Source: a virus. From it: DNA of 64,000 nt. A program made the position numbers and the translations under genes. Position 1 is the first letter of the stretch. Each line of letters starts with the position of its first letter. Below, one piece after another: positions 1 to 64,000 of this stretch. The notes below the pieces were generated by a model. It searched no databases. It had not been told where the DNA came from and saw only the letters and a list, made by a program, of their open reading frames with translations. The DNA is taken from positions 1-64,000 of the IMG/VR virus record IMGVR_UViG_3300005468_000016. The stretch is one strand, 5' to 3'.

Positions 1-117
1 CACCAGGCTGGCACCATCCAGGCGGGCACCATCCAGGCGGGCACGCACCAGGCTGGCACCATCCAGGCTGGCACCATCCAGGCTGGCACCATCCAGGCGG
101 GCACCATCCAGGCGGGC
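1..117. repeat. 15-bp tandem repeat (CACCATCCAGGC[T/G]GG) encoding the pentapeptide repeats
   Basis: About 7.5 near-perfect units directly visible. Confidence 0.95.
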
Positions 118-240
118 ATAGGCAAGATTCACACCTTGCTTCACGGCCAGTTCGACCGCCTCTTTTACGGAATCCGCCGCCGCCTCAAAGAGCACGGCTT
201 GCGTCAACCAACTAACGATCTGGATGGTCTTTTTATCCAC
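1..240 (-). CDS. Pentapeptide-repeat protein, N-terminal part (runs off the window edge)
   Basis: Manual translation from GTG at 240 (GGAGAG RBS upstream): MDKKTIQIVSWLTQAVLFEAAADSVKEAVELAVKQGVNLAY-ARLDG-ARLDG-ASLDG-ASLDG-ASLVR...; absent from the ORF track because it has no stop in the window. Confidence 0.85.
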   Translation of the reverse strand, partial: MDKKTIQIVSWLTQAVLFEAAADSVKEAVELAVKQGVNLAYARLDGARLDGASLDGASLDGASLVRARLDGARLDGASLV

Positions 241-432
241 GGTTCTCTCCTTGATTCCGTTTCCTGGCCGGTCCAACGGCCTTGAATTGCAAGCCGCATC
301 CCGGTCGGTTGTGCGATTGCGCCCACGCCAGATCCAGCGAGTCGAATATCGCGCGCTCGGTGTTCGGGTCGGTCTTGATCGTCCCGCGCATCGGGTCCTT
401 GCCGCATTTGCAGCGGTAGACATAGCGCTTGG

Positions 433-678
433 TCATCCGCCAACCCCAGCGGCGGTTGCCATCAGTGCCGCGTGACAACGCAGGGCCAGTCTCCCCTGCT
501 CTGTGATGTCGAATTCGACCCAGTCATCAATCTCTTTAACGACCAGCAGACCGCGTCGAGCCAACCCCCGAGCCGTGACAAGTTCTTCAGGCTGAACCGG
601 AGGCGTGCTCAGGGAGAGATCTTTATCCAGGGCGCCATCTTGCAGCCACCGGACTTCGATGTCTGACAGCGCTCTCAT
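433..678 (-). CDS. Hypothetical protein, possible winged helix
   Basis: MRALSDIEV... with LARRGLL...FDITEQGR; ATGA overlap with the upstream gene. Confidence 0.55.
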   Translation of the reverse strand: MRALSDIEVRWLQDGALDKDLSLSTPPVQPEELVTARGLARRGLLVVKEIDDWVEFDITEQGRLALRCHAALMATAAGVGG

Positions 679-854
679 CGCCCGCTCACCTTCTTGACGC
701 TCGGCAGCTTCTTGAGGATGGCGAACCCACCGTTCTCCAGCGCATGCTGGACAAGCCACGACATCTTGCGATCGGTGCGCTCGGATTCGGCTTCGAGCTT
801 TTCGACTACATCGGAAGGGAAGTAGAGGTTTTGCTTCCTCTTGTCATGCGGCAT
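675..854 (-). CDS. Small RHH-type protein, MXAN_4361/MXAN_4362 (TIGR04563)-like
   Basis: Manual translation, 59 aa (below track cut-off): MPHDKRKQNLYFPSDVVEKLEAESERTDRKMSWLVQHALE..., matching the family pattern DKRKQSLYFP...DRSLSWVVQ. Confidence 0.8.
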   Translation of the reverse strand: MPHDKRKQNLYFPSDVVEKLEAESERTDRKMSWLVQHALENGGFAILKKLPSVKKVSGR

Positions 855-941
855 GTAGAGAAGAAATCACACGGCGGTGTCCATGGCAAGAAAAATCAAC
901 CATGGTCCCGAAAATAATTCACGCCCCGTCGCTGATCCTGC

Positions 942-1148
942 TCACTTCGCACTTAACCCGCAGCCACCGCCGCAGACCGAACAGCAATAGCCGCCATCCG
1001 AGGGCGGCGGACAGGGCACGAGGTTGGCATAACTACAATGCGCGTGCTGGGTTTTCGCGGCGGCCTTGATATTGTCCGCACCCTTCTCGGCGAATGGTAA
1101 CCAACAGGTCGTCATGCTCAGGATCGCTATCAGGTAGAGGGTTCGCAT
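942..1148 (-). CDS. Small secreted Cys-rich protein
   Basis: Hydrophobic N-terminus and 7 Cys in the C-terminal half. Confidence 0.5.
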   Translation of the reverse strand: MRTLYLIAILSMTTCWLPFAEKGADNIKAAAKTQHAHCSYANLVPCPPPSDGGYCCSVCGGGCGLSAK

Positions 1149-1922
1149 CGTGGTATCCTTTTGTCGTGGTAGGTCGCTTGTAGTTCCGTCGCTACGCCGT
1201 CGCGAATCAACTTACTCCCGATGTCGCAGATCGTGGTGATGTCGCGGCAACGGTCGCAGGCGGTTCGGTGCTCGGTGAAGGGCGTTGACTTGGGCCACGC
1301 GGGCCAGGGGAGGGGTTTGGTCATGATGATTCCTCGATGGTGGCGACTTCGACACCGGGCCGTTTGGCGCATTCTTTATGCGCTGGATGCTGTATGCCGT
1401 CCTCGACAATCATCGTGTAACTGCGACCGCCAGCATACAGAAGTTTGTCGCAGATCCAGCAGAACGGGACCTTGGCGCGCGGCCTCTCGAACTTAATTCC
1501 CATGCGCCCCTCCCTTAATCCCCCACGTCGCCCGCCCGTCAACGAGCCCGTAATGCCGCCAGTTCCCCGGTCCAGGCGGCGGGTCGCGATCTCCATCGGG
1601 CGCGATGATGGTAAGGTCGCCGCTTGGTTCTTCGTGGGCGTAGCGGTTCCACTGCTTGCGGTCGGCTGGCGGTAGACAGTTGTACCAGTTGAGGGTGGCG
1701 GTCTTCATTCTGTTGGTTCCGGAATTGGACCGCGCCAAACTACCTGATCGCTCTCAGTCAAGTCTTGGCCATTCCGTCCGTAGCCCGTAAACAGTTGTCC
1801 GGCGCGATAGGAGTGCGTGCTCTCGTATCGCTGAACGAGCACCGGGGTAAAGCGTCTCTCTTCTGGATAACGATACCAGTACCATCCCGGCCCCGTCGGC
1901 TTGTCGATCTTCGGGTAGTCCA

Positions 1923-2186
1923 TCACCACAAATCCTCGCTATAAAGATTGGGTGGCCATTTCAGCGCCGCGATCTGCTCGACGCGCAGGGCGATGCTCGC
2001 TGCCTGTCTACGGTTCGCGAACCGTCCATCATCGAGCAAGAACCCCTGTTCCCAGGTTTCATCCTGCTCGCCTCGCACGCCTCGATTCAGGCGCATGTCC
2101 GAGATGACATCGTGATGCCGAGCGGGGGACGGCAGCGAATAGACCATGGTCCCGATTCGGATGGCGGCAGCGACGACGCGCGGCAT
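1923..2186 (-). CDS. Conserved phage hypothetical protein
   Basis: VVAAAI...RHH...QGF..DGRF..R.QA...LYSEDLW pattern typical of a widespread phage family. Confidence 0.7.
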   Translation of the reverse strand: MPRVVAAAIRIGTMVYSLPSPARHHDVISDMRLNRGVRGEQDETWEQGFLLDDGRFANRRQAASIALRVEQIAALKWPPNLYSEDLW

Positions 2187-2792
2187 GGTTGTTATCACTT
2201 GCAATTCCGTTCCTTCTGTCTCTTGGCCCATTCCAACCGTTCCTCGGCCAAGTAGACCCACTCGCAGGCTTTCCTGTCGGTGGCACAACTCGCCCTAACT
2301 TCCCTGAGATTAGCGGTCGCCTTGATAACCGCAGCTTCTGCCTTTTCGCAGTTGGCCGCATGGACGCCAGCCGGGACAGCGGAAAGACTGAACAGCGTTA
2401 AACAGATCGTCAAGCGGCGCATTACTTCACCTCCGCCGCGATACATTCCACGCATCTCTGTGGATAATCAGATGTGGTCGGTTTGCTGACGATCGTTCGA
2501 CGAAAGACCGAACAGAAGTCACTACGGGCGCCCAGTAGATTCTCGCAGCCGCCGCACTCCGTCTCGGTGGTATCGGCGGCCAGGGTCAAGCGTATCGATC
2601 TGACCAGCGGCGGGGCCATATGGAGCTTTTGTGCCGCCGCCAGCGTATACGTCTTCCCGGTCCCGTCTGACTCGCGCACAAGCCAAGCGTGAGTCTCGCC
2701 GATACTATTCACTGTCCGCACATCGCCGTTCTTATCGACCCGTCGCTGGCCTATCTCAAGTTCGGTCATCATCTGTCTCATAGGGGGCGCCC

Positions 2793-3809
2793 TCAGACAT
2801 CCTCTGCATACCCGTCGAGATAAGAGGCTTCGCATGCGCACGAAAACCCCTTTGGCCCGTGCTCGATGCGTTCTTTTTCGTCGCGGATGACGGCTAGGAA
2901 TTTCTGATTTGACCAAGTCGGCGGGCGTGGAGGCGGCAGCGGACCCGCGCGCAACGCCGTCTCAATCTCAAGTCGGTACTTCCGTTGTTCATCGAGGCTG
3001 CGATAACCGGGGAAGTTCTTACCGCCGAACATCGGGTAGTTGTCTTGGAGATAGAGCCAGACATCGCGGTGGCAATCCGATCGGCCGAGGTTTCGCGCCA
3101 AGTCGCCTTGGTCTTTCAAAAAGCAGCATGTACAGTTCCCGAGCCCTTCCGGAATATCCAAGTCAAACGACTGCTCAGACCACCATCTGAGAATCTCGTT
3201 TTTGTCGATTCCCGCATCGTACAGCGGTACCCGGAAAGCATGCGACCGGGTCTCCTGCTTCCGGAGACTTCCCACTCTATCGGGCTCATCGGCGCGCAGC
3301 CCCACGAAGGTTTCGTATTGCTCGATTCCCTGCGACAGAATGAACCGATCTTGCACCTTGTGCTTTAGGTGCGCCGTGCAGATGCGTTGCCGCGCCCATG
3401 GACTAACCGGCGGCTCGCCCTTGTGGATTCTGCGGTAAGCGGCCAGTGCCTCAAGCATCGCCAAGAACGGCTCCCCTTTTCGGGCTGCGGTTTCGTATGT
3501 CACCACGGCAAATTGAGCCTCGCGGGGGGGGGCTCCTAGTTTGGCTGGTGCGCGATATTCAAGCCATGTGATCGCCCGACCCAGGCCATCCTCAAGTCGC
3601 GCTAGAAATTCATACGTTTTCTTGTACTCAAGTCCGGTGTTCTCGAAACACAACTGGACGTGATCGGCCAGCATGCATCCCATGAACCCTGACGTGCGCC
3701 CCCCGGAGATTCCGGCTATGGCTGGCATATCCGGGTCTGTGTAGAATGCGCCGTAGTTTTGCAGCGTTCGATATCGCCCGTAGTTCATCTTGTTCATCGT
3801 TCGTGCCAA
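2793..3809 (-). CDS. PAPS-reductase-like / PP-loop adenine nucleotide alpha-hydrolase
   Basis: SGGRTS PP-loop, FENTGLE, RICTAHLK, VGLRADE, GNCTCCFLK motifs. Confidence 0.8.
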   Translation of the reverse strand: MARTMNKMNYGRYRTLQNYGAFYTDPDMPAIAGISGGRTSGFMGCMLADHVQLCFENTGLEYKKTYEFLARLEDGLGRAITWLEYRAPAKLGAPPREAQFAVVTYETAARKGEPFLAMLEALAAYRRIHKGEPPVSPWARQRICTAHLKHKVQDRFILSQGIEQYETFVGLRADEPDRVGSLRKQETRSHAFRVPLYDAGIDKNEILRWWSEQSFDLDIPEGLGNCTCCFLKDQGDLARNLGRSDCHRDVWLYLQDNYPMFGGKNFPGYRSLDEQRKYRLEIETALRAGPLPPPRPPTWSNQKFLAVIRDEKERIEHGPKGFSCACEASYLDGYAEDV

Positions 3810-5110
3810 TCCCTGTACGCCCGCCCATGCTCGTCCCGAATCCGCGCCAGCCGTTCGTCGAGAGATTCTTCTTGTTCAGCCGGTTGCTGCTGCGGTGGCT
3901 GCTGTTTCGGCGCCATGAACCACTCACATACCGGCTCATCGGCATGCGTGCTCCAGCGGTCGGAATCCACGTTTGCGCATTCCAGATTCGGCTCGTCGAA
4001 AAACGGGCAGGACGCGCAGGTTGTCATGGTTTGACCTGCAAGGCGATGGCGACCCGTCCACAATGAAGATCCTCTGCGTCCGATGCAGAAAAGCCAAGAT
4101 GCCGCAAGTTGGCGATTGCCCCGGCGACCATCCTTCGTTGTCGCCCGAGTTGTGTTTTGCCTGGCCGGCTTTGACCCTCCATCCACTCGACGGTTGCCAG
4201 CGTGCATTCGGTAAGCCAGCATAGCGCCTGCTGTCCGGTCTGATAGATGTTCATCACTCCCCTCCCGGCGGCTCGGGCAGCGGTTGCCAGTGTGCGCCAA
4301 TCTCGGTGACAAGGGCCGCTATTTGGCGACTTTCCTCGCCGGCATAGTCTCCGGTTTCTCTGTCGCGGTAAAACCACTCACAGGTTCCGTCCGGCCTCAC
4401 GTCTATGTCGAGATGGTGTCTGCCGTTATCCCAGACCAGTTCCATCCAGCCATCGGTGGTTGGCCCTGCTTGCGTGGGATCTCCATAGGCCGACAGGGCA
4501 TCGCAGACCGCCTTGATATGACCGACATGCTCGGCTGAGAAAATGCCACTACCCTCGGAAATCACCGATAGATAATGTTTCCAGCGGATAGTGTTTTCTT
4601 CACGGCTCAGGGCCTTGCTCATGCTCTCTTCCTCCCGGCCTACTTATGCAACTCGACGGTAATGGTCGGCTCCCCTGCGTTCGGCAGCCATCCGTGCGTG
4701 ATGGCAACCACGCGCAGGACCGGCTTATCTCGGCCCCGGCGCCCCTCTACCTTGTCGCCAATGCGAGGAAGGGCGGCAAATCCCTGTGGCCACTCCACTT
4801 GCTTGTACTCGTCGAGGTTCGTGAAACAGGTTGCACGGATCATCGGTGGCTCCTACATCCTGGTCCGGTTGGGGTTGAAAATCAGCGGCCAATGTTCTTC
4901 ATCGGGACCCGTTATGTAACCCATGGTCAAGGGCTGCCGCGGCTCCATCGGAATTACCGGCATCTCGGGTTGCTTCATGATCGCGCCGCAGCGCTTGCAC
5001 GACGGCACGGGCGGCACTACCGAGTACCAAGCAAACGGCACCGTTACGGGTCCGCCGCAGATCGAGCAGGTTCCTATCGTTCGGTTGTCCATGGTCAGCC
5101 TTCCGTTTGC

Positions 5111-5449
5111 TCAGAGGTCCACGCTCAGAACCGCTTGCCCTTTTTCGGCCACGATCTCTTCGTCGTTGCATTCGGCAATCTCGTCGATAATCTCGGCCCT
5201 TTCGTGTTCATTTTCACATCCAGCCAGCGCCTCCTCAAGTGGCCCGAGATAGACGCTCTTTGGTTCCCAGACATCGCCGGACGGGTTGATGTGGTCTTCG
5301 GTGAGCACATCCACGGCTTGAACGAAACCGCCGCGCTCCTCCCCCGCCCACATGACCTTCATGTCGAGTTGAGCATCGTCGAACGTGGCGATCTTGTCTT
5401 TGAGTTGTCGCCACATCATTGCCTTGTCACGTTCCTTGTTGCTGGACAT
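5111..5449 (-). CDS. Hypothetical acidic protein
   Basis: MSSNKERDK... with GGAG RBS; phage-like codon usage. Confidence 0.6.
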   Translation of the reverse strand: MSSNKERDKAMMWRQLKDKIATFDDAQLDMKVMWAGEERGGFVQAVDVLTEDHINPSGDVWEPKSVYLGPLEEALAGCENEHERAEIIDEIAECNDEEIVAEKGQAVLSVDL

Positions 5450-6012
5450 CTCTATCTCCTTTCGGTCTGATTCAACGCGCCCATGTGAGCGACGATCAAC
5501 CGCCTCAACGCCAACAAATCCCGCACGTCCGCCAGCAGTGGCGCGATCGGTCCTTGGTTCGGGTTGCGGTTGTAGCGGTCCACCAGATCTTGCACGCCCC
5601 TCGTGATGGCCTCCGGTTGCAGTGCGGCGGTGAGCATGTCGGTGGGGGTGGTCAATTCGCGCTCCTGTTAGATTCTCTCTCGGCGGTGTGTCCGAGTCGG
5701 CTGTCCCATTCGCGCGCATGCTTCTCGGTGAAATACCACGCCAGCCGCGCAATGTGCTCTCGGTACTCGCGGACTTCATCGGGGGTGCAGTGGTAGCCCT
5801 GGCGCTCGACGTGGTGCATACTCACTCCTGCTCGCCGGATTCGTGGCTGGCCGCCTTGCTGCTGCGCGCTATCTTGGCAAGTCCTCGCATCCTCTCGGCA
5901 CCTTCCAAAAGTCGCTCACGGTCTGGGTTGTCCGGATTCGCGGCCATTTCCTCGTATTCACTGGCCTGCCGCTCGCAATACTTGGCGACCAAGACGCTGA
6001 CATGCGTAGCCA

Positions 6013-7392
6013 TCACTCACTCCTCCGTGACAGGTTCGCGAACCGGGTCTGCTCGGCGATGTAGGCGACTTCGATAACGCCCGTCGCGCCGCCGCGGTTC
6101 TTGCCGATGATGATCTCCGCAATGCCCCGGTTGTCCGTCATCGGCGGGCGCTTGTCCGGGTCGTATTTGTTGTACATCTCGTCGCGGTACAGCAGCAGCA
6201 CCATGTTCGCGTCGGACTCGATAGACCCGCTTTCCTTGAGGTCGGAGATGAGCGGGCGCTTGTCGGGGCGGTCCTCGCACTTGCGGTTAAGGCTTGCCAG
6301 GGCAATGACCGGGACACGCAACTCCTTGGCCAGCGCCTTGAGTCCGCCGCTGATCTCCGCAACTTCGCGCTCCCGGCTGTGATGGCGTCGGCCTACGGAT
6401 GCCTGAACAAGCTGCATGTAGTCGAGAATCACGTACCCAGGCGCCGACGTGGTCAGCTTCTTTTTCCAACGGCGCGAGATGGCCGAGATGCTCAGCAAGT
6501 CCTGTCGGCCGTCGTCATCCACGCTGATTTGGTAGTCCCGCATATGCTGGACCGACCGCGTGAGGCGCATCCAGTCCGAGTCTCTAAGCATGACGCTACG
6601 GATGATTGCCCCGTCGAGTCCGGCATCTGCGCTCATCGCCCGCTGTCCGATCTCTTCGTCGATCATCTCCAGCGAAAACATGAGTCCCGGATGGCCACAC
6701 TCTGCGGCATGGAGCGCGAAAGTTTCCGCCCACGCACTCTTGCCAGCGCCCGGCCTGCCCGCCACGACAATCAACTGCCCCGGCTGAAATCCGCCCGTCA
6801 TTTCGTCGAGGTTCGTCAGCCCAGAAGGTACCCCGGTGATGGCGTTCTTTCGCTGCGACCGTTCCCTGAGCGCCGTGATCGTCGTGTGCAGAACCTGCTT
6901 GAACGTCTTCGGCTCTCGGCGCGCGGTCATGTCCGTGAGCGTCATCATCGCCGACTGGGCCGAGTCCACGACTTCCAGTACGCTGCGATCATCGCGGTAG
7001 GCGAGTTGACTGATGCGCGCCGATTCCGTGATGACCCGCCGCAGGATGCTTTTGTCTCGCACGATGCGGGCGCAGCTTTCCATGCCCTCGGGACTTGCCA
7101 CATCGTTCGCCAGTTCAGCGAGGTATGCATCGCCACCCACCGCGGCTAGTTTGGATATCAGACCAGCCCGTCGCATTTCTTCGCCGACCGTCACGATGTT
7201 GACCTCATGCTGCGAGGCCCGCAGATTCTCGATGGCGGCGTAGATCGCTTCATGCTTGGCGTCGTAAAAGTCATCGGGGCGCACCATGTCGTCGATGTCT
7301 TCCATCGCCCGCCGGCCGAAGATGAGCAGTCCGCCGACAAGCGTCCGCTCGGCTTCGTCGCTATGCGGAAGGATTCTTGCTGGCGCGTTCAC
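6013..7392 (-). CDS. dnaB: Replicative DNA helicase
   Basis: PHSDEAE N-terminus, Walker A GRPGAGKS, FSLEM, LDYMQL, RP.ISDLKESGSIESDAN, IIIGKNRGG. Confidence 0.97.
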   Translation of the reverse strand: MNAPARILPHSDEAERTLVGGLLIFGRRAMEDIDDMVRPDDFYDAKHEAIYAAIENLRASQHEVNIVTVGEEMRRAGLISKLAAVGGDAYLAELANDVASPEGMESCARIVRDKSILRRVITESARISQLAYRDDRSVLEVVDSAQSAMMTLTDMTARREPKTFKQVLHTTITALRERSQRKNAITGVPSGLTNLDEMTGGFQPGQLIVVAGRPGAGKSAWAETFALHAAECGHPGLMFSLEMIDEEIGQRAMSADAGLDGAIIRSVMLRDSDWMRLTRSVQHMRDYQISVDDDGRQDLLSISAISRRWKKKLTTSAPGYVILDYMQLVQASVGRRHHSREREVAEISGGLKALAKELRVPVIALASLNRKCEDRPDKRPLISDLKESGSIESDANMVLLLYRDEMYNKYDPDKRPPMTDNRGIAEIIIGKNRGGATGVIEVAYIAEQTRFANLSRRSE

Positions 7393-8344
7393 GGTCCTGC
7401 CTCATGGCCTCTCGGGCTAATCGTCTCGCTTCGCTGTCCGGCACGGGTTGATGGATGGGGTTCTGGCGTTGTTCGGGGGCTGGCGGTGGGGCGCGTTCTT
7501 TGCTGATCGCCTTCCGCGCGGGAGTCCTGGCCTTGCCAAGCAGGTTCGCGAAGTGGTCCTGCTCGCGGGCATGGACGGCCTTGTGGCACAACATGCTCAC
7601 CGCTACCCCGCGCTCCAGAAACCCCCACTCCGCCCCGCTGCCGATCAACTGGGCCATCGCATCAAGATCGGCCTGGCTCACCGGGTGCCGCGCGATGGCA
7701 TCCCGAAAGAGGCTCACCATTCGCTCGTCAGGAAGCTTTGAGGGGTCAGGGCCAGCGATTACCCTTGGCACCCCATCCGCGTCCTTGCTGAGCTTCCGGA
7801 AGCGGCACAACGCAGCCCTGGCATTGTCCTGGGTTGGCTCGATTATTGCGGTTGACTCTTCTTGTTTAGGATCAGAATCAGGATCTTGGTTCAGGTTTAG
7901 TATCAGGACCCTATCGGGTAGGGTATCGGATGGGGTATCCAATACAGTATTGGATAGGGTAATGGATAGGGTATCCGTTACCCTATCGACAAGAGGGGAC
8001 TTCCGAGGACAGACCCCGGCAAGGTGTCGCTTGACAGTGATGGCGATCTTGTTCTTGGGTCCAGAGATGTCGCCCAGGCGCGCAGCCATCTCTGGTATCC
8101 AGACCAAGTTACAAGCGCGATCGACCTCGACGAAACCTATCTTGATTAGCTCCTCAAGTGCATCATTGGCCTCTTGCTTCGTCGATTGCACATCAACGGC
8201 CATGTGAGCGACCGAGTACATGAAAAGGCCGCAGAGCGTGTTCTGCGGGTGCATGTAGAGCTTGAAATACAAAAGCTGTGCCCGCGGACTGCACTCGTTA
8301 AAAACCGGGTCCACCGTGATCGAAGTCGAGAAGCTCCGGATCAT
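7361..8344 (-). CDS. Phage replication initiator (lambda-O/DnaD-like organisation)
   Basis: N-terminal wHTH-like (DPVFNECSPRAQLLYFKL...LEELIKIGFVE), low-complexity linker with iterons, directly upstream of dnaB; start at 8344 inferred (open frame extends to 8491). Confidence 0.75.
   Translation of the reverse strand: MIRSFSTSITVDPVFNECSPRAQLLYFKLYMHPQNTLCGLFMYSVAHMAVDVQSTKQEANDALEELIKIGFVEVDRACNLVWIPEMAARLGDISGPKNKIAITVKRHLAGVCPRKSPLVDRVTDTLSITLSNTVLDTPSDTLPDRVLILNLNQDPDSDPKQEESTAIIEPTQDNARAALCRFRKLSKDADGVPRVIAGPDPSKLPDERMVSLFRDAIARHPVSQADLDAMAQLIGSGAEWGFLERGVAVSMLCHKAVHAREQDHFANLLGKARTPARKAISKERAPPPAPEQRQNPIHQPVPDSEARRLAREAMRQDRERASKNPSA
7868..7988. other. Putative replication origin (iterons inside the initiator gene)
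   Basis: 12-bp-period repeats TCGGGTAGGGTA, TCGGATGGGGTA, TCCAATACAGTA, TTGGATAGGGTA, ATGGATAGGGTA flanked by inverted ACCCTATC copies. Confidence 0.7.
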
Positions 8345-8418
8345 TGAGGTAAAGCCTTCCTCTTGCCCATCACAAAGGCCCATGCTGTGGAGTTCATGGA
8401 GAGAGAGCACCCATTCGT

Positions 8419-8850
8419 TTATTTCTCGTGGCATCGGCGAGGAATCAGATCCAGCCTGCGAATCAGAGGCGGAGGGACGATCTCTGGACACATCGCGGTT
8501 GGCGAAGTGCGGCGGTCCGGATTTCCGGTTGCGAAATGGTTAAAAAGATGATTCCCCATATGATGAAAATGAAGAATCCAGTAACACTCAGCATCATCGC
8601 CAAGTTCACGGGAATCATGCCCGCGTTCAATAATCTTCATTGTGGGAAACTGTCCCCGGCAATGGAGATCATAAATCCACTGTTTTAGTGGATGACGGTC
8701 TCGGTGATACGAGGAGACCGAGATTGCCTCTCGGATATGAGATGTGAATCTGATTTGCGGCGGGGCTCTGGTCAGGCCAACGTATCTGACAACTTCATCT
8801 GGACCAGAAAGAGTATAGACACACCAATCCCTATATGCGTTTCTCTTCAT
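8419..8850 (-). CDS. GIY-YIG nuclease family protein
   Basis: VYTL...VRYVGLT...RFTSH...E..WI...LFN; lower GC than flanks. Confidence 0.75.
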   Translation of the reverse strand: MKRNAYRDWCVYTLSGPDEVVRYVGLTRAPPQIRFTSHIREAISVSSYHRDRHPLKQWIYDLHCRGQFPTMKIIERGHDSRELGDDAECYWILHFHHMGNHLFNHFATGNPDRRTSPTAMCPEIVPPPLIRRLDLIPRRCHEK

Positions 8851-8857
8851 GGGGCAC

Positions 8858-9028
8858 CTACCGTTGAGGTTGAACTACCTGATCCTGCTTATCGCGGACC
8901 ATGCGCCAAGCCTGCGCCACGATCCACCCCGGCGCGCGATCGTTCTTTAGCGCCAAATTCCTGATCTCGTCGGCGATCTGCGGGGGGACGTAGATTTGCA
9001 TCTTCGTCGTGGTCTTCGGCTTGGCCAT
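8858..9028 (-). CDS. Small RHH-type protein (TIGR04563-like), second paralog
   Basis: KMQIYVPPQIADEIRNLALKNDRAPGWIVAQAWRMVR. Confidence 0.7.
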   Translation of the reverse strand: MAKPKTTTKMQIYVPPQIADEIRNLALKNDRAPGWIVAQAWRMVRDKQDQVVQPQR

Positions 9029-9036
9029 CTCTTTAA

Positions 9037-9077
9037 CCTCTATCACGGTATCTTCGGGTAGTCAAGTACATACTTGA
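9037..9077 (-). promoter_or_regulatory. Sigma70-like promoter with palindromic operator
   Basis: TTGACT-17-TAGAGG on the minus strand; palindrome TCAAGTA-CA-TACTTGA (9062-9077) overlaps the -35. Confidence 0.55.
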
Positions 9078-9590
9078 TGCGGATGCCCCACCCACAACCC
9101 CCGCGCGTTGTCAAGGGGAATTTAGGATGGTGGGGTGGAATTGGTCGGGTGAACCGTCTCGACGCGCTTAAACCCAAGCGCCCGCAGGAAATAGTGCCAC
9201 ATCCTGGTCGGCAAACTTCTCTCGGTCCTGGTCTGTCGTCTTAGTTCGGCTCTATGGCGTGGCGACATTCGATCGATGGAAGGTCCCGGACCATCGCACA
9301 ACCTCAGAGAGCAGGCGGAACACCAGAGCCCTTGGGGATTCAGCGGCGCATTGCACGCGATGCAATTATCACGGTTTAGATTCATGACTCCGTCCCTTCG
9401 TTAGCCACCTGCCGCCCCTCCATCAGCGCCCGCCCTTTCATCTCACAGGCGTGCATTCCGTCCCTGCGATGGTCTTGGATAAAGCCGTTGATCTTCAGAC
9501 CATACGGACGCAGGCGCCACCATCGCTTGCGCTGGTTAAGCAGATCGAACGGCTTGGGATGTCCGCCGCGTGCGTCTTTGTGAGAGCGGG

Positions 9591-9998
9591 TCATGTGCCG
9601 GGGCTCCAGTCACAAAGTACGCCGCCGGGAACCGCAGCCGTCTCGACAGCATCCATTTCGCGTTCGTAATCGGTGCTGTGCCATGCGTCCGACAGCGGCG
9701 CAATCGCGTGCGCTCGCACATCGGAACAATCAGCCAGCCACTCTGAGACATCGATCCGATCTTGCTCCGTCGCGCTGGCCCGCGGCTTATAACTGGTGAT
9801 ATAGAGTCGCGTGGCTTCGCGATTGCTACCGCCACCGCTGTCCAACTCACGCGACTCCAGCCAGATAATGAACTGCTCCAACCAGTCATCATTAACATCC
9901 GGACTCTCGATGTCGGTCCTGGCGTGGGCGGCAAAGACGGTAAAGCCCAATTCGCGAAACTCACCGACACGCTTTTTCTTGCGAAGACGTTTCTTCAC
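9591..9998 (-). CDS. yggL: YggL/DUF469 family ribosome-associated protein
   Basis: MKKRLRKKKRVGEFRELGF N-terminus, GGG, ATEQDR..V..WL...V....L.DAWH. Confidence 0.85.
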   Translation of the reverse strand: MKKRLRKKKRVGEFRELGFTVFAAHARTDIESPDVNDDWLEQFIIWLESRELDSGGGSNREATRLYITSYKPRASATEQDRIDVSEWLADCSDVRAHAIAPLSDAWHSTDYEREMDAVETAAVPGGVLCDWSPGT

Positions 9999-11074
9999 GA
10001 CCGCACCGCCAGCGACTCGGCGATCAGGTCCATGCACAGTTCATTGATGGCCTTGCGATCGGGCGCATGCGGAAGCGTCGAGGTCTTGTAAAGCTCATCC
10101 ATCCGTGCATCCTGTTCCTTGGCCCAGCCGATCAGGCGCTCGTAAGACCATGCCCCGCCGCGAATCGCGAGCAGTTCCTGCGCATTCGGCCGGCGCACAT
10201 GGACCTCGCCCGTAGTTAGGATCTCCTCGCACATCTGCATGAGACGAACGAGGTGCATCCCGTGTTTCGTGTCATAGCCATGCTGGCGCTCAAGTTCCGC
10301 CCTGGCCTCATTGCGCCCGCTCTGCCACTGCCGGTAAGCGTCCCACTCGCGGCGCTTGGTGATGTAGTGCCGCTCACGGTCGAGCAGGTCGAGAAAGTTG
10401 GAATCAAGGCCCAGCACGCGCCCCGCGGCGAGCATTCTCTCATCGTCGGTCGCCGCTTTGATCTCGGTCAGGGTCTTGACGACGTTGTCGCGCATTTCGA
10501 TCTGCGCGGCGGGGTCGAGCACGTCCACGCCAAAAGTTGGTAGCGCGTTCTCCCAGGCTTCCACTTGCTTGCGCATGATCGCTTCTGCGGCGGCAAGTTG
10601 ATCCTTGGGAATCACAGTGCGCTCGGGGAGGCCGAAGTCTGCGCGGACGGGTGGCGCTTCGGGTGGATTCAGCAGCCATCGCCGATGGCTCTCGATGCGC
10701 TTCATCTGCGACATCGCGTAGCCCGAAAAAGTGAACTTGGCCTTCTTGCTCATGAACATCCGTCGGGCCGCGCGTAGTCTCTGCCCCAAGGGCGTGACCG
10801 TGATCACGTCCGCATCGTCGGTAAAGACAATCTCGATGATGTTCGGGTTGCAGTCAGCAGCGAGGGCCAGATACTTCCGGAGTTCATAGACAACGACATC
10901 TGGATCGCCCTTCTGTTCGTACTGCTCGACGCGGTTCATCCCGAGGACGCAATCGCGCGGCGGCACCATCACGCCACGAACATCGCGGTCAGAGGTGGGC
11001 GTAGCAGTCCCGTAGGCGTGGCTGCCCGCGTTCACAAGCAGGATGGTGTTGGCATCGACGGTGCTACGCTCCAT
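9995..11074 (-). CDS. Pol-beta superfamily nucleotidyltransferase (PF10127 / RlaP-YcgL-like)
   Basis: GSHAYGTATPTSDRDVRG, CNPNIIE, FSGYA..Q, GYDTKHGMHLVRL, LLAIRGG, STLPHAPD. Confidence 0.9.
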   Translation of the reverse strand: MERSTVDANTILLVNAGSHAYGTATPTSDRDVRGVMVPPRDCVLGMNRVEQYEQKGDPDVVVYELRKYLALAADCNPNIIEIVFTDDADVITVTPLGQRLRAARRMFMSKKAKFTFSGYAMSQMKRIESHRRWLLNPPEAPPVRADFGLPERTVIPKDQLAAAEAIMRKQVEAWENALPTFGVDVLDPAAQIEMRDNVVKTLTEIKAATDDERMLAAGRVLGLDSNFLDLLDRERHYITKRREWDAYRQWQSGRNEARAELERQHGYDTKHGMHLVRLMQMCEEILTTGEVHVRRPNAQELLAIRGGAWSYERLIGWAKEQDARMDELYKTSTLPHAPDRKAINELCMDLIAESLAVRS

Positions 11075-12281
11075 GTTCGACCTCGCTTCCAAGTGCGCGG
11101 GTTATCGCTGCCGCCCGACGAGCGCGGATGTGTAGCCCGATGTCGGGACCTACAAGGCTCTCGGGAATCTCACCGATCGCCGTCTCTCTCACGACCTTAG
11201 CGAGCGACCGCAGCAGCGCCGGGCCGTTGCTGTTCTTGGCGGGGATGCGTCCAAGTCCATCGGCTTCTGCGACATCGGCCAGCCCTTCCGCTTTCAGGAT
11301 GCCGCGATCCGCCGCGATGATGATGTCCACCTTGCGCGTGTTCCGCATTTCTGCGAACCGATGGACATTCAGGTGTTCGGCGCTGGCCAAGCAGCAGGCA
11401 CTTCGCAATTGCTTCGGCAACCCCAGACGCTCACACAGGGCCATGATGGGTTCTGTGCCCGCGTCTTCGTGGCCAAGGTGGCGCGGTAGCAGTTCGGGCG
11501 CAGTCTTGGCCTTGCCGAGATCATGCAGCAGCGCCGCGACCCGCACATTGACATCCTGGGATAGTCGCGCCGCTTCGCGCAGGACCATCAGGGTATGTGT
11601 CAGGGCATCACCTTCGCCGTGATGCTGCGGCGGTCCAGCCGGAACACCGGCAAGGTCCGCAAGTTCGCCGAAATGGATGTCAAGGTTCCAGGTGTCGCGC
11701 AGAAGTTCGATGAACCGATGCGGCTGGGCGCTGGCCATCGCCCGCAAGAACTCAACCCGTACCCGCTCTCTGGACTCCCCGGCGATCTCGTCGCGAGGCA
11801 TGTTCTTGCAGAGTTCGACGGTTTCCCCGGCTACATCGAAGCCTAACTGCGCGGCGAACCTGGCCAGTCGGTAGATGCGCAGAGGATCGTCTGAGAACGC
11901 GGCGCTCGTATGCCGAAGCATGCGGTTCGTGAGGTCCTGCGCGCCATTGAACGGGTCGTGAAGATCGCCGTTCTCATCGATCGCCATCGCGTTGATGGTC
12001 AGGTCGCGCCGAGACAGGTCTTGCTCTAGCGTTACCTCGGGTCCGAACTCGACGGAAAAGCCCTGATGTCCGCGCCCCGTCTTCGTCTCCCGGCGGGCCA
12101 GCGCGACCTCGCCAACGTCCGGCACAAGATAAACCGGAAACGCTTTGCCGACGCATTGAGCCGACGGCCAGCGCTGCATGATATCGGCCTCGGTTGCGCC
12201 CACGGCGAGGAAATCCTTATCCTTCGCCTCTCGACCGAGCAAACGATCGCGGACGGCGCCACCGACAAGGTAGAGTTTCAC
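11064..12281 (-). CDS. cca: Multifunctional CCA-adding tRNA nucleotidyltransferase with HD phosphatase domain
   Basis: YLVGGAVRD..LG...KDKD, ALAR.E.K.GRGH.GF, DLSRRDLTINAMA, DDPLRIYRLARF, HH.EGD...HT, LLHDLGK. Confidence 0.95.
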   Translation of the reverse strand: MKLYLVGGAVRDRLLGREAKDKDFLAVGATEADIMQRWPSAQCVGKAFPVYLVPDVGEVALARRETKTGRGHQGFSVEFGPEVTLEQDLSRRDLTINAMAIDENGDLHDPFNGAQDLTNRMLRHTSAAFSDDPLRIYRLARFAAQLGFDVAGETVELCKNMPRDEIAGESRERVRVEFLRAMASAQPHRFIELLRDTWNLDIHFGELADLAGVPAGPPQHHGEGDALTHTLMVLREAARLSQDVNVRVAALLHDLGKAKTAPELLPRHLGHEDAGTEPIMALCERLGLPKQLRSACCLASAEHLNVHRFAEMRNTRKVDIIIAADRGILKAEGLADVAEADGLGRIPAKNSNGPALLRSLAKVVRETAIGEIPESLVGPDIGLHIRARRAAAITRALGSEVEHGA

Positions 12282-12469
12282 GACCGCACCGCCTGCCGCT
12301 TCGGCTTCGATTCGCCGACGATCTGCGCCCTGGCGATCTTCCACGCGGTGGCAACAAGCGACGAGTAACTGCGCCCTTGCTGTAGTTTGGAGACGGCCTT
12401 GATATCTTTTTCGACATCAGGGGGAAGTCGGAGGTTCATGGTGATGTTCCCTAGTTGCTTGCGACCCAT
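12278..12469 (-). CDS. Small RHH-type protein (TIGR04563-like), third paralog
   Basis: MNLRLPPDVEKDIKAVS...RSYSSLVATAWKIARAQI; the start may be the internal Met. Confidence 0.7.
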   Translation of the reverse strand: MGRKQLGNITMNLRLPPDVEKDIKAVSKLQQGRSYSSLVATAWKIARAQIVGESKPKRQAVRS

Positions 12470-12496
12470 GATGCACCGTTGCGCCATCAGGCGCAA
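12467..12496 (-). promoter_or_regulatory. Putative promoter with palindromic operator for the cca operon
   Basis: TTGCGC-17-CATCAT; perfect palindrome TTGCGCC-ATCA-GGCGCAA (12479-12496). Confidence 0.55.
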
Positions 12497-12530
12497 GAAA
12501 AAAGATCGTCATCTCCGCCAGCGTCGGCGG

Positions 12531-13007
12531 TTAAGGGGAATCTGGCAACTCGGCGTCATATTTCACGCGTGCCATCTTCTCCATGCACTCGGGCAGTCGA
12601 GCCAGCCAGCCCTTGTGAGGTCCGTCGGTGTGGCGTTCTAAGATGCGCCCGCGTCCTCGGGGACCAAACAGGACACACACCGACCGCCCATCCAGCGACT
12701 GGGCCAGGAACCGACAACACATCGGCGGCGCCATGAGAGCGCATGTCGTATCGCCAGCGCCCCGGAGAACCAGCGGGGCCGAGTTAGCCAGGTTTGCCAC
12801 CCTGGTCAGTCCACCGCGTCGCCCAATCTCGGCCATGTGGGCGCGATCCTGCGAACAGGCAGCGCCGCCCAGTCGCCCAGCTTCGCGGGCAGCGTCAAGA
12901 TCCCATTCGTGCGCCTTGCCCATGGTGTGAGCCGCCCGCCCGCCTTGTGATGCAATGGCGGCGCGTTGCTCTGGCGACATGACGGCGAATCCGCGGGGCT
13001 TGCTCAC
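12531..13007 (-). CDS. KGG-repeat stress-induced protein fused to a Cys-containing C-terminal region
   Basis: RGFAVMSPEQRAAIASQGG, AREAGRLGG, HMAEIGRRGG repeats. Confidence 0.8.
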   Translation of the reverse strand: MSKPRGFAVMSPEQRAAIASQGGRAAHTMGKAHEWDLDAAREAGRLGGAACSQDRAHMAEIGRRGGLTRVANLANSAPLVLRGAGDTTCALMAPPMCCRFLAQSLDGRSVCVLFGPRGRGRILERHTDGPHKGWLARLPECMEKMARVKYDAELPDSP

Positions 13008-13323
13008 GACCGCTCCCCGTAATAATCGATCGTCGGCGGCAGGATGTGGATGTAACGCCCCGCGACTTGGATCGGGTCCGGAAATTCTTGAACGCGCTTG
13101 CCAGTGTAGCCGCACTCGCGACAGCCCCCCGATCCATGAGAGCATCCCCCAAATTCGCTGCAATCACATGAGCAGCCCGAGCATGCGAGCGTGCATCGTT
13201 CCCGCGTAGCCAACTCGCCATCGAAGCCTAGTTCGTACACCTTGCGCCAGTCGAGCCGATGCCGCAGAACCGCCCGCCGAATCTTGGCGCGGACGGGGCC
13301 TTTCGCGGCGATGCGGACGTGGG

Positions 13324-13617
13324 TCATGGCCCGACTCCGATGGGCAGCAGAGGCTGAACGCCTTCCCGCTTGGCCACGGCAGCAACCGCCGCATGGAGCG
13401 CCAGAAGATATTCCTGAGTCGGCCGCTTGTCCCGTTCCTGCCCTGGTCGAAAGTGCCGCCAGATCGCGCGCTGTTCCGCGACTGGGACCATGCGCCAGTG
13501 CCGAGAGCACATCAGGAACGCGGGCGCCACCGGCTTATCGCAGCCCTGCGCGTGGCACTTGTGCGTGCCGTCGTGGCCTCGGGCGGCTTGGGTGCGGACG
13601 TAGTTAGCCTTGCTCAT
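13324..13617 (-). CDS. Conserved phage Zn-binding hypothetical protein
   Basis: HKCHAQGC....P.FLMCSRHWRMVP. Confidence 0.7.
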   Translation of the reverse strand: MSKANYVRTQAARGHDGTHKCHAQGCDKPVAPAFLMCSRHWRMVPVAEQRAIWRHFRPGQERDKRPTQEYLLALHAAVAAVAKREGVQPLLPIGVGP

Positions 13618-13622
13618 GCGTC

Positions 13623-14006
13623 TTAATCTCCCACCTTGTGCCAGTTATCGATCGCCGAGAAATCCAGCGCCGTCACGAACATGGTTTCCGACGCGGTTGC
13701 AAGCGCCAGGCACCGAAGCCGAAGCGCGCGATCGTACTGTTCCTCGCAGGCAACCGTCGGCATGTGGACACGCATTGCGCTGTCGATGCCGCCGTCTTGC
13801 ATTTCAGCCCGCGCCTGCTCGCGAGTCAGTGTGCGTTTCCAGATTCCGCAGATTCCCCGCGCTTGCTCGGCGATGTATTCGTCGAGGACTTTGTTTAGTT
13901 CGCGGGTCCGCCTTGCCTCAATGGCCATGATGCACTCGGCGGCGGCGGCAAGAACCTTGGCCGTCGAGAGTTCGGCGTAGCTGTGGCCGCTGCAATCGGT
14001 GCTCAT
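13623..14006 (-). CDS. Hypothetical protein
   Basis: Translationally coupled ORF within the operon. Confidence 0.6.
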   Translation of the reverse strand: MSTDCSGHSYAELSTAKVLAAAAECIMAIEARRTRELNKVLDEYIAEQARGICGIWKRTLTREQARAEMQDGGIDSAMRVHMPTVACEEQYDRALRLRCLALATASETMFVTALDFSAIDNWHKVGD

Positions 14007-14356
14007 GATTGCGTCGCCACCTCTCCAGAGAACGCCCTCCTGGCCTTCATGGACTCCAGCATCGGCCGCCAGCGGTCGCCTTCATCGTCCTCGGATATGC
14101 ACTCGCTGAGCATGTTGTAGAAATTGTCCGGCGTCGGTGACATGCCATCGTGAGCGTCGGCAAACTCGGCCCGATCTTTCTCGCAGGCCAAGCAGAGACG
14201 GTTTGATGTGATGTTCCCGTCGTATTTCGAGAAGTGCTTGATATAGCGTTCGCCGGGTTTGATCTCACCATCGCACGATGAGCAGAACTTCCGGGTGCGC
14301 GCCGTGTGCTCGGTTTCGCTCCAAATCTCTGCGTATTCTAGATCGATGTAGCACAT
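14003..14356 (-). CDS. Zn-ribbon phage protein
   Basis: ART...CSSC...IKPGERY...CLAC. Confidence 0.7.
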   Translation of the reverse strand: MCYIDLEYAEIWSETEHTARTRKFCSSCDGEIKPGERYIKHFSKYDGNITSNRLCLACEKDRAEFADAHDGMSPTPDNFYNMLSECISEDDEGDRWRPMLESMKARRAFSGEVATQS

Positions 14357-14754
14357 GATCCGCCTCTAACCTCCCTGACTTCGATGCCGGCCGCCCGCGC
14401 GATCTTGACCATCCCCGCGGTACCAACGCCGCCCTCGAACGCGACGACCATATCGAGCACGCCCCGGAACTCGTCGAGCATCTCTTGGTTCCTGAGCATG
14501 CCGGCGCGTCGGCCAAGATTCGCCCAGTCGGCCGGACGTTGATGGGATTGAACGCCCCGAGCAAGACACCAATCGTCAGCGAGCCGGTCGGCGCCCTTCA
14601 TCTTGTTCTGATCCATGCGGTTTCGGTCCATTCCGCACGCCCCATGCACCACGACATCCGGCTTGATCTCGTCGAGAGTCCGATACACAAGCGCGCGATC
14701 GGCGAAGTCGCGACCGCCGCAGACCAGGATGGTGATGGGTTTGGTTGTGCTCAT
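14338..14754 (-). CDS. SLOG family protein (YspA/DUF2493-like)
   Basis: ILVCGGRDF, VVHGA...GADRLA..W, ADW..LGRRAG..RNQEM, AFEGGVGT..M. Confidence 0.88.
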   Translation of the reverse strand: MSTTKPITILVCGGRDFADRALVYRTLDEIKPDVVVHGACGMDRNRMDQNKMKGADRLADDWCLARGVQSHQRPADWANLGRRAGMLRNQEMLDEFRGVLDMVVAFEGGVGTAGMVKIARAAGIEVREVRGGSCATSI

Positions 14755-15167
14755 AACGCCATCGCCTCCAGGCGTGCGAGCGCTTCGGGACGGAACCATT
14801 CTCCACTGAGGCGGAGATCGCTTAGTTCGCGATGCAGTTTGCGTTCAAGTTGAGAGCCGCCCTGGCGCGTCCATAGCACCGTCAGTGGATACGGATTAGA
14901 GGTCTGAATGGCGCGAACCCGAGCGCTCAGGTTATCGGTGATACCGATCTTGATCGGGCCAGCATCCGCTTGACGAATGCAGTAGACGATTTGATTCGGC
15001 CTGGCTGGGCCAGGAGTCTTGCCGCTGGCTTGGGCGGCTCTCAGGCGCAAGCAACGCTTACAGGTCACCCGAGCGATATCGTGCGAGAGATAATGAGACA
15101 TCCCGCACAGCGAGCGTATGCTTCCAGGGCGGAAGCCGTAATGAATGATGCGCCGATTGATATTCAT
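14751..15167 (-). CDS. GIY-YIG (T5orf172-like) protein
   Basis: VYCIRQ..AGPIKIGIT...RV..IQTSNP...E.KLH......GEWF. Confidence 0.85.
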   Translation of the reverse strand: MNINRRIIHYGFRPGSIRSLCGMSHYLSHDIARVTCKRCLRLRAAQASGKTPGPARPNQIVYCIRQADAGPIKIGITDNLSARVRAIQTSNPYPLTVLWTRQGGSQLERKLHRELSDLRLSGEWFRPEALARLEAMAL

Positions 15168-15594
15168 TCGCCGGACTCCTGCGCGCGTTCGTGGGCGTCA
15201 ACCTCGGCCGGCGTCGGCAGCCAGGGAGGGTCCGAGAACTCCGTCAACTCCGCGAGCAACTCAGCGCCCGCTTTCGTGGCCGCGTCGATTTCTTTCCGGG
15301 TCCAATACTGGCGGCGGGCCAAGAGGACGCCATCGCCCGAGCAGACATCATCACCGCGTTCCTGCGCGACCTTGAGTAACTCCGCCTTGAGTTCAGCCGC
15401 CGCCGTGGTCGTGGTATGACAGTTGAGACACCCACGGCACGGGCGAAGACGCTGGCCGAGTCGATAACGCGCTTGCAACGGAGCCACCGCGCCAGGAAGC
15501 CAAGGGCGGTGAGGATCTTCGCCGCGGGCCAGCAACTCAACCCTGATGGCTCTCTTGCGCGAACCTTGGCTCATGCCAATCAACGAACTGGGGG

Positions 15595-16119
15595 TCATGG
15601 CTGCTCCTGCGGCAGCGGATAGATCCGCCCGAGACGCCCGTGTCTTCCGCGCTTGCGCATGTCTTCCATGTTGTCCTGATGAGTCCCCAGACGCAGATGA
15701 TCTGGACGAACGCAATGCCGAACATCACAGGAATGCAGCACCAACAGGTTGCCCGGAATCGGTCCATGAGTCAGAATGTAGGCCATCCGATGCGCGAGCA
15801 GGCCATGGCGCGTATAGAGCCCATATCCATCGGCATTCGGTTTGCCATGCCAGAGCCAGCATCCCTTGTCGCTCTTTTCGACCTTTTTCCAGAATAGTTC
15901 TCCGCGCAGCGCAAGTTGATATGGTGCGTGCGCCCTCAGTGATCGTATCGCTGCGCGGCTATATCCTGGAATCTCGATCGCGCCGATACGAAAGCGTTCT
16001 AACTGCGAAAGTGCGGTCTTTGCTGCCTCAATCGCCTCAGTAGTTGGCTCGCAATCCACATCGATCTGAAGGGTGATACTAATGCGATGCCGTCGCTGAT
16101 TAACTGTTTTGGTTGGCAT
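15595..16119 (-). CDS. HNH endonuclease
   Basis: FWKKV...GCWLWHG...GYG...AHRMAY...VLHSCDVRHCVRPDHLRLGTHQDNMEDM. Confidence 0.92.
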   Translation of the reverse strand: MPTKTVNQRRHRISITLQIDVDCEPTTEAIEAAKTALSQLERFRIGAIEIPGYSRAAIRSLRAHAPYQLALRGELFWKKVEKSDKGCWLWHGKPNADGYGLYTRHGLLAHRMAYILTHGPIPGNLLVLHSCDVRHCVRPDHLRLGTHQDNMEDMRKRGRHGRLGRIYPLPQEQP

Positions 16120-16169
16120 TGTCTTATATCTCAACTTTCCGCAACCACTTCCGCCATCTGCGCCTGCCG

Positions 16170-16580
16170 TTACTCGCCGGCATTCATCACCCCACGAACC
16201 TGTCCCCAATTGCGCTCAGCAATGGCCCGCGATTCTTTCGGATGTAGGACTTGACAGGGAAGTTCTGGGACGCGCCCATAGTCCCTGCATGCCCGCGGCC
16301 TCGCTTCGTAAATCGAGCACCGGCCATCTTTCAGAAACGCGCAGGTAATGCCATCCGCGCCAACCACCAAAGAGCCGCTTCCGCCACCAAACATAGCCTT
16401 GATAGGAAGACCCGAGAGCACCCTGGCGCCCGATGGATAACTGCCGCCGTTCGCGAGCCGAGCCTGTCGAAGTTCTGAAGCCGTGAAGGGCGCGAACGTA
16501 CAGCACTTCCCGCCGCAGGAGTGGCACGGAAGCCGCTCGGATTGAAGGACGGTCAGAGATAACTTACTGCCCGACATCAA
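16170..16580 (-). CDS. YkgJ family Cys-cluster protein
   Basis: CHSCGGKCC ... CAFL...RCSIYEARPRACRDY. Confidence 0.88.
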   Translation of the reverse strand: MMSGSKLSLTVLQSERLPCHSCGGKCCTFAPFTASELRQARLANGGSYPSGARVLSGLPIKAMFGGGSGSLVVGADGITCAFLKDGRCSIYEARPRACRDYGRVPELPCQVLHPKESRAIAERNWGQVRGVMNAGE

Positions 16581-16932
16581 CGACCTCCACCGGCTTGTCA
16601 GAGTTCTTCGGCACGATCACGCTAAAGTGCCGGTCGCCGAGATGGAGATCGTAGACGAAACTGCCGACGGCGCTCATTAACTCCATCTGGAACCAACTCC
16701 CGATCACGACCTCATCCACGGTGCCGTCTGCGTCGCAGGTCACGCGGTTGAGGTGGGCGGTGCGTTTAGACATCATCCGCCTCCGACCCGCCCGCGAAAC
16801 TCAGCGGCCTCTCGGGTTCTACCGGCCACAGCCATTCAATCACGAACCCGAGGCCGGCGAGCACGGACAGCAGGAACAACGTCACCGCCCACGGGAAGGC
16901 GCGCGGATAGAGCGTGGCGAGATCGCGGAGGG

Positions 16933-17304
16933 TCATGGCTGTCTCCGCGGCGCGCATGGTTTGCCATGAGAGCGCTCTTTTTGTGGTTCCCCGCAGTCAG
17001 AGCATGACCCATCTGCGCGCGGCTTATACGAATGATGAAAACAGCCGCATTCGTCGCAGCGGTCCACATGCCATGGCTTGTCGAGTTCGTTCTCTCTGAC
17101 GTGGACGGAACTGTCTCCAATGTTCGCTGCCCGCGACAGCCTGCTGTCGATATTCATCCTGGCTTCTAAGCGATAATCCTCAAAGAGATGCTCCGCGATC
17201 TCTTCGCGCGTCAGATCGCGAGTGATGTATTTATCGACGACACTAGACCAGATGCGAAACCGCTTGCCATCTGGAGTATTCCGGCAGTGGATTGTTTGTC
17301 CCAT
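16933..17304 (-). CDS. Hypothetical protein
   Basis: RIWSSVVD motif and C-terminal Cys pairs. Confidence 0.6.
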   Translation of the reverse strand: MGQTIHCRNTPDGKRFRIWSSVVDKYITRDLTREEIAEHLFEDYRLEARMNIDSRLSRAANIGDSSVHVRENELDKPWHVDRCDECGCFHHSYKPRADGSCSDCGEPQKERSHGKPCAPRRQP

Positions 17305-17335
17305 GTCCCAACCTCACCACGCCTCGATTCAGCGG

Positions 17336-17575
17336 TCAAGTAAAATCGACAGCACTTCGTTTTTTCCTGGGGCTTGAATCCTTCGCGCCGACGGGCCTGC
17401 CACCGCGCCGCCCTTTCAACTCGATGCCCTCTGCGAAAGCGATCTTGCTGACCAGGGCGGGGGACAGGCCAAGTTGCGGGAGTTCGGATCTCACTTCGGC
17501 GATCGTGAAACCAGCGATGAGAAGCTCCCCGATGCGCTTCCGGAGTTCGTCCGAGAGTTTGGCGACGGCGGTCAT
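17336..17575 (-). CDS. Putative HTH DNA-binding protein with AT-hook-like tail
   Basis: HTH-like helices followed by GGRPVGAKDSSPRKKR. Confidence 0.55.
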   Translation of the reverse strand: MTAVAKLSDELRKRIGELLIAGFTIAEVRSELPQLGLSPALVSKIAFAEGIELKGRRGGRPVGAKDSSPRKKRSAVDFT

Positions 17576-17833
17576 GACAACAGCCACTCCCGCGCCGACT
17601 TGCTGAACGAGATACGCTCATGCCTGCGCAGACGCTGGAGTGCCTTATCAAGCGTCCGCTCTTGATGGAGAGCCAGGCCAAGGGCGTCTCTCAGGTCAGA
17701 GAACGTCGCCGGGCCATTGTGGAGTCGGTCGAGGATCTGCTGTTCGATGTCTTCATTGGTCATCGGGTTCTCCCGTGGATGTAGGGGCAGCCGCAGTTGA
17801 CGCACTCGCACACGTCGCAGAATACAGCTTGGC

Positions 17834-18799
17834 TCACGGCTCGTCCTTGGGCGGGAGCTTGGCCCTGACTTCCCTGGTCTTCTGTAGCCAAGCCGCGACG
17901 CTGTAACGGTCGGAGTTGGCCTCGTATAACTCGCAGAAGAACCGCGTCATGTCCACGACCTGCATCGCATCGGCGAGTTTGGTGCGGAGGGAGTCCTGTT
18001 CCTGCCACAGGGCTTGTTTGTCGCGGTTGGCGCACTGTTGGAGTAATTTCAGACATGCCACGCACTTATTGCAGCCAACCACTGGAATCGGTTGGTTGCG
18101 TCTGTGACCATCGCAGGCCAGCAGACGATCGCACTCACTCTCAAAGTGGTCTCGTTGTGCCGCGAGCACTTCACATCTGTTATGAAGCGCACGCGCATTG
18201 AGGGTCGCGCGTTCCATCTCAGCATCCCGCTCGGCCAGCTTCGCGGTCAGGGCGTCGTACCGTTCATGCCAGCGCTTAATGGTTGCTCGAAATCTCTTGT
18301 CTCTCTCTTCTGATTCGACGACCGTCGCGGTCAGGGCGGCGTTCTCAGTTTGCAGATCGGATGTGTCCGCGTCGGATTCAAGAATTTCCCAGCGTTGGTT
18401 ACGCCCGCCACCCCAATTGTTTCGATGCTCGCCAGGATGCCCGGCCTTCAGGCAGCAACAGGTGTGATCTTCTCCGTCTTCTGAGTACGTATATGGACAC
18501 TGCGTATCGCCTGCGCTGACATTACAGGCCCATGCTAGCACCTCCACCTCCGACCACGGCACGGGCTTAGCGTCGCGCGTGGGGCGCCACGAATGCTCGT
18601 TTAACTGCGTGCGTGCCGGTGAATAGGAATCGTGCTCAGCGTTGCCGAACCTGACGTAATGCTTGCCGTCGAGCAAGCGCAGGCTCATGCAGTGATTACC
18701 GCTGCCGTCCGCGCAACGCACTTCCCACGTATGCGGCCACACCTCGACGAGGTTCGCAGGCGGTAGGCCGGGGCGGAATTCGCAACCTGCTACGTACAC
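17834..18799 (-). CDS. Hypothetical coiled-coil protein
   Basis: 321-aa ORF coupled to its neighbours. Confidence 0.6.
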   Translation of the reverse strand: MYVAGCEFRPGLPPANLVEVWPHTWEVRCADGSGNHCMSLRLLDGKHYVRFGNAEHDSYSPARTQLNEHSWRPTRDAKPVPWSEVEVLAWACNVSAGDTQCPYTYSEDGEDHTCCCLKAGHPGEHRNNWGGGRNQRWEILESDADTSDLQTENAALTATVVESEERDKRFRATIKRWHERYDALTAKLAERDAEMERATLNARALHNRCEVLAAQRDHFESECDRLLACDGHRRNQPIPVVGCNKCVACLKLLQQCANRDKQALWQEQDSLRTKLADAMQVVDMTRFFCELYEANSDRYSVAAWLQKTREVRAKLPPKDEP

Positions 18800-19317
18800 A
18801 TGTCACCTCGGATCCGGACAAGAGAGATAAGGTTCGCCGTGAGTTCGTCGCGCATCCGGTCCTCCTCTTCCCCGAAAGCATGGATGTATTCTTCATATGT
18901 CGCATACGCCGTCTCGACGATCCCGCGAGAGGTTAGGTATCCCTCTTCGTCTTTGTAATATGGCAGATAGACCGTATTCCACCATTCATAAAGGCGATTG
19001 AGTTCGATCGCGAAAATGGTCTGCCTGCGCATGGACCGCTTATCGAAAGCCTGCGGATCTCCGGACTCGTCGCATTCAGCGTCAGTATACTTGTCCGCGC
19101 CCTCGAAATAGTTGGCCTTGATGCCGTCCTCTTTCTCGACGAAATCACATAGGACCTGAAACATAACATGCGGCAGAAGCTGACAACGGTCTACCCAGGT
19201 CGGCGGCAGATGCTTGGCCTTGACGACGTTGTAGCGATGCCACACGAGACAGCGGAGATAGTACCAGCCGTCGGTGATGCGCCGCCAGAGACGGGAGAGA
19301 CTCGGTACTGCGCTCAC
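18790..19317 (-). CDS. Conserved phage hypothetical protein
   Basis: W.D....L.H.MFQ.L.DFVE.E ... LYEWW ... L..LV.IR..M pattern. Confidence 0.7.
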   Translation of the reverse strand: MSAVPSLSRLWRRITDGWYYLRCLVWHRYNVVKAKHLPPTWVDRCQLLPHVMFQVLCDFVEKEDGIKANYFEGADKYTDAECDESGDPQAFDKRSMRRQTIFAIELNRLYEWWNTVYLPYYKDEEGYLTSRGIVETAYATYEEYIHAFGEEEDRMRDELTANLISLVRIRGDMCT

Positions 19318-19967
19318 GATCCAACCTCCACGACAATCACGGTGATGTTGTCCTTCCCGCCCCGCTCATTGCACAACGCCACGAGACATTCCGCGGCATC
19401 GGGTCGGAGCGTCGGCTCTGACAGGAACGCGGTCAGGGTCTCCGATCGCTTCAGGTCGAAGTGCCGCGCCAGTCCATCGCTCGCCAACAAGAAGCGGTCG
19501 CCAGGTCGTGCGCTGGTTTTTGACGTGCAAGCCTCGAACGCCTGCCCGATGCCGCAGTAGTTGGTGAGACCGTACGGGCATTCATGGTGCGGCGCGATCA
19601 CGTCCACTTCGCCGCCACGGAACCGAATCAGGTCCGAGTCACCCGCAGCGCCCCACTCCGCCACCCCTCCCTGAATTCGCAACGCAACGATCGTTGACCC
19701 CGGCGCCAGTTGATTGAAGCGAGACGGGCCAGCGAGCGCGATCACGGCCTCGTTTGATTTCGTCAGCGCGTCCGCGAATGATGCGCCCGCACGAATCGCA
19801 TCCACAAATGAATCGAGCGCGGTCTGTGCCGCCAACTCCCCCTCCGCATGTCCGCCCATGCCATCGGCCACGACATAGAGACCGAGCGTGTCATCGGCAA
19901 AGAAGCGATCTTCGTTCGCCTGCCGCCGCATGCCGACGTGGGAGAAGGTGGAGGATGTGGGGGTCAT
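19314..19967 (-). CDS. PP2C/PPM family Ser/Thr phosphatase
   Basis: RRQANED, VADGMGGH, GDS, LLASDGL, GGKDNITV all present. Confidence 0.93.
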   Translation of the reverse strand: MTPTSSTFSHVGMRRQANEDRFFADDTLGLYVVADGMGGHAEGELAAQTALDSFVDAIRAGASFADALTKSNEAVIALAGPSRFNQLAPGSTIVALRIQGGVAEWGAAGDSDLIRFRGGEVDVIAPHHECPYGLTNYCGIGQAFEACTSKTSARPGDRFLLASDGLARHFDLKRSETLTAFLSEPTLRPDAAECLVALCNERGGKDNITVIVVEVGS

Positions 19968-20217
19968 TTGACGGACGCCTCAAGTTGTCGGTTGATGTCG
20001 TCGCGAAAGCGTGGAAATCGCAGACAGCGCTTACAAATCCTGTCCCGGATTAGGTCCGGCGGAAAAAGCTCGGCATGGTTGCACAACAGACCGCAGAACG
20101 TCGTGCCCAGACTGCTGCGGGTTTCCGGTTCGATTGCCACGCCATGAACCTTGCAGCCGCGGGATTCGCGCGAACTTGGCACGTCGGGACAGTAGGCGGT
20201 TGCGAGGCGGACCAAGG

Positions 20218-20472
20218 TCATTTAACCACCGCGGGCGGTGGGGTGTCCGATTCGCCCACAAGGTAGGCCGCGCCATCGCCCGCCGCCTTCTTGAGTTTGA
20301 CCAAAGTACAAATCATCGGCGTTTTGTGGCCTCGGATATATTCACTGATGGATGCCTCATTGACCTTGGCTTTGCGCGCAAAATCACGCTGTCGATAGCC
20401 CTTGCTGCGGATGATATAGGAGAGTCGAGCGCCAAAATTAGCTGGCACATCGGCTCGGTCAGTTGGGTTCAT
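20218..20472 (-). CDS. Xre/cI-like HTH regulator
   Basis: FGARL...RQRDFARKAKVNEASISEYIRGHKTP; sits at a divergent-transcription switch. Confidence 0.85.
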   Translation of the reverse strand: MNPTDRADVPANFGARLSYIIRSKGYRQRDFARKAKVNEASISEYIRGHKTPMICTLVKLKKAAGDGAAYLVGESDTPPPAVVK

Positions 20473-20479
20473 GGCCGAT

Positions 20480-20547
20480 AGGGAAACATGGAAAAGCGCG
20501 CATGTCAAAAGAAATTTATTGACTCCCGGAAAATGATGCGATACACA
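20480..20547. promoter_or_regulatory. Divergent promoter pair
   Basis: Minus TTGACA-17-TTCCCT and plus TTGACT-17-TACACA separated by an AT-rich tract. Confidence 0.6.
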
Positions 20548-20587
20548 GATAGACGTGGATTGAAACCCCACATACCAAGGAGAGAAG

Positions 20588-21010
20588 ATGCAGAGCCTGC
20601 AAGATATCATCGATGGTCTGACGCTCAAGCAGCTTCGCGAATTGCGGACACTGCTTGGCGCGGACCTCATCGCCCAGGCCGCCGCGCTCAAGGCGCCCAC
20701 CGCCTCGCCTTCCGGCGAGGAACGCCCCGTGATGGTCACGACCGAGCATCGCGGCGTCTTCTTCGGCTACACGACCACGACCGATGAAGAGGCGCTCGCC
20801 AAGAATGCCGTCCGCCTGCGCGCCGTGCGCAACTGCGTCTACTGGTCGGCCGACCTCAGGGGCTTCGGTGGGCTCGCCGTCGTGGGCCCGAACAGCAACT
20901 GCAAGGTCGGCCCCTCCATTCCGAGCGCGCAGGTGCTCAACATCACCGGCATCTGGGATGTCACGCCAGAGGCGGCCAAGGCGTGGGAGCAGGCGCCATG
21001 GGACAAGTAA
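20588..21010 (+). CDS. Conserved phage protein (DUF6948-like)
   Basis: VMVTTEHRGVFFG...LRAVRNC.YW.....GLAVVGP; followed by a Gly-rich gene as is common in phages. Confidence 0.7.
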   Translation: MQSLQDIIDGLTLKQLRELRTLLGADLIAQAAALKAPTASPSGEERPVMVTTEHRGVFFGYTTTTDEEALAKNAVRLRAVRNCVYWSADLRGFGGLAVVGPNSNCKVGPSIPSAQVLNITGIWDVTPEAAKAWEQAPWDK

Positions 21011-21201
21011 CATTCCCTGCATGGACGGCTGAGAGTCGCTCCGGCTACGGCTCCGGCTACGGCGACGGCTCCGGCGACGGCTCCGGCGACGGCTCCGGCG
21101 ACGGCTACGGCGACGGCTACGGCTCCGGCGACGGCTACGGCTCCGGCGACGGCTACGGCTCCGGCTACGGCGACGGCAAGCAAGACATCATCGTGAACTA
21201 A
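20998..21201 (+). CDS. Gly/Ser/Asp/Tyr-rich repeat peptide
   Basis: (GS/GD/GY)n encoded by 6-bp units GGCTCC/GGCGAC/GGCTAC at 21040-21177. Confidence 0.7.
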   Translation: MGQVTFPAWTAESRSGYGSGYGDGSGDGSGDGSGDGYGDGYGSGDGYGSGDGYGSGYGDGKQDIIVN

Positions 21202-21638
21202 GATGCCCCGTCTCCTATACTACGTCTTCGGCCCCATCGAGCATGGCAACCGTGTCGCGATCGGGGTCGCGGACGTGGATGGAGTCGAGGCGGTGGTTCG
21301 GCTGGTTAAGGACTGGCCCAAGCAAGCCAAGGGTGCGAAAGGTGAGGCGATGAAGTTCTTGCGCATGACTGGGACCGAGAAGCTGCAACTACTCGGCGGC
21401 GGAAGTCGTTTCATGCTCGGACCCGAAGCCAGCGCCCAAGCGATCAGGGATATGGGGTTTGAACCGTGATCACCATCGACCTCGACGGCACCGCCACCGT
21501 TCAGCGGTCCATGGAACCGCACGCGCCGTCGTGCGCGTTGTGCTGGCGAACGGACCCCGATTCCGAGGCCCAGCATCGGAGGGTTCTGGATGAGGCAAGG
21601 GGACGGGCGGGGTTGCAGATGAGGACGGAGGTTGAGCG

Positions 21639-21929
21639 ATGACAACCATCGAAATTCTCAAGCGGGCCAGGGAGTTGATCGCGACGCCGGAGAGGTGGGC
21701 GCATCAGAATGGATTGTTGCCGGTTGAGTGCGACGGCTTGCACGATCCGCGGGTCACTGCGCGCTGTTTGGCTCTGGCGATCGAGTCAGTGCAAAGACAT
21801 GCCAGGGATGCACGCGCTGCGCTCGGATTTGAATCCTGGTCGGAGATGCACGCTTGGAACGACGCCCCCGAGCGCACCCACGCCGAAGTCCTGGCGCGGC
21901 TCGATGATGCGATTGCGAGGCTGTCGTGA
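21639..21929 (+). CDS. Conserved phage protein (DUF6197-like)
   Basis: ILKRARELI..PERW ... CL..AI ... WNDAPERTHAEVLA.LDDAI. Confidence 0.75.
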   Translation: MTTIEILKRARELIATPERWAHQNGLLPVECDGLHDPRVTARCLALAIESVQRHARDARAALGFESWSEMHAWNDAPERTHAEVLARLDDAIARLS

Positions 21930-21986
21930 CCCTCACCAGCGAAACCACCATCGCTGAACTCGACGCTCGCGCCGAGACAGTCCAGT

Positions 21987-22122
21987 CCCGTGCCGGGCGC
22001 GTAGCCGCGCCCCAGTCCAATCGGATGGGAACTCATGCCTTTCTCCTTTCTATCCGATCGCCGTTGTCCTGTGTTGGAAGCACGGACCAGCGGATTGGGG
22101 CGCGACTAGGCGTTCGGACGGG
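21987..22122 (+). ncRNA. Candidate structured RNA (long-stem three-way junction)
   Basis: About 29-bp terminal stem plus two hairpins; G-U pairs favour the plus strand. Confidence 0.5.
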
Positions 22123-22137
22123 CGGTGAGAGTGCTTC

Positions 22138-23049
22138 ATGATCACCCTCCACATGAAGCCCGAAGTCTCAGGCGTGGAATGGTCCAGGTTCTGTGCCGAA
22201 GCTCCACCGTTCTCTATTGCGCTCGATGGATACGTGCCGGGACCACCTCGGCTCGATACCGCGGCTCCTTGCGCGTCTTTCAACCATCACGAAGGCGTGG
22301 ACCGTCTATCCACGCGAAGCACCTGCGCCCAAGTGCTGCTGGCCTTGCGCATGGGCCTCTATGAGCGGTTTCGAGACAGCGATGGACCGCGTGCCGATGT
22401 CTTCGCGAACGACTGCGACGAAGATGTATGCCTTGCGTGGACCATCCTGAACAATCCACATCTCGCCGATGATCCCGCGAATCCGATCCTGAATCGGCTT
22501 GTCGGCGTGGAGGATCTTCTTGATTGCACCGCGGGCATGTACCCGATGCACAAGGATTCGCCGATCCTGCGCGAGTTGGCTTGGGTGTTCGAGCCATACC
22601 GACAGTTTCGTCTGAGCGGCCAACTGAATCGGCGCGAAGTCTCGGCTTTTGCTTCAATCGTCAAGGATGTGGAGGGGCGCATCCTGCGCTACGTCGTCGG
22701 ACACGGCGACACCATGGCGCTTGATACGCGATACGAGGTCCTCTTTCGTGGCAATGGCTGGCTGGGTGTTCGTGAAATCGGCGCGCAGGCAAGAGTCGGT
22801 CTGGTGTCCGATGGCTGTCGAGCATTCGTTTCTGTGCGCCAACGTGGTGACGGACGCTGGACATATTCGATCGGCCGATTGTCGCCGTTCGTGGCGCCGG
22901 ACCTATCGGCGCTTTGCTCGGCCCTGAATGCCATCGAGCCAGGATGGGGTGGCGGAGATACAATCATCGGCAGCCCGCGACCGAGCGGTAGTGCATTGTT
23001 GCCTGATGAATTGTTCGCGATGGTTGCGGGGTTGGAGGTGGGACGGTGA
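22138..23049 (+). CDS. DHH-like phosphoesterase
   Basis: ALDG, FNHHE, NDCDED and C-terminal WGGG..IIGSPR. Confidence 0.6.
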   Translation: MITLHMKPEVSGVEWSRFCAEAPPFSIALDGYVPGPPRLDTAAPCASFNHHEGVDRLSTRSTCAQVLLALRMGLYERFRDSDGPRADVFANDCDEDVCLAWTILNNPHLADDPANPILNRLVGVEDLLDCTAGMYPMHKDSPILRELAWVFEPYRQFRLSGQLNRREVSAFASIVKDVEGRILRYVVGHGDTMALDTRYEVLFRGNGWLGVREIGAQARVGLVSDGCRAFVSVRQRGDGRWTYSIGRLSPFVAPDLSALCSALNAIEPGWGGGDTIIGSPRPSGSALLPDELFAMVAGLEVGR

Positions 23050-23292
23050 AAGTCAAGTGCTACAGGTGCGACCGCGCGATTGAAGGCAGCGAACAGAACG
23101 GATTCTTGCTTCGCCGACAAGCATCCGGGTTGGCTGCCGTTCTGGGACCAATCGAGCGGACTAGAGATGGCTGCCCTATGTCCAGAACATGCGCCGGACC
23201 TGGCGCGAGCGCTGGAGATTCTGGTGTCCATCTTCGGCGACAAGTTCCGGAGCATGAACTTTGGACCGGCTGTCAAGGAGATGAGATCGTGA
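23046..23292 (+). pseudogene. Small Zn-finger gene split by an apparent frameshift
   Basis: CYRC in one frame and GW...LCPEH in the +1 frame; both ends are coupled to neighbours by GTGA overlaps. Confidence 0.5.
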
Positions 23293-23819
23293 TCCCGGGT
23301 TTCCTCCGTGCCCTCGCCGCCCTCCTCCGCGAACTCGCGCGTCAGGGTAAGTTGCTTCACGCCACCGAGGCCGATGCGGTGGAACTGGAGTTGCTGTCCG
23401 GGTTGCTGTGGGAACGGTGCCGCGTCTTTGAAGACGGCATCAGGAAGGGCATGGTCGTGGTGGACGTGGCGATTGAACGCGAAGCCACCCCGGCTGATGT
23501 GGCGTTCGGTTGGCTGTGGCTAAGTCGGGCGCAGTTTAACCAGCACGGTGAAATCGTTGACGAAGAGGTGACGGAGCGATCTGCCGTCTGTGCTGAACTC
23601 GCCGTGATTGCCGCGGGCATGACCACGGGTTGCTCGGACATGGGATGCAGTCAGGTCGCCGATCCACATCGGGGAACGCGCGAAGGGGCAAGAGCGGCTT
23701 GGTCGTTTATCATCGAACAGTTCGGCGATAAGGTGTGGCATCGCAAGCACGACGGCATGCCGGTGAAGGAATTGGCTGGCATCCGCGAGAAGTACCGCCG
23801 CGAACTGGAGGCGATGTAA
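23289..23819 (+). CDS. Hypothetical protein
   Basis: GTG start with AAGGAG RBS; distal part of the 257-aa track ORF. Confidence 0.6.
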   Translation: MIPGFLRALAALLRELARQGKLLHATEADAVELELLSGLLWERCRVFEDGIRKGMVVVDVAIEREATPADVAFGWLWLSRAQFNQHGEIVDEEVTERSAVCAELAVIAAGMTTGCSDMGCSQVADPHRGTREGARAAWSFIIEQFGDKVWHRKHDGMPVKELAGIREKYRRELEAM

Positions 23820-24491
23820 TGACCCCCGACACCCCAACCCTTGGCCAACTCCTCCGCGGCGCACGCAGCGGCTTCTATTACAGCGCCGCCCTTGGATGCT
23901 TCCTCCGTCTCCGCAAAGGCGCGGGCGCAAACTGGGAAGCGATGCTCTCGGATGTCCAGGCGCTGCCCGAGCGGCCCGATCCAAACACTTACATCCACTG
24001 GGCCGATGGTGGCGCGCTGACAAAGGCCATTGAGAAAGCCCCCGGACTTGTGCGCCATGCTGCGGAGTTCGCGGGTCGCTTCTGTTCAGTGCGGACGGTG
24101 GAGCTATGCGAGCACGGGGAGTGGCTGGGCGCGGCGTGTGATGGGTGCAAGCGGGTGGGGCTGGCTCAGTCGTGAGCGCATCCACGGGCCTGTTCGGCGC
24201 GAGCGAAGCGAGTAAGACTTTCGGGGGATTCTTTACAAAAGGGGGTGCTTTTGTTGGACCTGTCAAGCACAATCGACCACGCAGAGGCTGAGCATGACCC
24301 TCTCTAATGCCAGTAAGTTGCAACAAGAATGGAGGCTTGGCAGGCGCCGTTACCGTCGGTGGTCAAATCGTGTGCGACGGAACGCGGCAAGGGCAGCCAA
24401 AACCCCGCATGCCCAACGATCCGCCGCCCAGGTCTCGACGCTCTACTTCTTTGCGATGTTGACGGAAGATTCATGCAACAATCAGGCCATG

Positions 24492-24500
24492 TGATATAAT
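24492..24500 (+). promoter_or_regulatory. Extended -10 promoter upstream of terminase genes
   Basis: TGATATAAT (TGn + consensus TATAAT). Confidence 0.6.
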
Positions 24501-24547
24501 GGTTGGACGTTTTACGTGATAACGCTCACCAAAGAGAACGCTTGGCA

Positions 24548-25003
24548 ATGAACCCGAACTCGGCAAACACGACGAATCCCGAAGTCATCACGGCGGAAGA
24601 GAAGCGATGGATTGCCCTGGAACTCCGCAAGCAACGGAAGAGTTACCGGGCGATCTCGGCGGAGATGAAATGCAGCCTGAGCGCTGCCCATGGCTATATC
24701 CGCAGCGCCCTGGATGACCTGCGGAAACTGACTCTGGAGAACGCACAGGAACTCCGGGATCTGGAGATTCAGAAGCTCGACGCCATCGAGGAAGAACTCA
24801 CGAAGCGTCTTGATGGCGCAGACGATCAGGACGCCGCGAAAATATCCGCGGTAATCGTCAAGACTTCTGAGAGTCGGCGCAAGCTTCTCGGGATCGATGC
24901 GCCTCAGAGAGTTGAAGCCAGCTTTGCCAAGGGCTACATCGTGAGGGAGTGCTCACCGGATACATTCCCGCCTCCGCCAGCGCCCAGCGATGACAATGGA
25001 TGA
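24548..25003 (+). CDS. terS: Terminase small subunit
   Basis: HTH (ALELRKQRKSYRAIS), RRKLLGIDAP, directly upstream of terL. Confidence 0.8.
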   Translation: MNPNSANTTNPEVITAEEKRWIALELRKQRKSYRAISAEMKCSLSAAHGYIRSALDDLRKLTLENAQELRDLEIQKLDAIEEELTKRLDGADDQDAAKISAVIVKTSESRRKLLGIDAPQRVEASFAKGYIVRECSPDTFPPPPAPSDDNG

Positions 25004-26756
25004 CAACCTCCCACGCCGTGATTTCAAACCGCTCCCGTGGCAGATCGAAGCCTTCCGGGATCGTCGGCCGATTAAGCTTCTGACGGGTGGTGCTGGCGGA
25101 GGAAAGAGCCAATGTGCGGCGGAACAGATGCACGCGCTGGCGCTGCGATATCCGGGGGCTACGGTCATCATCGGTCGCAAGGCTCGCGAGACGATGACGA
25201 ACAGCACGATTCCGTTCTTCGTGAACACCGTGGTGGGTCCAGATCCGCGGGTGAAGTTCACAAAGTCGGAGTTTCGCTGCGATTACTACAACGGTTCGCA
25301 GGTCATCTTCTTTGGCATGAACGACGCCAAGCAGCGGGAGTCTCTGCGCTCGGTCGGCAGCAAGGGCGCCGTGGATTTTGCTTGGCTGGAGGAAGCGAAC
25401 GCCTTCATTCGCGACGACATGAACGAAGTCTTGGGCCGACTCCGCGGCACGGCGGCGGGCTGGAATCAGATCCTTCTCAGCACCAACCCAGACCGGCCGA
25501 CGCACTGGATCAATCAGGACATCATCATCCCATCGCGCACCGATGAGGGCCAGCGGCGGTTCGCGGTCTACTATTCCAAGGCGGCCGACAATCGGTACAA
25601 CGCCGCGCAGTATGCCGACACGCTCAGCCAGTTGACAGGCGTGCAATATGCCCGGCTTGTGCTCGGGCAGTGGGTCCAGGCCGAAGGTGTGGTCTACGAG
25701 GAGTTTGATCCGGACCTACACATCATTGATCCGTTCACCATTCCCAACGATTGGCGCCGGTTCCGGGGAATCGACTTTGGCCATACGAACCCGTTTTCTT
25801 GCCTCTGGGCCGCAATGGACGGGGATGGTCGCCTCTACTTCTACCGAGAGATTTACAAGACCAAGACGCTCTGCGAGGACCACGCCAAGGACATCATCAA
25901 ACGCACGGGGGCCGAGAGAATCGAGGCGACCCCGGCTGATCATGATGCCGAAGACCGCGCGACTCTGGCCCGCCACGGAATCGTGACGGTCCCAGCCTAT
26001 AAGGCGATCGAGGTCGGTATCCAGGCATTCAAGGCGCGACTGCGGAAGGCATCGGATGGCAAGCCCAGAATCTTTTTCTTCCGCAACATGCTCAAGTCCG
26101 CAGACCCGGAACTCCTCGAAAAGAAACAACCGACCGGGATTCTTGCGGAGTTTGAGGCGTATGCGTGGCCCAAGGGAGCGGATGGGAAGCCAAACAAAGA
26201 GAAGCCGGTTGATATGTACAACCACTCCTGTTTTGTCGCCGAGACGCTCATCGCCACAAAGACGGGACAGCGGGCGATGGTTGATGTTCGTATCGGCGAC
26301 GAGGTTCTGACCAGGAATGGGTACCGACGAGTCATCCAGTCGGGCATGACCCATCCTGCTGCGGATGTATTCGATGTCCGTCTATCGAATGGCCGAGTGC
26401 TTACCGGAACGGCGAACCACCCGGTGTTTGTGCGCGATGTTGGTTTTATATCGCTAGATTCGCTGATGACTGGTAATGCCCTCTTTTCTTGGGAAACCAC
26501 CGTCCGCGTGGTGCGCGTCTCGGCGCGGCAAGAAAGACAGCCGGTGTATAACCTGTCGGTCGATAATCCAGATGGTGAGGGCGAGTATTTCGCCAACGGG
26601 GTACTGGTACACAACTGTGACGCGGCCCGCTATATCATCGCCCACGTCGATAACCTCGCCTCCACCGGAGACGCCCGCGCAGTGATCAAGCAAGCCGCCG
26701 AAGCAAAGGATCGATTCTCATCAGTCGCGAGCCGGTTCAAGTCGAGTTGGAGATGA
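24990..26756 (+). CDS. terL: Terminase large subunit (PBSX-like) containing an intein
   Basis: Walker A GGAGGGKS, Walker B WLEEA, STNP, GIDFG, NHS/CDA nuclease motif. Confidence 0.95.
   Translation: MTMDDNLPRRDFKPLPWQIEAFRDRRPIKLLTGGAGGGKSQCAAEQMHALALRYPGATVIIGRKARETMTNSTIPFFVNTVVGPDPRVKFTKSEFRCDYYNGSQVIFFGMNDAKQRESLRSVGSKGAVDFAWLEEANAFIRDDMNEVLGRLRGTAAGWNQILLSTNPDRPTHWINQDIIIPSRTDEGQRRFAVYYSKAADNRYNAAQYADTLSQLTGVQYARLVLGQWVQAEGVVYEEFDPDLHIIDPFTIPNDWRRFRGIDFGHTNPFSCLWAAMDGDGRLYFYREIYKTKTLCEDHAKDIIKRTGAERIEATPADHDAEDRATLARHGIVTVPAYKAIEVGIQAFKARLRKASDGKPRIFFFRNMLKSADPELLEKKQPTGILAEFEAYAWPKGADGKPNKEKPVDMYNHSCFVAETLIATKTGQRAMVDVRIGDEVLTRNGYRRVIQSGMTHPAADVFDVRLSNGRVLTGTANHPVFVRDVGFISLDSLMTGNALFSWETTVRVVRVSARQERQPVYNLSVDNPDGEGEYFANGVLVHNCDAARYIIAHVDNLASTGDARAVIKQAAEAKDRFSSVASRFKSSWR
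26229..26615 (+). mobile_element. Mini-intein (129 aa) without homing endonuclease
   Basis: CFVAETLI N-terminus, TANHP block B, VYNLSV...YFANGVLVHN followed by Cys +1. Confidence 0.93.
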
Positions 26757-27109
26757 AGCCCGTCTATCAATCCCGATTCGGTCAGAACGGCAATTGTCTG
26801 GCCGCCTGTTTTGCCTCCATGCTGGAATGCCCACTGGAAGCCGTCGATTTTAGTTGCGGAGATCACGCCGAGGATGCTTGGGCGGCGGTGGCAAATGAAA
26901 AACTGCGCCCGTTTGGAGTCTATTTCCTCGACGTAAGAGCAGACCTTGCCCATATTCCAACCGATGCTTTTCTGATCGGCAACGGCATGAGCGGGCGCGG
27001 GCGCATGCACTCGGTCATTTACCAGAACGGAAGACATATCCATGACCCGCATCCCGATGGTGGTGGGATCGTGAAACTGGATTTCATCACCCTGCTTGTG
27101 AGGTTGTGA
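26753..27109 (+). CDS. Putative papain-like (C39-type) peptidase fold protein
   Basis: Q...GNCLAAC, HSVIY, HDP. Confidence 0.55.
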   Translation: MKPVYQSRFGQNGNCLAACFASMLECPLEAVDFSCGDHAEDAWAAVANEKLRPFGVYFLDVRADLAHIPTDAFLIGNGMSGRGRMHSVIYQNGRHIHDPHPDGGGIVKLDFITLLVRL

Positions 27110-27299
27110 TGACAGCGATCCTAGACACCGCGCCGCCCGAGCGTCAGCATATTACGTTCTGGGAGAGATGGATGATGAGTTGGGTGCATCTCGTGGATGG
27201 ATTCTGCGGGGTGATAACGCTGGGAACGTACGATCCCTGGCTTCGGGTCAAGGCTTCGATTTGGTGGCTGGGCAACAAGCTAGAGAGGGGCGAGCGGTC

Positions 27300-27734
27300 A
27301 TGAACCTCGACGACATATCACCAGAACAGCGTGCCGAAGTGGAGCGTCTTACCGCTGAGTGTGCACGGTTGGCCCAAGAGGAGTGCAAGGACTTCCTCGG
27401 CAAGCCCATCGAGTGGAAGTTGGATGATGTCCAGCGCCTGTCCGTTGAGCATGCCATCGCCGCCGCTCTACTAAAGTATGCCGACGGGGAAAGTGGTGTG
27501 CCGCTTCCGACCGGCTTAACGGTGGGCGATCTCCGCAAGAGTGGTGCAGCGATCCCTGACAGCATCCCCGATGTTGCAGAGGTCTGGGCTCGGGGAGTGA
27601 GTTTCAAGATCGACCGAGAGAACAGCACAAAGACCGAGATCATCGGCACCCACGAATTCAAAGGCGCGGAGTTCAGATGGACCGAGCAAGTCGTCTCAGT
27701 GGTGGCACCAGCGTTTGCGGTGATAAAGCAATGA
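27300..27734 (+). CDS. Hypothetical protein
   Basis: Coupled ORF between terL and portal. Confidence 0.55.
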   Translation: MNLDDISPEQRAEVERLTAECARLAQEECKDFLGKPIEWKLDDVQRLSVEHAIAAALLKYADGESGVPLPTGLTVGDLRKSGAAIPDSIPDVAEVWARGVSFKIDRENSTKTEIIGTHEFKGAEFRWTEQVVSVVAPAFAVIKQ

Positions 27735-28315
27735 AAACCGACGGGAAACCGTTCTACGGACAAGAACTCCCGCCGCTACTTATCTCGCGCGGGGTCGTGG
27801 ACATCAAAGACAAGCACGGGAACGTGGTCGGGCGGCGGCTGCTAATCGACAGACGGCCGAGATTGCCTCATGGGATAACGCTCGGCATGGTCCCGTCGGA
27901 GGACGAATGAAAACCGCCGAAGACATCGTGAGGGCGCTGGCTCAGCACGCACCGTGCCGTCACGCAGAAGACTACTGCGCCTTCCCGCAATGTGGCACGG
28001 CTTCATCTGCCGATGAAGTTGACGACCACGTTCCCGAGTGCCCTTATCGCATGGCGGTGGAGTGGGTTGGTGAGCGCGAAGCCATCCGCGCTGATCTGCG
28101 ACAGAAGGGCTGGACATTGCGCAGCGACGGATATTGGTCGGCGAACGAGACCGGCCCACTGGATGCGCGCGGCATGATTTGGCAGGACCGAATGATCGAC
28201 CTCGATCCTGAGAACTCGCGCCGAATCCTGGCTGCCATCGAGGCCAGAACCCCGCCGCGGGTTCGCTGGCCCACATCTTGCTGACATCTCCCCGCCGCCC
28301 GTGTAGCCTAGGCCC

Positions 28316-36861: not shown

Positions 36862-38736
36862 GTGGACGGCGGCTCGACGCTTCAACCTGCATCCCTAGGA
36901 ATCTCGCCCGGCAATGGGTTGGGAATGGGGAGCATGTTGCTGTCGCTCGATGCGTCGGTGGGCGTGCGACTTGGCGACGATGGCTTGCCGAAAGATGTCC
37001 TGCTCTGGCGCAACGGCGATAACCTCACCACCAAGGGCACGTTCAAACTCACCGATCGGTCGCGCAAACTGGTCATGGCGGACTGGGAAGCGCGGATGGG
37101 CGGGGTCGTTTCTCCGTCTGGGGATGGTCCGGGTTCGTTCGACTTTGACCACGACGAGTTCAACGACAACCTGCCGGGCTATCAGAAGATCTCGGCGGGT
37201 TCGTTTCACCTCGCGCTCGACGGCAAAGACTTCTGGCTGACCGGCTGCGGGTTTACTGAACTCGCCGCTGGACAGATCAAGAAGAAGGAAAAGCGCTCGA
37301 CCTCGGGCGCTTTCTACTTTGACCCGAAGACCGGCGAATTCACGTCGCTTATCAACTGCGCGTTGACCAATCTCCCCGCCACCTACAAGCAACCGCTGCT
37401 CGCCAATGGCCACGGTCGCGCGGGGGTCGGCATCGTCTACGCCCCGCCCGATGGACCGCAAGAGGAACGGCGCGTCATCGTTCAGGTGCCGGCGCTTGTC
37501 TTTGCGGGCGATGTGACCGATGCGCAGAAGTTGGCGCTGTCGAGTGCGCTGGACTTGCTCGGTCAGGGGAAACTGGAAGACGCGGGTCGGGCGTTGCTCG
37601 GTGCCCCGTCTGAACCCGCGCCCGCGCCCATCGTCCCCGATTCTCCTGCGGCCCCCGCTGCAACCAAAACCTCTCCGGAGACCACCTCCATGCACTATCA
37701 GGACCCGAATTTCGTCGGCACCTACCACGGCTACATGCTCCGCTACATGGCCTCCTGCGATATGGAGTCCATGATGACCGCGATCTATCTCAACGGCGAG
37801 TTGCCGAAGATGTCGGCGGCGATGGAACTCAGCAAGTACTGTGAGGCGCTCGCGGCCAACGTCATGCACTGCGCTGGGGCACTTGCCGAGTGCATGCAGA
37901 AGGGCGCCGAGGATGGCGATGATGAGTCGATGGACGAAGCCTCGCAGGCATCGCTCATCGCCAAGACCCCCGAGTCGCTCAAGGCCAAGGTCGAGGAAGT
38001 CCTTGCCGCATGCAAGGCTGCCAAACTCGGCGGACTTCTCCAGAAGGCGCACAAGGCGGCGCTTGCCGCGGTCGATGCCAAGACGTTCGACAAGACGGCG
38101 CTTTCTGCCCTATCTTCGCTCGGCAAAGACCTCCCGACGATGCGCGCATCCGCGGTGCTGGTCAAGCGCGTGATGGTGTCGCTCGATGTCAAGAGCGAGG
38201 CCGAGATCATCCCGGCGCTCACCGACAAGAATACCCTGCTCGAACAGACCAAGCAGCAGGCGCTGACGGCACTGTCCGCGGCGGGTGCCGATGTCAAGGT
38301 CGCCCGCGCGACAGCCATCGCCGAGATGCTCAGCCACAAGCACAACGGCAAGGATGCGCCGCTCATCACGCCAGCCGATGCGCAGCTTGCACAGGGCCTG
38401 GACCCCGTTGAGGGGAAACCGACGGGCCTGCCCCCCTACTCACTGGAGGAATTGAGCCTGATCAAGCAGAGGGCGCTGGCGCGGCTCAATGGACAGGCGC
38501 AGGGCCAGAGTTCGGCGGTGGCTGGCTTGTCAGTGGCGCCAGTCCCGACGCCTGCACCCGCGCCGCTGCCTGGCGCCATTACTTCGACGGTCGGCAGTGA
38601 CCAAGCCTTGGCGTTGGTCAAGGCCATGTGTCCCGACGTGAAACCCGAGATGGTCGCCGAATCGGTCAAGGCCACGCTCAGCGGAACCCAGCCCCACTAT
38701 CAGCGCGTTGGCCTAGCCATCGCGAGTCCCCAGTAA
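36862..38736 (+). CDS. Mu gpI-like capsid maturation protease/scaffold
   Basis: KGTFKL, DFDH, A..QIKKKEKR.TS..F, ALTNLPA; long Ala-rich helical C-terminus; exact start uncertain. Confidence 0.8.
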   Translation: MDGGSTLQPASLGISPGNGLGMGSMLLSLDASVGVRLGDDGLPKDVLLWRNGDNLTTKGTFKLTDRSRKLVMADWEARMGGVVSPSGDGPGSFDFDHDEFNDNLPGYQKISAGSFHLALDGKDFWLTGCGFTELAAGQIKKKEKRSTSGAFYFDPKTGEFTSLINCALTNLPATYKQPLLANGHGRAGVGIVYAPPDGPQEERRVIVQVPALVFAGDVTDAQKLALSSALDLLGQGKLEDAGRALLGAPSEPAPAPIVPDSPAAPAATKTSPETTSMHYQDPNFVGTYHGYMLRYMASCDMESMMTAIYLNGELPKMSAAMELSKYCEALAANVMHCAGALAECMQKGAEDGDDESMDEASQASLIAKTPESLKAKVEEVLAACKAAKLGGLLQKAHKAALAAVDAKTFDKTALSALSSLGKDLPTMRASAVLVKRVMVSLDVKSEAEIIPALTDKNTLLEQTKQQALTALSAAGADVKVARATAIAEMLSHKHNGKDAPLITPADAQLAQGLDPVEGKPTGLPPYSLEELSLIKQRALARLNGQAQGQSSAVAGLSVAPVPTPAPAPLPGAITSTVGSDQALALVKAMCPDVKPEMVAESVKATLSGTQPHYQRVGLAIASPQ

Positions 38737-38748
38737 GGAGAGGCGCCC

Positions 38749-39183
38749 ATGGCACTCACTCACGATCGCGCGAATCCATATATCAATCCGTCGGACTTCC
38801 CCGGCGAGGAATACCAAGTTGCGGCACTCGGCTCCAGCTTTGCCGGCGGCATGGTCGGTCTGAACAGCAGCGGGTATCTGGACAAACTGCCGTCTGGCAA
38901 CACCATCGGCTTTCGGTTCCGGGGCCTGTCGCACCGCAACTGGGCGAATCCCACCGAAACCAATGGCGCATTCATTACCCGCGTGGACCGTCCGCACATC
39001 ATGCAGGGCCTCAAGGTCCTTGCGGGTGACCCGGTACTGCCCGCGGACCTCGGCAACGTGGTCTACGGCGCCGATGATGAGACGATCGCCAAAACCGACG
39101 GCGGCGGCACGCTGTGTGAAGTCGGAATCCTTCAGAAGATCAACCTCGACGGCACGGTCGATGTCAAGCCGCTTGAGCCGTAA
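38749..39183 (+). CDS. Capsid cement/decoration protein
   Basis: MALT.DR, DLG..VY..DDETIAKT..GGT...VG; lies between protease and capsid. Confidence 0.75.
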   Translation: MALTHDRANPYINPSDFPGEEYQVAALGSSFAGGMVGLNSSGYLDKLPSGNTIGFRFRGLSHRNWANPTETNGAFITRVDRPHIMQGLKVLAGDPVLPADLGNVVYGADDETIAKTDGGGTLCEVGILQKINLDGTVDVKPLEP

Positions 39184-39207
39184 CCCCGTGATGGAGATAT
39201 AGGAACC

Positions 39208-40221
39208 ATGGGCGCTCCTCCGAATCTGAATATCCCCATCCAGGGGAACACCAACATCATCAACAGCGTCATCGATGTGCGCTATACCGAGGGCTTCGGG
39301 CAGGCCAAGCCCTGGATCGGCGAGATCGCGGACGAGGTCATGTACACCCGGGGCGCGACCGTCATCATGTCCTGGACCGAAGAAGCCAAGCGGTTCAGGG
39401 AGTTCGATGGGGAGTTTCGTCTAGACCCATGGATTGTGGACGCGATCCAGACCACGGCCAAGCCATGGCAGTCAAACATCGGCGTAGACCGCTACGAGCA
39501 GATCGAAAACGTCTACATGAGCATCATCTCGCAGGCCAAGACGTTGGGCCGGCAGGCGGCGCTCCTTCCGTGTGACTGGGCGTCACTCGCCCTGCGGACG
39601 AATGGCAGCAGTTCCTCGCGCCCGTTCCTCTGGTACGATGGCCTGCCAGCCTTTTCAGAAACCCACCCGGTCGATCCACGCGGCGTCATCGGCGGAACCT
39701 GGCGGAACCTCTACAAGGGCCTGCCCTTCACCCACCAGAACATCATCGATGTCTATCAGTCGATGTGCGTGGGCGTGGTCCTGCCGAACGGGCGCCAGGT
39801 CAACGTGCGGCCGACCAAACTCGGCGTCAGTGGCAAGTACATCATCCAGGCCAAGAAGTTCTGTGAGTCCGACCTCATCGTCTCGGCCATTCAGTCGTCG
39901 GTGATTCCGGGACAGCAGGCATTCGGTGCGGAGCGCAACCCCATCCAAGGGATGCTCGCCCCGGTGGTGATGAACGAACTCACTCAGACGATCCGCGACG
40001 TGCCCGGCGAGCCCGATGTCTGGTACATGTGGGACGATTCCGTGGTCAAGCCGCTCACGGTGTACTGGATACTCAAGCCCTACGTGACGCCGATCGTCTC
40101 GGATACCGATGGTCTGGTGCGCACGACCAATACCTATATGTACCTCGCCGAGGCGCATGGCGTCTGCGTAGTCAAGGCCCCCTGGTACATCGCCCGCATC
40201 GAACCCGGCATCGGCCCGTAA
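39208..40221 (+). CDS. Major capsid protein (Mu gpT-like)
   Basis: FREF.GE, YDGLP.FS.THPV, RPTKL.V, W...D....KP. Confidence 0.85.
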   Translation: MGAPPNLNIPIQGNTNIINSVIDVRYTEGFGQAKPWIGEIADEVMYTRGATVIMSWTEEAKRFREFDGEFRLDPWIVDAIQTTAKPWQSNIGVDRYEQIENVYMSIISQAKTLGRQAALLPCDWASLALRTNGSSSSRPFLWYDGLPAFSETHPVDPRGVIGGTWRNLYKGLPFTHQNIIDVYQSMCVGVVLPNGRQVNVRPTKLGVSGKYIIQAKKFCESDLIVSAIQSSVIPGQQAFGAERNPIQGMLAPVVMNELTQTIRDVPGEPDVWYMWDDSVVKPLTVYWILKPYVTPIVSDTDGLVRTTNTYMYLAEAHGVCVVKAPWYIARIEPGIGP

Positions 40222-40237
40222 AGGAAAGAGGTCTACC

Positions 40238-41428
40238 ATGTCTATCGTTGCAGTTCAGACGACTTTCCCCGTCGCGGGTGATATGGACTCGGCCCCCACG
40301 CAGCTTGGTGGGCTGATTCCGGCCGTCCAACTCGTCCAAGGTTCGGGGCAGATCGCGGCCAGTGTGACCCAGGGCTCGGGAAGCGCGGTGATTAAGATCC
40401 TGCGCTGGAATCCGGGTCTTGTGGCTTGGGACTACGTCGAGGAGGGCGCCGAGAAACAGGTCGGCGTCGTGCCGGCGTCGTTTGCCCCCGCGGGCGATGT
40501 CACCGACACCAACGAGTTCGCGGTGCCGATCGATGCCTACTACTGCGCGCTTCTCACCACCGACCCGCCGAGTGGTGACGTCAACAACCTGACCGTGGAC
40601 ATCTCAGGTCAAGCGTCGGGCGGACTCACTCCGGACGTGCAGACGTTTACCGCCGATGGTGTGTGGATGAAACCCCCGGGCGCATACACCACTCTGACCG
40701 TCAAGGTCCGCGGTGGTGGTGGTGGTGGTGGCTCGGGCGCTCGGCGTCCGACGACTGCCGCGGGCGGTGGCGGCGGCGGCGGCGGGGCTTATTCCGAGAT
40801 CACCATGCCGTTCGCGACGGCGCTTGCGAGTTATGTGGTCACGATTGGCGCAGGCGGAGCGGGCGGTCTTGGGCAGACGGCAGATGGCACGGATGGCCTG
40901 GCTGGTGGGTCCGGTGGCACCACATCCGCCGCGGCCTTGGTCACGGCGAACGGTGGCACGGGTGGCGGCGGTGGCGGCCTTGTCAATGGCGCGCAGGGCC
41001 TCGGTGGCTCGGGCACCTCGGCGGGCGGGAATGGCGGCGCGGGCGCGGTCACCAATGGCGCAACCGCTGCCACGGCCACGGGCGGATCGGCGGGTGGCGG
41101 TGGTGGTGGCGGATTCGACAGTGGCGGCCCCTCCTATGGCAATGGCGGCTTCGGCGGCTCGGTCATGCCCTACCCGGCGGCGGGCGGCGTGGGCGGCTCG
41201 GGGGCACCTTCGACCGCGGGCGGCGGTGGCAATCCGACCGTGGCGGGCGGCCCCGGAACCGGCGGTGGCGGCGGATCGGGTTCGCTCGGTGTCGCGCCAG
41301 CCGGTGCGGGCGGCGGTGCGGGCATCTACGGCGCAGGGGGCGGTGGTGGCGGCGGAACGAACGACGGCGTGAATTCCGGTGCGGGTGGCAACGGCACGGC
41401 GGGTTACGCGGAGTTCATCGCGTCGTAA
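40238..41428 (+). CDS. Glycine-rich virion protein
   Basis: QTFT.DG.W.KP.G....V...GGGGGGGSG glycine-rich domain. Confidence 0.75.
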   Translation: MSIVAVQTTFPVAGDMDSAPTQLGGLIPAVQLVQGSGQIAASVTQGSGSAVIKILRWNPGLVAWDYVEEGAEKQVGVVPASFAPAGDVTDTNEFAVPIDAYYCALLTTDPPSGDVNNLTVDISGQASGGLTPDVQTFTADGVWMKPPGAYTTLTVKVRGGGGGGGSGARRPTTAAGGGGGGGGAYSEITMPFATALASYVVTIGAGGAGGLGQTADGTDGLAGGSGGTTSAAALVTANGGTGGGGGGLVNGAQGLGGSGTSAGGNGGAGAVTNGATAATATGGSAGGGGGGGFDSGGPSYGNGGFGGSVMPYPAAGGVGGSGAPSTAGGGGNPTVAGGPGTGGGGGSGSLGVAPAGAGGGAGIYGAGGGGGGGTNDGVNSGAGGNGTAGYAEFIAS

Positions 41429-41452
41429 GCACAAGACCGACAGGAGGAATTC

Positions 41453-41890
41453 ATGGATCTCTCTGCGATTAGCTTTGATTCGCTCTCTGCCATGACGGCG
41501 GGGCTTAGCGATCAGTGCGTCGGCATTGAGATCCCGTTATCTTCCTCTGTGGCTGAGTATGAGTTCGGCGATCACAGCACCGTCACAGACCGCGGGATTC
41601 GCGAGACGTGGTGGCGGTGCTGGATCGTCGGCGGTGAGGCGGCCTGGACGGAGTATTTCGCGCTGGTTTGGCGGGAGACAACCGGTCTTACCATTCCAGC
41701 GAGTCCGGACCTCACGCCGTCTGCCATCAAGCAAGAGATGGTGCTGGTTCGCGGCAATGCCATCTTTCCCGAGTTCGTCCTACGATCGCCGCGCGATAAG
41801 CCATACGGCTATTACCGCTGGTCTGGGGGCGCTACCACGCTCCGGGCCGTGCGCGTAATGCCGCCACATGTCAACCCGCCAGCCCTGTGA
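41453..41890 (+). CDS. Hypothetical protein
   Basis: AGGAGG RBS; located in the structural operon. Confidence 0.6.
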   Translation: MDLSAISFDSLSAMTAGLSDQCVGIEIPLSSSVAEYEFGDHSTVTDRGIRETWWRCWIVGGEAAWTEYFALVWRETTGLTIPASPDLTPSAIKQEMVLVRGNAIFPEFVLRSPRDKPYGYYRWSGGATTLRAVRVMPPHVNPPAL

Positions 41891-41896
41891 GCACTC

Positions 41897-43135
41897 ATGG
41901 GCTTCGCACTCAACCAAACACCACCGACGGGGGCGGACACGGTCTGGACACTCCTCCAGGTCGCGATCAATCCGCGGGCCTATCAACCCGTGGTGCCGCC
42001 GCCGTTTGTGTTTGATGACTGCGATTGCAACTGCTCGGGGCCTTGTCATCATCGCCGGCAATACTCGGACTGCGGGCCGTGTGGGTCTTACTCGCTGTCC
42101 TCGTTTTCCTGCCACGGGTCGCAGTACATGTACACCTGCGATCCGCCGGATTTCTGCCAGCCCTGCTGCGGCGGATGGACGGTCAAGCAGTCGGGCGGCG
42201 GTGGCACGGGCGGGCAATACACGATCTGCGGACTCATCCAGAAGATGGCGGCGGATCTCGCTGTGCCGTTTTCATGGTTCGTGCTTGAAGGCCCACCCTA
42301 CGTGACCAGCCCCCGTCCTTCGGGTGGCGTGGTCTATCACCGGCAGTGGAAGATCCAGCGCGGGGCCGATAACACCCAGTGGCGCATCTACTACAGCGCC
42401 CGCGCAGGCTTTACGGGTGGCACGCCGGGGCCGACGCAGACCCCGAGCGCGATCGATGAGCAGCCGATCTTGGGCGGTGGGACCGATGCAGCGCCGACCT
42501 TCGGGACGCTGCTGCCGCCTGATGGAACGTACCGCGCGCAGATCCACGTCTACGAGGATGGGCTCCAGCCGGGCCTGTACCTTGTGACCTATCCGATCGG
42601 CAGCGCCATCCCGAATGCCTGTTTCCTGATCGATTCCTTGGCGCCGGGCAGTTACCCCATGGATTCCTCGGGAGCCTCCAAAGAGCAGGACCCGATCGTC
42701 ATCTACCAGCGCACCGGGGCCGATACGCTGCTCGTTTCGTCGCTCGCGAGCGAACTCTCTGGCCCCATGGGGTGGCTGAACTACACCTATACGCTGCCGC
42801 CCGCGCAGGCGTTCGTGCGGTTGCCGGCCACGTTCGACGCAGTCTTTGATGCGGGTGGCGTGCCGCAAGTCGTCATTCCGCGGGGCCTGAACCAGGGCAT
42901 TCTGGAGGACGCGATCGATACAGGTCGCGCCACCTACGTTCGCCGCGCCGCACTCGGGGGAACGACCGCGCGCAAGGGCGATGCGTCGGGGTGGTTATGG
43001 AATGGGATCGCGGGCATTGCGAGCGGTCAACTCGTCGGGCAGAAGACTGGCCATGGTGCGAATCCGTACTTTTGGGCGACCTTCGGCGATGTGTTGCTCC
43101 GCTGGGATGGCGTGACCAAGCAGGTGCTGACATGA
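41897..43135 (+). CDS. Putative virion protein with a Cys/His-rich insert
   Basis: 412-aa ORF in the structural operon. Confidence 0.65.
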   Translation: MGFALNQTPPTGADTVWTLLQVAINPRAYQPVVPPPFVFDDCDCNCSGPCHHRRQYSDCGPCGSYSLSSFSCHGSQYMYTCDPPDFCQPCCGGWTVKQSGGGGTGGQYTICGLIQKMAADLAVPFSWFVLEGPPYVTSPRPSGGVVYHRQWKIQRGADNTQWRIYYSARAGFTGGTPGPTQTPSAIDEQPILGGGTDAAPTFGTLLPPDGTYRAQIHVYEDGLQPGLYLVTYPIGSAIPNACFLIDSLAPGSYPMDSSGASKEQDPIVIYQRTGADTLLVSSLASELSGPMGWLNYTYTLPPAQAFVRLPATFDAVFDAGGVPQVVIPRGLNQGILEDAIDTGRATYVRRAALGGTTARKGDASGWLWNGIAGIASGQLVGQKTGHGANPYFWATFGDVLLRWDGVTKQVLT

Positions 43136-43617
43136 GCACTTTGGCCACATCGCCCGCCGCCGTCACTTGTCCGCCGCCGCTGACGTTGTCCAATGGGCGG
43201 TTTGCCTATGCGTGCGCCGATCAGGGACTGCTGCGCGGTGGATACCTGACGCCGCAGGATGTCCGGAACTTCGCGCTGCCCTCGCGCACAACCAAGGACA
43301 TCACCGACAGCATCCTTTGGTTCCACTGTGCGGCGGTCTCCTCGGAATTCCGCGGCTACGCCCGCAAGCGCTACCGCCTGCCGCTCCTTTCGTGGGGCGC
43401 GGGCGTGGTGCAAAAGCTCGCCTTCCGGGCTGCTGGTTCTGCGCTCCGTCAGCGAGGGTTCGCCGAAGACGGGAACGAGCATATCATGAAGGCGTACGAG
43501 GAGTCCGGACAGTGGATGGTGGATGTCCGCGACTACAAGATCGATGTCGATGTCCTTGAATCGCAGCCGATCGTCGGGACGCCGCGGGCCTCTTCGCTGC
43601 CTCTGAGGGGGTGGTGA
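43132..43617 (+). CDS. Head-tail adaptor (Mu gp36/DUF1320-like)
   Basis: SSEFRGY.RKRY.LPL..W ... YE...QW..DV. Confidence 0.75.
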   Translation: MSTLATSPAAVTCPPPLTLSNGRFAYACADQGLLRGGYLTPQDVRNFALPSRTTKDITDSILWFHCAAVSSEFRGYARKRYRLPLLSWGAGVVQKLAFRAAGSALRQRGFAEDGNEHIMKAYEESGQWMVDVRDYKIDVDVLESQPIVGTPRASSLPLRGW

Positions 43618-44096
43618 TGGGTCGGTTTGCTTCCATGCGCGGGCCGACCGCCCGGCTTGAGCGCTTCGCTGCTCGGCTCGATGGCGTGGTGGTGGCGGTG
43701 CTCGACCGCGTGAGTGGTGCCGCAGAAAAAGCGGTGCCTGGGCTTATCGAGAAAGGTTACGCGAGCCGGACCAGTCCCTACGGTACGCCCTGGCCGCAAC
43801 CCAAGGCCGGCAACAAGCCCATGGAACGCAACGGCAAGCTGCGCAAGAGCTACGAGGTCATCCGCCTGGTCAGTGGCAAGCGGTGGATGGTCTGGGCCAG
43901 CAACAACGCGAGGTCCAAGGGCGGCGCTTACTACGGTGCCATCCTGCAAAAAGGCTTCCGGCATCACTGGGGCAGTTACGTCGCGCCGCGCAAGCAGGTC
44001 CCCGATGCGGGCAAGCTGCCGCCGCGGTGGGCCGAGCGGCTGCGGGATGTGGCCCAGCGCGAAGGCGATCGGGTTCTTGCGGGGGTCGGGCGATGA
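43617..44096 (+). CDS. Virion morphogenesis / tail completion protein
   Basis: SPYGTPW, ..RNGKLRKS, YGAILQKG. Confidence 0.75.
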   Translation: MGRFASMRGPTARLERFAARLDGVVVAVLDRVSGAAEKAVPGLIEKGYASRTSPYGTPWPQPKAGNKPMERNGKLRKSYEVIRLVSGKRWMVWASNNARSKGGAYYGAILQKGFRHHWGSYVAPRKQVPDAGKLPPRWAERLRDVAQREGDRVLAGVGR

Positions 44097-44788
44097 GCAC
44101 GATTCATTCAGGACCGCCCGATCCGCCCGGCGAGCCGACCGATACCGGGGAGTTTCGTTCGCAGCAGAACGTAACGCTCGGATGGGTGGCGGTTGTGGAG
44201 CAAATCATCCACGGAAATCCCGAACGCCCCGAGGTCCCGTCGCTTCGCACCATGTACGCGCCCGAGGTCGAGATCGATGGCCAGCGGACCATTACGACCT
44301 GGAAGCGCGGCGGGGTGGATGGTGCGCCCGTGGTCGGAGACGATCCGCCCGGGACCGAGGGCAACTACTTTATCGGCGAACAATACATTACGCTGAACTA
44401 CTCGCCGCAGACCATCGTCTTTGCCCGCGCGCCCGTGCCGATTCTCTCGACGCCCACGCCGATGATTGGCTACCACCGCACGGGCTACAAGCAAATCTAC
44501 AACGCCATCTATACGATTCAGACCCGCGTCTGGGCATTCGACGATGACGATGCGCAGGAACTCTTTAACTACATCGTCGCTGCCACCTACGTGCAAACCG
44601 TGGGCAGTGCGCTCGGGTCGGTCTGGGAGAATCTGACCTACGCCCCGAAGCGCCCGAGCACGCGCGGCACGGTGATGGAGTTTGGCCTGAAGGTGGGCGT
44701 GCCGGTCTTCCTGCCCCCGCTCACCCCTGCGCGCCCCTGCTTTATCAACCAAAGGACTGCGATATGTCGGCCGACAAGCGACACCTAA
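44093..44788 (+). CDS. Putative tail terminator
   Basis: Synteny before sheath; RVWA.D.DDA.EL. Confidence 0.55.
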   Translation: MSTIHSGPPDPPGEPTDTGEFRSQQNVTLGWVAVVEQIIHGNPERPEVPSLRTMYAPEVEIDGQRTITTWKRGGVDGAPVVGDDPPGTEGNYFIGEQYITLNYSPQTIVFARAPVPILSTPTPMIGYHRTGYKQIYNAIYTIQTRVWAFDDDDAQELFNYIVAATYVQTVGSALGSVWENLTYAPKRPSTRGTVMEFGLKVGVPVFLPPLTPARPCFINQRTAICRPTSDT

Positions 44789-45066
44789 ACGAGCACGAAG
44801 CGAGCGCAGGACTTGCGCCGCCTCCGAAGAACGATCGCGGGGCGCCGTTCCATGATGCCAAGGCGGGCATTCGCGCGGCCCTTCGCCACAAACTGGGCCT
44901 TGTCGGCGTCGCACTCACCGATGAGCGTCAGTATCTGACCGACGAAGCGTTTCAGGCTGCGCTGGACAAGACCCTCGCGCACTCGCCGGAACTGCCGCAG
45001 AAGATCATGCCGATGGCGTCGCGCGGGATGCCCATGATGGCCGCCGCGAAGGGGAAGGAATAAGCC

Positions 45067-46842
45067 ATGAGCCTCGTACCGGCGATTACGCAGCAGATCC
45101 TTGACGGGGGCCTCGGGATTCCGGCGCCAAATCCTGCACTTCTCCATGTCGGCGTGGGCATCTCCTCGGCGGGCGTGCGCAACAAGGCCCGGCTTCAGGC
45201 GGACGTGGCGACCCTGGTTTCCACGAACCAAGCCGGGCCGCTCGTCACCAAGGCCGCGCACCACTTGCAGCGGGCGGGGCAACTCTGGACCGTCCGCACC
45301 AACACCTCGAACCCCGGTTCCATCGGAGCCGTGACCAAGGTCCCCGCGGGACCCGGGACTGGGATGCTCGCGGTCACGCTCAGCACCTACATCATCCATG
45401 CCCCCGCAGCAGCCGGTGCGCCGCTCAACCTCGTGACGGGGTTTGTGCGGCTGCCGATTCCCGGCAAGATCACGATCTCGCTGGCGGCGCCGGGTGTGGC
45501 GACGAGCTACACCGTCATCGGCAAGGATCTAGAAGGCAACGTCCAGACCGAAGTCATCGCACTGGCGGCGGCCCCAAGCACGAATCTCAGTGTGAACGAG
45601 TACACCGAGATCATCTCCATTACCACGCCGTCGGACCCGATGGGCGTCTCCAGTTTCACCAACGTCTCGACGACGCCGGTTGACAGCTACGAGATGATCT
45701 TCGAGGTCACGCAGTCGGGAAGCGTCGCCGCGCAGACGATGCAATTCCGCTACAGCATGGACAAGGGGCGGACATTCTCCGCGACCTTGGTCGTGCCGGC
45801 GGGCGGGGCGTTGCAGGTGCAGACCTACGCGCCGGGCGGCTCGAACAACCCCTACCTCGGGTTCACTGTCACCTTTGCGGACGCCGCCGGTCCGGTATTC
45901 TTCGTCAAGGGCGACCGCTTCACCTTTGAGACGTTGGCTCCGACGTGGAGCCTGAACGATCTACTGACCGCGCTTGATGCGGTGGCGAACGACCCCGATG
46001 TGCGGCAACTCTACTCGGGCTTTCACGTCGTCGGGGCGGCCGATGGCACCACGTTCGCGGCGGTCGAGTCGCAGCTTCAGTCCTACGCGGACCAGAAGTT
46101 CCAGTACCGCTTCATCTACTTGGAGGCGGCACGGCAGGGCGCGGCGGTGGAATCGACCTGGGCGGCGTCCGTGGTATCGAGTTTCAACGCGACAGGCGTG
46201 CGCACGGGCGTCGTGGCGATGGATGGCGATATCGACGACCCGAGCACGCGCACGTTCCCGCGGCGGAACCTGGGCAGCGTCTATATGGCACGGCTCATGT
46301 CCTGCCCGATCTCGGAACTCCCCTCGCACGTCAATTGTGAGACGGTCTTCGGGACCAAGACGAACCTGGAAGGCATGGTGAAACTCTACCAGGGCGACGC
46401 CAGCAACACCGTCTTGACGCTCGCGAACATCGTGGCGTTCCGGACCTTCCCGACGCGCACCGGGTTCTACATCACCCGCGGAATTCTAAAGACCCTGGAG
46501 ACTTCGGACTATCGCGACATTCCGAACCGCCGGGTCATGGACACCGCCGCGACCATCGGGTACGACGCCGCGCTCCCGTTCTTGCAGGCGGAGCTTCTGG
46601 CGAATCCGACGACGGGCCAACTCGACCCGACCGAGGCGCGCAAGATCCGCGAGTACATCTTCGCGCAAGAGCAGACGGTGCTACTCGGGGGACAGCGACG
46701 GCATGTTTCCGATCTGCGGGTGGACGTGAGCACGCTCAACCCGTTCCTGCGCGACCGCACCGTCAACACCACGATCCGCATCGTGCCGCGGGGCGCTGTG
46801 GACTTTATCAACCAAGTCTACAGCTACGCGCCGACGATTTAA
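45067..46842 (+). CDS. Tail sheath protein (DUF2586-like)
   Basis: I.DGGLG N-terminus, FRYS.D.G.TFS, FVKGD.FTF.T.AP, SDYR.I.NRRVMD.A. Confidence 0.88.
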   Translation: MSLVPAITQQILDGGLGIPAPNPALLHVGVGISSAGVRNKARLQADVATLVSTNQAGPLVTKAAHHLQRAGQLWTVRTNTSNPGSIGAVTKVPAGPGTGMLAVTLSTYIIHAPAAAGAPLNLVTGFVRLPIPGKITISLAAPGVATSYTVIGKDLEGNVQTEVIALAAAPSTNLSVNEYTEIISITTPSDPMGVSSFTNVSTTPVDSYEMIFEVTQSGSVAAQTMQFRYSMDKGRTFSATLVVPAGGALQVQTYAPGGSNNPYLGFTVTFADAAGPVFFVKGDRFTFETLAPTWSLNDLLTALDAVANDPDVRQLYSGFHVVGAADGTTFAAVESQLQSYADQKFQYRFIYLEAARQGAAVESTWAASVVSSFNATGVRTGVVAMDGDIDDPSTRTFPRRNLGSVYMARLMSCPISELPSHVNCETVFGTKTNLEGMVKLYQGDASNTVLTLANIVAFRTFPTRTGFYITRGILKTLETSDYRDIPNRRVMDTAATIGYDAALPFLQAELLANPTTGQLDPTEARKIREYIFAQEQTVLLGGQRRHVSDLRVDVSTLNPFLRDRTVNTTIRIVPRGAVDFINQVYSYAPTI

Positions 46843-46854
46843 GGAGCCGCTCCC

Positions 46855-47373
46855 ATGCCTCCGATTTCCCAGCGATATCCCTACCCGCGCATCAACGGGC
46901 TTTACGCGCAGCACGCCTCGATCAGCGTCATGATCAACGGCGTGAATTTCTACGACATCCCGGACATCTCGGGTGTCGGCGATTCGTGCGAGCCCACGAT
47001 CGTGCGGGGCCTCTCTCGGGTGGGCCTCGGCATGACCGCGGGCAACAACGAATCCGAGGACTTGCAGATCACGTTCTTTCAGAGCGTATGGCCCGAGGTG
47101 GAAAACGCCATCGATCCGAACGGCATCGGCATCTACGACATATTCCCGATCGCGCTCCATATGGAGATCACCGAGGCTGGCATCCCGACCCAGACCCGCG
47201 ACTGGGTGGCGCTCCGGCTGAGCAAGGTCACAGAGACTTCCAGTTACTCCAGCGAGCCGATCAAGACCGTGGCCACGTTCAAGAACATCGCCATGGTGCG
47301 CAACGGTCGGAATCCCGTCGTCGGGATCAACTTCAACTACAACCAGAACCTGCTCAAGATCGTGGGCGTGTAG
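46855..47373 (+). CDS. Tail tube protein
   Basis: YPRING...AS.S, G.T.G; follows the sheath gene. Confidence 0.75.
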   Translation: MPPISQRYPYPRINGLYAQHASISVMINGVNFYDIPDISGVGDSCEPTIVRGLSRVGLGMTAGNNESEDLQITFFQSVWPEVENAIDPNGIGIYDIFPIALHMEITEAGIPTQTRDWVALRLSKVTETSSYSSEPIKTVATFKNIAMVRNGRNPVVGINFNYNQNLLKIVGV

Positions 47374-47416
47374 CCCGAACCACAACCCGCAGGGCCGAAA
47401 AGGCCGGAGGACTGCG

Positions 47417-48001
47417 ATGAACGAAGAGACCACGACCGAACCCACCCCGAACATCTACGGCACCGAGCGCAAAACTCTGCGCGCCTGGCTCGACGAAAAC
47501 CCGGAGGTCCCCGAGGGATTGACCAGCGAAATCTGTCCGCTCAAGTCCCTGGTGAAGTTCGCCTGCACGATCGGTGGCGTGGACGCCGGGTCCGCCGGCT
47601 ACGCGCAGAAGATCACCTACGATGAACTGCTGGCGTTGGCGCTCAAGGCCAAGCAGACGCATCGGGAGATTCTGGCCAAGGCAAACATCACCGAGGAGCA
47701 TAAGGCGCCGATCATCCCGGCCGATTCGCTCTATTGCGCGCTGGTGATCCAGCGCCCATCGAGTGGCCAGATCGATGCCATCCACAGCGCCGTCCTAGAG
47801 GGCGCGACCAGCATGGGCCAGGATCAGCGGGCGGGCCTGCGCACGTCCATGTTGACGCAGATGCTTCAGAAATGCGCACTCTACCCGGACGCCGGCCAGC
47901 GCCAGAAGTTGTTCGTGGACTACGGAGGCTTGCAGCAAGAGTTCACGAACAAGTGCATGATGCTCGGGCACAAGGCGGTCGAAGAGATCGTGGGAAAATA
48001 A
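47417..48001 (+). CDS. Tail assembly chaperone (G)
   Basis: Between tube and tape measure; ends with G GGA AAA TAA. Confidence 0.75.
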   Translation: MNEETTTEPTPNIYGTERKTLRAWLDENPEVPEGLTSEICPLKSLVKFACTIGGVDAGSAGYAQKITYDELLALALKAKQTHREILAKANITEEHKAPIIPADSLYCALVIQRPSSGQIDAIHSAVLEGATSMGQDQRAGLRTSMLTQMLQKCALYPDAGQRQKLFVDYGGLQQEFTNKCMMLGHKAVEEIVGK

Positions 48002-48243
48002 ACGCCCTCACGGCTCAGTTCTTTGAACCGGGCGGTGAGGGCATCGCGGGCAAGGAACTCGCGGCGCTCCTCGGATGTGACATCGACATGGAGAAGCATC
48101 CTCGCCGACATGCCCTGTTTGTCCTGATCGGTCAGGCGCTCATTGGGGCGGCGCACGCGGGGACGCTTTCCGATGGCCTGCTGCGTCTCTTTGGCGACCG
48201 CGGGGGCTTGCCTGTCTACTGGATTCAGCCGAAGGGGACCTAG
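47992..48243 (+). CDS. -1 frameshift extension of the tail chaperone (GT)
   Basis: Slippery GGGAAAA at 47992-47998; the -1 frame is open to TAG 48243, 3 nt before the tape measure gene. Confidence 0.8.
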   Translation, partial: GKINALTAQFFEPGGEGIAGKELAALLGCDIDMEKHPRRHALFVLIGQALIGAAHAGTLSDGLLRLFGDRGGLPVYWIQPKGT

Positions 48244-48246
48244 ACC

Positions 48247-50223
48247 GTGGACCCGCTGGAGTGGATCTTGGCGTTCGTGGATGAGATCTCCGCCCCTGCG
48301 CGGGCGATGTCGGGGTCTGTCCGCGAATTGACCAAGTCCCTCCAGGGGTTGCAGGAGATCACGAACAAATTAAAGCCCGTCACGCTTCCGGGTTTGGGTA
48401 GCGCGGGCTCGGCTTCGTCGCGCGCCAACAATGAAATGAAGCGGTTCGCGGACATGTGGCAGAAGATCGGCCTGCGCATGCAGAAGGATCAAGCGGCGGC
48501 ACTGAAAGCCACCGAGCCTGGGGTGTCCAAGTCCTTCGCCGACATGTGGCAACGCATTGGCGCGCGGATGATGGCCGACCAGACCAAGGCCATGCGCCAG
48601 GCTGCAAAGACCGCTGCCGCCGAGGCCGAGAAGTCCGCGCACAAGTCCTACTTCGGGGGGCACAAGAGCATCTCGGGACTGCTCGGGGCGCGGGCTGAGC
48701 ACAAGATGAGCGGCTTGGCCACGGGTGCGGCGGATGCGCTGCTCGGGGCACCTGCCACCCTGGTCACGGGCGCACTGAGCGCGGTCGGCTCTCTTGTTGA
48801 GGGCACGACCGCCATGGCCTTCAACTTCGGCAAGGCGGCCATCTCTGCGCAGGCCATGCGCGAGGAAAGCGTCGAGGCGTTTAAGGCCATCTACGGCAAC
48901 GAAGACACCGCGAATCGGCTATTTGACCAGGCCCGCAAGATGGCCAAGGACACCAAGTTTGACACCGTCGATGTCGTCAAGATGTATAACACCCTCGCCG
49001 CGAACAACTTTGGCGTGTCGGAGTTGGACAAGTGGTCGCGGGCGGTGGCGGACATTGAGAGCGCCCGCAAAGGCAAGGGCGAAACCTTCCTTAACGCGAT
49101 CTCGCGCATCCGCGGCAGTCAACTCGCTTCCTTTGGACAGGTGCAGTCGGCCGGCTTGCAAGGCCCCGGCATTGAGAACGTCTTCCGGGAGTTGGCCAAA
49201 GTCAAGGGCATGGACACCAACACCGACCGATTCAAGTGGATGAAGCTGTTCCGGAAGGGTGGCGTCACCCGAGAAGAGGCCCTGCAAGCGGTCGAGCAGG
49301 CGGTCGCTGGGAAGTACGACACGCGCACCGGCAAGGTGGGTGAGTTCGCCGCCGCCCAGGGTAGCAAAACGTGGTCGGGCGTTCTCTCGAACATCAAGAA
49401 CGGCCTCGGCGATGTGCTCAATATGAGATTCTCAGAGAACCATCCGATCAACAAGTTCAAAGAGATTCTGATGGCAATCGGAAGTCCAGGTGGCTTGTTT
49501 GATGAGTCGAGCGAGAGCGGTCGGCGGTTCTCCAAATTGATGTCAAACCTCGTCGAAGATGTCTTCTCTATCTTTGGTGGACTCGCCGACAAGACAGACG
49601 ACTCCATCAAGTCCATCCTGTCCCTGGGCGAGGCACTGGAGCGGCAATTCAAGAAGGTGACCGATTACATCCGAGACAAGATCACGCCGGCCATCGTCGA
49701 GGCCATCAACTCCCCGAACCTCGATCAGCACTTGACTGCATTCGCGGCCAAGATCATCACGATCATCTCAAAGGGAATCCTCGCCGCGCTCGATGCCGCG
49801 TTGCCAGAGTGGGTCACGGGGCCAAAGAACCTGCCGCCATTGCCATCTGGGGTGGTCACGCCGTGGAATATAAACAACGTCACGCCATCGTCGGCTGGGA
49901 CCTCGCCGGCTGCTGGTGGTGGGGTGGAACTTGGCGGCGGCATCACCTCGCACGCAGGTGGCGGCAAGATCCCTGGTCCATTCGGACGCCCCCGCATGAT
50001 TATCGGACACGGCACCGAGGAGATTCTACCGCTCGGAACCTCGCTCGCCAGCATGCGCGGTGGCGATGGCGCGGGCATGAGCGTTACCGCTCCGGTTCAC
50101 ATCTACGGCAATCTCTCGATGGACGAATCCGACATCAGCCGCGCCGTCGAGCAAGGGATTCAGCGGGGCGGGATGTTGCTGCTTGAAAAGCTCGCCGTTG
50201 CCCAAGGGGCACAGAGGGCCTGA
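48247..50223 (+). CDS. Tape measure protein
   Basis: Ala-rich helical 658-aa protein, TWSGVLSNIK, synteny. Confidence 0.85.
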   Translation: MDPLEWILAFVDEISAPARAMSGSVRELTKSLQGLQEITNKLKPVTLPGLGSAGSASSRANNEMKRFADMWQKIGLRMQKDQAAALKATEPGVSKSFADMWQRIGARMMADQTKAMRQAAKTAAAEAEKSAHKSYFGGHKSISGLLGARAEHKMSGLATGAADALLGAPATLVTGALSAVGSLVEGTTAMAFNFGKAAISAQAMREESVEAFKAIYGNEDTANRLFDQARKMAKDTKFDTVDVVKMYNTLAANNFGVSELDKWSRAVADIESARKGKGETFLNAISRIRGSQLASFGQVQSAGLQGPGIENVFRELAKVKGMDTNTDRFKWMKLFRKGGVTREEALQAVEQAVAGKYDTRTGKVGEFAAAQGSKTWSGVLSNIKNGLGDVLNMRFSENHPINKFKEILMAIGSPGGLFDESSESGRRFSKLMSNLVEDVFSIFGGLADKTDDSIKSILSLGEALERQFKKVTDYIRDKITPAIVEAINSPNLDQHLTAFAAKIITIISKGILAALDAALPEWVTGPKNLPPLPSGVVTPWNINNVTPSSAGTSPAAGGGVELGGGITSHAGGGKIPGPFGRPRMIIGHGTEEILPLGTSLASMRGGDGAGMSVTAPVHIYGNLSMDESDISRAVEQGIQRGGMLLLEKLAVAQGAQRA

Positions 50224-50903
50224 TGGCAACAGCGGCGGAATTACTTGCGTCAATCGCGAACAACAGGCAATTGCCATGGGTTCCCTATGCCACGGCGAAC
50301 AGTCCGCTCAACTGGCCCGATCTGCCGGAGTGGGACTCCATTGCAATCGCGGGCGCGCAGTTCCCAATTGAGGGTTTACCGCGCTATGCAAAGAAACTCG
50401 CTCACGACAAAAAGAGCGGCGTCGGCGGAGACAATCAGAAGATCACCGCCAAGGGCATGAAACCGACGCCGGTTGGAATCACCCTAAAACTATGGGTCGA
50501 TATTGCCGGTGGACCAAACTATCTCGATCTGTTTCGCGCGATGATTCCAGTTCTACTTGCTCCGCGGTTTGAGAGACGGTTTGCGCTTCCTGTGTATCAT
50601 CCAGTGCTTGAGGCTTATGGAGTGACCAGCGTGGTCTTTGTGAATATTGGCCCCATTGTTCATTCGGGCAATCGCATTTTTCATGTGGAGTTGGAAGGCG
50701 AAAACGCAGCCGACATCAAAGCTGGTCAGTCCACAAAGCAGATCAAAAAGCCGGACGAGAGTTCGCTGGCGGGCGTGGGTGGACTCCGCGGCGGCCGCTT
50801 CGGCATCGTGACCCAGACCATTCCGCGCGTGGATGGAACCTCCGTCACGACCGCTTGGCAGGGACGCATCAATATGCCGTCCAGTCGCACGGGGTTGCCA
50901 TGA
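50223..50903 (+). CDS. Putative tail tube initiator / baseplate protein
   Basis: Follows tape measure; D.K...G.D....T.KG, V.HP.L...G. Confidence 0.6.
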   Translation: MATAAELLASIANNRQLPWVPYATANSPLNWPDLPEWDSIAIAGAQFPIEGLPRYAKKLAHDKKSGVGGDNQKITAKGMKPTPVGITLKLWVDIAGGPNYLDLFRAMIPVLLAPRFERRFALPVYHPVLEAYGVTSVVFVNIGPIVHSGNRIFHVELEGENAADIKAGQSTKQIKKPDESSLAGVGGLRGGRFGIVTQTIPRVDGTSVTTAWQGRINMPSSRTGLP

Positions 50904-52396
50904 GCGACGTGGTTCTGGGCAGCATCCCCGCGATCCGTGGCAACCTCACACTGAGGCGGCGTGGCAACTGGGACAGTCGATGGGTACTCGACGATGTCAC
51001 GGAGAACAACGGAGCACCCTCTGGCATCGTCGCCTGCACATTCTGGGGCGAGTCCATTGCGGGTTTTGTGCTGCGCGGCGGTGCGCCCTACCTCCAGGCG
51101 CAGGTTCAGGTCATCGGCGGGCGCGGCAATATCACCCCAGAAAAGACCATCGAAGCGCGTGATTACCGCTACGCATCCTTTGCCCAGATCGCCCGCGAAA
51201 TCGTCGAGGACGCGGGCGAGGTGATTGCCGAAGATGTGCTCGTCGGCATTGATCAACAACTGGTCGGCTGGACGCGCTGTGCGGGACCGTGGCTCGTCGA
51301 ACTTGAGCGCCTGATCGGCACGCGCAACGATCCGGATGGTGTGAACGACGGCACGACGTGGAATGTGCGGCTGTCTGATGGGCAGATCGAAATCCGTCCG
51401 CCTGTTGAGCAAGACACCGTTCCCGCGCTTCAGATGCTCGCGGACCACATCACCGAGCGCAAGCGCATCTACAAACTCGACGACGAGACGGCGGGATTGG
51501 TTATCAAGCCGGGCGATCGGTTCGAGGGCATTATCGCCGATACCGTCGAGTACATCGTCGAGCAAGAATCTCTGACCGTCGAGGTCTACTACCGGCCATC
51601 TGTCGCGCCACCAGGTCAGGCGCTCGACCGCATGGTGCAAGCCTGGCAAGAAAACTGGAATATGGGGCATGCGCGGTATCGAGAAACCGAGATCGATCCG
51701 CTCGGTTACTATCTCGGAACCGTGCGCGGGGTCCGCAACAACGGCGACATCGATCTCCAGGCGGACGATTCGCGCATCGGCTTTGTGAACGACTTTCCGG
51801 TGTTCTCCGGACTGCCCGGCTGGCAAATCACGCCCGTTCCAAAGGGTCCGACGTTTGCGGGCGCTCGCGGTATCTTCGGCTGGTCGGGCGGCGACAAGAG
51901 CAAGAAAGTCTGTCTTGCATGGGCCAGCGAACCCGCGGCGGCACTCGATACCGCGACCATCGAAGCGCGCACGCTCATCGAATGGAAGGCGCCCACGCAT
52001 CGCATCATCGGCAAGAGCGAGGTCGTGGACGGCGATCAGGAAGTCATCAACGGCGATGACATCACCGAGCACGACGTAGGGCGCGGGGGCACGCCGATCA
52101 TTCTTCCGGGTTCCTCTCTTACGTCTGCGGGCGGCGCTGTGAATGGTTTCGGCACGGACTGCGGATTTACGCTGGTCGCCTTGGCGGGTTCCACGGTCAG
52201 TCCGGGTGCTATCGCGCAGGTGACCTTCGCACGCCAATTCAAGAAGGCCCCGCAATCCGTCTCCTTTGGTGCGCAAGATGCAGTCTCCGCGTTGGTGGGT
52301 CTTTGGGCCAGTAGTCTGACGGCGAGTGGCATGGAGATCTCGACAGCCGCCCCATGGGCCGGTGGTCTTCGCTTTTCGGTCATTATCAAGGAATAG
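50900..52396 (+). CDS. Baseplate hub fused to spike (gpV-like OB fold)
   Basis: Hub-like N-terminal half, then YY.GTV.....G.IDLQ.DD...P.FSGLPG....V.KG...GW.GGD.S. Confidence 0.6.
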   Translation: MSDVVLGSIPAIRGNLTLRRRGNWDSRWVLDDVTENNGAPSGIVACTFWGESIAGFVLRGGAPYLQAQVQVIGGRGNITPEKTIEARDYRYASFAQIAREIVEDAGEVIAEDVLVGIDQQLVGWTRCAGPWLVELERLIGTRNDPDGVNDGTTWNVRLSDGQIEIRPPVEQDTVPALQMLADHITERKRIYKLDDETAGLVIKPGDRFEGIIADTVEYIVEQESLTVEVYYRPSVAPPGQALDRMVQAWQENWNMGHARYRETEIDPLGYYLGTVRGVRNNGDIDLQADDSRIGFVNDFPVFSGLPGWQITPVPKGPTFAGARGIFGWSGGDKSKKVCLAWASEPAAALDTATIEARTLIEWKAPTHRIIGKSEVVDGDQEVINGDDITEHDVGRGGTPIILPGSSLTSAGGAVNGFGTDCGFTLVALAGSTVSPGAIAQVTFARQFKKAPQSVSFGAQDAVSALVGLWASSLTASGMEISTAAPWAGGLRFSVIIKE

Positions 52397-52398
52397 CC

Positions 52399-52830
52399 AT
52401 GGCAGCGACGGATTACGGCTCAGACCTTAGCACCTACGCCGACGTGTCGAGCGGCATCGCGGACCTTGATCCGACGTTCGCGGTCATCGCGGGGCCGCGC
52501 GTGGTCGTGGAACGCATCGCCCGCAAGCTCATGACGCCGACGGGGTCGATGCTCAAGGCGGGCTGGGGCTTTGACCTGCGCGCGATCCTGCAAGCCTCGC
52601 TGACCTCGGCACAACTCGGCCAGCTCCGCGGCATCGTCTCAGACCAGATCCTGGGCGAACCGGAAGTGGCCGACGCCGAAGTCACCATCAACTATACGAT
52701 TCAGCTTAAGCGCCTCGACATCGTCGGGACCGTCACCCTCGTTTCGGGCGCGGTGTTTCCGCTGGTCTTTGTCGTGACCCCGGAACTTGTCCAGCCGATC
52801 TTTGACGACATCCTAGAGGTGAACCAGTGA
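52399..52830 (+). CDS. Baseplate wedge gp25-like protein
   Basis: DYGSDL, DLDP, IARKL.TP.G......GFDLR. Confidence 0.75.
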   Translation: MAATDYGSDLSTYADVSSGIADLDPTFAVIAGPRVVVERIARKLMTPTGSMLKAGWGFDLRAILQASLTSAQLGQLRGIVSDQILGEPEVADAEVTINYTIQLKRLDIVGTVTLVSGAVFPLVFVVTPELVQPIFDDILEVNQ

Positions 52831-54098
52831 CCGCGACGCTCCAACAACTTCTCACGGTCAATACGCCGCCGCAGAACGCCCAGTTTATGGTGGCGAAGTT
52901 GGCAGGCATCGGGTTCCCGAACACCACGAACTGGACGACGGGAACCGTTCCGCTCACGTTGCTGCAAACGATCGGCTTCCCGCTTACCGACATCCAATCG
53001 ACGCGGTTTAAGTACGCCGCCGCAAGCCTGCTCGACTATGCCGCCATCCCCGAAGATCAGGGCGGACCGGGGCGCGACTGGCTCGAACTCCACGCCGATC
53101 AGGTCTTTAACAACCAAGCATTCCCGGCGGTTGCGACCGAGATTGACGAAACCTTTACGGACGCCGCGAACCAAGGCCCCTTCACGATTGGCCCCGGGGG
53201 TGCGGGCGTCGCCGTGGGCCAGGGCCAGCCGATCTACCGCACCACGAACAGCGCCAACGTCGTGCTGCCACTCGGGGGCAGTGTCGTTATTCGGGTCCGC
53301 GCGCCCTCGCCAGGGACCGCGTTCAATGTCCCCGATGGCGCGCTTACCTTCTTTGCGGCGGGACGGCTTCCGGGTGTCACCGTCAGCAACATCGGCCCCG
53401 GTTCAATCAAGGTCGCAGGGACCGATGCAGAAGCCAACTCGGCGCTGGTTCAGCGGTGCCGCACCAAGTGGGCGCTGCTCTCGACGGGGAGTCCGGTTCC
53501 GGCCTATATCAATTGGGCGCTCTATGCGGGCCAGGGTCAGGTCGGCAAGGTCAAGCCGCGCGTCAATCTCTTCCTGAATGATCCGGGGCGCGTGGATCTT
53601 TACTTGGCCAGTCCCGCGGGTGGTGGTGTGGCGCCGGCTGTGGTGGATCGGGTGCAGGAGTTTATCGCCCCGCTTCCGGTGGCGGCCGAACGAACGGGCG
53701 CGCGGATTCCGGAGACCGCAAAGTGCGTGGTGTCGAGCGCCAACAGCAAGACGATCTTTATCAATGGCACGATCTTGGTCTACCCGGAGTTTAATAACTC
53801 CACGTTCAAGGCGCAGATCGCCTCCGACATCGCGGCCTACCAGGGCGCGTTCCCGATTGGTGGGGTGCTCGACAATCCCCCGACCATGTTCGGGCATGTC
53901 CCCTATACCCGAGTCCTCCAGCTCCTGCTCAACCGCAGCGGGGTGGCGCTAGAACCCGCACAAGAGGCATTGAGCAACCTCACGATCAGCCCAGACAATG
54001 TGCTGTTTTTTAAGATTAACCTGCTGCTTGATCCGATCGATTCGGTCACGTTCGACATCAGCGGCCTGCAACTGGCCTCTGTGACAAGGCCGACGTAA
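52827..54098 (+). CDS. Baseplate J/gp47 protein
   Basis: A..PG.A.NV, GTDAE....L..RC..KW, AY..WAL, PGRVDLY.A. Confidence 0.88.
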   Translation: MTATLQQLLTVNTPPQNAQFMVAKLAGIGFPNTTNWTTGTVPLTLLQTIGFPLTDIQSTRFKYAAASLLDYAAIPEDQGGPGRDWLELHADQVFNNQAFPAVATEIDETFTDAANQGPFTIGPGGAGVAVGQGQPIYRTTNSANVVLPLGGSVVIRVRAPSPGTAFNVPDGALTFFAAGRLPGVTVSNIGPGSIKVAGTDAEANSALVQRCRTKWALLSTGSPVPAYINWALYAGQGQVGKVKPRVNLFLNDPGRVDLYLASPAGGGVAPAVVDRVQEFIAPLPVAAERTGARIPETAKCVVSSANSKTIFINGTILVYPEFNNSTFKAQIASDIAAYQGAFPIGGVLDNPPTMFGHVPYTRVLQLLLNRSGVALEPAQEALSNLTISPDNVLFFKINLLLDPIDSVTFDISGLQLASVTRPT

Positions 54099-55015
54099 TG
54101 GCGATTAACCCGAACCTTCAGAGCGTCACGACCTACGAGGAGGTCATCCCGCAGGTCTTTGCGCCGCCGTGGCTCTCGGGACCCTACGGCACGCTCTGGC
54201 ATCGGGGCATCGGGCAGTTCTTCGACGACGAATGGACGCTTGGGCGCGACGCGGCGCTCGTCGGGTTTCCGCAATACACGCCGGGCGACGCGCTGATTTC
54301 TCTGGGCGCCGAACGGATGCTAGAGCGGGCCAATCCCACGCTGAACCTGCCCGGCGAAACAGAGGCCGAGTATCGACTGCGGCTCAAAAATGTCTGGGGC
54401 GAGTGGGGTGCTCCGCTTCCTCCCGGTAGTGCCCCACTCGCCGCGGACGCTAGCGATGCGGTCCAACACTTCTGCTTGCCGATGGGGATCTGGGAAGCGG
54501 CGGGGTCGGCGGCGATCCATCTGCCCGACCCGTTCACGGTACCCATCGCGGGCATCCCCACGATTCGCCCCTCCACCATGAAGGGCTGGCCGGCGTGGTT
54601 GGGGCTTACCGATACCGCGGTCTACCGTCAGCATGAGTGGGCCTTCCCGCCGTTCCTGGTGTCGCCCTACTTCTTCGCCTGGGAGCATGAGTGGTCCACC
54701 TTCTGGGTCATCATCAAGGAACCCCACCCGTTCCAGTTGATCTACTGGGGTGCGCCCGGTCTGTTTTGGGGCACGCCACCGGGACCTGGTTGTCCGACTT
54801 GGGGCACCACGGCCACGGTTGAAGAGGTGGAACTGATTAAGCGCTTGGTCGTGACCTTTAAGAGCGGCCACTCCACCTGTGCGGGCATCGTGCTCTTTAT
54901 CGGTGTCGGTGCCATCTTCTGGGGCGTGGGCGTCTGGGGCACTGGCACTTGGGGTGCGGGAGGCGGTGGCACGACGGTGATTTGGCCGGTCGGAGAACCC
55001 CACTGGTATCAATAA
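54098..55015 (+). CDS. Baseplate wedge (gpI/gp48-like)
   Basis: DAL..LG.ER.L.R...ETEAEYR.RL...W; follows baseplate J. Confidence 0.7.
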   Translation: MAINPNLQSVTTYEEVIPQVFAPPWLSGPYGTLWHRGIGQFFDDEWTLGRDAALVGFPQYTPGDALISLGAERMLERANPTLNLPGETEAEYRLRLKNVWGEWGAPLPPGSAPLAADASDAVQHFCLPMGIWEAAGSAAIHLPDPFTVPIAGIPTIRPSTMKGWPAWLGLTDTAVYRQHEWAFPPFLVSPYFFAWEHEWSTFWVIIKEPHPFQLIYWGAPGLFWGTPPGPGCPTWGTTATVEEVELIKRLVVTFKSGHSTCAGIVLFIGVGAIFWGVGVWGTGTWGAGGGGTTVIWPVGEPHWYQ

Positions 55016-55038
55016 GTCAAGGATGATATAGGTAGCCC

Positions 55039-55938
55039 ATGACAGCCCAGTCCCCCCAGCAAGCCCCACCCCTTCGCCTGATGATGGATCAGGTGCGTTC
55101 TGCCTGCGAGATCAACGAAGGCCAGCGCCGGCACCTCATCGAACGCATCGCGCAGCTTCAGGCCATGAGCGATGACCGATTGGCCGAAGCGCAGACGCAT
55201 GTGAACGCCGGCCGAGAGGCGCAGGCGCAGCCCCTCCGGGCCGAAGGGGAGCGGCTGGGCATGCAAGCGCGGATGCTCATGCAGCGGGTGGATGGACTGC
55301 TGGCGGAGATGTACGGGGCTGGGCAAGGCGCTACCGCTCAGACGCCTGTCCCGCGCAAGCCCTGGCAAAAGGACACCTTCTGGGCGGAGTTGGAGATTCT
55401 CTCTGGCTGGCTGGCTTGGCTGTGCGAGAAACTGACCCCCGAGGCCAGCGCCCGTATCGGCAAAGCGGCGACGGGCGTGCTCAGTGATGCGTGGTCCGCC
55501 CTGCTCAACGCCGAGAAGCGCAAGCAGGCCATCACTGAGAGCATGACCCCGGCCCAAGAACTCACCGCCCTGGTCGGTTTCGCCGATCGCCTGCTCTGCA
55601 TCCCGTGGCATCTCATCTGTTCCGAGAGCGAGGTCAACGACAGCCGGCAGTTGGTGCTGCGATTTGAGGCGCTGGCCGAACTCGCGGGCGGTGAGCGATT
55701 GCCGCCGAGTGATGTGCAACTCGATGAAGACCTCTCTGGGTTTGCCGAGCGGTTGCCCAAGGATCACCCGGACCAACCCCGTCTGACCGCGGTCGGGGTG
55801 CACGTGGACGGCAAGCGGTACCGCGACGCTGCTGCGATGCTTCTCGGACTCTCGCCGCCCGATCCGCTGCGGTTTGCGCAGGCGCTGATTGCGAAGCGGC
55901 TTGTCGTACTGGAAGGCACCAAGGGGAACCAGGGATAA
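55039..55938 (+). CDS. Hypothetical helical protein inserted in the tail module
   Basis: 299-aa ORF with non-structural character. Confidence 0.6.
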   Translation: MTAQSPQQAPPLRLMMDQVRSACEINEGQRRHLIERIAQLQAMSDDRLAEAQTHVNAGREAQAQPLRAEGERLGMQARMLMQRVDGLLAEMYGAGQGATAQTPVPRKPWQKDTFWAELEILSGWLAWLCEKLTPEASARIGKAATGVLSDAWSALLNAEKRKQAITESMTPAQELTALVGFADRLLCIPWHLICSESEVNDSRQLVLRFEALAELAGGERLPPSDVQLDEDLSGFAERLPKDHPDQPRLTAVGVHVDGKRYRDAAAMLLGLSPPDPLRFAQALIAKRLVVLEGTKGNQG

Positions 55939-55944
55939 CAAACC

Positions 55945-56793
55945 ATGCCGACGTTCATCACGCCTCCGTTCGTCCCGCCGATTCCTCGGTTCACGCCGTC
56001 TAGCGGTCAGATCGTTGGCCCAGCCGACGGTGATGCGCTACTGGCGTCGTCGGTGAACAACGCCTTTACTCAACTTGCCGACCGCAGCGCCCTATCGTTC
56101 TTCGGTCTGTACGGCGTCTATGGCTCGCGTCTCGTCGCGAGTTGTGTGGCCGGTACGATCCTCACCATCAACTTTCAGACGGCGCTACGGTCATCGTCCG
56201 GCATCTTGAGCGGCACCGTGGGAAGTCCGATCGATGTCGCTGTGGTGCTGGGCGGAGCGCCCGCGCCCAGCACTTGGTACTACGTCTACGGCGCCGACGT
56301 GGGCGGTGTACTGACCCCGATCGTGAGCACCGACCCGCCTGACACCGCGCTCAAGTACCGTGCCGGCAATTCAGACCAGGCTTTCCTGACGCTGTTCCGG
56401 ACGGATGGCGCGGGGTTTGTGCGGCAGTTCTCGCACTACGAAGGCTGCTACTCCTACCATGGAGACATCTCGGTCTTCGGACGCGCCGATCCTGGCACGG
56501 TGACGCCAGCCGCCGTGGCGCTTCCCGATGTGCCGGGCTTCGCGCGCATCGCCCTGATTCAGGCCACGATCTACAACGTGGACCCGCTGCTCACGGCGCA
56601 GATGAACCTGATGTATCCGGCATCCAGTCTCTGGTATGCGCTGCCCGTTGGCAAAAAGGGGGCACTTGACGACATCCGACAACAGACGCTGTTCAAGATG
56701 CCGATTAACGGCCCGACGGGGTTTGAGGTCATTCGGGACGGCGGCTCGGGCACGGCGGACTTCTCGGCGGTCCTTCAAGGATTCCTGGTTTAG
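55945..56793 (+). CDS. Putative tail fibre / baseplate-attached protein
   Basis: P.DGD...A.SVN.AF..LADR N-terminus, STWYYVY. Confidence 0.65.
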   Translation: MPTFITPPFVPPIPRFTPSSGQIVGPADGDALLASSVNNAFTQLADRSALSFFGLYGVYGSRLVASCVAGTILTINFQTALRSSSGILSGTVGSPIDVAVVLGGAPAPSTWYYVYGADVGGVLTPIVSTDPPDTALKYRAGNSDQAFLTLFRTDGAGFVRQFSHYEGCYSYHGDISVFGRADPGTVTPAAVALPDVPGFARIALIQATIYNVDPLLTAQMNLMYPASSLWYALPVGKKGALDDIRQQTLFKMPINGPTGFEVIRDGGSGTADFSAVLQGFLV

Positions 56794-56795
56794 CG

Positions 56796-57458
56796 ATGAA
56801 GGTCATTTCGGGATTCGTGAAGTCTCTGCTCTCGACGGGCGGCACAACCCCCGTTCCGAACCGGAAGATCTACGCGGTCCCGACACCCATCTCTGCCCAG
56901 TTCCTTGTCGGCGGAAACTGGCTGCCCATCTTCCGCAACACCGGCATCACCGACCCGCTACTACAACTCGGCATCGAAACGCTGACCGGCCTGGATGGTC
57001 GTTTCACCTTCATGCTGCCGCAACTCAGCGAAACGTGGGAACCGCAAAGCCTGCCCGTGTCTTGGAATGTGATCGATCCCATCACGGGGACGGTCTATTT
57101 CGGACAGGTACTCGACGGCATCCCGGCGATTGGCGGCGCGGACCTCAAGACGCTGGTCACGACCTATAACTGGATCGTCAAGTCCATCCTACAAGTAAGC
57201 GGGCAAGATGGACCCCAGCGGCGCGGAGTGCTCCCCTTCACATCGAGCAGTGGACTTGAGCAAATCCAGGCGCTCCTCCCGCCGCTTCCGACTGCGGCCT
57301 ATGTCCCCGTCGTGAGCAATGCCGTAGACAGCGTCATGGAAGACAACTACACCGCCTACGTTCTTCCGAATTGGACCGCCAGCCAGTTCGTGATCCGCAT
57401 CTCCTCCCCGGTGCCAGTCGGGCGAACCGTGGGGATTCCCTGGCACGTCATCGGGTAG
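56796..57458 (+). CDS. Putative virion protein
   Basis: Beta-rich; C-terminal T.S.F.I......W..IG pattern of fibre-associated domains. Confidence 0.55.
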   Translation: MKVISGFVKSLLSTGGTTPVPNRKIYAVPTPISAQFLVGGNWLPIFRNTGITDPLLQLGIETLTGLDGRFTFMLPQLSETWEPQSLPVSWNVIDPITGTVYFGQVLDGIPAIGGADLKTLVTTYNWIVKSILQVSGQDGPQRRGVLPFTSSSGLEQIQALLPPLPTAAYVPVVSNAVDSVMEDNYTAYVLPNWTASQFVIRISSPVPVGRTVGIPWHVIG

Positions 57459-57489
57459 AAACAAACCGTCCAATAAGGAGTTCCGTACC

Positions 57490-57897
57490 ATGGCCAATTA
57501 CCTCGCATCCTTCCTCTTCAACCTCAACTACACCGGGCCGAGCAATGAGCCGCTCACGATGCAGCCCGAGTCCGTGAACGCGCCCTATGCCGCGCTGAAC
57601 GAAGGCATCATGGACATTCCGGACGGCACCGCCTCATCGACGACGTTCCCGGTCCCGTTCGGCACCATCACCGCCAACGCGACCGGCGGCATCATCGTAA
57701 ACCGGACCGGGCAGAACCTGGAGATGAAGATCAACGGCGCGGCGTCGGCGAGCCATTCGATTCCGCAGGGCGGCGTGTTCGCGTGGTCCAATCCGGCCAC
57801 GACCAGCCTGCCCATCACGGCGATCGATCTCACCACGACCGCTGGCCAGGTCGGACAAGGCCAGGTCGCCTACCGTCTGTTTGGCGACCCGATCTAG
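57490..57897 (+). CDS. Putative virion protein
   Basis: AAGGAG RBS; beta-rich; last gene of the operon. Confidence 0.6.
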   Translation: MANYLASFLFNLNYTGPSNEPLTMQPESVNAPYAALNEGIMDIPDGTASSTTFPVPFGTITANATGGIIVNRTGQNLEMKINGAASASHSIPQGGVFAWSNPATTSLPITAIDLTTTAGQVGQGQVAYRLFGDPI

Positions 57898-58235
57898 TCC
57901 ACCCGCTTGCTGACCTCGCTATAGATCGGACGGCGCTTGAACTCGGCAAGTAGCGCGTCCTCGGATTTGTAGCCGCGCCCCTCCTCGACGTTGTAGGCGA
58001 TCAACCCCTCCTTAAACGCCAGCCGCTGCATTTCGTTTGAGAATGCGAACGCCCTCATGTGGTTGGCCATCGTCTGGGTATCGTGGCGCTTCGGGAACGC
58101 GGCGACCACTCGACCGCCCCATTCTTCGGCGTGAACCATGGCCGTTGAATGAAGGGCGGCGCGGGCGTGCTGGTAGTCGAGATCGGCCGGCGTGAACTCG
58201 TACATCTTCATGGGTTGGTGGCGGTCGATGAACAT
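57894..58235 (-). CDS. Hypothetical protein
   Basis: AAGGAG RBS; convergent with the tail operon. Confidence 0.6.
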   Translation of the reverse strand: MFIDRHQPMKMYEFTPADLDYQHARAALHSTAMVHAEEWGGRVVAAFPKRHDTQTMANHMRAFAFSNEMQRLAFKEGLIAYNVEEGRGYKSEDALLAEFKRRPIYSEVSKRVD

Positions 58236-58771
58236 GGGACTCCTTTGTGGTTACGGGATCGGGATGATTCCGGCGAGCAGGACGGCAAGGACGACGATAA
58301 GTAGCAAGCCCGCCGCCACACCATGGAGTTTGTGCCATCCGTTGGGCTTCCAATCGGGCGGCAGTCGTCGGCCGGTGCGAACGAAGGCGCTCATGATGCT
58401 GCTTCTGTCGGCGTCCATCCGGTGGACATCTTGCGCATCACTGCGCGCAGGATTTTTCTTCCCCGCTCCATTCCTGCATTGTCACTGAATGTTACAGGCA
58501 CCACATATTGGCGATTATGCACTTGACAAAGCAGACCCTGCGCCCCGTCGGTGGCTCGACGGCGCGACAGGCTAGGATTCCTTTTTCTGGGACTTCGCGG
58601 GCTTGGGAGTCTGCGCGGCTTCATCCGCAACGCGCGCAGGAGTCCGTAGCGCGATCTTGAGGGATTCCCGAAAGCGGGCTTCTACTTCCGCTTCTTCTTC
58701 CGGAGTGAGTGCTTGCGGCGCTTCCGGTGTCTGCTGGGGCTTGTCTGCCTTGGACTTAGCCATAGCGTCAC

Positions 58772-59242
58772 CTATACCACATCGGCGCTTCGCCTGCCCC
58801 ACCACAGCCAACCCGGAAAGCGCGAGACATCCACCGCTGCCATGCGCCCGACGAAGTCTGCGAAGGGTTCGCGGATCAGGTAGACATCGACCTCGTCGAA
58901 ATCCCAAGCCGCAGCGATGGCCCGGCAGAGGTTGATAGCCAGCGTCCACCGCTCGGCATTCGTCAGCGCCTGCACATCCACCCCGAGCACGCGATCATCA
59001 CGCAACGCGGCGCCGTAGCCGTGCCACATGACGTTACCGATGAACGCGCGGGCGATGGCAAGCACGGGTTCGTAGGGCTTGAGGTCCGTCTGACCGTCCA
59101 GGCTGTCGAGGATGGCCTTTAACAGCCGTTCGACGACGGCGAAGCGGCAGGGGTTAGACCACGTCGAGAAGTCCAGCGTCGGTGGGTTCATGGGCTTGCT
59201 CCTTTGCCTGTCCATGGTCCGCTTGCTGCCTGTTTCTGTCAC
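58772..59242 (-). CDS. IS passenger hypothetical protein
   Basis: 156-aa ORF divergent from the Xre gene. Confidence 0.55.
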   Translation of the reverse strand: MTETGSKRTMDRQRSKPMNPPTLDFSTWSNPCRFAVVERLLKAILDSLDGQTDLKPYEPVLAIARAFIGNVMWHGYGAALRDDRVLGVDVQALTNAERWTLAINLCRAIAAAWDFDEVDVYLIREPFADFVGRMAAVDVSRFPGWLWWGRRSADVV

Positions 59243-59352
59243 GTTTTTTATTTCAGATATACATATCGCGTCGCTATTTATAAGTTTCTGTACTGTAATT
59301 TATTGCCGTGTTATGTTGTTGACCGGATACCCGAAAAACCTACGCTGCGCCC

Positions 59353-59607
59353 GTGCCTCGCCCCCCTGCCAAGCGGCCTCAACAGGTAGCTCGCCCGAGT
59401 CTCGGGCCAGGGCAGGCTGACCGTCTGCGTCGCACACGGGAAACAAAAGGCTACAGTTTGCGCGACCTCGCTGCCGCCGCTGGTGTGACGACGGGCGCGA
59501 TTCAGGCCATTGAGGCGGGGCGCAAGGGCAAGACAAGCTGTGAGGTCATGGCCTCGCTTGCGGATGCTCTCGGGGTTCCCCGAGGGTGGTTGGCGTTTGG
59601 TGGATAG
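59353..59607 (+). CDS. Xre HTH regulator (IS passenger)
   Basis: RLRRTRETKGYSLRDLAAAAGVT...I.AIEAG...LADALGV...WL. Confidence 0.9.
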   Translation: MPRPPAKRPQQVARPSLGPGQADRLRRTRETKGYSLRDLAAAAGVTTGAIQAIEAGRKGKTSCEVMASLADALGVPRGWLAFGG

Positions 59608-59619
59608 GAAAAGTGAAAA

Positions 59620-60657
59620 ATGGGAAAAACCGGTCAGGTTGCCGCTTCTTCATTGCCAAGTCAAGATCCAAATGCTAAGAGAGACGCCATGAGTAGCATG
59701 ACGGTGTGCATCGCCTATGATGGCGAGGGATTGCGCGATGGAGCAACGCCGAACTCCATGAATGTGCGTGATTTAGCGCCAGCTCTTATTGCCTTTGCCG
59801 ATATGTTTGAAGAATGCAATAAAGTGCTCCACGGCAACGAGGCGCCTCCTGTCAATGTTAAAATAATCCCAGATTTCCAACCTGGCTCTTTCGAGGTATA
59901 TCTCAATATTGCGCAAGGGCCAATTAGAGACTTGCTGATGTGGTTTTCTGACGGACAGCCAGCAGGTCTTGCCAATTTGTTCGATATTCTGCTTGGGATT
60001 ACCACCACTGGTACTTCTACTGCCATTGGCGTTTTTGCGGCCATTAAGTGGATTAAAGGACGAAGGGTTCAGAAGACCGAGTTATTGAGCGATGGAAATA
60101 TGCAGATAGTTGTTGAGGGGGAGAATTTGATCGTTAGACGCGATGTTGCCACCGTCCTAAGCGATGCGCGGGTGCGCCAAGCGATTATGAACACACTGTT
60201 GCCATTAAGAAGAGATGATATCGATACGTTTGAAATACGCCTCGAACCCAAGAAAAAAAGGAAAGTACCATTACCGCCAATTGAGATTGTTCGCAAATCA
60301 GAATTGCTCATGTTTGAGCCCCCGCCCCCGGTCCCGGTAGCTCCGTCGCAGGTTGTTCAAAATACATATGTTCAGTCGTTTACGATTATTTCTCCAGTCT
60401 TCAAGGATGGCAACAAATGGCAAGTTTCAGATGGGACTAATAGCATTAAAGTAACCATTGATGATCCAGAGTTTATGGAAAGAGTAAATAGCCGTGAAAT
60501 AAATTTTGCAAAAGAGGATATAATCATATGCTCAGTTCAACAAGAACAGACATCGAGTCCGGACGGACTAAAAACTACGTATTCAATTAAGAAGGTGCTT
60601 GAACACAAGCGCATACCCCGTCAGGTCGTTTTGCCATTCCCGATTGACCGGAAGTAG
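59620..60657 (+). CDS. Low-GC hypothetical protein (IS passenger)
   Basis: 345-aa ORF (start may be 59689), markedly AT-richer than flanks; C-terminal OB-like KWQVSDG...I.D.EF...V...F.K.D. Confidence 0.8.
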   Translation: MGKTGQVAASSLPSQDPNAKRDAMSSMTVCIAYDGEGLRDGATPNSMNVRDLAPALIAFADMFEECNKVLHGNEAPPVNVKIIPDFQPGSFEVYLNIAQGPIRDLLMWFSDGQPAGLANLFDILLGITTTGTSTAIGVFAAIKWIKGRRVQKTELLSDGNMQIVVEGENLIVRRDVATVLSDARVRQAIMNTLLPLRRDDIDTFEIRLEPKKKRKVPLPPIEIVRKSELLMFEPPPPVPVAPSQVVQNTYVQSFTIISPVFKDGNKWQVSDGTNSIKVTIDDPEFMERVNSREINFAKEDIIICSVQQEQTSSPDGLKTTYSIKKVLEHKRIPRQVVLPFPIDRK

Positions 60658-60682
60658 TTGCGCGCGTTACTTCCACAGCGCA

Positions 60683-61669
60683 TCAAACCACAGCCCCCGC
60701 CCTGGCCTTCCCCTTCATGGGCTTGAGGGTCAGCCGCCGCCCTTCCATCTTGCCCAGTCCGCCCACGGTACGCTCGCCATCCGTGACCTTGCGGGTGTTG
60801 TACTTGTAGTCAAGTTCGGCCATATAGAGGCTCAGGTGCTTGCGGCCGACGTGATGGTGGGTGCCGTCCATGCTGCGCTTGCTGTTGCCGAAGAACCCTT
60901 CGGCGGTGTTCGTGGTCGCCAAGCGGCCAGTTTCGAGGTCGTGCCGCGCGTACTCTTCTTCCGAGTGGTTGACGGTCAGGTGCGACTTGAAGCGCTTGCC
61001 CGGTTCGTCGTAGATGGGGCTCTCGTCGGTGTTCAGGTGCGCCTTCTTCGATACGTGCGTCACCAGAACAGCGTTTACTTCGGCGCTGCTCACGCGATCG
61101 GCGCCGATGACTTGCGAGCGGACGTTGCCACCGCGCTCTACCACGCTCACCACGGCGGTCTTGTTGCCGACGTAGCCACGGCCCTTGCCGCGAGCCTTGC
61201 CGCCCACGTACATCTCGTCGCACTCCACTTCGCCCTTCAGCTTGGCCGGTCCCAGCTCGGCCATGGTGAAGCGGATGCGGTGGCACATGTGCCATGCGCT
61301 GCGGTAGCTGCCGATCTCCAACATGCGCTGAATCTGGAGGGCGCTCACCTGCGTTTTGGCAGAGGACAGGAGGTAGTAGGCAATCAGCCACTTGTTGAGC
61401 GGGATATGGGAGTCCTCGAAAATCGTTCCCACGGTCACGCTGAACTGCTTGCGGCAAGTCGGGATGTTGCACTGGTACAGACCTGCACGGTGCGCCTTCC
61501 CTTCCAGTTTGGTCGCATCGTTGATCGCGCCGCACTGCGCGCACACGACACCATCCGGCCAGCGGATCTCCTCTAGGAGTGCGCGGGCGGCTTCCTCGGT
61601 AGAGAACCGCTTCATGAGCGTGATCAGGGTGAGGTCAGCGGCGGCGGGGTGGGTTTTCGTGCTCGACAT
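60683..61669 (-). CDS. IS1595 family transposase
   Basis: Zn ribbon (CAQC...C...C), FSVTVGTIFEDSH, VECDEMYVGG, LNTDE, VNHS, TNTAEGFF, Y.AE.DYKYN. Confidence 0.96.
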   Translation of the reverse strand: MSSTKTHPAAADLTLITLMKRFSTEEAARALLEEIRWPDGVVCAQCGAINDATKLEGKAHRAGLYQCNIPTCRKQFSVTVGTIFEDSHIPLNKWLIAYYLLSSAKTQVSALQIQRMLEIGSYRSAWHMCHRIRFTMAELGPAKLKGEVECDEMYVGGKARGKGRGYVGNKTAVVSVVERGGNVRSQVIGADRVSSAEVNAVLVTHVSKKAHLNTDESPIYDEPGKRFKSHLTVNHSEEEYARHDLETGRLATTNTAEGFFGNSKRSMDGTHHHVGRKHLSLYMAELDYKYNTRKVTDGERTVGGLGKMEGRRLTLKPMKGKARAGAVV

Positions 61670-61717
61670 ACCTACAATCTAGGCCCGTCGGTGTGCTTTG
61701 TCAAGTGCATAATCGCC

Positions 61718-62007
61718 CTAGGTTTTGGTTGGCCAGTCACCCGCACGAGGCGGTGCTTGCTGGGGCTTCCCAGGGCAATGACATCGCCCGCCCTTACACC
61801 GTCGTCGAACTGCGGGTAACACATCGTGACGATATTCGCGACACGGTCAACCCATCCATCGTCGGGGTGCGCGGCCTTCACGTCATTAGCCCTGAGCATC
61901 GTCCGCCAAGCGTCGAGCTTGGCTTGCTCGGCCAAACAGATATCGCGCCACGACTGGACGAATCGTTGCTCGCCGGAACAGAGGCCGATCATCTCTTTAG
62001 GTTCCAT
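61718..62007 (-). pseudogene. Phage gene truncated by the IS
   Basis: The ORF reads into the IS terminal repeat (...GQPKPR|AIMHLTK). Confidence 0.6.
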
Positions 62008-62263
62008 GAGTCTCCCCCGCCGCCAGCCAGCCGACGGTGCATTTCAGCGCCTTGGCCATCGTCACCACTGCATCGAGCGGCGGTAGATCGTTACCGATCT
62101 CCCACTTTGCGACTTGCGACTGAGCCACAAGGGCCACGCTGGCTAGTTGTTGCTGTGTAAAGTCTGCCTTGATTCTCGCCTGATAGAGACGAGCGGCGAA
62201 GTCTTTGGCGAGTTTCTCACGCCCTCTTGACTGCCCATTTTTCCGACCCGTTGGCCTGCCCAT
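61997..62263 (-). CDS. Xre/cI-like HTH regulator
   Basis: FAARL..AR....TQQQLA....VAQSQVAKWEIG...P......AKAL.C.V.WL. Confidence 0.9.
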   Translation of the reverse strand: MGRPTGRKNGQSRGREKLAKDFAARLYQARIKADFTQQQLASVALVAQSQVAKWEIGNDLPPLDAVVTMAKALKCTVGWLAAGETHGT

Positions 62264-62269
62264 GGGAAC

Positions 62270-62376
62270 AATCTATGCCTAGCCGCTTCTTTTGGCAAGA
62301 ATTAAAAATTATCTTCGTCGCTGAGTGTCGATTTTATTATTTTATCATTGACACATCGCTCGCCCCGTTGCATCTT
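62270..62376. promoter_or_regulatory. Divergent promoter pair, both apparently leaderless
   Basis: Minus TTGCCA-17-TAGATT-6-ATG; plus TTGACA-17-CATCTT-6-ATG. Confidence 0.7.
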
Positions 62377-62382
62377 CTGTCC

Positions 62383-62673
62383 ATGATCGCGACGCAAACC
62401 CAGACCACACAAACCGTAAAACGCCCCGGCCGCTGGTTCTTCTGCGCGATCGTCAAAGAGAGCGACACCCTGAAGCGCGGTGGGACCTCTGCCGCTCGCC
62501 GTCTCGCCGATGGCCGCTACGAAGTCCACAGCGCGGGCAAGAAATCGATACTGTCCAGCCAAGACGCAGCGCTTCACCTCAAGTCCGAGCGGGCGCGGGG
62601 CGAAGTGATGTACCTGAACGCTACCGAGGTCGCGGATGTTGATGGCGGGCGGTGGCAGGTGGGGAGTAACTAG
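62383..62673 (+). CDS. Hypothetical protein
   Basis: ATG 6 nt after the -10 element. Confidence 0.6.
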   Translation: MIATQTQTTQTVKRPGRWFFCAIVKESDTLKRGGTSAARRLADGRYEVHSAGKKSILSSQDAALHLKSERARGEVMYLNATEVADVDGGRWQVGSN

Positions 62674-63177
62674 ATGCGCAACCTAGCCGGCAGAGCGGAC
62701 TGCGACCGATTCATCACGAAGGAACTCCACAAGGCGAGCATCCCAATCGTCGCGGTCGATAGGACTGGGAAAGAAGTTTCCGCCAGTCTGGGCGGGCGAC
62801 TCGGGTCGTTCACCTTCCATCGGGCTTGGTATTACTGGGTGGTTGAGGGGTTGGTGCCGCTCCATGTGGCTAAGCGAATGCACAGACATCGAGCGGGCAA
62901 GCGAGTCCGTGTTGCTGGTCACTGCGGAGCGCCTCATCCGAATCAATGGACCGAGCGCGTTCTGTCGAATGGCGGGCGTGTCTGGCCGAGTTCTCATAAG
63001 GCCAAATGGGATGAATTTGTCGCTAGGCATCCCGAACTAAAGAATAACGATGTTTTCAGCGACGATCCGGCGCTCGGCCAGCGCTACGTCACCAATTATC
63101 ACATCGACACGGCGGAAGGTTTGCGCCTCTTCGCCAAAATGGTCCGCAGGTATGGGCTAGACGGGAGCACGAAATGA
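62674..63177 (+). CDS. Conserved phage hypothetical protein
   Basis: F.RAWYYWV..G.VPL..A...RV.GHCG...YHIDT.EGL..F. Confidence 0.75.
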   Translation: MRNLAGRADCDRFITKELHKASIPIVAVDRTGKEVSASLGGRLGSFTFHRAWYYWVVEGLVPLHVAKRMHRHRAGKRVRVAGHCGAPHPNQWTERVLSNGGRVWPSSHKAKWDEFVARHPELKNNDVFSDDPALGQRYVTNYHIDTAEGLRLFAKMVRRYGLDGSTK

Positions 63178-63725
63178 CCGCTCTCAGACCACCACCGACG
63201 GACGCTCAGATCCTGATGACCATGCTCGCTCATTGCACTCGGTGCGGTGCGATTCACGATGGATACACTCCCTGTCTTCCTGGGGAGAAAACCCCAGCCG
63301 AGAAAGCCGGAATTCCGCCCATCAGCGAGAAGACGCAGGCAAAGACAAATGTCGTGAAAAACGATAAGGCGCGCAAGGAATGGCTGGCGGGGCTCAAGGA
63401 TGGCGACATCATCGCGTCCGAAGATGCGCACGGGGTCCGAGTCGGAAAGGTTTCACGCTCCGGATATAAGCGCGGCGGTGAATGTTTCTGGCTGAATGGG
63501 GCTCGCTACACGGTGGCGACTGGCAGGAAAATTACCCGTCCCGGCTATTCGAGCACCCTGGCATGGTTAATACCAGCGACTGACGAAATAAAGCGGACGC
63601 ACGACATTACCCAGAAGCGCGAGCGCATTATTGCCTCGTGCTCCCATTCCGGACTGCGCGCCTTCACTGACGCCCAGATCCTCGCCATCGCCGCCATCCT
63701 GTGGCCATCCGAGGTGCAATCGTGA
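63174..63725 (+). CDS. Hypothetical protein
   Basis: Coupled ORF; WL..LK.GD. Confidence 0.6.
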   Translation: MTALRPPPTDAQILMTMLAHCTRCGAIHDGYTPCLPGEKTPAEKAGIPPISEKTQAKTNVVKNDKARKEWLAGLKDGDIIASEDAHGVRVGKVSRSGYKRGGECFWLNGARYTVATGRKITRPGYSSTLAWLIPATDEIKRTHDITQKRERIIASCSHSGLRAFTDAQILAIAAILWPSEVQS

Positions 63726-64000
63726 CCCCCACAACCATCGCCCACGCCACCCCCGCCTATCTCCCGCCGTTCTACGTGGCCTGGACCGAACCGGACGGCA
63801 CGCGCAAAGCTGAGCGGTTCGCGTCTGAATTCGCCGCTCGGAAGGTGGCGGTTCGGGCGCTGGAAGCCGGCCGCACGCAGGTCTCGGTTCTGCCGGTGCG
63901 GCGGATTGGGGGTGGGGAATGAGTCTCTGGGACGAGATCAAGGCGCTCGGCAAGGGGGAGTTGATTCCCCAGCAAGAAGCCCGGCTATCGGACTTGCTCG

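Follow-up and report, generated by a model that had tools for sequence, protein, structure and literature searches.

Among the end-restoring nucleotidyltransferases of jumbo phages, RlaP and CCA-adding enzymes are listed as the most frequent (PMC7824862). RlaP adds 1-2 NMP to the 3′-OH of an RNA, requires that 3′-OH, and prefers damaged tRNA (10.64898/2025.12.29.696909); the 1-2 NMP addition has been demonstrated for Pseudomonas RlaP enzymes only. The published RlaP work concerns breaks in the anticodon loop that are then ligated, not acceptor ends, and the repair systems in which RlaP is known, namely the RtcB-RlaP-RtcA operons of Pseudomonas, RlaP together with Pnkp/Rnl ligases, and T4 NrdC.11, mend internal breaks and depend on a ligase. 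CCA enzymes use their HD domains to remove 2′,3′-cyclic phosphates, according to a passage of PMC10673834 that cites Yakunin 2004, and the tRNA-end toxin MenT3 is countered when a CCA enzyme is overexpressed (PMC11541572). Bacterial immunity targets tRNA ends in several ways: Cas12a3 cuts back the tails of tRNAs as far as the discriminator base (PMC12851939), MenT-type toxins extend the tail, and HEPN toxins act there as well. Phages that carry cca and rlaP as a pair, on the same strand and usually with cca first, include members of the Vequintavirinae (Cronobacter phage CR9, Salmonella phage PVPSE1 and Escherichia phage Av-05), Vibrio phage D181 and many IMG/VR contigs, often with no RNA ligase nearby.

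Here we describe such a pair in a 64-kb window (the whole stretch of DNA that was analysed), which is part of a 92-kb viral record. The pair lies among co-directional minus-strand genes in the order RHH1-cca-rlaP-yggL, followed by two small open reading frames:

12278-12439, minus strand: RHH1, the operon's lead gene; predicted 53-aa ribbon-helix-helix protein, CdbA-like
11064-12281, minus strand: cca; predicted class II CCA-adding enzyme (405 aa) of the multifunctional type known from E. coli, its C-terminal HD phosphohydrolase domain intact
9995-11074, minus strand: rlaP; predicted 359-aa Pol-beta nucleotidyltransferase, PF10127
9591-9998, minus strand: yggL; predicted 135-aa DUF469/YggL 50S-binding family protein, PF04320
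9382-9594, minus strand: orf70; 70-aa protein, with an ATGA overlap with yggL in the sequence
9122-9385, minus strand: orf87, the unit's last gene; 87-aa CxxC...CxxC zinc-ribbon-like protein, with an ATGA overlap with orf70

The first-pass annotation had proposed a cassette at 9591-12496 made of four overlapping or translationally coupled genes. The coupling is borne out by the junctions: a GTGA is common to the RHH1 stop and the cca start, cca runs 11 nt into rlaP, and a second GTGA is common to the rlaP stop and the yggL start. The genes begin at ATG 12439 (RHH1, the 53-aa call from this codon agreeing with the gene callers), GTG 12281 (cca), ATG 11074 (rlaP) and GTG 9998 (yggL). The proposed identities of cca, rlaP and yggL stand by Pfam and that of the lead gene by profile and fold, but the end at 9591 does not: orf70 and orf87 continue by ATGA overlaps, and the unit therefore comprises six genes ending at 9122, not four ending at 9591. 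Downstream of orf87, at about 9114, lie a TTGACA promoter-like site and the RHH2 gene. Searches of Pfam, PHROG and NCBIfam found no family match for orf70, which has no usable Atlas match either, and for orf87 the Atlas gives only sub-threshold leads, to viral small Zn-ribbon clusters. The GC3 of all six genes is inside the genome range and is uninformative as a compositional test of recent acquisition. None of the cassette proteins matched a defence system in PADLOC, a near-identity search of 50,697 phage records with the cassette DNA gave no match, and none of the approximately 300 loci surveyed for close relatives of the whole phage has more than three genes in common with it.

Cca passes the cut-offs of all three of its Pfam domains (PF01743, PF12627 and PF01966), with matches to the PolyA_pol head (5.9e-21), the RNA-binding domain PolyA_pol_RNAbd (3.4e-07) and HD (9.6e-09), the last at residues 248-347 of a 426-aa ORF. 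Like the E. coli multifunctional Cca (NF008137) it is collinear over its full length (373.3 bits, protein 1-397 against profile 1-404 of 409); unlike it, the protein is phage-borne, stays below the equivalog cut-off of 451 bits and is closest to phage copies, matching phrog_2244 at 6.4e-103 and sharing 43-49% identity with other phage ccas against 33-38% with ccas of myxobacterial genomes. The head motifs GGAVRD, DKD, RRDLTINA and DDPLR are all present in alignment to 1MIV, with R92, D93, T95, N97, D132 and R135 invariant in alignment A4. The HD motif HHGEGD...HDLGK can be read in the translation, and H221, E223, D225, H229, H253 and D254 are likewise invariant in A4. The sequence places Cca among the HD-bearing class II CCA-adding enzymes and predicts exact C-C-A addition. 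RlaP matches PF10127 at 1.1e-26 (94.5 bits against a cut-off of 23), a match confined to the N-terminal half of the profile, the nucleotidyltransferase part (17-142 of 249), and matches phrog_388 over its full length (9.1e-69). G17-S18, D29 and D31 do not vary among 20 viral homologues, and E81 hardly does; the protein thus shares with the RlaPs of the known repair systems the GS...DxD motif and a third acidic residue, and addition of 1-2 NMP is predicted for it as well. Those systems rely on ligation, whereas the phage cassette pairs RlaP with a CCA-adding enzyme.

Both GTGA junctions carry a copy of a perfect 17-bp direct repeat:

12277-12293, minus strand: repeat copy 1, GGCGGTGCGGTCGTGAA, at the RHH1/cca junction
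9994-10010, minus strand: repeat copy 2, at the rlaP/yggL junction

The two copies bracket exactly cca and rlaP, which distinguishes this pair from the known phage pairs. The 64-kb window holds two exact copies and one with 2 mismatches, where 0.05 would be expected. The repeat belongs to a wider junction motif, GCGGTCGTGA, that is present at several gene junctions in the phage, and we rejected the idea of a unique insertion scar, since this motif is reused at junctions and the two copies are its longest pair. Single matches to the 17-mer in 51 IMG/VR contigs were set aside as chance, as none of these contigs encodes a cassette protein. The arrangement suggests that cca-rlaP may have entered, or may be able to leave, as a two-gene block via recombination at a reused junction sequence.

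The operon had further been described as autoregulated, with one promoter and a palindromic operator, and this part of the first-pass annotation did not hold up. Two elements can be recognised upstream of RHH1:

12498-12530, minus strand: terminator-like element; hairpins CCGCC-N6-GGCGG (12515-12530) and AGAT-N4-ATCT (12503-12514), then a T6 run
12468-12496, minus strand: weak promoter-like site, read by eye; TTGCGC (12496-12491), a 17-nt spacer and CATCAT (12473-12468)

A scan with the sigma-70 consensus found no promoter on the minus strand, which leaves only the weak site. The palindrome TGCGC-N6-GCGCA (12480-12495), which sits inside its 17-nt spacer, has arms of 5 bp, and such a palindrome is present in 19% of random 60-nt windows of the same genome, which is chance level. 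A palindrome at chance level, and a lead gene that resembles the CdbA nucleoid proteins, leave autoregulation unsupported. The hairpin upstream of RHH1 was also considered as an operator and rejected, since the T-run after it fits a terminator of the upstream gene better. The element at 12498-12530, with a predicted fold of -11.5 kcal/mol, was not picked up by the terminator scan; it reads better as the terminator-like end of the upstream KGG-repeat gene, and would mark the start of a separate transcription unit.

Two different nucleotidyltransferases in one phage operon had been taken for an unrecognised arrangement, but the pair is recurrent and has already been discussed for jumbo phages (PMC7824862). 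Of 80 IMG/VR cca loci in our survey of gene neighbourhoods, 13 had rlaP within 10 kb; in 11 of these it followed cca on the same strand, and in 9 it lay within 2.3 kb. In unrelated phages whose GC contents range from 34% to 70% (loci L005, L020, L246 and L286) the two genes overlap or lie directly side by side, the overlap being 10 nt in L246 and 4 nt in L020, and they are 2-3 kb apart in Vequintavirinae and Vibrio phage D181. Strand, order and distance show that across unrelated phages the pairing is clearly not random. It is also far from obligatory: in most phages rlaP stands without cca, about 46 kb separates the two genes on the single contig (L223/L053) of the phage whose cca is closest, and among the 80 closest viral rlaP loci cca lies within 10 kb at 5, PNK at 26 and RNA ligase at 15. 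Elsewhere the gene partners are RNA-repair genes, namely RtcB, the cyclic-phosphate cREC domain, PTH2-like proteins, PNK and Rnl. Beyond this cassette, neither 80 bacterial yggL loci nor the one other viral yggL contig showed yggL linked to cca or rlaP. The PTH2-like protein that is common in enterobacterial phages with cca-rlaP is absent from this cassette, and, unlike the known pairs, cca-rlaP here shares a coupled unit of six genes with a lead gene resembling cdbA, with yggL and with two small ORFs.

We hold it to be somewhat probable, from the domain content and the neighbourhoods, that cca-rlaP would act as a ligase-independent module restoring damaged tRNA 3′ tails and keeping phage protein translation going. 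Unlike T4-type tRNA repair (Pnkp + Rnl1), for which a polynucleotide kinase-phosphatase and an RNA ligase are required components, the 92-kb record yielded no RNA ligase, the linkage to which gave the RlaP family its name, no Rnl and no PNK (tblastn and PF09414, whole record), and no canonical tRNA (ARAGORN), which argues for a ligase-free rebuilding of tRNA 3′ tails; since the record is about 70% complete (CheckV), ligase, PNK or tRNA genes could sit in the missing part. The operon would be an early or accessory one, its six genes coupled in translation. A nuclease or toxin of the host would clip or block the acceptor end, for example by trimming the tail by 2-4 nt up to the discriminator base, by leaving a 2′,3′-cyclic or 3′ phosphate, or by causing terminal nucleotides to be added or lost; the HD domain of Cca would then take off the phosphate, and in the last step the CCA would be rebuilt by the Cca head domain. 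A compact, ligase-free module of this kind would be a phage countermeasure to tRNA-end attack, and the present instance would be a clean, tightly coupled version of it in a phage without canonical tRNA genes. The RNA or tRNA 3′-end repair put forward for both enzymes in the first-pass annotation fits RlaP biochemistry (10.64898/2025.12.29.696909) and the recurrent cca/rlaP linkage; no functional link of YggL to the enzymes was found.

The enzymes might instead serve the phage's own RNAs, with Cca, and perhaps RlaP, maturing or maintaining two tRNA-like RNAs at 36600-36750 or topping up the tRNA pool. Both RNAs are detectable, each below the Rfam thresholds. The one at 36600-36659, which had been noted before as a CCA-less tRNA mimic at 36603-36659 and is indeed present, has the tmRNA tRNA-like domain as its only match (E 2.5e-07), contains a G3:U70 pair and ends in CUA, not CCA; the other, at 36664-36750, reaches 30 bits with the tRNA-Sec model and ends in CCA. 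An RNA without an encoded CCA would suit such a role, as would the tRNA genes within 10 kb at 19 of 80 viral cca loci and the finding that depletion of the CCA enzyme in mycobacteria also affects tmRNA maturation (PMC10673834). The two RNAs are, however, 24 kb off in a different transcription unit, ARAGORN calls zero tRNAs in 92 kb, the job is normally done by the host CCA enzyme, and maturation leaves RlaP and the recurrent cca-rlaP pair unexplained, so we regard this reading as unlikely. That both nucleotidyltransferases tail host RNAs for decay or inactivation, a means of host takeover and not of repair, strikes us as very improbable: the class II superfamily does include poly(A) polymerases, the cca head weakly matches PcnB models and RlaP accepts generic RNA 3′-OH ends in vitro, but the full-length best match of Cca is the CCA addition/repair equivalog, with an HD domain that is missing from poly(A) polymerases, RlaP stops at 1-2 nucleotides, and the partners in other phages are repair enzymes.

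There may also be no joint pathway at all, the six genes being independent accessory genes packed by genome economy, with a recently captured YggL that acts alone on ribosomes; overlaps and a common operon would then carry no information on shared function. This would agree with the lack of any other link of yggL to cca or rlaP, with the GTGA/ATGA junctions and their GCGGTCGTGA motif, which also join unrelated genes in this phage, and with the many phages that have rlaP without cca. Against it, the cca/rlaP pair is non-random across unrelated phages, and the GC3 of the six genes matches the genome, so that none looks freshly acquired; we consider it fairly unlikely. Under the tail-repair reading YggL, orf70 and orf87 would be co-expressed passengers or accessory factors; for none of the three did a supporting linkage turn up elsewhere.

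What is unusual in the operon is the presence of YggL, which is nearly absent from phages, and of the CdbA-like lead gene. E. coli YggL is a 50S/70S ribosome-binding factor, the only YggL for which ribosome binding is known (PMC7498339). Like it, the phage protein is a full-length PF04320 member (YggL_50S_bp, 1.3e-18; 68.2 bits against a cut-off of 27; profile 1-102 of 102) with a conserved N-terminal basic motif, MKKRLRKKKRVGEFRE, invariant among homologues in alignment A2; unlike it, it is phage-encoded and has a C-terminal extension of about 25 aa, and it scores 39 bits against the 115 of the NCBIfam equivalog NF008685. The AF2 model (pLDDT 81.5) has a ferredoxin-like fold, for which a search of the PDB returned generic ferredoxin-like matches only (ribosomal S6, EF-1beta; E above 0.001), and these therefore give no functional clue. 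The nearest cellular homologues, from Planctomycetaceae and Myxococcales, are 38-44% identical. No PHROG family and no match in 50,697 phage records were found, and a single other IMG/VR contig has a homologue. Near yggL on that contig and at 80 bacterial loci there was no cca, rlaP, PNK or ligase, and the neighbours of the closest bacterial yggL genes belong to no informative families. In E. coli the trmB stop overlaps the yggL start, a translational coupling to a tRNA enzyme that is absent from 80 other yggL loci. The most plausible target of the phage protein is the 50S/70S ribosome of its host. That it is a working part of the module, acting with the repair enzymes at the large subunit or handing them damaged or uncharged tRNAs, we think improbable; if true, YggL would in general be a tRNA-linked factor, as would fit the trmB-yggL coupling, and the cassette would be a first way into what this widely conserved ribosome-binding protein does at the molecular level. 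Its co-expression is a possible, unproven lead to that function.

RHH1, which has no Pfam match, is a ribbon-helix-helix protein by profile and predicted fold. A profile of RHH1 with two homologues and two paralogues (A3) matches CdbA in PDB 6SBW at E 1.9e-16, against E near 0.01 for Arc and Mnt; alone, RHH1 scores 20 bits with the CdbA-family model TIGR04563 (cut-off 65). Its AF2 model (pLDDT 71) is strand-helix-helix, with an N-terminal extended segment and helices at 7-19 and 25-42. The two known homologues (P0019, P0020) are 65-76% identical, and no relatives were found in JGI metagenome contigs. RHH1 resembles CdbA/CdbB of Myxococcus xanthus (PDB 6SBW; PMC7156744) in its fold and through the strong match of the A3 profile, and differs from CdbA in being phage-encoded, in heading an operon and in the residues needed for c-di-GMP binding (K8, S10, R27 and R30; PMC7156744), of which the alignment retains the R30 equivalent only. 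As the DNA-binding first gene, it could have a regulatory role. The CdbA family has been reported from Myxococcales only (PMC7156744), which points to a myxobacterial host, and the phage is probably myxobacterial; myxobacteria would then be hosts where a tRNA-end conflict may exist. To our knowledge, no tRNA-tail-targeting defence has been described in the presumed host. The region contains three RHH paralogues, each heading a unit, and the one at 678-848 retains three of the four c-di-GMP residues and is preceded by a similar T-run plus CTTGC.

The cassette comes from a 92,075-bp IMG/VR virus record, of which the window is the first 64 kb and which CheckV estimates to be about 70% complete. 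The first-pass annotation had described four genes, RHH, cca (HD), an RlaP-like nucleotidyltransferase and yggL, that overlap or are coupled in translation, and on the minus strand both the frames and the families (by Pfam, PHROG and a profile built on the lead gene) match this description, as do the overlaps read at the junctions and listed below. The unit had been closed at 9591; however, two further small genes with ATGA overlaps carry it on to 9122, and only past that point does a new unit open, marked by a promoter-like TTGACA and by another small RHH gene, so the cassette comprises six coupled genes from 12439 to 9122.

Genes of the cassette
12278-12439, minus strand: RHH1, small CdbA-like lead gene, 53 aa from ATG 12439 (identical product from the gene callers of public collections)
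start GTG 12281, minus strand: cca, CCA-adding enzyme gene, GTGA overlap with the RHH1 stop
start ATG 11074, minus strand: rlaP, PF10127 nucleotidyltransferase gene, 11-nt overlap with cca
start GTG 9998, minus strand: yggL, PF04320 gene, GTGA overlap at the rlaP/yggL junction
9382-9594, minus strand: orf70, ATGA overlap
9122-9385, minus strand: orf87, Zn-ribbon-like (CxxC...CxxC), ATGA overlap

In Pfam, the cca product carries a PolyA_pol head (5.9e-21), an RNA-binding domain (3.4e-07) and an HD domain (9.6e-09), the rlaP product matches PF10127 RlaP (1.1e-26; also PHROG family phrog_388 at 9.1e-69), and the yggL product matches YggL/DUF469 over the full profile (1.3e-18, positions 1-102 of 102).

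While the genes and their coupling are real, the single promoter and palindromic operator once placed in front of them are not borne out. A consensus scan found no sigma-70-type promoter on the minus strand, which leaves at most TTGCGC-17-CATCAT at 12496-12468, read by eye; before it lie two small hairpins and a T6 run, which look like a terminator belonging to the upstream KGG-repeat gene. The palindrome, TGCGC-N6-GCGCA, has no evidential weight because 19% of random 60-nt windows from the phage genome contain one of equal size.

The lead gene has no Pfam match. When RHH1, two homologues from metagenomes (65-76% identity) and the window's two paralogues (8858-9028 and 678-848) are combined in a profile, it matches the crystal structure of CdbA from Myxococcus xanthus (6SBW) with an E value of 1.9e-16, against values near 0.01 for Arc and Mnt, and the AlphaFold model has the strand-helix-helix pattern at a pLDDT of 71. 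The profile and the model support a DNA-binding protein as the probable product of this first gene; the autoregulation that had been ascribed to it is not established by such a match. CdbA itself is essential, associates with the nucleoid and acts as a receptor for c-di-GMP; its family has been reported from Myxococcales only (PMC7156744). One of its four c-di-GMP-binding residues (K8, S10, R27 and R30) is kept in RHH1, and three (K8, R27 and R30) in the paralogue at 678-848. The CdbA-like lead gene supports a myxobacterial host, and Myxococcales are also among the sources of the closest cellular homologues of YggL. The CdbA-family paralogues at 12278-12439, 8858-9028 and 678-848 are all on the minus strand and each heads a minus-strand unit; a CCATGG-N13-CCATGG repeat lies 5′ of the one at 678-848.

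A perfect 17-bp repeat, GGCGGTGCGGTCGTGAA, stands at both GTGA junctions with exactly cca and rlaP in between, where 0.05 matches would be expected. Of a junction motif, GCGGTCGTGA, it forms the longest pair; the motif is composed of an SD-like G-run, codons for ..RS-stop and a GTG start that overlaps. On the window's minus strand the motif has five occurrences against 0.36 expected, with copies at 9995, 12278, 13004 and 34515, and it is also present at 74634 in the genome beyond the window. At 13004, 34515 and 74634 it joins unrelated genes. We read the motif as a junction that serves repeatedly for coupling and recombination and by which the cca-rlaP block could move. GC3 shows no trace of a recent arrival. 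The phage cca is 43-49% identical to other phage copies as compared with 33-38% to CCA enzymes encoded in myxobacterial genomes, so it is a phage-lineage gene and not a fresh host capture. The motif also places the start of the KGG-repeat gene at GTG 13007 and not at 13163.

Two nucleotidyltransferases plus YggL in one phage operon had been called an unrecognised arrangement, but the nucleotidyltransferase pair is already named in the literature and recurs in phages. Among the end-restoring nucleotidyltransferases of jumbo phages, RlaP and the CCA-adding enzyme are named as the two commonest by Iyer et al. 2021 (PMC7824862). The best phage matches for Cca and RlaP are in Vequintavirinae and one Vibrio phage, where the two genes lie 2-3 kb apart on a single strand among Thg1-like, PTH2-like, RNA ligase and PNK genes. 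A gene-neighbourhood survey in IMG/VR, with a 10 kb radius for cca and rlaP, found their co-occurrence recurrent but no yggL at the 80 rlaP loci closest to ours. At those loci, cca was within 10 kb in 5/80, with PNK in 26/80 and RNA ligase in 15/80; among 80 cca loci, rlaP was within 10 kb in 13 (downstream on the same strand in 11, within 2.3 kb in 9), with PNK in one and ligase in two. Phages in which the two genes directly overlap range in GC content from 34% to 70% (L246, L020, L286 and L005).

Comparison loci from viral contigs
L246: cca then rlaP, 10-nt overlap
L020:9546-12363: cyclic-phosphate cREC domain, rlaP, cca
L286:7070-11299, GC-70% phage: RtcB (713 aa, two matched stretches), rlaP-like gene, cca
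L299:10001-13187: cca, PTH2-like protein, small ORF, rlaP

These counts, and overlapping pairs in such varied phages, make cca-rlaP a recurrent, non-obligatory two-gene module in RNA-repair company. In L005:2772-9827, on a 39-kb IMG/VR contig, cca is frameshifted at the HD domain, rlaP encodes 781 aa with a LAGLIDADG-like insertion, and a family-B DNA polymerase gene is split in two, with both of these genes between its parts. A near-identity search of 50,697 phage records and a comparison of about 300 loci gave no close relatives of the phage.

The whole length of Cca aligns with NCBIfam NF008137 ('multifunctional CCA addition/repair protein') at 373 bits, under the 451-bit equivalog cut-off, and Cca has every head motif and the HD motif. 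In an alignment of homologues, RlaP keeps G17-S18, D29 and D31, and E81 is nearly invariant. According to a December 2025 preprint (10.64898/2025.12.29.696909), the RlaP enzymes of Pseudomonas add one or two NMP to an RNA 3′-OH, which must be free, and prefer damaged tRNA, and T4 NrdC.11 belongs to the same family. CCA enzymes use their HD domains to remove 2′,3′-cyclic phosphates (PMC10673834, citing Yakunin 2004). The best-supported reading, by homology and by analogy with the published enzymology of relatives, is a ligase-free repair of tRNA 3′ tails, in which the HD domain of Cca would clear cyclic or 3′ phosphates, RlaP would supply one or two missing nucleotides and the Cca head would rebuild CCA; each step has such a precedent, and their combination is inferred. 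The RNA 3′-end repair proposed by the first-pass annotation is thus reasonable, but already current for this pair. RNA ligase, PNK and canonical tRNA genes are absent from the 92 kb of this roughly 70%-complete record.

Cas12a3, MenT-type and HEPN-type effectors are plausible candidate attackers of tRNA tails; to our knowledge, Cas12a3, MenT toxins and the HEPN toxin are not known in the presumed host. Songailiene et al. reportedly described in 2020 a HEPN toxin that takes 4 nt off tRNA 3′ ends. Cas12a3 (PMC12851939) trims tRNA tails as far as the discriminator base, by 2-4 nt, and MenT toxins extend them, which an overexpressed CCA enzyme counters (PMC11541572).

A substrate might also be encoded by the phage, which has two tRNA-like RNAs that ARAGORN and the Rfam gathering thresholds miss and that are detectable below those thresholds.

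tRNA-like RNAs
36664-36750, minus strand: tRNA-Sec model at 30 bits, perfect T-arm, ends in CCA
36600-36659, minus strand: 60 nt, matches the tRNA-like domain of tmRNA only (E 2.5e-07), G3:U70, ends in CUA, not CCA

It is possible that the cassette cca matures the CUA-ending RNA, although a host CCA enzyme could serve instead.

What is new is solely the presence of a co-translated YggL, along with the two small genes beside it and the CdbA-like first gene, a combination seen once. The cassette YggL has no PHROG family, a search of 50,697 records with it or with E. coli YggL gave no true phage match, and motif-based scans of IMG/VR found one other contig with a homologue, a 459-kb megaphage (L004:5971-6315), where the genes around yggL encode an AAA ATPase, a DnaJ-type zinc finger and a VWA/metallopeptidase (DUF2201). 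The neighbours of the closest yggL homologues are uninformative, and within 6 kb of yggL at 80 bacterial loci there are no relatives of cca, rlaP, PNK or ligase. In E. coli, YggL binds 50S/70S, and free 50S rises when YggL is lost (PMC7498339). In E. coli K-12, the stop of trmB, the tRNA m7G46 methyltransferase gene, overlaps the yggL start by one base (L303:3808-4853; NC_000913.3 3101807-3102852), a coupling absent from 80 yggL loci (Akkermansia, Myxococcales, Planctomycetes and others). The predicted fold of the cassette YggL is a generic ferredoxin-like domain.

Farther along the minus strand, at 8419-8850, lies a 143-aa ORF with a GIY-YIG-looking N-terminus and no family match; with a GC of 0.49 against 0.61 for the genome and a GC3 of 0.47 against 0.70, it could be a homing-endonuclease-like gene of recent arrival.
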